Assembly (NCBI GenBank): GCA_000708835.1
Contig: DF236995.1
Coordinates: 124,001 to 188,000, forward strand
Direction: 5' to 3'
Source of the DNA: Klebsormidium nitens
Taxonomy: Eukaryota > Plantae > Klebsormidiophyceae
Length of the DNA: 64,000 bases
Positions 1-64,000 of this stretch are shown here, piece by piece. The position numbers were made by a program, and so were the translations under genes. Each line of letters begins with the position of its first letter. Positions within the stretch are counted from its first letter, which is position 1. A model generated the notes under the pieces. That model did no database searches. It was not told the origin of the DNA and was given only the letters and a program-made list of their open reading frames with translations.

Positions 1-486
1 TGGTTCCGTTGGTTCAGTTCCCGGTTCTTTTCTCGTTTCTGGCCGTTCGCTCCGAAAAGAAGCTGCGTACAAATGTCCAGCTTTTTTTGCTGTCCGCTTG
101 CTGACATCTCGTCGCCAATACTTCGTTCCCCAGGTTACGGCTGCCACGTCATTTGTGCTCATCTTCTTCTGCGCCTCTATGGCCGCCGCCCAGTTTGGGA
201 TCATGGGCCAACTGCCGGTCACCGCAGGTGCGCAAAATTCGTGTTCAGCCCCCTTCTCTTTCCAGCATCTGATCATTCCAGTCGCCGATTATTGGAAGTT
301 TGCGGAGACTGTCCAATATCACATAAAGCAAGGTTTTTGTAAACGCTCGTGTTCACAACGGTGTGCGCCGTGTCGTCTTGACTGGGCACTCTATCCATTC
401 TGTCACACGCCGATTACACTAACTATAGCGCATGCAATTCCACCATACTTCCCCGCCTAGTTTGCGCTAACCCACACCCGGACACG

Positions 487-545
487 GCCCAAACCCCAAA
501 ACCCAAACCCAAAATCCAACCCAAACCCGAAGTCCAATCCGTAAC
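487..545. repeat. Degenerate telomere-like C/A-rich tract (CCCAAA/CCCAAAA variants)
   Basis: Sequence reads cccaaaccccaaaacccaaacccaaaatccaacccaaacccgaagtccaatccgtaacc. Similar G/T-rich tracts (on the sense strand) follow stop codons elsewhere in the window. Confidence 0.6.
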
Positions 546-680
546 CTAGCCCAAAAGCTCATCTCGATCCTCTATATTGTACGTGCAGCGCTCGTTTTTA
601 GCGTGGTATGCGCCGGGTCGTCGTTTCTCGGCAACTCGACCGTCCGGTTGATCGTCGCGAAGCAGGGGCGCGCGTCGGTT

Positions 681-1042
681 ATCGTGTTTGCGCTCGCGGG
701 GATTATGATCACCAGCACGGCGCTCATAGGTGCGTTCCGCTTGTTCCGTAGGATTCCGGCTGCATTCCGCCGGAAGCTTTTTGTTTAAATTTGTGTTTGC
801 CTTCGTGGGGATTACGATCACCAGCACGGCGCTCATAGGTGCGTCGGGCTTGTTCGGTTGGAATGTGTTTGCATTCCGGCGGAAGCTTTCCGTTCACATC
901 GTGTTTGCGTTATGATCATCAGCACGGCGCTTATAGGTTCGTCGGGCTTGTTCCGTTGCAGTCGGTTTGCATTCCGGCGGAAGCTTTCCGTTCACATCGT
1001 TTCTCAGTTTCGCGGGCAGCATGATCACCAGCACGGCGCTCT
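681..1042. repeat. Degenerate tandem repeat, about 3.5 units of 98-109 bp
   Basis: Core ATGATCACCAGCACGGCGCT (or 1-mismatch variant) starts at 705, 814, 912 and 1021. GCATTCCG(G/C)CGGAAGCTTT recurs in the three full units. Confidence 0.9.
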
Positions 1043-3972
1043 AGATGCGCTTTTTGCGTCTCTGACAACAGCCGCCTCGTTCCTCAAAAGGCCTTCATTC
1101 TATCGGAAGAATCTGTCGTCCTCTCCTGTCCGGAACAAAGGCTACCCAGATTACTCTTGTGTTGTCGATAGTGTTGAGAGGAAGGAGGCTTTCTGGAAGT
1201 CGTTACTTCCAATGGAGTGGCATTTGCAAATGGGCAGAGTACGGCTTAGAGGTAAAACTGGGCAGTTCTTGAATGACAAGAATGTTTGCCCAAGGACAGC
1301 TTGCTGTCATCAAAGTAGCCCCGCCCAGAAGCAGGCAATCGCCGTACTGCTGCCACTTAAAGTCTTGTGGGACAGTTATCAGGATCGCCAGATGCCCAGC
1401 TTGTACCGAACTTAGCGTTGCAGTACGTTGCTTTTGCAGGTATCTTGGGCGGCGCCAATACAATCTACCAGCTTGAGCATGGCGCGTCGTGGGGTTTCCA
1501 TCCCCTCTGCAAGCGTGGAGTGTAGACGTCACCAACTTTTGAGGTGATAAAGATGTTATATTCATAGTCAAAGTTGTATACGTATATGAGCGCTCCCCTC
1601 CGTAGAGTCCTCAATCACACAGAGAAGGAAGCGAGTGCCATGCTTTGGCACCTAGCTTGGCATGCGAGTTATATAGATTCGTTTTGAAAATCGAAGACGC
1701 ATCGTACTTTCATATATGAAGGTAATACCGAGCAAAATTGAGTGCAAGCTGCCGCGCAGCTAGAGTGGCTTCCAGAGGCAGATTGTGTCACATATCCACA
1801 GCAGGTAATCTGCTTTTGTCCAACTATTTGCCAAGCCTGAAGCGTCATTGCCCTCAGTAATACCATCAGTGATAATCAGATCGAGCGAAAAGAAGCGCCT
1901 TGTTTTTGTGATTACATTATTATCCCGATCGATTTTGAAGAAGCATTGGATGAGTTCCGTTGCAACAAGCACCTAGGGCGGCGCATATGTCAGTCAGGAC
2001 TCCGGGAGGCTGGCAGTCATCAACTTGACTATACTAAAACTCAATGCAGAGACTCGGTTTTTGAGTACCGTCGGTCATGATTGGACTCGATAGACCAATA
2101 TTGACCTCTGCATGTATAAACATCATGGCATCATCATTCATACAATTGCATGTTCATGTAGACACGGGTCCGCAATTGATCTATAGCTTGCAGGCGGCCC
2201 TTGGCGCCGCGCCGCCGGCCGGCCGGCTGGCCGGTGAACAGCTAGCACGGCAACCTACCTAGGGCATGAAATGAACGTACCATATGCATGGCCGGCACCG
2301 TGGCACGTGGCGCTGCGCTATCAAAATAAGCCTAGTACTTTATTTACTCACAACCTGATTTATTAGCGTGTTCGACGATCGATCTGCTGTCCGATGATCT
2401 ACCAAAAGCGTGTCGTTGAAGAAGCAGTGCTTTATGAACGAGCGCGCAGCTGAGAGCTTGAAGCTGTATCAGCGAAGTTTAGTTGTCGAAAAGAACCTGC
2501 GCAAGATCGAGTCGGGATTAAGGATCGATAAAGATAAAACAAGTCACATGCAATAGTTAAAGTTCGGGGAAAGCGTATGTTTTCTCTCAAGCACTCTTCA
2601 TCAGAACTTTCAACAATGTTCCTCAACACTCAAGTCGCTTACGTCTAAGGACTGGGGGCCAGGTTGAAACAAGAGTCTGGAGCGCCGCTTCCGAACATTA
2701 TTACCCCATTATTACAAGCTTTAGCTATGTTGCGGCATGCATATAAATATCAAGCGACGGGCCTGGAAACTTTCTTGCCAGTTGTGCCGCTAGTTTAAGC
2801 CCGGCAGGCTTCGCTCGCTTGGGTCCATGCCACTTTGAGGCGTGTTTAGGGTATTTGTTTAGGGTATGCTGTGCACCGTCCGATTGACGCCTTTTTTCGG
2901 AATCGTTTGTGGCTCTCTTTTGAATTGTGAGCACGAGAAAGGTGCTGTTACAGCACCCCAAACCCACAAGCGCCATGTCTGCGCCGAATTTGCTCCTTCC
3001 TGATCCTCTTCAGCGCGAATTGATGTCGTAGAACTTAAAATAGCAGCGAAGTACCACTTATTTACCCACGACTTCAGAAGAGTCCATTTTCGATTCTGAT
3101 CAGGTGCCTTCCCTTGTGCTTGCAAGAGAAAGAAACTGCGCCAGGCGGCATCCAACTTGCATGTAATTGACCTCCAGGTCTTCGAGAAACGGTCTGGATT
3201 TGGAAGAAAAAGGCAGAGTAACACCGAATGTTTGTTCGACTCAGCCTGGCCCCCTCAGACTACACAAGTCAGCTCGCGCCTGGCTGGAGGTTCCCAGTGC
3301 AGGCTCAATTAATTTGCAGCTTTACCGAAGTCTTTGCCAATTTCTTTTCGCTTACATACTAGTCTGGAACGTCTCAAGCAACCCTGTCCGGTTGACCATT
3401 CTGGACAAACTCGTCTAGGCAAGGCACCCTCTGCCGTTGCGAACGGAACCTTTCTTTCTGCGCAGCAGAGTAAAACCGTCAACTAGGATTCGTTTCTATT
3501 GGTCTGATCATCGCAAACTTCTATGAAAGAAAGGCCGTAGAACTTGCGATTAGTGCCGGAGGCGTGTACCCGTCCGGCGTGCTGGCGCTATATATACGCC
3601 ATACAATGGCAAATAATCGCCGGAGAGAGGGAGTGACTGAAAACTGGTCAGTCCGAAACCTGAGGAAACTCGCACTCTCGGCGCGCTCGTACAGTTGTAC
3701 AGCGAAGCTTCCTGCGCCAGGTATAAGATATGATCATCATTTGCGGCAGTGAAGATAACTGGAAAGGGAGCGCACTCCCCATTCGTGTCAGGGGCCGTGA
3801 AATCAGCGGCCGGCGTTTGCCTCAGGACACGAGTTGCGAAGTAACTTAAAACCCCCAAACCAAATACTCCGCTCCGCACGTAAACCCACCCTAACAGCAT
3901 GGGACTAACCCCACATGTCTCCCAGGCGCCTATCCAAAGTCACATGCCCTGTCAGATCAAATGGAAGGGCCA

Positions 3973-4075
3973 AACCTCAGCTTGACACTTCCGCGGCCGC
4001 CGTTCCGAGCGCTATTCTGACGCGGCCGCGCTGAGCGCCACGGCCAGCGCTACGACGTACGCGCCCCTGCACTTG
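3973..4075 (-). pseudogene. Frameshifted remnant of the GT47 terminal exon (third copy)
   Basis: CTCAGCTTGACACTTCCGCGGCCGCC...GCCAGCGCTACGACGTACGCG aligns to 14789-14875. Translates as AYVVALAVAL / RVRIALGTAAAEVSS* in two frames, versus AYGVALAEALRRVERALDAAAAEASS*. Confidence 0.75.
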
Positions 4076-5388
4076 GGGCTCCACAAGCGACTCTCGCGGT
4101 TGCGGTGCATAGTCCACATCCATACACGCAGATTCGCAAACGAAAAGCCGCACGGATTCGCAAATGCTTCACTCTAAGTTGATCAAATATCACTGGCAAC
4201 GTAGGACGTGACTAATGAATGTACAATCATTCAAGCGCGCAATCGTTGATTGACTGGCGAACTTTAAATAAACGTCCTATGGAGCAATCACTCCACTCAC
4301 GGTGACGTCGTGTACGCGATGACGCGAGGCATCGTTGCAGATTATTGCAAATTCTAAGTCAGTTCGAGTTCGGCGATCGTTCTACATGTTCTACTCCCAC
4401 GTAAGCACAGAAAACATGACGTAACAACGCCCCAGACTCGCACGGGCCGCTCGCGCCTTCTCCGTTCCTTGCTCCGCCTCTTCCGCTCCAGCTCGAACTG
4501 GAGCGCCCTAACCGCGCGGAACCACTGCGAAGTATCAGAAGTGTACACCATCCTCGATCAAGTTCGTCCTGCAGATTATGCAATAGAACAAAACGGCACC
4601 CAAGGCTGCTTCCCACTTGTGACCGAAACTCAGGTGCTTGAATGGACTTGAACAAAGTCCGAGTGTGACTCCTGGCTGTTTATACTGAGCGCGGCCTCCT
4701 CAGAACATGAGCCAAGTCTAGTAAGGTTATGTCTGGCGAAAATCTCTCTTATGCAGACTTCCAGCGGCAAACGAAAGTCTCCGCCCACGTCTGTTTTTTT
4801 CCGTTATGTGAACAAAGCAACCGGTCACACAGCAGTCTACAAAATTCAGCATCCTGTCAGAGTGACCATAAACAAGCTCGCCAGGTGCCTTCCACCGCAG
4901 CAACCGGGATCCTTTCTCCCTCGTACTTGATCAAAAGCGGCCACTAGAGTATCAGTCGCCTCGGATACGATATGTTTGTTGTGATATCCCCGAATCGTGT
5001 ATCAGCGTCGAGTTTTGGCACCAATCTCAGTTGCCGAAGATTTGCCTCTGGCTGCAAATGCTAAAAATTATCGGTGAAGGAATGAACCCGTTCCGTGATG
5101 CAGAGAGATACGGCCAGGGAGTGCTTCGCTAGGACTGCCCCTGCTTCTTTACAATTGTTCATGCGCTTGCGGCGGTTAACACGAACCCAGCGACTCGCGT
5201 TCAATAAGAAAACGAAGCTGAGTACGTTGCCCGTACTTCAACAAAATGGATGATATGCTGAACCGAAGGATGATCCGCTCCACCCCGAACCCACCCTAAT
5301 CACAAACTTAAGTACATACGTCTCCCGGGCGCCTTTCTCGACTTACATGAGAGTCACTTTCCGGAGAATTTCCTGAGCCGGGTCAAGC

Positions 5389-7005
5389 TCAGCTTGACGC
5401 TTCGGCGGCCGCCGCGTCGAGCGCTGTCTCGACGCGCCTGAGCGCCTCGCCGGCGAGGGCGTCGCCGTGTGCGCTCTTCTCCCCCAGAGGGTTGAAGGTT
5501 TCGGGGAGCGGTTCCGCTGCCGCGCGCCGCGCTCGCTCGCGCGCTCTCCCGTGGTCCTCATAGCTGATGGACGGCAGCATGCTCGCGATAACGGCCCTCT
5601 TCCGCTCGAGCTCCGCCTCCGGTATCCGTCGGATCGCCTCGAAGATGTCAGCCCCGTCCCAAATGATATCACCCTCTGGAATGGAAGACGAGTAGCTGCT
5701 CTCGTCGGCGGGGAGGAATGACGTGTACTCGTCGTAGGCGGATGCACGCTGAAAGAGAACCGGGATGCAGCCCACCTGTAATTGAAGGTCAAGTAGTAAA
5801 ATCTCTCTGAGTCTGGCGACCAATTTCTCTCGTACTTTGGACTGATTGATGTGGAAGAAACAGAATCTGGATGCAACCGGGAGATTCTGATTTTCTCCCA
5901 TTGTGATCGGCGCAGGTGATTGAGGGTATCTTGTCCCGCTACAAGCAAGCGCTGCCCGACCGACTGCAAGCAGATCCTCTTGCGGACGGACTTCTTGACG
6001 TGAGTTGTCCGCGCTTAGGGACCGCGGCCGCCTAGCTGCGCTCGCGCTCTCGCTCGCGCGCGCGCACACCTGACACGAGAGGATTAGCGATTTGCTTCGC
6101 ATCGAGGATTTGCCAGCGGCCGAGCCAAGCGACGAGATCGTGCCAGAAGAGAAAGACACACTGCGGATGGCGGGAGAGACGCGCGCGCTGATCGCGGCCC
6201 TGACGCGCGCGCGCTTTCGGGGTTCACTGGAATAACGGATGGCGGAGCTAAGGCGAGCGTGCACGGAATGAGCCGGAATTGACCGGACGGAAATAGAGCT
6301 GACGTCGTATGTGCAGCTGTTAGAAGAATAGAGAGGCAACACAAGAGGCTTCGGAACCCTGTTTTTACCCGTCGTCAGCACTTCGTGACATCAACCTTCT
6401 CGTGTATTTCTAAGGCCCTTTCCGGCCGTCGAAGTATCTGTATAACGATGCTAGGGCTCTGCCCTGCATGGCCTACAAAAGGGAAAGCCTCCAGTAATTC
6501 TCCCAAACTTTGACTTGGATATGACTGGCGAGGTTCCTTAACCGCGCGCTTCGCCCAGCGGGGTTGTCACAGTCACGTACGGTTTTCCTTGTTGAGTACA
6601 AGGGTCCTATCCACATATCCGACTATCCGGTCCCCTGCAAACCTTCTGAGCGGAAGTAGTAAGCAAACACGAGCAGAAACGTCTCGAAATGAGCAATTAA
6701 ACAAGCGCGTCAAGTTCAAAGAAGAGAAACGCCCAGACCCGGAATGTAACCGGACCTGCGGCGAGTCGAAGAGACTCCGCAGGGGAGCCTGCTGGCAGAA
6801 GTGCGGCCGGCAGGCGGAGATGGCCCTAGGTGGGCGGCGGCCCAGGACCCAGCCCAGCGGAGACACCTCAAGACACGTGTCGATCCCGCAGTGGAGCGTG
6901 GTTCAGGTGCAGCATGCCGGTAGAAATCCCCGGCCGCGTCTTCGCCACGCGCTGTGCGACACTGACAGGGATATGCGTCGCGCATACACTGCGCAAACGA
7001 GTAAG
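5389..7005 (-). pseudogene. Partial paralog of the GT47 glycosyltransferase: intact terminal exon 5389-5775 plus a frameshifted internal exon homolog at about 6820-7000
   Basis: Terminal exon GCIPVLFQRASAYDEYTSFLPADESSYS...EASS* is nearly identical to 14790-15182 and has a TTACAG acceptor. MRDAYPCQCRTARGEDAA... matches MRDSYPCRTTRGEDAAAF (17873-18069) but is frameshifted. I found no copy of the GRDH or FCLQPPGD exons. Confidence 0.8.
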
Positions 7006-8792
7006 ATCCGCATTTGGTAATATTTGCGAGTTGGATCGTTGGCGGTCCGAAAACGCTTCAACGAAGTGCTCTAAAAGCGCTGCACAAGCCCTTTGGTTTT
7101 ACAGCGGAACCGTACGTCTGCTCCAAAGGAAGGAGAAGATGGGAGCGAATTAATCGGCTCTAAATTACGAGGTCTTATGAAACTTTGCGAACATGTGGAA
7201 GCCCAACCAGAGTTAGGCAAAGTCTTACGATTGAACTCGATTGAGTGTCATACCATATACCACATGCAAGTAAGGACCGACTCGCTGTACGTTGGATAAT
7301 GCATATAATCAAAGTTGGCAAAAGGGTTCAATACTACTCGTCAAGTCCTTGAAAGAATTCCCGATGATATATTGCTTGAATCTGATTCACAATGCATCGA
7401 AGTGTGAGCTAAGTACTGCATGGAGGCTGACAGGGACTTTGAGAGTATCAACCAGCGAAATCGTGCAACATCTAGTTTGCTAAGAGATGCAGTCCATGTA
7501 AATTATCAACCGGACACTAGTTGAGACTGTGTATGCATGAGGGTCCGGTCAACTGCTACTGTGTTGCTGGACCGCGACTCGCAAGTTGAGCAACAATACT
7601 TAACCATTACAAACCCAGACCTCGTTCGACTGTTCTTTGCAACATGTATTGGTCAAGGGATCTGGGCACCCGCCTCGAGTCCTGTGAACCGTTCTTGAAC
7701 CATTTTTGAACCGTCGAGTCCTTGAAACACTGAAATTGGCACGGTGCGGTGTCTGCAGGCGCCATGACCGCTATATTCCCGGCTATATACTGCATAAAAT
7801 CCAAGGCTTAACCAAACACTTTACTCTGCCTAGACAAACATGCACAATCAGAATGGGGATTGCCTCCGACCAATTCCGAAATGGCTGCCCTCCTTCTCTA
7901 CTTCCACACCTAGAAGCGAAGACTGCAAGCTATTAAACCGACGATCATGTGAAGACGGGGTCTCCTAACTTAGTCCCAGCGCATTTTGGGCTCCTAAAGC
8001 CTTAAGACCTTGAGGAGACGGCGGCCGGACAAGATAGCGTGCGGCACCCCTGCAACAGCACCAGCCAGTCCGGCGGCATCGTTCTTCTCGCCTTCCTGCA
8101 TTAAAATTCAAACCGCAGAGGAGAACATCATTTTGCTTGGACAGGTCGGCGGGAATGATTTTGAACAGGGTTTTTGACGAATAACCATGGGCAGCTACGA
8201 GCTGGTTAAAAGCTGGTTACTTGTCCGGTGACCAGACTCGAGCAAGTATGGGATCTTCAAGTCGGGCAATAATCTGACGTTTGACATGGTTAAAGGCCGG
8301 TTATTGGGTGGAGAACCAGGCTCGAGCCTCGAGTCTGCTTATGATAACCGACCTTGGCTAGCAGCCAAACCCTTCCTATTTGGGCTTCGTAGTCACAAGG
8401 AACGAGCTAACGGCCGCCATGCTTACGAGAGAGTGATGACGCACCAAACCCTGGCTCTCAGCCCAATCGGGTTGCTAATGAAATCTACCACTTCGAAGGG
8501 CAGATCTGGAACTCCCGCATGCCGTGACGCGAAGCTCTTGATCCGTATCCCCGTTGTGTGCTGTGAGTGTGCAAAACCGACTTTACATTTGCCTTCTATG
8601 CTATGCATAAGACCTCTCGACACGTTTTTGTTCTTGCGGATTGGACAGCGGCGCCAGCTGGCGGTCTTCTAAGCAGCAGCTAGGAGCCGAAGGTAAGGGG
8701 GGCGCGCCAGCCCACCGGTGCTTCGCACGAGTCAAGGGTCCTCTCGATCAGACAAGCAGTTGTAAGAAAAGGAAGCAGACGGTAGTTGGTAA

Positions 8793-11650
8793 TCAAACTT
8801 GGCTCAGAGTCGAGAATGGCACCTTCATTTCAATGTATACGAACCTGTTCAAGTTGACGCGATGCAGAACTTCCTGCTTTGCATAAAGCGGATTGTTGTC
8901 CGGACCTACTTTGAATTGACGAGACGCATTTGTAAACGTCCTCAAACTCGGTCCGAGTCGAAGGGACCTCAAACTTGCAAGTATACGAAACAGGGACACG
9001 AGGAGCCACACCTTGTTGAAGCGACTGAAAGAGCAATCTTCTTCGGTCAGACTTGAGGTAGCATACTCCTCATCGGTACCCTCCACGTACTCCCGGTGAC
9101 GTAGCCCATCCAGGGTGCCCATGTTCAGCCTCTCAGGAATAGCCCCCGGCGCAAACATTTGTCCGAGGAACTGCATCTCAGAGAAGCTTCGTGTAAGTAG
9201 TCTTGATGCAGCTATCGCACATCATTGTGTCACACGAGTACTCTTGACAGCGTTAGATTGGACCAACTTGAATGGTCAAGGACGAAAGAAGGAGGATTCT
9301 GAAGCGGATCTGTGGAGTGGTTATCTTGACAAAAGGTGCCGTGATAAAGGTTTAATTGGGGTGTTATTCCTAGAGCATCGCCACTTGAAGAAACCTTTCC
9401 AAGGGCTGTATGAGCAAAGCACCTGACAAACGGATGCTCCAGGTGGGATTTTTCCTCAACCAGATTTCTAGGTCATCCCTACTTTGCCAACAAAGACTAG
9501 CCATCTCCAGATCAACTCTCGAATTTTCGTACAAGGATAGCATGGGACCGGGGTTGCGGATTTGACTTACTCCGTGCACTTCGGGAGTGGTGGTGATATT
9601 CCTGACATTGAAGTTCAGGAAGTGAACGGGCGGGTCTGCAATCAGCTCCTTCTCTGAGTCGGTGAGCACTTCCATCTCGAGCAAGTCGGAGAAAGAGATT
9701 ACGAGGGAGTTGATGCGGCTAGCCTCACGCACGATGGTCGCGAGGCCGTCAGGGCTCTTCCACACGACCGGGCCTGGTGCCTGGATAGAACAAGAGGCGA
9801 TCCATCTATACGAGTTCACTCAAGTAGGTACATGCTGCATGCTGTGTCATCCCTTGATATCAACGCAACTTTGGGCTAAGCATGTATAGGAGGGCGTTCT
9901 AACTATCTGCAAGCAATAAGAAACGCTCAATGTACAACAAATGGCGCAGGTAAGTGTCGGTACAAATCTAAGCAGACGAGCGGCATATGTTTGGTTTGAC
10001 TATCTTATGCCACCCAGGGTGAGCAAGGCCTGCTTATAATGCAATTGCAGCTAGCAGAAAGCGTAAGGAGTCCCAGAAAAGCCAGGGGCAGTTAAAGGAA
10101 GATAGATTCAAGAAACAAGAGTAGATCTTCATCAACAAAGCGGCCGCTTACATCTAGGGCCATCACAGGAATCTTGTCGCAAGTTGCATTGAAAGGCTGC
10201 TCGCCAAGCCTATCAGCGGCTGGATCAAGGAGAATGCTGATTCTGTGAGGCTCTTGGTTTTGGTCATGGTACAGGATCCCAAAGCCCTTCATCCAAGTGC
10301 CTTCAAACAACGGGTCAGCCTCCTCCACCGGCCGCTCCAGGACAACAGCTTCCGAGGGAAGGCTGAACATCTGTACATTCACCTGTGCAAGGAGTCAAGA
10401 CAAGTTTCACAGCAAGTGGGTAATCCAAATATGTAGCTATTGGGTATGCAGCTGAGAAATGTCCAATCGCTTTTAAACTAGAAGAGGAGAGCACTGTGCT
10501 TTTTAAAAAACTGAGACGGCTTTGCTAGTGTTATGAGTGGCCTCTAGGGATACTGTTCCTAAGCAAACGTGCGACTTGCATTTGTTTAGCTCACCAAAAT
10601 CTGCTCAAGCATGCCCAAAAAATATACCTACCTCCAGACGGTTGTCCGAGATTGCGCAGTAGTTATTGCCGTCCATACCATGGAAGTCGAATGTGAAAGA
10701 GGAGTTGAGCTTGTCACCGCTGCTAAGGCGCGTTATCTCAAGGTGGGGATCCAGCTTTCCGGTTGCCGGGCGGTTGCCATTCCCGCCGCTGTTGAACAGA
10801 CACAAGAAATGTCAAAGAACAGAGACTGTACAAGCGTCAGATAAGTAGTGAACCAATGGAAATGGAAGGAGTAATTACAAGCGATACCAGTCCCAGCTTG
10901 TTTACCCAATTCAGAATCGATAAAATAGTAGAACTAACATGTTGCCGTCCATTGATTCAAGAGGAGCTTTGGAAGAGGTTATGCTCAAGAAAGTTAGAGG
11001 GAGGACCGATGGAAAGAACAGGGGAGCATTGGTCGTAGGAAGGGGATCTGACAACATTTAAGGCTTGTATAATGTAACAAAATCTGGGTGGACACATTGC
11101 TTGATTGACAGAGAGCATGTCGAAGTTGCCTCTAGACCTGTACGATGCCAAGTCACACAGAAGCGAGAAACTCAAACACACAACAGTAACACAGGGAAGG
11201 TTAGCCAGAAAAACTCACATGGATTGCACCTTTTCTGTGCGGATGTGCCACCGGTCCCAGAGTTATCAGGATTGCCTAGCGTAATCCGTTCATACACCTT
11301 ACCGCTGCAATCGGAAGGCAAAATGTGGTAGCAGCCAATTCCTTGTATAGTGTAATAGTGTTCCAAGCATCGCAGTCTGACCTCATCTGGCATGAGTTGC
11401 AACAAGCTGCAGGAACATCACTAGAATCTATGTAAGTACCAGCGGCGTCTATATCATTGTGCCACTGGTGTGACGTATGAAGTACCCCAAATTCTGTTCC
11501 AACGACGCTTGGTCATTGCAATCTGTCAGGGACGGGGAGGCACCACAGATGGGGTCATTGATTGCAGGACTGTCTGAGCAGGGATCAACGGCAGTAGCTC
11601 GGGCGGTCCACACGAGGAGGAGCAAGGCAGCGCTCGCTGCGGGCTCGCTG
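8793..11650 (-). other. Putative multi-exon, probably degenerate gene for a secreted Cys-rich protein of unknown family
   Basis: Signal-peptide-like exon AASAALLLLVWTARATAVDPCSDSPAINDPICGASPSLTDCNDQASLEQNLG at about 11480-11640. The next exon after a CTGCAG acceptor reads ACCNSCQMRSDCDAWN. Protein-like same-strand ORFs at 10092-10382, 9370-9819 and 8793-9176. Exon connectivity was not established. Confidence 0.35.
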
Positions 11651-11899
11651 CCCCATAAGGATTTGCCTTATGCATCATTGCAGCCCTAAGCAAAAAGACC
11701 GACGTGATCAGCGGGTCGCATTTCTTCTGCAACAACTTCTACCGAACTTCTGGCGTAAGGGCTATTTTCGCTAGGAAAGATGAGGCTCGAAGGGATGACT
11801 CTGATGTACGTCCTGATACTTTCCTGCGCCATGGTTTCCCCATGGTGCTCGCCATTATTGGCATGGTCCTCGCCAAGCGAACCATGCATGAGGATCTTT

Positions 11900-13050
11900 T
11901 GCCATGTACCGGTACGGGGTGATGAATGATGGGTGATGATTCCTGCCAGGACCTGCCTGCACGTGACGTACCGTACCTACTAGTACGGACGTGCTACCAA
12001 CTACCTACTGCACACGATCGATTGTCCTTTCTCAACTTGTTGTCAGAGTGCAGGATTGCATCCGAGTTACCTATTAAAACGACAAATCCGGCATGTCGTT
12101 GCTAACGAGAATGTCGACATGTAGACCGTCACAAGGTCGTCGTTCAGACCTACCGAACCGGTACTTAGGTACATATTGCAGGCCGGGATGCGAGTTGGGC
12201 AGTGTTCAATGACAGCTGGGAAAGGAAGTGTCAATCCAGGTGGCAGGAAGGCATACCGTACCTACCTATTCCAGGCCCGACAATTCAGGATGATCAGGGC
12301 CCGTCGATTTTACGGCCGGAAGAGATGACTTGGAGCCGTCACCGATATCCTTCTTCGAGTCGGACCGCCCCGGGGCGATCCGATGCGTGTAGCGAACAGG
12401 ACGTTATGGTACTGGCTCTTCTGAATATGGAAAGCTTGTGCCCACTCAGACTGGCCGAGCATGGCACTTGTCATGGCCCGAAGTGCAATCATGCACACAG
12501 CTGTCCACGGGCTGTTCACACTTTCCAAGTGCAGTGCCTCGACCTTTTTGCGGCACTGGGACAGTGGGCGCGGTATTGGTGAGTCGCGTGACTCGTGACT
12601 GCATTTCCTGCATTGGTACGGTACATCACTGACGAGCTATGGTAGTGACCAGTACCGATGTACGGTACCTATCTGGAGTCTGGAAATTGGTACGGTTAAA
12701 CACATTGTCTACAGTCTGGACTCTGAGCTGTCCACATAATACGTCAGTACGGTACATTACGGCAGACAGGATTATTTTTTACTGGTCCCGTAATGTCAGA
12801 CAGAGTCCAGACTGTCAGACAGTTCTGTTGAAACGTAAATGTACGGACTTCGAACTTCAAAGCTGTCCAGGGCTACCGTACCCCGGTACCCACCCAGGGA
12901 TCATGAGTGTAAATAGTCGTACTAGGTACGTAGGTAGTGCTCTCGCTTATAACCCGTTAGTAACAACACGCCGGTTGGGCATCAATTGTTTTCGAATTTG
13001 CCCAGAGTTTTCAATACTACATAAGAATCTTCAATAGGTACTATATAGTA
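11900..13050. repeat. GTAC-rich low-complexity tract with nested inverted repeats
   Basis: About 23 GTAC by manual count in about 1.15 kb, versus 4-5 expected by chance. Perfect 15-bp inverted repeat at 12711-12725 / 12801-12815 enclosing a 9-bp inverted repeat at 12754-12762 / 12788-12796. Confidence 0.65.
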
Positions 13051-13466
13051 GAACGCGAAGTTTTCGGCGAAGGGGAGGAGGCTACAGCTGTAGCCATAAA
13101 GATTGAACCGTCTCAAAAAAGTGAAACGAGCGCGCGCTCGAGTGCATGCGCAGTGCGCGCGCGCCTTCTTGATTCGTCAGCTAAAAGTCGAGACTGTATC
13201 GTCCAACTCCTCAAGTACTGTTTACAAGTCTTAAAGATCAGGTCGGATGACTCGAACATTCAAACATTCCTCGAAGAGGCTCGAACAGTAATCAACCGGC
13301 TGAGAACCATGGCTGTATAGCTAGCCTGGCGTGTAGACTCTATTTGAAGACTGGAGGCGTTCAAGACTCAAGCGTTCGTCAAGCCAAGACCCGGAGGATT
13401 GCCGAAGATTGGCGGACACGAGGAGCGGGACAAGGGGAGAGTCGTAGGCCAAGTATAAGCCAGGGG

Positions 13467-14319
13467 TGTGACGTGGGAGTAGCGTGTCAATATAGGTAGA
13501 TCGAGATACAGAGAGACCGGGCTCGATAAGTGTATGGACATGAATTCGCTCCGTGTTGGAGTCTACGAAGTACTAATCGCAAGGCTGTAAATAGAATTGA
13601 TGCTTCTTCCCAAAAGAACTAAGTTCAAGCTGTGAGTCGATCTGAAGCGGACTTGAAGAGCGCTTTCCGAATTAGGTCGCGCTTTCGTCTTAACTCGTAG
13701 GCTGCTTGTGAACGGAACACAACACAAGCTGTAACAACGAAGCACCACGTTTTTCGAGAACGCCTCAACAACTCGTTTCAGGCCCAGGAGCCCGGCCCCT
13801 CGGGGCTGCCCGTCACGTCTTCTCACTCGTTCGCGCTTGCATCATCCCTACGCGCTTGAGCGGCAAGCTCAGCTCGTGCCGCATATTGGAACGGAGGAAG
13901 TCAAGTACTTCGTTTCTAATCGCTTCGAGGGCTGAAGGAAGTCAAGTACTTCAGCTCGCACATCATAACACAGGGACGAAGGAAGCTCAGTACTTCGTTT
14001 CTGCTCGTTTCGCAAGCTGGGAGATATATATTTCAGCTTGCGCATCATATCGTCAGCAGTACAGCACGTTCCGTTCATGCGTGCAGCTCTTTGAGGTGCG
14101 CACCAACCAATTAGACTACAGCAGAGCCGCGCGCTTCAATTGTTGAGCGAGGGCAGCTTTCTCAGGCTACAAGAGACGGTATGGAGAACAATTGGGCAGA
14201 ATGGAAGTGAATACCTCCTCCGAATACACACCGTTGAACAGCAAGCGCAACTTAGCGCCTGGCTACAAGTTGCAAACACAAACTTCTTGGGTTTGATGAA
14301 TCTCGCCGAAGTTGTCACA
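13467..14319 (+). mobile_element. Possible LTR-like remnant
   Basis: Starts TGTGAC directly after a purine-rich run (AAGCCAGGGG) and ends GTCACA, giving a 6-bp terminal inverted repeat. No TSD, second LTR or retro-ORF seen. Confidence 0.2.
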
Positions 14320-14789
14320 GCCGTCTTGTGAAGCCGCTCATGCGGCAACTTTCAGTAGAGGACAACACCCTATCAAACTGATCGACCACACAAAAGCTGG
14401 CCAGCCACCGTTCAATTCACGCAACAAACGGGACCGTTCTTTCTGCGAAGTTGAACAAGAGTCTCAACTATCAGTTGCTCTGAAAGGTCTGGCCGTTAAG
14501 ATCGCTTAGCTTTCAAAGGCGTGCATCACTCGGCATCCTAGCACTATGTTTAGGTTCAAGCTTCCCCCTCAAGTTGCTGCTGCTACTTCAGGAGGGAGGA
14601 GATTAATTTGAATCCTTGCGTATTAGATAAAGGGTTTGGTGACAATCTGCCCTCTTGTACAGCAAACCTGTGACTGATTCTCCTCTTGAAGTAAGTCAAT
14701 TTGCGTGCAGCAGTGAAGGCGATCCCGCTCTCACTAAAATTGTGAGTGCGTCAAAGCCACGTGCATGGGGCTATCGCACTATTGGAAGC

Positions 14790-17700
14790 TCAGCTTGATG
14801 CCTCCGCGGCGGCCGCGTCGAGCGCTCTTTCGACGCGCCTGAGCGCCTCGGCCAGCGCAACGCCGTACGCGCTCTTCTCGCCCAAAGGGTTTTGGGTTTC
14901 GGGGAGCGACTCTTGCGGCCCCGCGGCCGCGCGCCGCGCGCGCTCGCGCGCTCTCCCGTGGTCTTCGTAGCTGATGGACGGCAGCATGCTTGCGATGACG
15001 GCCCTCTTCCGCTCGATCTCCGCCTCCGGAATCCGTTGGAGCGTCTCGATGATGTCAGCTCCGCCCCAAGTGACGTCACCCTCCGGAATGAAGACGGAGT
15101 AGCTACTCTCGTCGGCGGGCAGGAATGACGTGTACTCGTCGTAGGCGGATGCGCGCTGGAAGAGAACTGGGATGCAGCCCGCCTGCATACGTAGACAAAG
15201 TAAAGCCGTCCTCAAAACCTCCAGACTTTTCGCAAACACGTTTTCTTCAGAACTGTTGACTGCTGAAGAACCAGGAGAATACAGCCGGCCTGCAAAAAAT
15301 GCTTCCTTTTGTTTCTTCGTGCAAACAGTTCTCTTGCTGCTTTTGATAGTCTGTCCTGTCGACGAAGCATCTGTGTTGCGATGCTGGGGCCCTGGACCGC
15401 ACGGCCGCTGAACGAAAAGGGTCGGTTCAAACGCTTCGCAAACCCGCATCTTTAGTTGCCAGTATCGATTGGCGAGATCCATCCAGACACAGTTTCCCAT
15501 TCTCGAAGTGCCGAACACCGGTTGACCCGCAAGCACTTGAGCGATATGAGTAGAATAAACACAATCAAAAGGGTCACAAACTGACGGCGAACGGAAACCT
15601 CAATGCTCAATCTCGGTACGTCAACCCGACCTGCAGCGTGTCGAAGAGAGCACACCGGCTTGGCGTGTCTTCCATTCGCTGCAGTCCGCAGAAGTGCGCC
15701 CGGGGCTACCCCCCAAGCACCGTTGTACATAAGCAAGACCTGACCGAACAATCGAAGAGAACAACGCCGGAAGCTGGCAGTAACGAGTGGCTTAAAAAAG
15801 AAGCAACGACTTGATACTACCTGAAGGGTTAGACTTTCGAATTCTGGGCCCGTAGATCAAACGGACTTACAGCGAGTCGGAGAAGCAATTAAGCTCCACC
15901 GGGTTGGCGTGTTTCCCAGCGCGCGGCTGCAGGTAAAAGGGCGCCCGGAGCTGCCAGTGCTCCTCGAGCACTTTCGTACCGCAAACAACACAAGAATTGA
16001 CCCGAAAAGTCAGATTTTCAAAGTTTGGCCCCGGGAGCTTGCTTCTTACCTGGAGCGAATCAAAGAAGCTCCGCCGGGTTGGCGTATCCCCCGGCGGCTG
16101 CAGGCAAAATTGCGCCCGGAGCTGCCCGCTGAGGACCGTCGTACAGTAGCATTCCGAGCCGCAGTTTACCACTTCACATTCTCCCGGGTGATTTGCGCAC
16201 TGCTCGGCAATTTTGCTCCGCAAGTTGCGGCCCCACCAGAGCGCGTCCCGGTCTAGTTGCCCCGTGAAGTTGATCAGGACTGTGCGGTTGGCGGAGAGAA
16301 TGAGGGATTTGTGGGTGGTGATCTCTTCCGGGGTTGCTGGATGAAAGCAGGTGGGGTAGGGGATGCTAACCTGAGAGAAACAGAAAACCGGGCCGTTTGC
16401 CACTGGCATATTGGGTCGATTCGAATTCTACAGATTGAAAATCTGATCGAGGTCTGAGATGGTAAATACGGTAAGTACATATGCACCTCTTTTGAATATG
16501 TTTATGTTGAGGGTCACCGGGGGAAAGCCTAGCCTAGGGAATGTTGACCTGAGAGAATGAGAGAAACGGGCCGATTGCCAGTGGCATACTGCTATTGTCT
16601 CGGTGGAAAATAAAAACTTGATCGGGGTCAAAACGGGTTTGCGGAGTATCAACAGCAGCTTTGATTGTGGTTGAGTGAAGGTTGAGGGGTGGACGCAGGT
16701 GAGGTAGGGGATGCTGACCTAAAGGAAAAGGCCGGAACGGTTGTTCCAGTGACTGGATAAATATCGTGACCAGGTTACTGGAGCTAAGAGTTGACGAGAG
16801 CAAGAAGATAAAAGTGTCACGAAGCATGACGAATTCTTGGGTCAGAGACAGAAGCTTATCAGAAGTGGGAGAGAACTTGGAGGAGAGTACTTGCGTTGAC
16901 CAAAAAACGCGGCGCGGCGCTGACGCAAAGGAACAAGCGACGTTGAACTGTCGCGAAATTTCCGACATCAAACAGGTGACTCCAAGCGTTCCCTCCTTCA
17001 TCGAAGCCTCTGGATTCTACTAAGATCACAGCTGCGCGGCGGAATCAGGAACTTCATCGAACATAAAGACCGCCAAAGGGGAGAGACGTTTGAACGCCTT
17101 ACTTGCCGTTCCTGGCTCGTGAGGTCGTTCGACTCGATCCCCATTATTACAAAACGCTTGGTGTGCTTCGTCTTGAGCAGCCCATTGGTGCAACACGTGT
17201 CGTCCTGTAAGCCGTCGTACGTGCACCGCCCCATGGTCGTGATGTGGTCCCGGCCCTTGTGCCTGGACACGTGGCAGGATTTGAATGCATTGGAAAATGT
17301 GAAAAGTTACACGTGTCGTCCTGTGGGCCATCGGAGGTGCAACGTCCCGTGCACGTGATGTTGTTCCGGCCCTTGTGCCTGGACACGTGGCAGAGTAAAG
17401 AGATAAAACATTAGGCATAAGGAGAGACTCGATGGAACGCACATGTGGGTCGATCGAACGGCCCAAAAAAGGTAGAAGGATTCAGAACCATCTTGAAGGA
17501 CCTCCAGCGCTTCGAAGCTCCCTCTTTGTTTCTAAGTTTGACCCGCGTTGGCTTCATCTGTACCGACAAATGCCTGTGCACAAAGATTGGGAAATCTTTT
17601 CGGGGCGGCTCCAACCGTTCTCATCGGCGTACAAGGTCCCCATCGACCCAGGTCTTGTTCAACAGAGCTTTTGGTCAAACGTTAAGCCCTTTCTTCGCAT

Positions 17701-20224
17701 ATATTTTGGGCCACAAGCCAACAAATAATTGCCTCGTCGCATCCTGGCCCAACAGGGATACCTTTCTCTGAATTTTCTCTCTGAATTTGTCTAAATGTTC
17801 TGAACACCCACTTCTATTCTGGACTGGTCGCATATTACTCACCCTCAGATGTTGGGTTTTCTAAGGTCTCACCTGCGAAGATACGGCAGCTTGTTGAGCT
17901 GGGCGCCCAGCAATCTCCCTACCCAGCCCAGCGGAGACACCCCGGGACACGTGCCGATCCCGCAGTGGGTCGTACGGTTGAGGTGCAGCACGCCGGTGTA
18001 AATCGGCACGTAGAACGCGGCCGCATCTTCGCCACGTGTCGTGCGGCAGGGATACGAGTCGCGCATGTACTGCGGAATGAAGGGGAACAGTAGAGAGTTC
18101 AGCTGGCGTAAGCAGTGGGCGTCTTCCGTTCCGCTGCAACGGAGTACTCTGATTGATGGAGAGGATACAGCGGAAACGTTCGGCCTCAAACTGGAGCGTC
18201 GTGCCTTATTGGAGGGAAATATGGCGCCAATCACTTTGCTGCCTCGCATACAAGGTCTTCTGACCCTGCCGTCACGACAGTTTGTCGAACGGAAACCTCG
18301 GAACCGGAAAAGCGGGACTAGACCGGACAGCTGTTCTTTCCATCTGAAAGAACTTCCCAGCCAGAACATGAGGCTCAGATCGGCGCTGCAGATCGGACGA
18401 ACACGAAGTCAGCGGACCCCTAGAAAACCACTCGCTCCCCCGTCACGAACGCACATGCGAAGTATTCATCGGCGCTCCCCCAAGAATCGGCCGATCCAGG
18501 TACATAAACGGGCAGATCCAGGTGCATTAGTGGGCAGATCCAGGAATATAACCGGGCAGATCCAGGAACATAACCTGGCAGATCCAGGTACCTTTTTTCA
18601 GTTTCTGGTTGAGACCCCGCACCTGGTGGAACATCACCTCCAGCCCAAACTGGCCGGTGTCCGCCCAGCTGTCCGCCGGACTCCCAATGTCGCTCAGGAA
18701 CGCCGTTTCCGTTCCGGTCAGGCGCGGCCCGATTCCGCCGAACTCCGGCGAGTAGATGACGCACGCATTGCGCGCTTGCGTGTACGCGAGGTATAAGGCG
18801 CCGCACGACGGGCCGAAAAGCTCCACGTTGAATTCGGGCGGCAGGTCGTATACGTATACGAGCTCGTGAGGACGGCAACTAGGATGGGGCCTGCGAGCGA
18901 AGAATGGGAGGTGGAAATTGGAGAGTTGATCTTATGACGGATTGCCAGATGAAGTGGATCTTAAGAAGAGCTACTCAGCGCGTATCACTCATCAAATTGT
19001 CTTATCAAAACCTACAGAGCAACCGCGTTTTGCCAGGACGTTCTGACATGCAGCCAGCCAATCAAAGGAGTCGAGGAGCTGATAAGCGCTGAGAGAGAAA
19101 ACACTCTTCTAAAGCAGCACGGACGGCAAAGTCTGGAGGAATGCTCTGCTCCTTATTCCTTGATTGGCACTTACCAAAGCCACAATTTGGAATTATGAGA
19201 CTATTGGATCGCAGAAGCAGGTTGTTCACAATAAGAACAAAAAGCATACCAGCGAAATGTCCTCCGATCAGGATCCGCCATGTTGCAGCTTCGTGAACTT
19301 TTCAGAATCCTTCGAACCATCGCAAAATGCCCATCGAATTGTGGGCCACTTCTAACAAAGATCTTCTCACCTGTCTTCTTCTGCTCCTTTCGCGCTCAGC
19401 TCCCGGTTTGCGTGTGGCCCGACGGCTCCTTCTCCTCTGAGTTCCTCACTCTCATCTTCTGCAGCCTCCAAAAGAAGGTCACCCACTGAACCGCTTTCCG
19501 ATGCCACGTACTCTTCCCTGTTCTGCCCACCGTCCTTTCCTTCCGCTTCTACTCTGTCTGTTTGAAACTCCGCCTTTTCCTCTGTACTAGGCTCCTTCCG
19601 TTCGGCACTGCTCTCATCATCTTCCTTCCAGACCTCTTCTGTTGCGTCTCCCTTGATCTTCTCACCCTCCTCTTGGCCCTTTCCTTCTCCGTCTCCGGTC
19701 ACGTGTTCATCCTCAAGCTCCGTTTCTTCCTCCAACCTTATCGCTTCTTGTCGTGCGATGTTGTCTTCTTCATTTTCTTTGGGTGCTTCTATAGGCATTA
19801 CCAACCCCCCCTCGAAAAGATCAAGCAGCTGACCAGGTTCCGCAATGCGGTCTGCGCTTAACCCTTTTCCTTCCCTCGTTAACCCAGCCTCACCAAGTAC
19901 CTCCCCTTCCCCCTCTATTTCGGTCATTTCCTCATCCGCTCTTTTATCTACAAGCCAATCTTCCTGACCGAGCCCCGCATGTGGCTCTTCGTTTCCCACC
20001 CTTGCGCCCCGCTTCTCCAACCCCCAATCTACCTCCAGAAGGTTTCTTTCGGTTCTGTTTGAACCGCGGCAGAATACTCTCGTGCCCCCCAGGCGGAACC
20101 CCTCCCCGCGGAAGCATCCCGTGAAAACTGGTTGTGATAGGCTGATCGTAACAGAGAGGATCAAAGCTACAGGGACCTGCCACCAGCGGAAAAGGCGGCA
20201 GATCGTGTAAGGCCGCGCGGGCAT
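14790..20224 (-). CDS. GT47 exostosin-family glycosyltransferase, MUR3/KATAMARI1-like xyloglucan galactosyltransferase clade; about 730 aa, 6 exons
   Basis: Exons 19371-20224, 18623-18890, 17873-18069, 17103-17262, 16050-16370 and 14790-15182 have GT-AG ends and consistent phases (2193 nt). Motifs: N-terminal TM anchor, VYVYDLPPEFN, TGQFGLEVMFH, GRDH, IPYPTCFHP, FCLQPPGDTPTRRSFFDS, GCIPV. Confidence 0.92.
18489..18590. repeat. Intronic minisatellite, 5 x 22 bp (core GATCCAGG)
   Basis: GATCCAGG recurs at a 22-bp period inside GT47 intron 2, close to the donor site. Confidence 0.9.
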
Positions 20225-21491
20225 GGCTGCGACTTTGATTTGCTACCGGCCCTTTGGGGAGGCTCAAGCTGAAATCAGCTGCTCTGATGTTTGCTTCGGA
20301 AACAGATGACCGAAAGGGAGAATTAAAGAAGCGCACCACTCTTGAAGCTTCCTGGTTTGCAGATGGGACATTCTGAGCAAGGGGTATGCAATGCCGTGAC
20401 TACGATTAAGTGGACAGAGACTTTGCTGTGAGAATTGGTCCTATCTTAATGCGGCAAAGTGAGGATCTGGGTCTGCAACACTGCACAAGCTAATTTCATC
20501 AACTGGCGGACCGCTCAAGGTAACAGTCTATTGGCGACTCAGCGGTGGCAGTCAATTTGAAGAAGGCGTTTTTGCTTCCTTAAGTGGTCGCTGCTCAAAG
20601 CTGGGCAAGCTGCTCAGTGCGGGTTCACGGTAGATGATGCCAGGATCTGTTGCTGCTTAGAGCGATACGCTGAGACACTTCGCACCGGCCACTTTGAACA
20701 AGGAGCATAAACCCTCATTTTACGCCGGTCGCTTCCACCGGCCACTTCCTTTTCGTGGACGCGAATTTGCAAGGCTAAGACAGGTGTATCAGAGTCAGCA
20801 TTGCAGCTCTGATTTCACCTTCAATTCCCCAGTACTTTGTCAAAGCAAAGGACATGGCATTGGACTTTATCTGAATCCCAAGGATGCTTTGGAGTCTGGC
20901 GTATGGTATGCGGGCAGAAGGCAATGCCGACAAGCGCTGCTGAGCACTACATCATCTAATAGAGGCTATAGCTCTAGCCCATGCCGATCTGCAGCTGGAA
21001 TGCTTTGAGTGCCAGCTGGCATAACTTTCAGACAGGTCACGCGACTTTACAATCGCACGACAACGGAAGGGAAAGTGCTACAGGATCCCCATCGGAGCAG
21101 TTTTCCTCATTGCATCATGTAGCCGGCACAAGTGCAGGTCGCTAGATCCATGCTGCTGAACAGAAGCTTGCTCAAAGGCATTTGAATTTTGACGATGCCG
21201 ATGCAGATCAAGCAGGCGCTACCGAGCTCCGGAACCTTCTCACACCATTGGCATTGGTATGGCGGATATCCGGTCCACTAATAGTAATGTGCATAATGGC
21301 GGCCTCCACATTGGGGGATACGTTCTGAGGAAAAGTGAACACCTCAGAGGGGGGGTACTCGGGAGAAGCGGATAGGCAGTATTCAGTACCAGCCCTACGT
21401 CGGCCGGATGCGTCATGAGTCGCGACAAGCCTAGATCCTCGGAAAGGGCAGTACCTATTTAAAGCCTTGCTTGCCTATTCTCACTTCCCTT

Positions 21492-23329
21492 GCCCTGGCC
21501 TTTTTGTAAGGGGCCCCCGGGCCCCGGGGGCCTCGGGAGTCTATATGTTTGGGTCGTATAACTTTTTAAAAAGTTAATTGTATGGACTTTTTCAAAAGTT
21601 TGAATTCGCCAATTTAATTGTATTTTCTACAAGAAATATATATTTGTTTTGGTAAATTAATAACAATATGCTGACGTCATGAATAGTGACGTCAGCAACA
21701 CATTAGCAACACAACTGCTATTAATATCTAGGCACCTGCTATTACCTGAGCATGCAGTGCGGACAAGTAATGATTTATTGAGACTCAATCAATCAGATTG
21801 CCGCTCGGCGGCATTCAAGGGCGTGCGCCGTGGTCTCATAACAGTTTTCCAATGTACAGTGACTGCCGGCCGGCGGGGTGGTCGGCGGCTGGTGAAAGTG
21901 CCCGGGGACGAGCGGATAGGGGATCCGGTGCAGGGTTTCCCACAGCCGGCAAGAGAACCTGGACCTGGCCGGCCGAGATGGGACCCCGGCCGGTGCCGAA
22001 GGCACCCCGCCGGCTGCTAGCCGGCAGAAAATGCAGGCACTTGCTAGGCCCAGCCGGCCGGTACAGCCAAAGACCGCCTATCGAGCCGGCTGAACCGGGG
22101 GGCCGCCGGCAGCTGGCCGGCCGGGACAAAAGTCCGTGGGAAACCCTGATCCGGCGGAGGCAGCGGCAACCGGTTCAAACGCCCCGGGCTGATCCGCGGG
22201 CATTTATACCTGATTAAATATATTCTGGGAGTTGAGGCGGCTTGACATGGGCTTGACATATAGATGTAATTCTCACAGGGTATTCGGGTATATATGCCCT
22301 GTTCTCGTACCAAAATACCTAGGCCGTAAATTAGTACGAAGCAAGTGCATTTTCCCGAAAATTCGAACGTCCAATCTGAGAATCTAAGGGGGCTAGCCCC
22401 GGGCTAGCCTTTAACTTGAAGAGTGGCGGCTCAGTGGCTGAAATACTTTCGCAAAACCGATAAACCGAGTCAACCGTGTGACACCTAAGACCCACCTAGA
22501 ATGTGGCCGCCCCGTGGCCGCCGGCGGATTGTCGGTGGATTGTCGGTGGACAAGGGAGTAGTCTGTCTGGTCTGTCGAACACGAATCATCATAATTACAA
22601 ATGTTGCAAGGCATATTTGTCGCACATTTGTTGATTTGTGTGACTGTCTGTACGGTAGGTAAAGACTCTCAGACTATTACCAGTATCCTACGTTGAAGAG
22701 TGTCTCTAGCTGTTTGATAATGCCGCTCGGCGGAACTCTTGCGAGCAGCGGCGGAATCCTGAAGAATCAGAGTGCCAGCACGGAGGTGGAGAAGATTGTT
22801 TGATGACTCATATACCCACTGCACTGTAACTTGGTCTGAAACAAAAACAATATACATATTTATACACTGACCGTTGACGGACGATCATATATCTTTCTTT
22901 GACCAGGAAAGGGGCAGGAAAGCAGCTCGTACATCGGTGGTGCTTGAACAGACACGAAGTGCCCCGCACTGAGGCCAGTCGGGTCCGCTCCAAGTTAGAC
23001 TCTTGTTTTTGCAAATTAACCAGTCTGCCGCTCAGGGGCATTCAATGATTGTACAATCTCCGAGTGGACCCGGATATGACCAAGTACCCCCTGATACGCG
23101 CTAGCGCGCGCGCTGTATACGCTTGCTGACGTCATGGACCAAACTTAAATATTAAAGGTTAATATTATCTTTATTAAAAGATATGTGATATATTTCCGGC
23201 GACCATCTTTTCGCTGACGTATGTACAAAGACGTCTTGACGTAAGAAAGACGTCTTTCAAAGACGGTTTTCAACAACTTTTGAAAAAGTTATACGTCCCA
23301 AACATCGAGCCCGGGGCCTCGGCCAGGGC
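21492..23329. mobile_element. Putative non-autonomous DNA transposon with imperfect long terminal inverted repeats
   Basis: Left end GCCCTGGCC...GCCCCGGG...ATGTTTGGGTCGTATAACTTTTTAAAAAGTT. Reverse complement of the right end GCCCTGGCC...GCCCCGGG...ATGTTTGGGACGTATAACTTTTTCAAAAAGTT. Both ends have AT-rich subterminal blocks ending in TGACGTCAGCA. No transposase ORF and no TSD recognised. Confidence 0.55.
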
Positions 23330-25649
23330 CGGCCACATGACGCAAATATTGATGTCCGTGGACGGATATTGAATAATTGGATATTAATGGGTTATGTAAA
23401 CTGGTGTCTCGGACATTTTTATCTTGAGGGGCCTGCATATGTGCGATCGGAATCATCGGATGTCTCGATCCTGAGGGCGGTATCCATGGACCATGAATCA
23501 TGATCCATCAGAATGATGTCACGCAGTGACTCCGACTTTGTCGTTCAACGTTGTCTGCGCCGTGGGATGGTAGTCCTATATCTAACGCGCGTCGCAGGCC
23601 GTTCGATGCGGTCGACTTGGCTTCGCTCAGAGCTCTTGCGGACGGCTTTTAACCGACGAACGTACTCGAAGAGCCGTAGCTAGTACTGTATTCGTACTTA
23701 ATAGTACGGTAGTGAGCTCGTTGCTCGTGGTCACGAGCATCAGAGATCGTGCATGCTGTCTGATGGTCCGGTCTCTCTTCGTTACGCCCACTGGCCAAAA
23801 AGGCCTGCATAGGCTTCTCATACATGTCATGGATATGTGGTGTGTCCCTGAGGTGTCACCGTTTGTGTGATTCCGTCTTCACTTGCTCGCCGGCCTACGC
23901 TCCCACCTATGCTCCCACCTACTGCCGCCAAACGTTCGATGAGGGGAGCCCATCCCGTCAAGGTGATTAGGAGCATACAGATGGCACGTCTACGATCCGC
24001 ATTGCGCAACAACGTACCATGCGCACTTGGTATAGGCATAAATGATAAATGATAAATATTTATGTCGTGGCGTCCGTGGCGGCTCGCGATCATTCAAACT
24101 TGCATTTGTCCTCGCGCGCTGCCGCCAATGGCCGCCCGACCGAACGCGGCAACCGGCCAGGCATTGTGATCTGTCTGATATAGCCGCGCAGCATGTAGGA
24201 TTGATTGATTGGCAATCAGTCACACCGGGCTGTTCCCAAGCCTGCTAGTGCCCAACGATCCCGGGCCCCAGGGCGGCTGGCTGGCTCATGAAGAGGGTCC
24301 GACCGGCCGGTCGGATTGAGGTGGCCGCGGCCGCCATATGGCGGACGGTACATCCATCCGATCATCATCCCTGACTCAAGGATGATCAGTGAACCATTAA
24401 AAAGCGTAATCGACCTAAATACTCGCTCAGTATAGGAGGTCCAACGATTGGCAGTGATCAAATTGCTGATTGTGCAGTACGGGCCGCCATAGATATAGCA
24501 CGATGCAAAGCGGCCTGGCTCGACCCAAACCTTCTGCGCCTGGCAACCTTCACTTTTCAACTCAATGACTATAGCAGGAGATCCATGCGCGCCATGATGT
24601 ACGCAAAATGTGCCTTAGAAGACCGTCAAAAGTCGGGACCAATTGTGGTGCCAAAGTAGGTCTCAGCCATGCTCGGTACTACCGAGAAAACACATTGTCC
24701 TTGGATGTCATTCGAGCGCTTTCGGTTTACCTCGTAATCCCTCAGTCGGCCTTTCACCTTAACTGAAGCGTGCGTACTCTATCCGTTGAAACATCCCACT
24801 TGAACTATGAACCGTAAGCTCAGCGAACAGTACTTGGGACTTGTGGGGTTGGGAAGGTTGAGTGGGTACGGTTGCGGAGGGTGTATCGTTTCGTTTATGA
24901 TATCAGTCAAGTGCAAAAAGCTTGATGTTCGCTGGGCATCTATTCATTGCGTCCGAAGTTCTGGTCGAACCCGATCAAGAATTCTAGTCGAACAAGATCA
25001 AGAAGTGTGGTCGCACCGATATCATGTGATAGGCTCTCCGCACCGAAGGGGAAGCAGCCGCGGCGTGATCCGGCCGTCCAGCGCAAGCGCCAGAAGGTCC
25101 CATTCTTCAACGTACAGCAAAGTACTTAACGTCGTCTGAAACAAGAGCACCACAGACGATGTCAGAAGCGACGTCATCTTGCTCCTCTTCCTTTGCGGGG
25201 AGAGCAGCTGGTACTGTCACAACCTGCTTTGCAAAGCCTGTCGGCTTTCTGCGAAGCTCAGACGACTCAACATGAGAGACTTTCTCATAGTCAAGAAGCT
25301 TTGACGATTCTTGTCTGCAAGGAATCTGCTCTTCGAGCACTGTGTATAAGCGCTGGGCTTTTGGACCATCTCAAAAACTCGATGGGTCTTCCTTGAGCAT
25401 ATCAGGAACGGGTTACAAACTGACAGGACTGAAAGACGGTAGGTTTCAATATGATCAAGAAATACGGACAAGCGACGCATCCCTTGGACAGGCGACGAAC
25501 AACTTCACGAGGGGAAACGATATATTCTTCCGCAAAGGAGGTCAAAGCAAACTCCCAAAGGACGGGAGAAAACAGAATGGGAGTGAGTGGCGCACGCACC
25601 TGAGTGCCGCACAGCTCCTTGTCTAGCTCCTCCGCAGCCTCCCGAAGCA

Positions 25650-26230
25650 CTGATGCCATGTTTCCCGACTCGTTACCAACGCCCTGCACGCCCGAGACCT
25701 TGCGTTAGTTTCTTTTACGGTTGATGCCACAACCGCCCGAAGGGAAGAACGGGTGCCGCGTTTACCGACACCTGAATAACGCCCCTGCACGCACGGGGCC
25801 TTGGGTTTATTCGTTCAAGGTTTAAGCCGAAACGGCTGCGAAGGGAAGCATCGCTGCCGTGTTTCCCACTCCTGACCAACGCCCTGCTCACACGGGACCC
25901 TGGGTTAGTTTGTGTTTGGGTCTGACCCAAATTCGTCACAAACAAAAGCACCGCTGCCGTGTTTCCCGACTTCTGCCCAACGCTCTGCAATTGTTCCCAG
26001 TTTGTTTCAAGGGTTAAGCCAAACCCGCCGTTACGAGAAGAACCACAGCCGCGTCTAACGACTCCTGAACGTCGCCTTGCACGCCCGAAAGCTTTGACTA
26101 TTTTACTGTGCGGTTGACGTCAAACCCCAGCATGCAGGTATGAATCGCTGTCGTGTTTCCGGACCCGTGAAAAACGCCCTACACGCCCGGGACCTTGGGC
26201 CGGTTTGTTCTGCGGGTTAACCTAACCACA
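25650..26230 (-). repeat. Degenerate tandem array, about 6 units of about 100 bp, possibly a decayed repeat-protein (ankyrin-like) coding sequence
   Basis: CCTGCAC-like cores at about 25683, 25784, 25884, 25983, 26075 and 26177. The minus strand repeatedly gives SGNMASVL / GNTAAML / SGNTAAVL / SGNTTAIH, with stops and frameshifts. Confidence 0.7.
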
Positions 26231-28977
26231 GTTCATCAGATAATCCAGGGACCATGAGAACGGCGTCTACGATTCAGGAGATCCAGTCAGAACGAGTTGG
26301 GGTAAGCCGGCGACAAGGCTCGCAGGAGAGTCCTGTGAGCAAAGTCTTGAGTTGAGCACTAGTCGCACAAACAGATAATATGCAGCTTCATAAGTAGTCA
26401 GGCAGTCGAAAACGTATCGAGGACGAGAAGAATTGCTGGAGCCGGCGAGAAGGCCAGACTCGCAGGCAGACGCCGAGACTGCTTTTCAGAAGCTTTCTGT
26501 ACCTTATTCTTTTGACAGCGGGTATAGACAATCTCACAGTAAGAACGACGCAACAACGAACGAAGCTTGCCACGGAGAGAACCCTGTGATCATACGACCC
26601 AGGACATCTCAACCCCTGAATAGCTGATTGCTGGGTATCGAAACCCAAACCATAAAGCCCGGCCTCGCGCACAATACTCAGCAATTTCAAAGACATCATG
26701 CCGCGGGTCGTCGGCTGTGGACGTGAACAAGCTACCAGGCAAAAGAAAGAAGACAGGCAGCAAATGCTTCAGTCTAGATGGAGTTTGCTTACCTTTCTGC
26801 TATCCGGGCCTTTCAGGATTCGCGCAAACGAGGTGTGCAGCATTACCGGATCATACTGCGTAGCAAAAAGCAGCGTCCGTTCAGCGCATACACCGGCGCG
26901 CACAACAATCTTTTCTTGTAAGCTCGACTTGAAGCGGCAGATGCTTGCGAAACAAACAAGAAGACGAGGCCGAAAGTGACGTCGGGAGTTGCGATGACTC
27001 GGCAGTTGTGCTTGACGTCGTTGACACCTCTATTTGCAAAAGTTGGAACTAGTGGGGGAACTAAATAATCATTGGGATTTCGAGCGAGCGGTCGAGGACT
27101 CCTACTACCAAGTCAGCAATAATCAACACTCTCAAGCGCTCCCAACGGACGTACTTTTAATCCACTCCAATACGAGGGTACAGTCTACCTTCTTGACTTG
27201 GTCGTTTGCTTCGCGCAATCATCCTCCTTGATCTGCCAAAAGTCCGAAAACTCCCAACGTTGATTCACTCGTAATCATCCTGGCCTGCGTTTGATCTCAA
27301 ATCATTCTTCACGACAACTTACTGACCTGCTGTCTGTCCCCACCACCGAGACCTGACGCAGTACCTACCAGCTAGGCTTCCGGTACTCACCAGCTGAGTT
27401 TCTGGGGACCGAGGAAGATTTTTCCGCAGCTGTTGCCGCAGGTCGAAAGGTTCCGTTCCCGACAGAAGCTGCACGGAACCGGAAAAGCGGACGTCAGGCA
27501 AACTCCTGCTTCCAGAATTTCGGGCAGATAAGTGAAGAGTGCTCTTTCGCTTTATGTGCAAGTAACGGAATGGAGGTCAAATGGCGCTTTGGGCGACAAT
27601 TGTATGAACGTCTCCTGCTGCTCGGTCGCTCACAACTTATCTCTCAATGAATTGCAAGCAGAGACGGACGCCACAGCAGGCCAGTCGTTGTGAAGCCCCA
27701 GTCCAACCATTTGGGCTTTGCAAAGTATCTCGTCTGGTTCAGCTGCTAAAAGGTGACTATCTTTGCATGAATGCAAAACCGAACAGTTTTGCAGAACGGA
27801 AAACTGCAATTAGCAGTCTGCCTTTGAATGTACTGATTGTAGCGCCCTTCTTTTCAATTCGCTAAGCTTCCTTTTGCGTTCTTTGCAAATCGCAACAATC
27901 TCAAGGTACGTACACTTGTCAGGCTCCGATAGATGCAGAGCCCCTTTCAAGAACAACTCGGTTTCCGAGACGAGAGAACAGCCTCTTTGGAGGGTCTACT
28001 TTATAGAAGAGGGCACTCGCAACTGGAAGACATAAAATTACCTGCCAAAGCCCCAGCACCACCCCCGTTGACGTCAGCACGACGCGATCCAACGACACCC
28101 GCAGCGGGCAAGCTTTGTGCGTCACTTGCGTGACTCCCACGATCTCTAGGCCAACCTGCAAGCGGCACGTGTCAACAGGTGAGAACTTCCCGAAATAAAA
28201 AGAGCCGCTGCCATTAAGCAGAATAATCTGCACGTGTATCAAGGGTCATCGTCGTTCGTTTCATGATCTGGAACCGAGACGAGAAGAAGACATTCCAGCA
28301 GTCGTATGAGCCATGATTTGGAACCGCGACTGCGAGACGAGGAGAAGAGGTTTTCAGCAGTGTCCGCAGAAAGGGACTGGTCCGCTTTAACTTTGTACGA
28401 CACGGTGGCAGGTCTCTGTAGCAGATGCTTGACCAGATTTACCAGAAAGTCCTCCCAGTAACGGACAAAATGGTCCAGAACAGGAATGGCAACGTTGGTT
28501 TGGCGTTCAAATAGCAGCCTGCGGGATGGATTTATTCCAGATCCGAATCGAGTGACACAAACAAAATGTGACGAAAGAAGATGATGCGAGGGTCCAGCAC
28601 AGTACCTGCGAACAACGTTTCGAACATTCTTCATTGAGACGAAAGTCTCCCATAGAAAACTCAGCATACGCCGCCAAGGCCCTTTACCACTGTCGCTTCA
28701 GTTGATCGTAAATCATCCGGTCAATGACGACGCCCTCAGAACAGCATCCGAGGCTTTCCGCGACGAAGCTGCTAAAATACGGCCAACTCGAAAAGCAGGT
28801 ACACAGCGTTACGAGAAGGGCGCCTGCAGCTTTACCAGCGCCCTTTACATAACCCGCGCCTAAACCTGCCAGAGCCTGAATACACGTTTTGCCCTCCGTC
28901 TTTCCGTGAATTTCAAATCTTAATCCTCGTCTAACGTCCAGCTGCGTCTCATCCTCCGTCCTGTTTTTGGTCGACCT

Positions 28978-29280
28978 CTCAACCTGGATCGCAACCTGGG
29001 TCTTAACCTTGGCCGTTTCAAGACGTAGTTTTGAATCTGGACAAAAGGCCCACATCACGGGGCGAGGCCGGGATAAGGTCTAGATGATGCGACGCCTGCT
29101 AGAGGGCTCAACGTGCGGCTTAACCTACGTCTCAACCTGCCTCCTAACCTGCCTATTGAACTGCCTCTTAACCTTGGGCACTTTGAAACGCGGTTTTTGA
29201 TCCTGGGAAACAAGGCCCACCTCACGGGGCGAGGCCGGGACAGGGTCTAGGTGATGCGACGCATGCCAGAGGCTCATGTG
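28978..29280. repeat. Diverged tandem duplication, period about 167 bp
   Basis: AAGGCCCAC(A/C)TCACGGGGCGAGGCCGGGA...GATGCGACGC occurs at 29045 and 29212. Both copies are preceded by CTTAACCTTGG. Confidence 0.8.
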
Positions 29281-31593
29281 GTACATGTCGGGGTCCTGGT
29301 ACCATACCGCTGCACAGAAAAGGAACCAAACTTTCACTAATCAGCAGGGCATCGGTTCTAACGTTAGGATCCTCGGTTTAGAAGATTGAACTCGTTCGCC
29401 GAGTCCGTCGGTTCGTCAGTGCAGCTTGCCGCTGACGCCCCGCCACAAAAGATGAATAAGCCTCTTATATGCTTGAAAACAAGGTCCGCACAGAGAAGAT
29501 ACTGACTACTAGGACGCTGTTCAAATGTCACGCGCAACCTCGAGAAGATCGAGAGGGCACCTCTTGCCTATCTGCCAATTTCCAAAAATGGTCGGCCCAA
29601 GAACCATGTATGAAATACGCTTCAATTCGAAGAAGGCTTCGCCTAAAAACCGCACTCTCAGCAGAAGAGCTCTCTATGAGTTTCCCTTTTTTGATCTGAG
29701 GTCCAAACGCACCATGCAAATACATCAATTGGATAACGGTCTCTTTGTGAAGTCCCCCTGTCACCCAATTGGAAACACAGGCCCTTGTTGCCCCGCAAAA
29801 AAACCAACGGCAGTAAGAAAAACGAGGGTCCCTAGCTTTGAGCGACGGGATTTTTACCTGTATCACCAAAGCCGTACCGAGAGAGTATTCGCTTTACGGT
29901 CTGGCTGGACAAAGGGAGGCCGAGCAGTCAGCGTGGAAAAGGTCGTACTTTTGTAGACGCATCTTATAAAATCTTTCCATGCGACGAGCCCACTCGTCGA
30001 CGAATGATTCAAGAGTTTGAGGGTTTGAGCAATAAAGACGGCGTTTGACCTGCGCAGTCTACAGGACACTTCGACGCATGCCAGGGACTAACTCCCTCCA
30101 AACGCTGAACACCCCATGAAAAACGTCCATGAGTGCAGATTTGAAAGTCAAAGTGAAAGAAATAAGACAAGTACTGCGTAGAACATCATGTTAAGTGGGC
30201 TACGAACAGAAGGGCGCAAACCCTGATTCCCTCCACAAAATTGCATGCAGAAGTAACTAGCAACGACAACGTCAGGTCTGCAAAAGATGATGACGTTGCG
30301 CAATATACTCACTACATCTGGTGCGCCTCCTTTCGATCCACGTGCAGCACGTTCGCCCTGACCGCCACTTTTTGCTCCTGCAGGATCGTGATTTTTCTTG
30401 TCACTCACTATCTTTTCCATCTTTGGTACAAGACCCTACTCCTCTCACGTCATCCTATTCGATCCTGATCGCTTCATTACAAGAGGCAGAGACACTATGC
30501 CAAAGCGGTGTATCGTCGTGCAACATGTTAACGCCAAAGCAGAATCGCAGGGCTCCAAACTAAAACGTCTGTGCTTGACCGACTAGGAGGACTCAGTTTA
30601 AGACCTTCTGACAGTTTGTTGCAGAGCAGACCTGGTTGGTGAACCAAGAGCCAAAGAGGAACCATCTTGAAATCAACTTAGTTGGAAGAGCAGCAGCGCG
30701 TTTTGTTTAGGCCCTACTCGCGACAGATGGACCGAAAATTCGATGTGAAGTGTGATTCTCACCTTCAAGATCGGAACTAGCTTGCCATCTTTTTCTTCAA
30801 ACAGGTCAGAAACCTGTCAGGAAGGGGAGAAGAAATAAGACTCAACTTCATATACATTTCCACAAAGCGTTGAGGCTCAAATCAACCTGACTGGAAAACT
30901 TCATGTCGGGACTAAGCACACCACTCAGAAAGTAGAGAACCTGCATGAAGGGGAGTATGTGCGCCATAGTAAAGCTCTTTCTAGCCGGATCAAACAGCTA
31001 CAATAATTTTCATCATGAGGTGGCGAATTTTGTCACTATCTCTTGGCACTTAGCAAATGTGAGTCAGTGCATACATGGTTTTGCTCACCTTCAGTGACTG
31101 GGATGTTTTCCCACTTGACAAAAACGAGTACTCTTGCGGGCCTGAGAGGGAATCGTACAGAACTGTCCGGTTGTGGAAGTACTCACTCCCAACAGCTGCA
31201 AGAAAGGACATCTGATTTGGAACCCTTTGCTTGCATACGCTGTTTCAACTGTGACATCAGAGCTGGGGCTCCCAGTGGCCCGTACATGGCTTTCCTTGGT
31301 GGTGTTGGATTTGTTCAGAATTCATTTCAGAGACTGTCGAACCCAAGCGTGGAAATGGAAGCCTGAATCTGTTCTCCATGTGCCCTTGACAGGGGAACAG
31401 AAAGAGCAGAAGAGCTGTCACACTAACTGGCTGTGATCACCGGGCTGGCTTGAGATCTGCGTGGTTGTAATCAGCAAAGAGGGTGGTAGAGGTTGAATAC
31501 TACCACCACCAAGCATTCCTCTGAATCGACAGCCCCAGGATTGCTGTGCAACAGTCTGCCTTTGAACATCCCACACAGCATAGTCAAGTGACC

Positions 31594-31902
31594 TCAGAAG
31601 TGGCATTTTTTCCCTACAAACAAAGACAAAACTTTCGGGTCTAGATCCTGATAAACCGTGAACGAATCAAAAATCAGTTTCTTGCCTGGTCCTTGGTGGT
31701 GCCCTCCGCAGCTCCGGGGGGCAACTGCACTCACACTGTTTGCCCCCCCTCCCAACCAAGCTGGCGCCATATCAAACTGTAGCAAAAGGGCATAGATTGC
31801 TAAAAGCGCCCCCGCCCCAAGCGCCGCCAATCTGGCCTTCCGGTGTCGCTCCGTCTTTCTTCCGGGTGTTGCTGGGTTGGTGAGAAAAGCGAGCGGCGAC
31901 AT
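31594..31902 (-). CDS. First exon of a type II membrane protein of unknown function (downstream exons unresolved)
   Basis: MSPLAFLTNPATPGRKTERHRKARLAALGAGALLAIYALLLQF has a basic tail followed by a single hydrophobic helix, a typical Golgi anchor. It is divergent from RUVBL2. Confidence 0.45.
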   Translation of the reverse strand: MSPLAFLTNPATPGRKTERHRKARLAALGAGALLAIYALLLQFDMAPAWLGGGANSVSAVAPRSCGGHHQGPGKKLIFDSFTVYQDLDPKVLSLFVGKKCHF

Positions 31903-32736
31903 GGCGGGGGGGCGGTGGTTGCCCTTCACATGCCGGGGTGGGACGTCTCCCTGACCTGTCGGCATTTGACTAAAACAAGCAGGGAAGGGCGCCAGTCTCT
32001 AATGCTGATTGAGTAAAGAGAAGGGGGCAAGTTTGCAAACCGACTAAGCTCTGCTGGACTTTCTTCTGCTGGCTTGGTCAATGGGTTCCCACATTGCTGT
32101 CTACCGCTTCGTCAGGAAAAGTAAGATGCCAGGACTCCAATTTAGGCAACTTCAAGAGGCATCAGGCAGGTCTTGAGGACAATGATCGTCCCACAACTTC
32201 AAGTAATCCAAGCGTACGCTCCAAACGAAACAGCTTGTGCGAAGATGAAGATTGACATTGTTGACAGGTGTGCACAATTGGCTGCTGCTCCTTCCAACAG
32301 GCTTCCTCAGAATCATTCCAAGCTCACGAGAGGCTGATGTTCTGCGCCCGAGTTGCTTCAACTTGCTTGGGTATTAGCAACTTTCGGCTCATTGATTAGT
32401 CGTTGGTCTTTTACATGCTGTAAGCATATACGTTTTAACTTCAGAGTTTTGCTGATCAAAGTGACTGCTCGTCAAAGTGAGTGCTGGTCCTTCAATAAGT
32501 TCGCACCGCCTCTAGTTTCTACCCCGGCACCAGTGGTCCAGTTCTGCAGGTTTCAGCACTCTGAGTCAGAGTCAGACCGCAGTGGCAGCTCAGGAAAGCT
32601 AGGAGTCGAACACTGGACAGGGCGCAGTTGAGCTGGTATGGTTGGCTTGCATTCACTTGCATTTGCTTTCTTTACAAGAACTTACGTCTCTAAGGGTCTT
32701 GCATCGATCGTATAGCTCTGCGTGACCTCTTTCTAG

Positions 32737-37490
<4,754 letters not shown>

Positions 37491-39082
37491 GCAACTAAAA
37501 GTCACCCTTTTACATGATAGCAAAAGAACGTGGGAAAACATGCCGGCAATTTGGGGTGGTTCTAGCACGTTTGGAGACACTCCCACTCGTCTCCTGATCA
37601 CAAGCTCCTATGCTATGCATGATGCAAAACATCAACCTTAATCCCGTTCGAGACTTCCAACGCTTTGCTAGCATGATTGTGGCAATGGCATTTTGAAAAG
37701 AGAACATTTTCTTGGTTGAATAGTCTCTTTCCGACTTCATTCATAAACACTCGCAGGACGCCTTTAGCCCCTACTAAGAGGCCGTACAGATCTTCACATC
37801 TCATGATGCAATGTTCGGTCTTCAGGAGTGATGTTCTTCAATGATCGATGGTCTCTTTTCGTACTCGCCGTAGCCAAGTAGGCCATGGGTTTCTCATGGC
37901 ATACATGTATGGACTGTGTGTGTCTGATTTGCATGGAGTTCGATCGAATGCTCTCAATGCCTGCTACTGCGGTATAAGAGCCAGTGTCTTTATTTACTAG
38001 GCCGGTATCGACTGACCGACATAACCCAAAGGGTTAAGGCAGAACTGCTTTGTACGCAGGGTACCGGTAACTCGAGCAATGTGACTAACCGCACATATAA
38101 CTGGCATAACTTGTACGGAAGAATGAACTGAAAGTCAGGGAAACGGACGGCTCCGGGCTGACTATCCTCGGATGATGACGATTGTGCAATGTGGCGGGAC
38201 CTCCCAAAAACGCGGCCGTTGACTGCATGATTGAGTTGGACCGTGGACGGTACGTCCAGCGGCTGAGCTGGTATGTACCGGGCAGTGCCAGTGACCGGCT
38301 CCTGAGCGATTACGACTCGCGAACGGCGCGCGAAACCTGTATAAAGTAACGCCTGGTCCAAACTCAGGATGGTTTAGGGTTTCCCTCTGGTTATCAGGGT
38401 CAAACCTTTGTTATGGTCAAAGGTGTTACTGTCGCGATTGCCTGCGTAATGTTGCCGTTCCGATACCTGGTAACGACTCAGGAGTCTCCTGCTGGCGGTG
38501 GTAACGACTGGGTTGCGTACTTTTCGCTTGATCGCCGCGGCCCTTGCGCGGGGCAGATCTCCCGGGCATTAATTGTATATTTGCTGGCGACTCTGCTGCT
38601 TTTTCCGAGCACAAGGGCCAGAGCTAAAGGTGCCCACCAGAAGGCTTAAAAGCTCGCTCTTCTTGGTCCCGGGATACATCTCCCGGTTCTGGGACTGCTC
38701 AATCATGATCATCGGACCCATTCCATCATGATCACATGAATGCATCGTGAGTCGTGACCTGTCACCTCTTCCCGCATTCGAATCTGGATTCTGGGGTCCC
38801 CCGCGCAAGGGGGATTTCAAATGTGATCCACAGCAGAAGAGTGACCGCCATTTCCATCTTCAGCCTTCAGGAGCAGGATAGGAACTTCACAATGGCAGCA
38901 CGACTGTTGTCAAGAGGAGCCGGCTCACCTAGAAGCTGATCTCGTTGACAGTCTGATCGAAGAGCCTGTCCCGTTGCTGAGAATCCTCTGAGCGGACGCA
39001 TTGTTCATTGATGGTTGTCCAGGAGTCGTAACCGTTGTCTTATCAGAGAGGATCCAGTCGCTTGCGGGTGCAATCAGTCAGC

Positions 39083-41911
39083 ATGAATTGCTCGGAGGAA
39101 GAGATTGCTGGCCTTGCCGCGCTGGTCTTTGACACGCGCCAGAGAGTCATCTCCATCCCGCTCGCGATCCTCTCCCCAAACTACTCATCTTCAATGGCGA
39201 GGATTGCTAAGTCTCTGCCGATCGCCATCAAGGCCTCCCCCTCCCGGGACCAGGAGAACAACAAAAGGGGGGCGCAGGAGCCAGAAGCGTCCCCTCGGAC
39301 TCCTCCCCTGGTCAAGGAGATCAAGAGGAATCGCTCTGTGTCTTCGACTCCGCAGACCCCCAACACGCCTGCGGTGAAAGTGGTCAAGTTCTCCGCTTCA
39401 AAGCCTTCCCCCAATGTTTTTGTTCCCCGGGAAGATGTTAAGGAAACTCCAAGGCAGAGACCGACGTCCGCGCTGCGCGAGTTGTTCAACAGTCCTGGGG
39501 CATCTAGTGCGCAGGTGAGGGTAACAATATTCAAGAGGGATTGACATGAGCTCCAGTTATATCGTTACTGAAGCTAAAACTGAGAAACTTTACCCCAATG
39601 TCTGCGCTTATGCTCACCTCACCCCTTCTAACCCCACCTGGTCTCGTAACCTGAGCTTATCACAAGTAGTCTGGACACTGATGTGAGGTATACCTCCTGT
39701 CCCGTCATCATTGATCATTGTTGTCCGTATCTAGCTTGGGGCAAACCAGCAGTTCTCTTCATAAACATTCGTTCTTCTACCGTTGGTAATGATTCGGAAT
39801 TCCTTCAGTCAGGGCTCCGATTGTTATTCCAATTTGTGACAATTGATTCATATCGCTGTATCCTTACCAATCAGGCGGTGATGGGACCCTTCAATCAGCC
39901 GTCTCAATTCTGAAAGCTTCAGATCTTTTGGCCCTTGCAGTTCCAAAGGCGTCCTTCCAGCGAGCTGATGTCAATCAAGGTGTCAGCACCAGAGGTGGAC
40001 TTGCCTCTGAGCCTGGTTGTTCCTAAGGACGCGTCGATCCTTTCTGTAATAGTCTCCATTCTCCATAAGCTAGATGGATCATCTGTGAGTGCCCAGCTCG
40101 ACAGCAGCGGCTTTGAGCTGAGGATGGTAAGGGACCCCGCACTCTTATGTCACATCATCCGCAGCATGTCTAGCTTCTTGTATGCTTGAGTACTGGCTTT
40201 GTTTACTTCCAGATAGTTGCTTTTACTTTCAATCAAAGAGCAGCTTCTTTTGAGTTTTGTATGAGCGCATGAGCGTACTGTTGTGTCACACACCATGTGC
40301 AGCATGTCAAGCTTCTTTTTTAGAGTAAGTATTGGTTTTGTTTATGCACAACTAGGTGCAATCATACATCGTACAATCATTCAAAATCCAACTTCCTTCA
40401 AGTCCAGTGTCAGCGCCACTGCCCCAAATCAGCTGACCCTTTGTACTAGTTCAGATCTGCACAGAACTGGCCCATGAAACGTGCTATATCTCATTCCTCC
40501 TCTTCCTGATTCCAGTAGATCTCTTGAAATGGGCTCTTGTTGATGAGAGATGTCCATTATGTAGCAATGCTTGATGTACGTGCTTGACCAACTCTCTTCC
40601 AAAGTTTGTTCAGGCATTTTGGTCGCAGGGAGCTCACAGCACCTCTTGCTTCTCTTCAATCACAATCTTCCATGGATAGAAACCCAAATAACCTTTCAAC
40701 AATTGCACACCTTCTTTGCACAGATTGACGCTTGAATGAGGTTTCATCTGACTCCGTATCCTTCGCGTTGCAGGTCGATGACGATGAGCCAGACATGGGC
40801 CTTCCCGCACTGGGTGCCAATCAGCAGATTGGCTCCTTCGGTTGCACCTTCTTTGCACTGGTCAAAAAGGCCGGCGCAACGAAATCTCCAAACCCTGCCT
40901 CTAAACCTGCTCCTGGGTTAAGAGAGGACCAGAGTGGCGCGAGCGCCCCTCTGCCGCTACAGTCAGAAGCGCACCCCCCTGCGCGGCAGGCAGAGCCGAG
41001 GGTCGCTACCGCCTCCTGCTTCCACTTTGACGAGTTTTCCGCGAGCATGTACAAAGAGTTTGACGTCGTTAAGGTTAACCGGCACGGGTTCCGGCAGCTC
41101 AGGAAGATGGGCATCGACCGGGATAAGATCTATAACCTGGCCCCCAAGGCTGTGGCGGACGGGGAGTCTGCCAAGAAGGGCGCCGGGCTGTTCGGCGGCC
41201 TTCTGTCGAGTAAAAGCGGGGCAGTGAAGAAGGTGGGCTTTCTGCCTCTCTGTTGAAGCGCCTAATGCTGAGCATGTCAGCAGCATCGACTTTGAGCAGC
41301 CCACTTTGTGCTGCTGACAACAGGTCTTCGGAAGCTTCGCGTTTTTTACCCAAAAACAATTGGTGCCTGCAAAAGTGATGTCTGATGTAAGGTGGAGAAG
41401 GGAAACAGATGAAGAATGTAAAGAATGTGCATGCTCTTGCTCTTGCGGGCTGCAATGTCGATGGGAGGGGGGCTTGTTTGATGTTGTGCTGCTTTCCTGT
41501 TGCAGAAGTCACGCCTCATCAGAGAAGTCCGGTCAATAGAGCCGGTAGAAGGTCAGCCGATGAGCATCAGCCTTGTCTACAATGAAAAGGGGGGCGAGAC
41601 GTCGACCTACGTCTTTGTTACGAACTCGGGGGAGGAAGCAGGTACGTCAATCAAGAAACAGTCGGCCAACAAGCTGAGGCTGCTTTGACCAGTTGGCAGC
41701 TTTCTATGCAAAGTCATTACGCTGTTTGACAGATCAGTCTCCGAAGGGAGACTTTCAGAAGGCTCTGCTACCAGACTTCGTATTGAGAGGTGTAGACTTT
41801 GATCAACTGCTCAACTACCAAGACTGCTATTGACACTCGTCTCCATTTCATGCAGCGGACATCATCGCTCGGGTGAGGTTTCTGCAACGTCTTCACATGA
41901 AAGGTCACTAG
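39083..41911 (+). CDS. SIN1: SIN1/Avo1/MAPKAP1-like TORC2 subunit (CRIM + PH domain), about 422 aa, 5 exons
   Basis: Exons 39083-39514, 39941-40126, 40774-41232, 41506-41641 and 41856-41911 are all GT-AG and in phase (1269 nt). CRIM-like motif FELRMVDDDEPDMGLPALGANQQIGSFGCTFFALVKK. PH-like motif YKEFDVVKVNRHGFRQLRKMGIDRDKIYN...YVFVTNSGEEAADIIARVRFL. The start codon is uncertain. Confidence 0.82.
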
Positions 41912-43224
41912 GCAACTCCGCCTTGTTGCTGCAAGTAGTAGGACACATATAACCAGGTAATTGAAAGGCTTGGCTGATGCCACTGAAAATGGTTAATCGA
42001 GACCTGGGGTAGATGTGCGCGAGCATGTTGCTGTATTTATATCTTCGCAGTCGGCAAAGTCAACTGTAATTTGGAGACAGAACACTGTCTAATGTATATT
42101 GGATGACAGGAAGCTAAAGCTGACACTAACTATCCGCTCCTAAATTGCATCCTCCAGCAGCGTTCTTCAAAAGCAGATTGATAAAGGCAGTTTCTATCTG
42201 CTGTTCAATCATGATGTCTGTACCAGATCGGCCACTGCATCCTTCAACAAATGATAATTGGCAGCATATCTCCGGTACAAGTCGAAAAGCTGGTAACGCT
42301 TTACAGACTTGCCTTGGTCATTGAGGTCGGGGGCCAGCTGAGCACTGTATCCTTAAATAACTTAACGGCATGTTCGAATCTTAAGCACTGAGAAACAGAC
42401 AAAATGCGAAGTAGCTATGCCACAACCAAAGACTCAGGTGCAGGATCGATTGGCAAATGCAGGTTCTTAGTACGGTTAGATGCCATAGGTTTGATCAAAC
42501 GAGTTGAGCACTGATTAAGCCCATGGGCCGCGGCCGCGCCGCCGCGGCTCCGATATACACCGACACATGGTCCATGGACCGATCCGCCCGGAACACGCGT
42601 GACCAACTTCTAATCTATATCCGATTTTAGTATGCGCAGTGCACATAAATATATACAGGATACCTGATCAGTCGGACTCGATCCGGCCGCGCCGGCCTGC
42701 GCCCATGATGCAGCATTATGTGCTGCACTCATGCGCCGGCCGGCCATGGTGGGACGGTCTGTACTAACTAACATCAAACAACGTTTCGGGCCGGCCGCCG
42801 ACTGGCAATCGCCGCGCAGGCTTTGCGCATATATATGCGCACAGCCATGCACCGTCTCGCCACATGAATCTCGGAGTCTGCCCTCGCTCGATCCGCCGCG
42901 GTGAGACATGCACTGACCAGCTTGCATTTGCCAGGCTCGGCTTGCGATTTAGTTTGTTTAGGCGCTGCGGCGGCACCAAGGCTGAGCCAGCTTCTCATGA
43001 TTGGATAGGCTGAACCAACTCGAAACATAAATGATCCGGGATCGACCATCCGCGGCTTTGCACAGTCCTGTCAAGGTCGTGCCAAAGAAAATCCTAACAG
43101 TGGCAGGCTCAATGGTCAATCGCAGGTAAGCGGCTCTTTCAAGTTTGTACACGCAAAGTGTACTGGCCCGGGCCCAGCCAGTATGCTCTCAAGAATTTCA
43201 CAACGTCCTTGTCGCGAACAGGTC

Positions 43225-46200
43225 TCAAAGTTGACCGAAAGAACCGTTCCCCCACTTGAAGGCCACCAGCAGCTTCTTCTCGAGTTCCTGAGAGAGGACG
43301 CGACACTCGACATCAGCTGTGCGGGTGAATATACAAGCTCAGTGCACGGTCTTTAGCGGACAAGCTCTACCTTAGAGTATGCAGTTGCAATTTGACGTCA
43401 TGAGCATAGTAGTGAGCAAAGTGCTAAAATCATACCACGTCGACTGACGTCAAAGAGCTTCTTTGCTTTTTCTTAATACTTCAAAAGTTACCTCTGCAAT
43501 CGAGCACACGGGCAATCTCAGGGTCCAGAAGCACGTGCTGGCTTGCGGTAGGAGGGTGCACGGGCTTTTCGCAGGCCCGGATCTCTTCTTGCACGATGCA
43601 CACGTACAGGAGACCACCTTGATCATGTGCTTCGGAGAGGCCTGCAAAACCGAAAGCCGTCAAAGGAATATCGTTATATAGGGGAACCAACTGGGAAAAG
43701 AAGAAGGCCTTTTCGCAGTGCGTTGCAACCAAGCCCGTTACCGAAGCACTCAAGTTTTGCATCAAGATAATCTTTCTCCATCTGCAGTCTTTGCCACTTT
43801 TCTGCCTGATCACTCCCGGAGCAACAACAACCGGTCGCTGATTCTCATACACCCGCTTGTGCTGCAGAAGATGGGAGAGAGACACCCTAGGAAGCATACA
43901 AGTTGGTATAACCGAAACAATCAATTCCGTTGCATTTCATCTAGAAAAAAAGACTCGAACTTACGTCTGGGTTTTTCAGACCGCCGATGGGCAGGACGCA
44001 CAGGCCCGTCGTGAACTTGAGGAAGTCGCTGAGCGTGCTCTGGTCCCAGGCGTCGAGCAGAGCGAGGAGCTGTTCCTTGTGGACCGCCTGCGAGAGCTCT
44101 CCCGGGGGGAAGTGGAGGAAGACGGCCACGTCTCGGCCGTTCATCACCTCTGTTCCGCACATGCGGTCCTGAAAGTCGAAATGAATTCTCATCAGCCTCG
44201 ACACTTCGTAAGTGTCAAACAACGAGAGCGTGACGGAACTTGACAAGGACAAAGAGTGCAAAAGTGTCTATGCAACTTCTCTGAGGTGATCTGTCTGCTT
44301 AAGTGGGGTATATCCCTTACCTCCAAGGCAGCGGGTGATAGAGTGCGAAGCTGGTCGTAGAGAGGACCGATCTGCGACATGCCCTCGCGGAGGGCCTCCA
44401 GCGCTTCCAGACGGCTGCAAAAGCGGCTGCTTGTCAAGGACATCGACAGGCCTTTCAAGCAGAACGTTTGTAAGATAACTAATGAAGCTTCTGACTTCAG
44501 GGAAAGCCCAGGACGAAAGGTCGAACTCCACAGACAATCGTCTTTGCAGTCCCGATGTGCAGCTAACTGCATCCTCATCAGGCGAAGAGGTGGATTATCA
44601 TCAGTCTCTGATGTTCATCCATCTTCAAGAGCTCAAGCCTTGCGAAATGATTCTTACCATCCCAGGAGCTTCTCGTAGACCATCTGGTCCACGAACTGTG
44701 CCCGGTTCTCAGAAGTGACGGCGTCCGCCGGGTCGCCGACCGAGTCGAAGGACAAGCACATGTTGTCGAGATCCTGAGCAAGAAAAGAAATCAGTCAGCA
44801 ACTTGTATCAATCACAAAGTGGTTTCACAACCTCCCCTTGAGCAGCAGTGAGGTTAGCGGACTCGCTATGTGCAGATATGCTGTCCGGTTTCGTACCTGT
44901 CTGGTCGTTTACGGAGAAAGGCAACTCACCTCAGAAGTAGCGGCCAGGATGCTTTCATACGAGCGTTTTAGTTGAGGGTCGAAGGACCCCAAATCGTCTG
45001 CGGGCAAAGAAATCGCATTCGTCGAAACGATGAAAGAGAAGAAGAATAGGTCGGCGGATGCACAGCCAAAGCAGAGGTGCTGTCTTCTGTGAAAGTTGAA
45101 GGACAGATTATGCTGGTTGTCCATGACTCGTGCTTACCGAGATCGAGGGGACAATCGAGGACGAACTTGAAGAAGGTGGAAGCTAGACGCCTTGGTAGAG
45201 GAACCTGTACAAGGATGCGGACTCATCCCTCTGTGCAACGAGGTCCGCGGGCGGAGTCTCTCGGCGTGCATGCATACGAAAGCAAGACCGCTCCGAGGAA
45301 GATTTGAGCACTCACAAAAAGTTGACACGTTACTTACCTGGTCCAGGATGCTCTTGATGAAGACCTTCCCTATCTGCAGAAACGTGTTTGCCCACTCTTT
45401 CTTGTCGGTGCCGGGCCCTGGAACATCGAAAAGTCTTGCTTTTTAATTGCATCAACAATTTTGTTAGCGAAGAGCTGCTTGACAAATCGACTTGGCAACC
45501 AAGCTATGCTTTTTCTTCTAGAAAGTTCAGAAGCTCAAACGAACACTCCAACTCTCAGAAATGTCAATCCTTGGTCGGGCTGATCACCGTGGCGTGAATG
45601 CCCGGCCTGCAGGCTGAGACTTCTCTGAGTCAGGCCGAGAACTTCTCTAAGTGTACAAGAAGAAGCAACGAAAGGCTCTTCATACCTCTCTCAGCCGGAA
45701 GCAGCGTGACCCGTTCAGAGCAGGAACGGCTGTCGTCGAGATCGACGGCACAACTAGTGAACAAGCCAACCTTCGGCTCGAAGGCAGCTAAGAAGAAACA
45801 GGTAAAAGAGCTCGGCTGTCAAGCCACCAGCATCCATTCCTGCAGAAGGAAGAAAACTCAAGTAAGAACGCAGTAAAAAGCCTTCAACCTTTGACGGTTT
45901 GCTTTGCATGATAGCAGCAGCACTTGCCGATGAGATCAGCGGAATGTATGAGTCCTCTTAGTACATACCTTCCTCTCCTTTGAATAGGACCGCAAAATCG
46001 TCAAGGAGTTCCTCTCCTGCATTCAGTTGGCAGCAGAACGTTTGAGTTAGAGATGATTGACAGTATTCTACCCTGTATCGGCCTGATTGCACCAATAATC
46101 TGCTCAAGCGCTGATGGGAAGGGAACAATTTTTCAAACTCTGCTCGCGAGTCAGTGGACAATCTGGTGCAGGCGGCACAGATCTATGTATAGTACCTTTC

Positions 46201-47743
46201 AGCTCCGAAAACAGCGCAATGATGCTCTCAACCATTCTGACCCGCTCAACCTGCATGCACGAGTGCTCAGCTATGAGTTGACAGCTGATGTTGAAATGCA
46301 TGATTTCAATCTGGAAAAGGTCTTCAAGACTTCTACATGAAGAGGAGAGTTTCCTCTCAAACGTCCTTAAATGGACAGGATTCACTACCTGCTTTTGCCG
46401 TCCCCTTGTTCGAACGCGCTTCTTCCGCTTCTCCTTCAGTTCCTGAATACTCTGGTCAACAATCGCCACTGCTGCACTTCCGAAGGCCTGCAATTGACAA
46501 TCAAATGAAGTTAATTACTACATAATTCATATGTCATGCAGTATTCTCACATAGCCCCAGTCCATCAGGGATGCATGGTGTTTCAAAAGGAACAATTGCT
46601 TCACCGATTGGAATCCAAAGACGGGACACAATGACTTGCCTGTGATGGGGACTGCACCTCCACCTTGGGAGCAGGCATGGAGGTTGACCCGTTCCGTTTG
46701 CCAGTCTGCCTTGGCCTGTGGTTTACTTGCCCCTCTTCAGATGTGATTTCTTCGACTTTCTGCTTGCCTTTGATGTCATTATTGACAGTTTGTTGTTCAG
46801 AAGGACCAGGAGCTTGCAACTTTCCTGCTTCATCAACACCCAAGCTAGAAGGATTGGCAGGCAAAGACGCATTGCTTCTGATAGACTTCCAACCTTTCAT
46901 GGCCTTTCGCAAGAGTTGCTGAACGTGTAGTGTCTTGGCTTGAGCTTTTCGTTCCATCTCCTGCTGCTGCAAGCGCTGCTGCTCCAGTTGCTCAAACACC
47001 TTCATGGCTGCTGCTAGCTTACGCTGCTCCCTCCTGGTATCTGACAGCGGTACTGCGACCGGCAGAGGTAAGGCTTTGCTTTTCATGGAGGCTTTGGAAT
47101 CTGCCTTCCGCTCAGTATCTGCATTTGCCCCCGCGCCTTCTTCCAGGACCTGAATACCAGGACTTTCTTCTGTGTTGAAAGGCAAGCCACTTCTTCCCTC
47201 AGGTAAGACACTTGTTGTTCCCTTCTCTACAGGACCTTGGGAACTGTCAGCTTCTTGAGGCCTGCCCAGCAGAGAAGCGCTCTCTGGTTTGTATTCTGAA
47301 GTGTCTGCCACAGCAACCTCTGCCTCCTTGGCTGATGCTGTTGTGGCATGATGCACATTCGGGGCCTGGCCTGCACCGATTGCTGCTATGGGTACGGGTC
47401 TGCTCTGTTGAGAAGCCTTTTTTGTCAGTTCTGTTGCATGTTTGGCAGAACGCTGGTTGGTAACATCTTTGAGTACTCTTTGTGCCTTGCCTGAGGTCAG
47501 CTTTGCTGCAGGCTTGTCCTTCGATTCAGATTCTCTCACATCCTTCTCGGCTTTCCTGCGAGCCTGATCAGACATGGTTCTGCTTAGTCGCATGGGCAGC
47601 TTATGAACAGCATTCTCTGCAATGCTCTCAGAAGTTTCTCTTGGACCTCCTGCCCCCTTCCTGTTAGGCTCCATTGCAATCCTGCTCTGCAAATCATGCA
47701 GCAAAGGCGCGCACTGACATCTTCTTCCTAGTTTGCGGACCAC
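43225..47743 (-). CDS. HECT-domain E3 ubiquitin ligase with a low-complexity N-terminus (5' exon structure approximate)
   Basis: Successive exons give VLFKGEEG, FLQIGKVFIKSILDQ, LASTFFKFVL, DLGSFDPQLKRSY, ENRAQFVDQMV, FLKFTTGLCVLPIGG and LPQASTCFWTLRLP (catalytic Cys). The last exon 43225-43287 reads ELEKKLLVAFKWGNGSFGQL*, with the conserved -4 Phe. ORF 46601-47743 is probably the N-terminal exon. Confidence 0.85.
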
Positions 47744-48426
47744 GCTCTGCGCAGCTGTATTGGCATGTTGTTGAATGCGTCACATGTCGCACCGCACTTC
47801 TACTTGTGCTGCTCAAGCGGAACCATCAGGTGCTTCTTTGACCAGGAACCTTCTGCTTTGCGCAGCAATGCATGTTGCTCTCAAGCTAAACTTGTGTGCC
47901 TCTGAGCAACCTTCTGAAAAGAGATGCACCACCGGTCCACAACATCTGATTTCCCTCAAAGCGCGATACCAAACAAACAACGCGCATTTCTTGACATGCG
48001 ACCAGCGCTCAGGAAATTAAATTTGCGCGTCTACTAGTATACTGACGCGCGCGTTGCAAGCTCCATTCTCACCCCTAATGCGGAACTTGGAGATGACTCC
48101 GTCTCATTGGAAAAACCTGCTTTATTCAACGTCAGTGTGGGACGGTGTTCTGAAAAGCAATGCGTCCTTACAAGTTACAGGAAAGAGGAAGATCGACCTT
48201 CCATTGGTGGACCTAAGGTGCCATCCGTGGCGAGATATGTATGTGGGAGAAGAGGAGGCATGTGTCTTTCTATCAAAATGCTCTGCAAAGTAGTTTAGAA
48301 CTGCGGCAGGTGGCCTGCACCAAAGAATGCTGACACGGGGGCAATCTGGTTTTGCGATACGCCGTTTGCTGTTTGGTGGTAGCGTACAAGGGTGGCAGCA
48401 AATTTGACGGAAGCTTATCGACAAAC

Positions 48427-50453
48427 ATGGCTACGCGAAGTCGGAGGGCAACACGTGGTAGCAATGAGGCAATGCTGCGTCAGTTCAACGATCAATTGCA
48501 AACAGCAAAACGACAGATCAGAGCTATTGCAGGTGAGCGGTTGGCACCACATTCAGGATATCAATCAACTCTAATTGGCGCTGTTCTGATGTTGGCTTTG
48601 CATGGCCAGACATCAGCTCTTTGCCACCCCGGCGATCAGTTGACTGGTTGTGTATCGCTGCTGGTCATCACATGAAGTTAGTTGATTCCAAATGCTGCGA
48701 GTTTATACAAAGAAATAGCAGACTTGTGAACCTTTGATACTTACACAGTCTGTCTAACACATCGTCTTGCAGGAGACGGCAACTGCATGTTCAGAGCAGC
48801 GGCTGACCAACTCTTTGATGATGACGACAGGCATATGGAAGTAAGAGAGGCGTCTTAAGCAAGCGCTTTTGTCGCAGCATTGCAGATTAGTTTACTCTGT
48901 GAAGGTACTTTTGGATCCATCAAGGTTCGATGTGAAGTTGAGGATGCAATGTATAAATGCTTACTGAACTAGGATTGATTTTGTGCTTTTCAAAGGTTTC
49001 TTCCAGATGTCTTGCAGTTCCAGCAAGCAGTCCCCCACATAGTACCATTGTACTTTGTGCAGGTACGGCAGCTAACAGTGGACTACATGCTGAAACATGA
49101 AGAAGAGTTCGTCTCCTTTCTTGCACCTGCGACAAGACCTGCATATAAGAAGGTACCGTCTCAACAGCATTGGTTGACTTGCATTGCACATCAATCGCAT
49201 AAGTGCTTGCAAAGAATAGTCACATCTTTATGCAGAAACGAACGCCGTCTGAGTGTAGCCTGCTCCATTTTTCTACTTCAGACTAGGTGGTTCGGAACAG
49301 AAACGACTGGTCTAGCACCATATCACGTAGTCGTGCATTTCCATGTGCAGTATTGTGCACTCATGCGCAAAGATGGACGCTGGGGAGGTAAGCCAGCTGA
49401 TGTCCCTCTGAACAAGCCTTCCCATCTTGTAAAGCCACCCACCCCTGTAGTGTCCGCCCCATTCCACTTATCCAAAGGTGTCTTACATCTTGTGTCTGCT
49501 ACCTTTCGAAAGATGGTCTTGCTGTTATGTAAATGATGCCACGGTTTTGTTTGGCAGGACACATTGAGCTCGCGGCTCTGTCAAAGGCATACAAGGTCTC
49601 CATAATTCTTCATCGACTTGGGGAGAAGCCAAAGTTGCTCATACAAAACGAAGGGGACACGAAAGAGATTCAACTGGCTTTTCATCAAAATATCAATGAG
49701 CACTACAACTCGGTGGTCAAAATCAGCGACAGCGAAGGGCGAGCAGCACGTGAGTATCTCTGACAAATTGCTTTTTGAACTTCGTCCATCTTTTTATGGA
49801 GGCCAGACTTTGATAGCCACCTAGCCAAGAATGAAGATTTCGCTCGTAAGAGGACGGGTATCCGAAGAGAGCTTGTCATCTTTGGTCACTTCCAGGGGAA
49901 AATCTTTGCTCATTCCAGGGGAAAATCGATGCGTAAAGTTTCGAAACGTAAGAGTTCAAACTGACCCTGCTATTGGACTCGCTCGGTTGGTCCAGCCTCA
50001 AGGAGAGCTGGGAAGGAGAACGTTTCACCGGCAGGGGAGCCCCTAAAGTCCGAAGCACCGGCAGTCTCTCGAGGTCGAAAGACGCAGAAGCAGGCAAAGG
50101 AAACGACACCATCTCCGCTTGGGAACCTCCCGCCCGCAAAGCCATCCCCTCTAGCAAGCACCCCAGATCTGACAGCAGAAGGAGCGTCAAAAAAGCTGCA
50201 TAACTTGCAGTTGTCAAGCGGAAAGCCGGCTGCCGCGGAGGATACTGACGTGGACCTGGATAGCATGACGCTAGACGAACTGAAAGGGCTTTATATCAGC
50301 ATGTTCGAGCAGAAAGGCAGGGGGAGAACCGTCCGGTGGTATAAAGAGCGTATCCTGGCAGGTAAAGGACAGGAAGAGCCGGCCACTATCTTGTCTGCTG
50401 ATCGGTTGATTGTCGGGCAGCCTGTCAAACAAAAGGGAGGGATTCTGTTTTGA
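48427..50453 (+). CDS. OTU-family deubiquitinase (3' end uncertain)
   Basis: Exons 48427-48532, 48773-48840, 49063-49152, 49351-49387 and 49558-49749. Catalytic motifs GDGNCMFRAAADQL, WGGHIELAALS and EHYNSV. Probable further exons at about 50050-50453. Confidence 0.9.
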
Positions 50454-53150
50454 ACTCACAAGTTCCACAGCCCTCTCTTTGTACCTTGTGGTTTTTTGTA
50501 GACGATCTTACCTCCCGCAAAGGTGTCGGCGTTGCTTTGACCGTTACTTCGGCTTCCCAGGCTATATCCAAATCATGCCGATTGTTTGCATCGACTTGCC
50601 ACCACTTGTTTGACGCCCTTTCCGCCTGTCGTGCAGAGTATCGAGTCCGTGAAACGCTTCAAGAAGACGCCGCTGAGGATTAAGGGTCTACCTGCTGTAG
50701 CAAAACGACGTCGAGCACACCTGGTTGACAGTGAGAATCTTCCAAACGGCAATAGCTTCAAGAAACCTAGGCTCGATCACGTGATGTACAATTACGTCCC
50801 TAGCTCTGACAACAATGGACACAGATGCGCGTTGCTATTCCGCTCGCCGGACGCTCCTGCTAAGTCTCACCGCGCCTGTAGGCGACTGGCACAAAATGTC
50901 ACGAGATCGAATAACCAATCGTTGATGCGTATGCTGATCTCTTGCATGCGATCGTATCGTCACCGCTACTGTTAACACGCGGGTCTGTCATATGAGCTCT
51001 GCATACAACATACGTACAGCTTTGCATGTATCCAGTGGTGGTGCAACATGTATCCGTGCGGGACCGAGTTCGGGATGGAAGTTATGTCATTGTAGCGCTG
51101 CCGGTATATGATATGAGCTAGCTAGGCATAAGTTATGGCCTTGAGTTGCCGGTCAGCAATTACCTTGCCAGTGCCCCAGAAGTTGCAGTGCCCCGGAATC
51201 ATATGGACGTACAGATGGTTGAAAATCGACTGAAGGATTGGATCGCGCGTGTCTAAATAACACAACAATGAGCCTGGAGCACAATGTTGCAACCGACTCA
51301 GTCTGGCACCGGTGCCAACTCGCGTCAGATCGGAGGCCCGCCCTGCCGCCTATTGGGCCCTGAGCAGTGCAAACTTCACTTATTGCCAGGGCGGGCCTAA
51401 ATTCAGCGGCCGCGTCAACTGAAATGCCTAATAGTATTATATATGGACCCCGGCCGGGACGAGTTAACTTAGTATAAGATCGAACGTACATGCATAGAGA
51501 TATACTATATACTGAGCCCGGCACAGTATATATCAATGTAAATTGGCGGCCAATATATCAATCACGATCATTGTATGCATGTACCGATCCGCGGCCTTGT
51601 CGGACCAAAGACAGGCCATGTGGCGCGCGCAGCTAGGCTCAACCACATGACAAATCATGCAGCTTTCAGCTCGATCTGCAAGATCGAGCTAGCTACATCA
51701 TTATTGAACGGGCCTGGCCCGGCCGGGTCCAAAAGTAGTGGCCGGATCCAAAGCACTTCCATGCGATGCAACTCAAACCGCGGCAGTGACTGGAAACTGA
51801 GGCTCCCCAGTTTTGCATCGGAAGAGGCTTGAAAGTAAGCGCTTAAGTTCAAGACTGACGTTGAGTGTGCCACAACGATTACAAGTCGGTATCGCGATTG
51901 CAGTCAGATCCAACCTCTCTCCAAATATCAGACGGCCTGCCTAGTCATTGCACACGCTTTACTGAGACTCACGGTCCCTATTTACCTTGTTCAGTTCGCC
52001 CGAATAATGAAAACCTGAATTGTACCCCAATGCAATGATCTCAAAGATGGCAACAAGCTCTTGCAAGCAGATGCGATCGGCCTCGGAACCTATTCAGGTG
52101 ACCTACACTGCTTCGATTTTTGCTAACTATGAACCACTCCTAGTACGCTCTTACCCGTTCACCTCTCTTTCCTTGCAACAATACTCCCCTCTTGCACGTT
52201 CGCAACCGGGTCTGATACTGTCCCCGCCACCTAACTGACTTGCAGCAACATATCGCATCCCCTCCTTGAGCCTATAATCGCGGACATCAAACCTATGCTA
52301 CTACGGCTGTGTCGCAATAGAGAAGATATTGCTGGGAATCGACGCTACCAAACCAACTCGATCCATGCCTTGACCCAGGCAAGTTGAACCAATTCTTTGT
52401 TGCTCAATCATCCCCCGGCTTTACACCGAGATGGTAACAGCCGACCCAAACGCAAGCTTTATGTCTGTACATGAAAACTCGTTATTCTGCGCCGCTGTCA
52501 TCTCCAGTGCGCCATGCATTTGCCCTACTTGAAACTTCGACAAGCCTATCCACATGTTCGACGAACAGCCAGTGTCCCCAACACATCTTGACCGCAACCA
52601 CCGTTGGAAACAGAACCACTCTAAACGCTGTCTTACTTGCGGCCCCCGGTAAGCGCAATACTAAAAGCTTCCACCTTCCCAGCCCGTTTAACATTTGCAA
52701 AACCACTCTTTCAGGACCAGCGCCGTCAGCTATGGGCAAAGCTCCTCAGAACTCGCCAGCCGACGTCGTCCGCCGTCTCAGTAGTTCCACAGCGCCGCTG
52801 TTCAAATTCAAACCCGCAACCCGTCGACAAACCACCTCAGATCCGTCCACCCCTACTCAACCCAACAGTCTCTGTCCAAAACGCACGTGCCAGGCGCCCA
52901 CAACAACACCGCCACCGAGCATCTCCCAAACCCGTCGCTTAGCATTCTTCCAACCACCACTACACTTCCTGCTGCTAAGCGCTTCCAGTCCACCAAAACC
53001 GCCCGGCTGCATCCCAAAACGCTCGCCACCCTGTCCTCCGTCGGCAACTTCTCAAAAGCACGCCCGCCAAATGCCTCCTTAAACCCCTTCCTGGGCGCCG
53101 CCCAAAACCCCTCGCTAGGCACTTCTTCCTCCCCCTTCTGAGACCCCTCG

Positions 53151-56100
53151 TCAGCTAGGCTTCTTCCCGTCCGAGAAGACGTACCCCTGCACCTTCCCTT
53201 GGACCTCCTTCCAGATGCGCCCGCTGAGCCGCAGCTTGAGCTCCTTGTGGTCCCCCCCCGACATGAAGAGCGCGAAATTGCGCGGGATGATCATGCCGTC
53301 GTTCGCGTCGCGGACCTTCCGGTGGCTGTCGCGGATGGTCCGGGGGACGCCCTGGAAGATAAGCTTGCGGCCCTCGCTGCCCACCTGGGGAAAAGGGGGA
53401 TGCTAGTCACATGTCAGCAATGAGGGGGAACAGCGGACACCAAAGAGGTCGATTTTCATGGCGAGTCTTGTCGCTCTCAACTCTCAACAGACCCGGACAA
53501 GAGTCAGCCAGTACCAGCAGGTCTGAATAGTCTTCAAGCAAGCTGACGCATCTCTGGGAGAGTTTTGGCCGGGAAAACGAACTGCCACCTCACCTCCAGG
53601 CTGCACCACAAGTCTCGCACAGTACAGAGACGCTCTACGTTTTCTACACAAAAGGGAGTTCCGCTAACTGTTAAAATTCCGCCCCTCACCTCCAGTCTCT
53701 ATCGGAAGCTCTACGCCTCGTCTTCCTTGCCCATGAAACGCTTAAGAATCCTGCACAAAAGCCAGACTCGCCAACTGGAGCCCAAAACCCGGACCAAAAC
53801 CTTCAGATTGTAACACCACCCCCCAAAAACCGGAAAAGCCTTGACGCCCTGCTGTCTCACCTCGAGGCTGTACCGGAAGCTCTGCGCCTCGTCCTCCTCG
53901 CCCATGAACCGCAGGAACGCCATGTAGACCGGCACCGTGCCCCCCTGCTGAAACGCCTCGAAGTGCAGGCAAAAGTGCTGCCCGAACGCCGTGAACACCG
54001 TCAGCATCCACGTGGCGTTCTCCACTTGAAGCGGGTCTTCTTTCACGTAGCGGTGGTTGAAGATCGGCCCGTGGTGCTTGTCGACTTTGTGGTCCTCGAG
54101 CAGGTGGGACACTAGGGCGGGGATGTCGCCGCTGACGGGGCACTCAGAGCCGGCGTAGGGGCAGTTGTACGGGCGGAACGTGCAGTCGGCCTCGTGCTTA
54201 ACCTGGGGGTTTCAAGAGGGGTCAGTCAGCAACCTTCTTCACTGATTTGTCACAACGAAGTTTACGCAGGCAGTTCGGTAACCTCACTTATTGTATTTCC
54301 ACATTCAGTTACTTGAATCTATATTGTCGCTTGATTGGGGAGTCACTCATCTTACAGATAGCTTCTTTGTTCGATTCGTGGTCTGTCCCGGCCAGGTCGC
54401 TGCTCTTTATTGTACTCGTGGTCTGTTTCAACCACGGTACTACTCGTTCGCCCAAGAGAGATGCAGAGCCTTGAACATACTCAGACAGAGCGCAACGTTG
54501 CTTCGATCCAGACGTCACTTCATATCCCTCATTGGTGTGCAAAAAGGACAGTAGAGTCGCAACACAAGAGCTAATAACCTCCCGGATTCGTCAACAAGGG
54601 GTTCAACACGGCACCTTCGGCATATGCACTGTTACATCGAGATCTTCAAGATTTACGTCTGGTGACTTCTACTGGGAACCCTCCCGGATCTTCCTCGGAA
54701 ACACCCCTGTCATAAAGAGGCTCGATAGTAGATTAACGACCCAACACCAGTACTCGAAGTATCGGTGTCCAGTTCCTCACCTTGTCGTAGAAGGTGCGCA
54801 CTTCGTGGCAGCCCTGCTTGCTGTACTTGCAGGGCATCTCGAGCGACTCGGCGACCTTCTCGAGCGCGAGGCAGCGGATATTGAAGTTGAGGAGCACGCG
54901 GCACGTGGGGCACCGGTGGTTCACCTGCTCCTTGCAGTTGTGGCACAGCGTGTGCCCGTTTGCGCACTGCAGAAGGAAGTGAAACACGTTATGACATGCT
55001 TGGAGGCATTGGCGCTGTCCACTGAACTCTGACAGGTGGGCAGACACTTGGCAACTTACTTACTGCAGTCCACTGAACTCTGACAGGTGGGCAGACACTT
55101 GGCAACTTACTTACTGCACAAGGGCTTTGTCAACTTCTGTGAACATGCGGCACTGTCAAATGAATTTTGCTGTACGGCAGGAGGGTGTCAGTTCGGCATG
55201 TTCTTAGAGCCACAGGCAATGCTGTGGCAACATGACAGATTTTCGTCCCAACTTTTCAGCGAGGATGAGCAAAGCGATTTTACAAGGCACTACAGCGGAC
55301 CCAGACCTCCACAAAAGAGTTTTTGAGTAAGCGAAGGATACCTCGAGGAAGTCTATGCATGAACCTGCCCCCAGCGACCAGCAGACTTCTGCAAAGATCT
55401 TCAACGAATTGCAGAAATCCAAGAGGAACAGTGGCTTCTTGCCTGATAGATAGGAGGCAGCATTGCTTCCGTGCAGACTGGACACTCGAGTAACTCGTGA
55501 ACTCGGACCGCCTCAGAGTGGGGCAGGCCTCGGCCCACCCCCCCACCCTGGTGCTTCCACATGGCCTTGGACACTACGGACTGCTCTCCTGCGTGACCGA
55601 CCCCGTCAATCGTCCGCGCAACCTGCAGAAGCGCGAGCTTCCTGTCATGCATGGGAGGGAAACAGAGGCATGCAAGGCGTTGATTCTCAAATGGAAAGGG
55701 CACCTAAGCATTGTGGCGTGCCTATTTTGTTCGTCCCATCTTTGCAAAAATCCGCCAGTCTGCAATCAGCACACCTGCAAGGCGCTTCGGAAGATTCAGG
55801 TAGGTGGACAGATGATTCAGAGAAGCACTACGGGGTGAATGGTTGGCTCTTGACGGCACGAAAAGTCAAAGTAATCAGAAGGAACTGAAGTACCCAAAGT
55901 GTTGAGGAGGCTCTTCCTAAAAGCTAACTCGCCTAAGGTTTCATGTAAGGCCTCCGTGGACAAACACCACAGCACGCCCAGCCCTCTGCATCTAGGAAGA
56001 GTACACCGACAGGCACATACGGCCATATCTGCTGAGCAGCACCTTCAGACACCAAGGATGGCAATGCAGAGGCACAGAACAGTGCCGATCGTCAAAGTTC

Positions 56101-56566
56101 CACAATTTCTTCTTCGCAAGACATCCTCCTCTGAGTGACAAGTTGGTCACGGAGGAACTTTGTGGCTTGATGAAGGCTTCGACAACAAGTTGGCAGGTGA
56201 ACATCATTTCAGAGTTGCGAAGAGGAGGAGCACGAGGATATGGCCAAGACAACAGTTGCATGTATTTTAAGCTACGTCATGGATAACTGAGTAACGGCAA
56301 AGCAACATCCCAAGCCCTTGACCTCCAGGCGAGGTTGATCGACAAAATCGCATCTATGCACAAGACACCGGTCTCTGCATCACATACTCAGTACAATTAG
56401 AACGACTTGGTCATACGACTAGAATCACGTAGTCATAGAGTACGATCAAGTAGTACAAGTCTAGACGGAGGCTCACCTTGCTGCTACTGCTGATAGACGG
56501 GGGTGCGCTGCTCTCCGGCTCTGAACAGACAGCGGTTCTAATCACCTTTGGGGATTGCTGGGCCAT
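53151..56566 (-). CDS. SINAT: Seven-in-absentia (SINA/SINAT) RING E3 ubiquitin ligase, about 343 aa, 5 exons
   Basis: Exons 56477-56566 (less certain), 55443-55622, 54781-54966, 53861-54202 and 53151-53384. Motifs VHELLECPVC..QCANGHTLC..CPTCR, LEKVAESLEMPCKY, FNHRYVK, VENATWMLTVF and ELKLRLSGRIWKE. Confidence 0.93.
55017..55118. repeat. Perfect 51-bp tandem duplication in SINA intron 2
   Basis: GTCCACTGAACTCTGACAGGTGGGCAGACACTTGGCAACTTACTTACTGCA occurs twice (55017-55067 and 55068-55118). Confidence 0.95.
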
Positions 56567-58032
56567 CAAGACCCCAGGAAACCCTTGGTGGGACCTTGCG
56601 ACGCCCTCCGAACAATCTGCATGAGGCAACCTGATGTGAGTATGCACAGTGTCTGCAGTGAGGACCACCTAAAACTGTGCACTGCTTCCCAGTGTCCAGA
56701 TTTTATGTCAGTCTCCAAGTCACTTGAGTTGAGAGATAACTTCAAACTGGAGAACTAAGATATCTGGTGACAGTGTGTTAGCTTTTATGCCCCGAGAGAA
56801 TGGCCACTAGGCAACGCTGCCTGACTGAATGCTGAAGTTGGGGTGGCCATAGATTCCTACACGGGGCGGCACCTCCAACTTGTGACGACTCGCATGCTTG
56901 CGTCCTATCAGAAGGAAACGGAACTTCGGCTACCCATCTTAACATCGGATCAGACCATCCTGCAACAATGCCAAAAAGAAAAGGGCCAGTGTCCTCACAT
57001 GTGCAGCTAACAAGAAGCTCTGCTCAGCGCCATCAGAGAAGCGATACCACCAGCCGCACCGGCATTGTTTAGGACAACCAATAATAGTGAGCTCCACCTA
57101 GTCCTTATAAGTCCTTCATGAAGCCCTAGGCTGTTTGTTCTGCATCTCAACCTGGTTGACATATACACCGCAGAGCCAGCTGCTCCCACCTTCTTCCACA
57201 CGAAGAAGATGAGCTTTTTACCCTTGCGAGGCCTCGTCACTCTTTGAAATCTTAGCTAACAATAGATCCTCACTACCTCAGCTGTCTCAGCATTCAAAAG
57301 CACCAAATGCAGGCAAGTGAGCTCGTGGAATGCACCATGTGAGCGCCAATGCCCGTCCAGTAGCCAGCTCTTCAAAAGGCACGGCAGCCATGATCATGCC
57401 AAATGGGGCACCCTGCGGCTTTTCCTCATTGTCATGGGAGTAACGCGACTCCGCATTCATATTGCTGCTTTTTTTGAGGCAGCCTTATCAAACTTTTAAC
57501 GGAATATGTTTTCTTTCATAAGTGCAATAAGAATGGGGCTGTCCTTGCATGTAAATTATCGTTATTCTTGAAGCTTCGTCCTCTGAAGTTGTATGATCAC
57601 GGTTATACTCGTATACATTGTGAATTCAAAGAATTTGAGCTCCACTTTGACAACTGCGTTCGCAATTCACGGGATTTGTGGCGGGACTCCACTCATGATT
57701 CAGCGCAGTCAACCCTTCTTTGACCGCAAGATACAATTTACTTACCATCGACGGTTCCTACGTTCTTCTAGCTGTCTGTTTTCAGCAATGGAGCCAGTGC
57801 CGTCGATCCTATCAACGGCTTACAACCTTCCAGGCTCGTCCAATCACCATTAATACGTTACCTGGAGGTTACCGGTCCACAGCGACGTAACCCTTCGGTT
57901 ACCAGGAGGACCCGCAGTCGACTGAAGCCCAGAAACCGGGTCGACGGGGTTGTCTAACCAGATCTGCAAAAATTGCTGTATGCTGCGTGACATTTGGTGC
58001 CGTCGACGTCTACATCGGACGGTTGCAGACCT

Positions 58033-58040
58033 ATTATAAA
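58033..58040 (+). promoter_or_regulatory. Probable TATA box of eEF1A; 5'UTR intron(s) follow
   Basis: ATTATAAA lies about 500 bp upstream of the ATG and is followed by pyrimidine-rich sequence. GTGAG donors occur at about 58193 and 58255, with a CTGCAG acceptor ending at 58528. Confidence 0.45.
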
Positions 58041-58537
58041 ACCGTAGATCCACAGCATTGCTTCGCAAGATTCTTCCTTGTTTGAGAAGAAAATACACCT
58101 CGTCCTTTTGCTGCTTCGATCTTCCTGCGAACTGCTTGCGTGCGCCATCAGGACGCACAGCCTTACAAGCAAAGCCTTCGTCGCTATCAAAGGTGAGGGA
58201 GATTTGCCTCTTTCCCCTTTTTGATTTGAGTTGTGTGTCCAAGTGTTGTGGCGGTGAGTAAACAAGGTTTTCGAGGGAGTTTTTATCATCACTTGCAACT
58301 TTTGCAAAAGGATCCTGCTCTTGCTTGCCTTTCTTGCTTTATTTCTCCAGGGGGACTCTGCATTATCAACTTTGCTTGCATTCGAAGCTTCGTTAGCAGA
58401 TTGTCAGGGTGTTTTAGTGTATGTCAGCCATTACCGCTCATCCTCGTTGTTATGGCTTGTTGCTTGTTCAGAAGCAGGTGCTGCTGCTTCTGCTCATAAT
58501 ATTCACTGTTTGCTTTCCTCTGCTGCAGTTCGCAATC

Positions 58538-61401
58538 ATGGGTAAGGAGAAGGTGCATATCAACATTGTGGTCATTGGACATGTCGACTCCGGCAAGTCC
58601 ACGACCACCGGCCACTTGATCTACCAGCTGGGTGGGATTGACAAGCGTGTGATTGAGAGGTTCGAGAAGGAGGCTGCTGAGATGAACAAGAGGTCCTTCA
58701 AGTACGCCTGGGTGCTGGACAAGCTCAAGGCCGAGCGCGAGCGCGGTATCACCATTGATATTGCCCTGTGGAAGTTCGAGACCACCAAGTACTACTGCAC
58801 GGTTATCGACGCCCCTGGACATCGCGATTTCATCAAGAACATGATTACGGGGACCTCGCAGGTACAGCTCCCTTTCCCAGGCACATGTTTGATCCAGGGT
58901 ATCGGTGCAGGAGATGAACATGTTTGGAGCATTTATATGCAGCTGCACAGGTGTTTGCATGTTATGTCGCCTTGTTCTAAGTTACTCTCAGGTTTGTGAT
59001 GCTTGTGCTGTTGGGTATGCCTGACATCTCTAGAAGATGGATCCGATTTCTGACAGAGTTTCCATCTGTGCAGGCGGACTGCGCTGTGCTCATTATTGAT
59101 TCCACCACGGGAGGTTTTGAGGCTGGTATCTCCAAGGATGGCCAGACCCGTGAGCATGCTCTTCTTGCTTTCACTCTGGGAGTGAAGCAGATGATCTGCG
59201 GTCTGAACAAGGTGAGCAGTGACTGGTCTGGACAAACAAAGGGTTGACTGCTTGGTGCAATTTGTTGTCAGTACCAAGTATAGGAGATGGTAATGGTTGT
59301 AGGAGCTTTGGTTGAAACATTAGCTGCAGTTGGCTCTGCATATTACATCAACAGTTGCGTTATGCGGGATGCTCGGAGCAGTGAGCAGTGGTTTGCTATT
59401 CTGCGGAGTTGGCTGCTTGGTAATGGTGCTCTTCTGCAGCTACAATACTTAACCCATCTCGTCTGTGTCATGTACCCTGCTGATGGACACAAAGCAAATT
59501 TCTCCAGATCAGCTGCTCACTAATGTGTCCTGGGGTTGCATATTCCTCAAAAGGAGGTGTTGGTCACTGAAACACAGCCACAGTTAGTTTCGAATTTAGC
59601 GAGGATTGAGCGCTGCCTCTGATATTAATTGTTGACATCTTGGATGCTCACCGTAACTCCTGACTTTCGCTGCAGATGGACGCCACCACCCCCAAGTACA
59701 GCAAGTCCCGCTATGAGGAAATCGTGAAGGAGGTGTCCACCTACCTCAAGCGTGTCGGCTACAACCCCGAGAAGATTCCTTTCGTTCCCATCTCCGGTTT
59801 CGAGGGTGACAACATGATCACCCGCTCCACCAACCTGGACTGGTACAAGGGTCCCACTCTTCTGGAGGCTCTCGACAACCTGTCTGAGCCCAAGCGTCCC
59901 TCTGACAAGCCCCTCAGGCTGCCACTCCAGGACGTGTACAAGATTGGTGGTATTGGCACAGTCCCGGTGGGCCGTGTCGAGACCGGTGTGATCAAGCCCG
60001 GTATGGTTGTGTGCTTCGCCCCCTCTGGCCTGACCACTGAAGTCAAGTCTGTGGAGATGCACCACGAGTCCCTGCCTGAGGCTCTTCCCGGCGACAACGT
60101 CGGCTTCAACGTCAAGAACGTGTCGGTGAAGGAGCTGAAGAGAGGGTTCGTTGCCTCTGACTCGAAGAACGACCCCGCCAAGGAGTGCGCCAACTTCACT
60201 GCCCAGGTAAGCGATCTGTGCGCTGGTTGGGCTGTTGTCAGAAATTTAAATCGGGGTTTTGAGATGGTCGTAGGATGGCGTTGCGAGGATGACTCATACC
60301 AGCGCTGCAGTTAATTGGCAATGGTTGCCTGCAGTTTGTTGCATTTTGTCGGCACTGCAAAACGCAGACCGCGCAAAATGCAGATACGGCTTGCTGGTTC
60401 CTGCATGCCATAACTAGTTCGTAGCTTGTCCTTCCATTGATTTAGGGTTTCTTTTTCCTTGGTTTTGCATTCAAAGAAGTGCTGATTTGCCCTGCCCCAA
60501 CTTTATAGTGAAGGTTTAATGCCAAAAAATGGCATAGGTCTTAGTTACAATGCGGCGTAGTTAGCTAGGGTTTGTGACAAGGAAGGGCGGAGCCTGGCTG
60601 GTGGCATGCAGTTTGCATGTGACAAGCGTGGTATCACTGATTTACCCCTTTCATGTATGCACCAAATGGTCGAGTATTTTGCAGTGGTGGTCATGCAACC
60701 TATGAGAGCAGAAGTGTACAGCATTGGGATCAGGCAATCATTGGTTTCGCGGATTGTCCGTAGACCTGTTCTTCCTGGACAGTGCAAGGTGTTGCATTTT
60801 CCTATTTCATTTCTGGTTTTCTTGTTTCATTTCTCAAAAAAATTCATTTCTGTAGCGTCTTCAATCCTCCTTTGTTTTATCCAAACTGTTGATGAATATA
60901 ATCCACTCCATTTGGTTCCTACTAGTCTGCTTTCTTCTCATCCCATGTTTGCTGCCACTTTAAACATGTCTGCTCCTCTTCCAGAGAACAGTAATGGAAA
61001 GAATGGTCTGCCTGAACTGCTCACTAACTTCGGTGACCCCTCTTCCACAGGTCATCATCATGAACCACCCGGGCCAAATCGGCAACGGCTACGCCCCCGT
61101 GCTGGACTGCCACACCTCCCACATCGCCGTCAAGTTCTCGGAGATCCTGACCAAGGTCGACAGGCGTTCCGGCAAGGAGCTCGAGAAGGAGCCCAAGTTC
61201 GTGAAGAACGGAGACGCCTGCTTCGTCAAGATGATTCCCACCAAGCCCATGTGCGTGGAGACCTTCGCTGAGTACCCCCCCCTGGGGCGCTTCGCCGTGC
61301 GTGACATGAGGCAAACCGTGGCCGTCGGTGTCATCAAGGCCGTCGAGAAGAAGGATGCGACCGGCGCCAAGGTGACCAAGGCCGCCCAGAAGAAGAAGTG
61401 A
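58538..61401 (+). CDS. EEF1A: Translation elongation factor eEF1A, 447 aa, 4 coding exons
   Basis: Exons 58538-58861, 59074-59211, 59676-60206 and 61051-61401 total 1344 nt. Motifs [27 protein letters not shown] and [15 protein letters not shown]. Confidence 0.98.
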
Positions 61402-61611
61402 AGGGGCCTGCAGGAGTGGGGGGAGGGGGGTGGTCCTTCCGAACCCCACTGCCAGGGGGCTGCCAAGAGTTGGGTGGCGGAGGAAAGTGGTATGCTCGCA
61501 AGACTTCCCTCGCTGCCGTTTCTTCGTAGGCTGCTGTTAGCTCAGCGGCGGCAGAACTGGGTTTTGGATAGGCGGTGGCGAGGCCACGGGGAGTTCCACG
61601 CATTTGCGGGG

Positions 61612-61628
61612 GGGTTTAGGGTTTAGGG
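61612..61628 (+). repeat. Two plant-type telomere units (telo-box-like) in the eEF1A 3' region
   Basis: GGGTTTAGGGTTTAGGG. Single TTTAGGGTTT motifs also occur at 60441 (eEF1A intron 3) and about 38373. Confidence 0.6.
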
Positions 61629-63154
61629 ATTTGGGCTCCAGTGGAAGCAGCGTTTGTAGTATGTGGTGGGTTTCGTAGAGGAGACTTGCCCGCAGGAGGA
61701 AGGGATCCTGCGGTGCAGGGTACTCGATGGGGCCTGCTGTTTAATCTGGATCGTAGAGCTGGTTTTGCGGAAAATAACGGCCATTGTAATGTCGGTCAGT
61801 CAGCAGACGGTTTGTCATCAGTAGATGGGATTCGTTTGTGCTGATACTAGTGATGAAGAGAAAAAACATCACAAAAGCTGAGTTTCTCGCCAACCATTCA
61901 TTCCAGTGCGCATCATGGCTGGCATGGTCTTTGTGCCTGTGTTTAGTTAAGTGGTTTTCGTGTGCTGTATAATTTATGTAGGAGGTATGCGGATCAACTT
62001 TTGTGATGATGAGCCATTCAATGACAATTGCCTGAACTCGGCCGTATCCAGATCAACGTAAGTTTGCAACATCTGTGATGTTTCTTCAGTTGAACGAGTC
62101 ACTGGAGATAAGTTTTTGAGTTTCAAGTTTCGGAACAATCAGGCCCGTGTTTATAATATCGGAAGTACGTAATCTGCAATTGAGTACCCTGTGCATGGAT
62201 GCATCATACTTCAAGTTCAGTGTAGCCATGGCGGCACTGTCAGTCGGACGTACCACTAATTATCCAACGTGTCCTACACGATCTGGCATATAATACGTGT
62301 GCCGCAGCCTGCTGCCCTGAATGTGATAGCTACAGTATGTACCGTCGTGGATCTCAGTACGCTGTCAAGCTAAAACACGACGAAAAGTCATGGGAGTTCC
62401 GGCGCCAACATGCTGCGCCAGTCCAAGCCTGCTAAGTCAAGCATTTCTGCTCAAAGGCATGCATGTCATGACATGATGGTCCGACCATTGACGGTCAGGA
62501 CATGTGTTTGGAAAGAGACGGTCTCTTTCAAATACGGCGATGGACGGTAGCCACCACGGGGGCCATAGGCAATTAGGTGTATGATCAATGATTGTCTGCG
62601 ACCTACCTCAGTGTGGCAAGCCAAACGTGGGCTAAAAGGTATGTACTCGCTATGCCTAAACATATATTGAGCCTTAAATCGTGTTGATGCAAATAGGCAG
62701 TTGACTTTGGTGGGCCAGCGAGGGCAGCCGGGCCGCGCTGTGCCCTCTGCAGTGATCGAGTCAAATTGAAAGCTTAGCCTCAATGCCATGCGAGCAATCG
62801 GCTGCCTAAGTCCAGGCATATGAGGTTTTCGTTGTTTCGGTCAGTTGCCAGAGGGGCGCAATTTCTGTTCCTCCACTACCGCATGCTATATCAGGCCGGC
62901 CCGCCTTTAGGGCAAACGGCTTGCATGAGAGGCAAAACACTGAAGCTTCAAGCTGGAGATACGAATCGAGTGCGTGCCTATGCAGCCATGCACTTTTCAA
63001 AAAAGAATTTCTGTTAGGCAGTGTGCCGCATCTTGGACCGGTTGCGATCTGCAGATTGTCACTTCCAATGACAGAAAATACACCTTTGGAAGTAGCGAAC
63101 CCCGATCCTGTGACAGTAATGAGCGGGCTGCTCATGCAATTAACATATTCAGCT

Positions 63155-63715
63155 TCAAACCAAGCTACCTGTCCGGTTGCTTTGTCTTTGGAGAGCCCCT
63201 ACCTTGCCCCGCAACATTTCGAGCCTGCTTCTGACGCCCTGCAACCGCGCTGTTTCCTCTTCCGAGCAGCTCAGCGCTTCCAACTCCCTTATCGCGCTCT
63301 CGAGCTCAACCTCTACTGACTCCCCTTCTACCTCGCCGCCCGTGCCCAAAAGCGACCCCACCAGCCGCTCAGCGCTCAGCCCGTTGGGAACCTCTAAAGC
63401 TCCCCCGGTCGCAGGGGCGGACAAGCCCACGCCCTCGAGAAGCTTTAGCGTGCCCTTGAGGACCCGTTCCCCGGCCGCCGCCTCCGCTTTGCAGAGCTCG
63501 ATCAGGTGCCGAATCTCCTGCTTGGTGGCTTGCGCTTCGACGGGTTGTCTGACCGCGATGCTGACGTCCTCAACTACAAAGTCGGGTGACGTGGCAATCG
63601 TTCCGGGGCTCGGGGGGTTGACGACGAGTTTTAGCTGGAGGGCGAGGCCGCTGCCGGGGGCGGGGGACGTCGCGTCGGTGGTGGGTTTGAGCGCCTGGAG
63701 GCCTTCTATTCGGAC
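63155..63715 (-). CDS. Terminal exon (187 codons) of a gene extending past the window; resembles the C-terminus of plant chorein-N/UHRF1BP1(BLTP3)-like proteins
   Basis: TTTTCGCAG acceptor, then an open frame VRIEGLQALK...VEDVSIAVRQPVEAQATKQEIRHLIELCKAE..GTLKLLEG...coiled-coil...GSLV*. The family call rests on a remembered motif (PIEAVVTKEELQHLTFLCKSE) and is tentative. Confidence 0.6.
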   Translation of the reverse strand, partial: VRIEGLQALKPTTDATSPAPGSGLALQLKLVVNPPSPGTIATSPDFVVEDVSIAVRQPVEAQATKQEIRHLIELCKAEAAAGERVLKGTLKLLEGVGLSAPATGGALEVPNGLSAERLVGSLLGTGGEVEGESVEVELESAIRELEALSCSEEETARLQGVRSRLEMLRGKVGALQRQSNRTGSLV

Positions 63716-64000
63716 CTGCGAAAAGAGGTTAAGCTCCAGTCAGGTCATGATAAATAAGCGCAGGTTCCAAGCAGCCCGGGGAGACGCTCCGGTGGTGGGC
63801 TTGAGCGCCTGGAGGCCTTCTATCCGAACCTGAAGGATTGGGTTCTTGAGAAGTTAACTTTATTTGGGTAACCGCAGGTCTGATGAGAAGCATTTTAAGC
63901 GAGGTTTTGTGACGGCTTTTGGAACAGATTCAAGTGTGATCTGAATCTGCCGGCGCAATCAATGTAGAAATCAGTGAAGACGTCTCGGGGTGAAGCAAGC

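Follow-up and report, generated by a model that had tools for sequence, protein, structure and literature searches.

The gene at positions 39083-41911 of the plus strand of the window, a 64-kb stretch of the Klebsormidium nitens genome, encodes a member of the SIN1/AVO1 family, as judged from a protein sequence that carries both a CRIM domain and a SIN1-type PH domain. In yeasts and mammals SIN1 is a defining subunit of TOR complex 2 (TORC2). The family itself is known, and what is new here is its occurrence in a lineage that has been said to lack this complex. TORC2 is described as absent from all Archaeplastida in reviews that range from 2011 to 2026 (PMC3236823, PMC5745459, PMC9664231, PMC12858634), and a study of the Ostreococcus kinome states the same (PMC4143559). 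In a survey of 2025 that covered over 800 genomes, it was reported to be absent from all plants and green algae (PMC12467227). This stated absence is contradicted by a SIN1 that is native, expressed and constrained in a streptophyte alga, and by relatives of the same protein that occur in Chlorokybus and in marine contigs, among them a Chloropicon-like one.

Assignment to the SIN1/AVO1 family

Relatives of the protein were collected with exon 3 as the query of a phmmer search through 1.84 billion representatives, which returned 103 proteins, and Pfam CRIM and/or SIN1_PH was present in nine of the ten top matches that were scanned. An independent HMM was built from 36 non-green SIN1 relatives, protist SIN1 proteins among them, and the spliced protein matched this profile with 216 bits (E 1e-63) and with its domains in canonical order. 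The corresponding scores were 81 bits for the CRIM region (aa 51-252) and 134.5 bits for the PH domain, which is C-terminal, complete and of the SIN1 type (Pfam PF16979, aa 284-420), compared with 8 bits for the best of 3000 shuffled controls. Exons 4 and 5, which had not been used in collecting the family, scored 39 bits on their own. Alignment of the spliced protein by hhalign gave a probability of 100% (E 1.4e-38, 398 columns), and in the PDB a profile of the clade to which the protein belongs (see below) matched only AVO1, MAPKAP1 and the CRIM of S. pombe Sin1, at E values from 4e-11 to 2e-4, with values of 2e-10 for the human CRIM structure and 4e-8 for the Avo1 PH structure 3ulb. The claim of an earlier note on this DNA, that the product is SIN1-like with CRIM and a SIN1-type PH, is thus borne out by the non-green HMM, by hhalign and by the PDB matches. 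In the HMMER comparison proposed in that note, the substitute profiles, with which the whole spliced protein was scored, matched both CRIM and PH. The official Pfam models, which were applied to single exons only, remained below threshold for exon 3 alone, with CRIM at E 0.0023 (18.5 bits over profile positions 100-133, under the cut-off of 27.2) and SIN1_PH at E 0.066 (under the gathering score).

Fold was modelled for the Chlorokybus relative rather than for the Klebsormidium protein. In this AlphaFold model CRIM and PH were predicted with confidence, and SIN1 orthologues accounted for all 14 of the top 14 Swiss-Prot fold matches, human SIN1 being the best match of the predicted structure. 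The phmmer search with exon 3 did not find a full-length Klebsormidium SIN1 in the protein libraries, an exact look-up of the exon-3 ORF product gave no match, and a homologue search from an alignment in which the exons were included returned only relatives of the first row of that alignment. In the ESM Atlas, exon 3 and the neighbouring TIP49 gene led to no clusters other than generic PH-like or pan-eukaryotic ones.

Gene structure and transcription

In agreement with the earlier note, the gene comprises five exons that join in phase, with a coding sequence of 1269 nt for 422 aa followed by a TAG stop (Table 1). Both of the segments quoted there were recovered across exon junctions, the CRIM segment (FELRM..ALVKK) at aa 200-236 over the exon 2/3 junction and the PH terminus (AADIIARVRFL) at aa 404-414 over the exon 4/5 junction.

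Table 1. Features of the SIN1 gene and its transcript (positions in the window).
Feature	Position	Strand	Evidence or remark
5' UTR	38829..39082	+	transcript contig starts about 38829-38845
uORF in 5' UTR, 15 codons	38892-38939	+	uATG scan
uORF in 5' UTR, 6 codons	39011-39031	+	uATG scan
Exon 1, aa 1-144, N-terminal region	39083..39514	+	
Intron 1, 426 nt, phase 0, GT..AG	39515..39940	+	joint in 4 RNA runs
Exon 2, aa 145-206, first half of CRIM ubiquitin-like domain	39941..40126	+	
Intron 2, 647 nt, phase 0, GT..AG	40127..40773	+	RNA
Exon 3, aa 207-359, end of CRIM with acidic loop, linker, first half of PH	40774..41232	+	
Putative CRIM acidic loop, aa 208-217	40777-40806	+	alignment to human SIN1
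Low-complexity linker of about 45 aa, in the place of the RBD of other SIN1 proteins	about 40891-41019	+	
Start of PH domain, in exon 3	about 41023	+	
Intron 3, 273 nt, phase 0, GT..AG	41233..41505	+	RNA
Exon 4, aa 360-404 and one base, middle PH strands	41506..41641	+	
Intron 4, 214 nt, phase 1, GT..AG	41642..41855	+	RNA
Exon 5, coding part, aa 405-422 and TAG, C-terminal PH helix	41856..41911	+	
3' UTR	41912..42180	+	RNA contigs end about 42177-42200

The gene is intact, its transcripts are spliced, and purifying selection acts on it. RNA confirmation of the junctions, for which the earlier note had called, was obtained from Logan contigs of four RNA runs in four studies, where all four joints appeared as GT..AG skips, and a single contig of 1773 nt (run X9) extended from 38845 to 42177 and took in all five exons. 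RNA depth was 30-370 over exons and 0-32 over introns, with the highest residual depth in intron 2, and the spliced form was present at 10 to 90 times intron depth. Loose ends in run X1 at 38841 and 39028, considered as alternative exons, had no mapping inside the window and were taken as assembly joins. Rfam and tRNA scans of the 64-kb window were both empty.

Native origin and selection

A foreign origin had to be weighed, either through a contaminated assembly or through a gene acquired recently by horizontal transfer from a fungus or another non-green eukaryote, since the 2025 survey assumed such an origin for unexpected green matches and states that those in Streptophyta and Chlorophyta were often contaminants (PMC12467227). 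Against such an origin, which we regard as very improbable, the GC and GC3 of the gene match those of its neighbours in the 64-kb window, it contains four spliceosomal introns, and RNA runs from seven studies, filed under two organism labels, contain its sequence. An ortholog is found, moreover, in a second, Klebsormidium-like genome (L001), with 75% protein identity, conserved intron positions and synteny downstream of the gene. In the phylogenetic tree, which was built without fungal and animal sequences because these were too distant to be collected, Klebsormidium SIN1 fell in a clade of 13 rows with an ultrafast bootstrap of 98 and an SH-aLRT of 96. This clade contains Chlorokybus and marine contigs, one of which has a neighbouring gene that is nearest Chloropicon among named sequences; these, and not fungi, are among the nearest relatives. 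Human SIN1, compared with exon 3 as a single sequence, showed very low similarity (E 0.48). JGI metagenome contigs yielded neither a spliced exon 2/3 junction nor further orthologues.

Composition like that of the neighbours, the syntenic ortholog and the clade with Chlorokybus uphold the earlier note in its view of the host as a green-lineage genome, and the phylogeny that it suggested for telling retention from transfer or contamination places the gene in this 98/96 clade. These sequence comparisons support a gene that is native to a green-lineage genome and vertically descended.

The comparison with L001 also bears on the possibility that the gene is a relic in decay, i.e., a pseudogene that is still transcribed but is being lost. 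All that speaks for this reading is the expectation, raised by published work, of a lineage that lacks the complex. The reading frame is, in contrast, open in both species at a dS of 1.5, with a dN/dS of 0.10 that is low in every region of the protein (exon 1, 74% identical, dN/dS 0.08). This selection, together with the depth of spliced RNA given above, refutes a relic, which we find scarcely credible at all.

Comparison with SIN1 of human and yeasts

Human MAPKAP1/SIN1 (PDB 6zwm, 5zcs and 7lc1) has the same order of parts as the algal protein, namely an N-terminal region, CRIM with an acidic loop and a C-terminal PH, and its acidic loop and following strand align directly with the algal sequence. 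The human segment that the earlier note gave was identified as residues 236-271 of MAPKAP1 in the PDB and aligns to the start of exon 3. By this alignment the putative acidic loop of the alga, in which five of ten positions are acidic, corresponds to human residues 236-245, on which phosphorylation of AKT depends (PMC5340527). Over the latter half of this loop, the alga has D-M-G-L as opposed to D-T-D-F in human, i.e., Gly for Asp and Leu for Phe. The CRIM ubiquitin fold is also common to S. pombe Sin1 (CRIM structure 2rvk), the acidic loop of which recruits the substrate kinase Gad8 (PMC5340527). At the other end of the protein, the C-terminal PH strands and helix align with those of S. cerevisiae Avo1 (PH structure 3ulb; TORC2 structure 6emk) at E 4e-11, and the basic strand motif K-x-N-R-x-G-x-R-Q-x-R is kept.

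Pfam gave no match to the N-terminal region of the algal protein; in the SIN1 family this region is conserved only among close relatives (PMC5745459). Exon 1 encodes a pre-CRIM motif, VFVPRE ... TSALRELF (aa 112-136, DNA 39416-39490), which aligns with the LF..K/SxLS segment found elsewhere in the SIN1 family (LFEKK...SILS in human) and from which F-x-P-R-E ... S-A-L is common to the green clade.

A Ras-binding or ubiquitin-like domain (RBD) between CRIM and PH is typical of the SIN1 family without being universal. No Pfam RBD match was found between these domains in the algal protein, CRIM and PH are separated by only about 45 low-complexity residues in both Klebsormidium sequences, and the Chlorokybus model is disordered at the equivalent place. 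By these sequence criteria Klebsormidium SIN1 is without an RBD, a difference that the earlier note does not mention. The algal protein is shorter than human SIN1 (422 as opposed to 522 aa) and far shorter than S. pombe Sin1 (665 aa) and Avo1 (1176 aa), both of which contain a ubiquitin-like or Ras-binding-like middle domain.

These features are relevant to another reading, in which the protein is a true SIN1 homologue that acts outside any TOR complex as a stand-alone membrane adaptor of ubiquitin-fold and PH domains, for example in scaffolding of stress MAP kinases, the role from which SIN1 takes its name. Loss of the RBD, partial alteration of the acidic loop and the failure of Pfam to recognise the N-terminal region are all compatible with such an adaptor, as is the reported absence of the TORC2 substrates PKB and PKC from the green lineage (PMC4143559). 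However, constraint on the N-terminal third (dN/dS 0.08) is as strong as that on the domains, the pre-CRIM motif common to other SIN1 proteins is kept, and SIN1 was never found without RICTOR in the 2025 survey (PMC12467227), the RICTOR-scoring algae of which (Chloropicon and Cymbomonas) match the lineages in which SIN1 relatives were found here. An adaptor of this kind is, in our estimation, rather unlikely.

A candidate TORC2 in green algae

We consider it likely that the gene is the streptophyte-alga orthologue of SIN1/AVO1, inherited vertically from the green-plant ancestor and still in use. By analogy with yeasts and mammals, from which the proposed roles are taken, Klebsormidium SIN1 would act inside a TORC2. 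Its N-terminal region and pre-CRIM stretch would tie it to RICTOR and LST8 in the complex, the CRIM acidic loop would recruit at least one AGC-type kinase that TOR then phosphorylates, and the PH domain would bring the complex to phosphoinositide-bearing membranes or gate it there. Ras input would be missing from the algal complex, which fits a lineage that is described, to our knowledge, as without Ras-subfamily GTPases. We know of none of the substrate kinases of human SIN1 (AKT, PKC and SGK) in the green lineage, and the substrate of a TORC2 in this alga would be an AGC kinase so far unrecognised as a TORC2 target.

The entries of the 2025 survey merit attention in this connection. K. nitens is entered there as without SIN1 and RICTOR, with no scores given, and its Table S1 counts TOR, LST8 and RAPTOR as present; for Chloropicon and Cymbomonas the survey table gives RICTOR scores of 186-342, and their RICTOR/SIN1 scores are overridden to 'absent' (PMC12467227). 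The unscored entry for K. nitens and the overridden entries for the two other algae constitute a concrete weakness of the survey. On balance, we favour a complete TORC2 (TOR, LST8, RICTOR and SIN1) that operates in Klebsormidium and Chlorokybus, in Chloropicon-like picoalgae and probably in Cymbomonas, and hence on each side of the split between chlorophytes and streptophytes.

TORC2 would then have been kept past the root of Archaeplastida, and the SIN1 evidence would move its loss to later, repeated events within the green lineage. If this is correct, the green-plant ancestor had TORC2, several independent losses took place, and one of these occurred on the land-plant line after Klebsormidiophyceae had branched off. 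In the model that the 2025 survey builds on the reported absence, loss of TORC2 goes with autotrophy and its presence tracks heterotrophy or mixotrophy (PMC12467227), a proposal that would be contradicted by TORC2 in an alga classed by the survey as an autotroph. With SIN1 present in a relative of land plants that can be grown in culture, both the job of TORC2 in the green ancestor and its replacement in plants become testable.

Relatives within and outside the green clade

Among members of the 98/96 clade, the Chlorokybus atmophyticus protein EP00898_P006244 (P0047) and the marine proteins P0026 and P0115 match Pfam CRIM and/or SIN1_PH and have PH motifs as in Klebsormidium. Differences within the clade concern the region between the domains and the structure of the genes. 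Most of the marine members have about 150 residues between CRIM and PH, as opposed to about 45 in Klebsormidium, with weak Ras-binding-domain matches at this place in P0008 and P0018, and the marine genes are intronless in contrast with the four introns of the Klebsormidium gene. The search with exon 3 also found Dictyostelium RIP3 and SIN1 proteins of the protists Andalucia, Thecamonas and Prymnesium, all of which lie outside the green clade and went into the non-green profile. Among the protist members that were scanned, Diphylleia P0006, Rigifila P0009 and P0005 passed the Pfam threshold for the RBD that Klebsormidium lacks. The PH region of a further protein, P0128, shares seven 5-mers with Klebsormidium SIN1, and a homologue search from that region returned only P0007, the representative of its own cluster.

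Gene model and transcription

Splicing of the five exons of the SIN1 gene (Table) gave a coding sequence of 1269 nt and a protein of 422 aa, beginning at the first in-frame ATG downstream of an upstream stop. All four introns were bounded by GT..AG, in phases 0, 0, 0 and 1, and both peptides quoted in an earlier note on this DNA were present in the spliced translation, each of them crossing an exon junction. The base composition of the coding sequence (GC 57%, GC3 68%) was similar to that of neighbouring exons.

Table. Features of the SIN1 locus and neighbouring genes (window positions)
Feature	Position	Strand	Basis or remark
SIN1 upstream ORF, 15 codons	38892-38939	+	SIN1 5' UTR
SIN1 upstream ORF, 6 codons	39011-39031	+	SIN1 5' UTR
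SIN1 exon 1	39083-39514	+	sequence reading, scripted splicing
SIN1 exon 2	39941-40126	+	sequence reading, scripted splicing
SIN1 exon 3	40774-41232	+	sequence reading, scripted splicing
SIN1 exon 4	41506-41641	+	sequence reading, scripted splicing
SIN1 exon 5	41856-41911	+	sequence reading, scripted splicing
RuvB-like TIP49 AAA+ ATPase gene, upstream neighbour	35532-37487	+	two exons with Pfam matches, to TIP49 and TIP49_C
Multi-exon gene, downstream neighbour	43200-46500	-	collinear with L001; one exon with weak HECT ubiquitin-ligase match (22.8 bits)
GT47 exostosin-type glycosyltransferase gene	14790-16406	-	single-exon Pfam match
EF-Tu-like translational GTPase gene	58421-60311	+	single-exon Pfam match

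The locus was found in 20 of 24 listed public RNA runs, which represented seven named studies and two organism labels. When RNA contigs from four runs of four studies were mapped onto positions 38800-42200, all four introns were skipped as GT..AG in every run, and the junctions first proposed from the sequence are thus backed by transcripts. A single contig of 1773 nt from run X9 covered every one of the five exons, its ends lying at 38845 and 42177. RNA depth was 30-370 over exons and 0-32 over introns, the higher residual depth of intron 2 (40127-40773, +; approximately 28-32 as opposed to 0-10 in the others, and about one-third of exon depth in run X5) suggesting its partial retention. The two short upstream ORFs may exert translational control on the mRNA. 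In run X1 only, two contigs extended upstream of 38841 and 39028 into sequence from outside the window (31 and 255 letters, respectively); these extensions are probably assembly joins and less likely a 5' exon that is alternative or lies far away.

Family assignment

Pfam searches, performed exon by exon on a gene in which the CRIM and PH domains are each divided between exons, gave sub-threshold matches in exon 3 only (CRIM, E 0.0023; SIN1_PH, E 0.066). A phmmer search of 1.84 billion representatives with exon 3 identified 103 proteins, including those of Prymnesium, Diphylleia, Rigifila, Pygsuia, Thecamonas, Andalucia (labelled 'Ras-interacting protein RIP3'), Entosiphon and Clastostelium; CRIM and/or SIN1_PH were present in nine of the ten top matches scanned, several with an RBD in between. 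Among these representatives there was no full-length protein of Klebsormidium that includes exon 3, so public protein sets may lack an annotation of the gene or contain an incorrect model of it.

To avoid circularity, an HMM was built from 36 family members that lie outside the green clade, i.e., the tree group that contains Klebsormidium, and the spliced protein was scored among 3267 decoys. Its total score was 216 bits, with E 1e-63 when the database size was set to 20000, and the match comprised two collinear domains, the first at aa 51-252 (81 bits) and the second at aa 284-420 (134.5 bits). The highest score among 3000 shuffled sequences was 8 bits. Exons 4 and 5, which were unused in gathering the family, scored 39 bits alone. 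Comparison by hhalign of two Klebsormidium sequences with the non-green family gave a probability of 100% (E 1.4e-38, 398 columns). A green-clade profile that included the window exon translations matched only TORC2 subunits in the PDB (E 4e-11 to 2e-4), namely Avo1 (6emk, 3ulb), MAPKAP1 (several entries, among them 6zwm and 5zcs) and the CRIM domain of S. pombe Sin1 (2rvk). Evidence from folds came from the AlphaFold model of the Chlorokybus atmophyticus relative rather than of the window protein itself; this model had confident CRIM (~100-205) and PH (~310-435) domains with a disordered middle, its top PDB matches included the RBD-PH part of human SIN1 as well as S. pombe CRIM, and its top 14 Swiss-Prot matches were all SIN1, sin1 or RIP3 orthologues. 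The SIN1-like identity proposed in the earlier note therefore holds, and the gene product is a SIN1 orthologue.

Native origin and green homologues

A SIN1 orthologue was also present on L001, a JGI metagenome contig of a second Klebsormidium-like genome, where the rebuilt gene has six GT-AG exons and a product of 423 aa. The additional intron (243 nt, GT-AG, L001 6259-6501), within the counterpart of window exon 3, reflects either the gain or the loss of an intron in one of these close relatives. The two proteins were 75% identical, with dN/dS of 0.10 at dS 1.5 (0.08-0.12 across all regions). The intron sequences of the two genes did not align. The downstream gene was collinear with L001 8600-12300.

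In an IQ-TREE phylogeny of 45 family members, from which animal and fungal sequences were left out as too distant for collection, both Klebsormidium sequences fell inside a 13-row clade (ultrafast bootstrap 98, SH-aLRT 96) with C. atmophyticus (EukProt EP00898), another EukProt protein and several marine clusters. This green placement favours vertical descent, which the earlier note had wished to separate from horizontal transfer or contamination. The E value of 0.48 between human SIN1 and exon 3 speaks against contamination from a fungus or an animal. Contamination, horizontal transfer and a pseudogene are contradicted by RNA presence in seven studies, splicing, dN/dS, clade, synteny and GC/GC3.

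The marine members were intronless genes on compact picoeukaryote contigs from Tara and ENA (L002-L008), one group with GC of 70-75% and another of ~50%. A gene neighbouring SIN1 in the latter group was nearest, among named relatives, to Chloropicon primus (63%) and then Cymbomonas (50%), and the taxonomy of most marine members is taken from this one gene of one cluster. Given the Chlorokybus and marine homologues, several green lineages seem to have kept SIN1.

TORC2 has been stated to be absent from the green lineage (PMC3236823, PMC4143559, PMC5745459, PMC9664231, PMC12858634). A 2025 survey declared it absent from Archaeplastida, deeming unexpected Streptophyta and Chlorophyta matches contaminants or misannotations (PMC12467227). 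Four green algae, all called absent, occupy rows 805-808 of its Table S1: K. nitens ('NA' for SIN1 and RICTOR, with no scores at all), Cymbomonas tetramitiformis (HMMER scores of 109 for SIN1 and 342 for RICTOR), Chloropicon roscoffensis (RICTOR, 186) and C. primus (RICTOR, 193). In the literature searched, nothing tied Klebsormidium to TORC2, RICTOR or SIN1, a Physcomitrella study having used it for RAPTOR only.

Domain architecture and predicted function

The lack of a Pfam match in exon 1 (aa 1-144) is expected, since conservation of the SIN1 N-terminal region is limited to close relatives (PMC5745459). A segment common to the green clade, VFVPRE...TSALRELF (aa 112-136), aligned with LFEKK...SILS directly before CRIM in human SIN1. 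Within CRIM (~aa 150-240), an acidic loop (aa 208-217) aligned with human residues 236-245, deletion of which abolishes AKT-S473 phosphorylation (PMC5340527); five of the ten Klebsormidium positions were acidic, and the second half read D-M-G-L as opposed to D-T-D-F in human SIN1. The PH domain retained the family strand motif K-x-N-R-x-G-x-R-Q-x-R, GIDRDKIYN and the C-terminal helix.

From the retained architecture, the constraint on the N-terminal region and the survey finding that SIN1 never occurs without RICTOR (PMC12467227), we infer that Klebsormidium SIN1 would act inside TORC2. PKB and PKC, both established substrates of TORC2, are described as missing from the green lineage (PMC4143559). 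The main rival is that SIN1 serves as a TOR-independent adaptor.

Between CRIM and PH there were ~45 low-complexity residues, and thus the Ras-binding domain is absent. Its loss fits a lineage that is described as being without Ras-subfamily GTPases.
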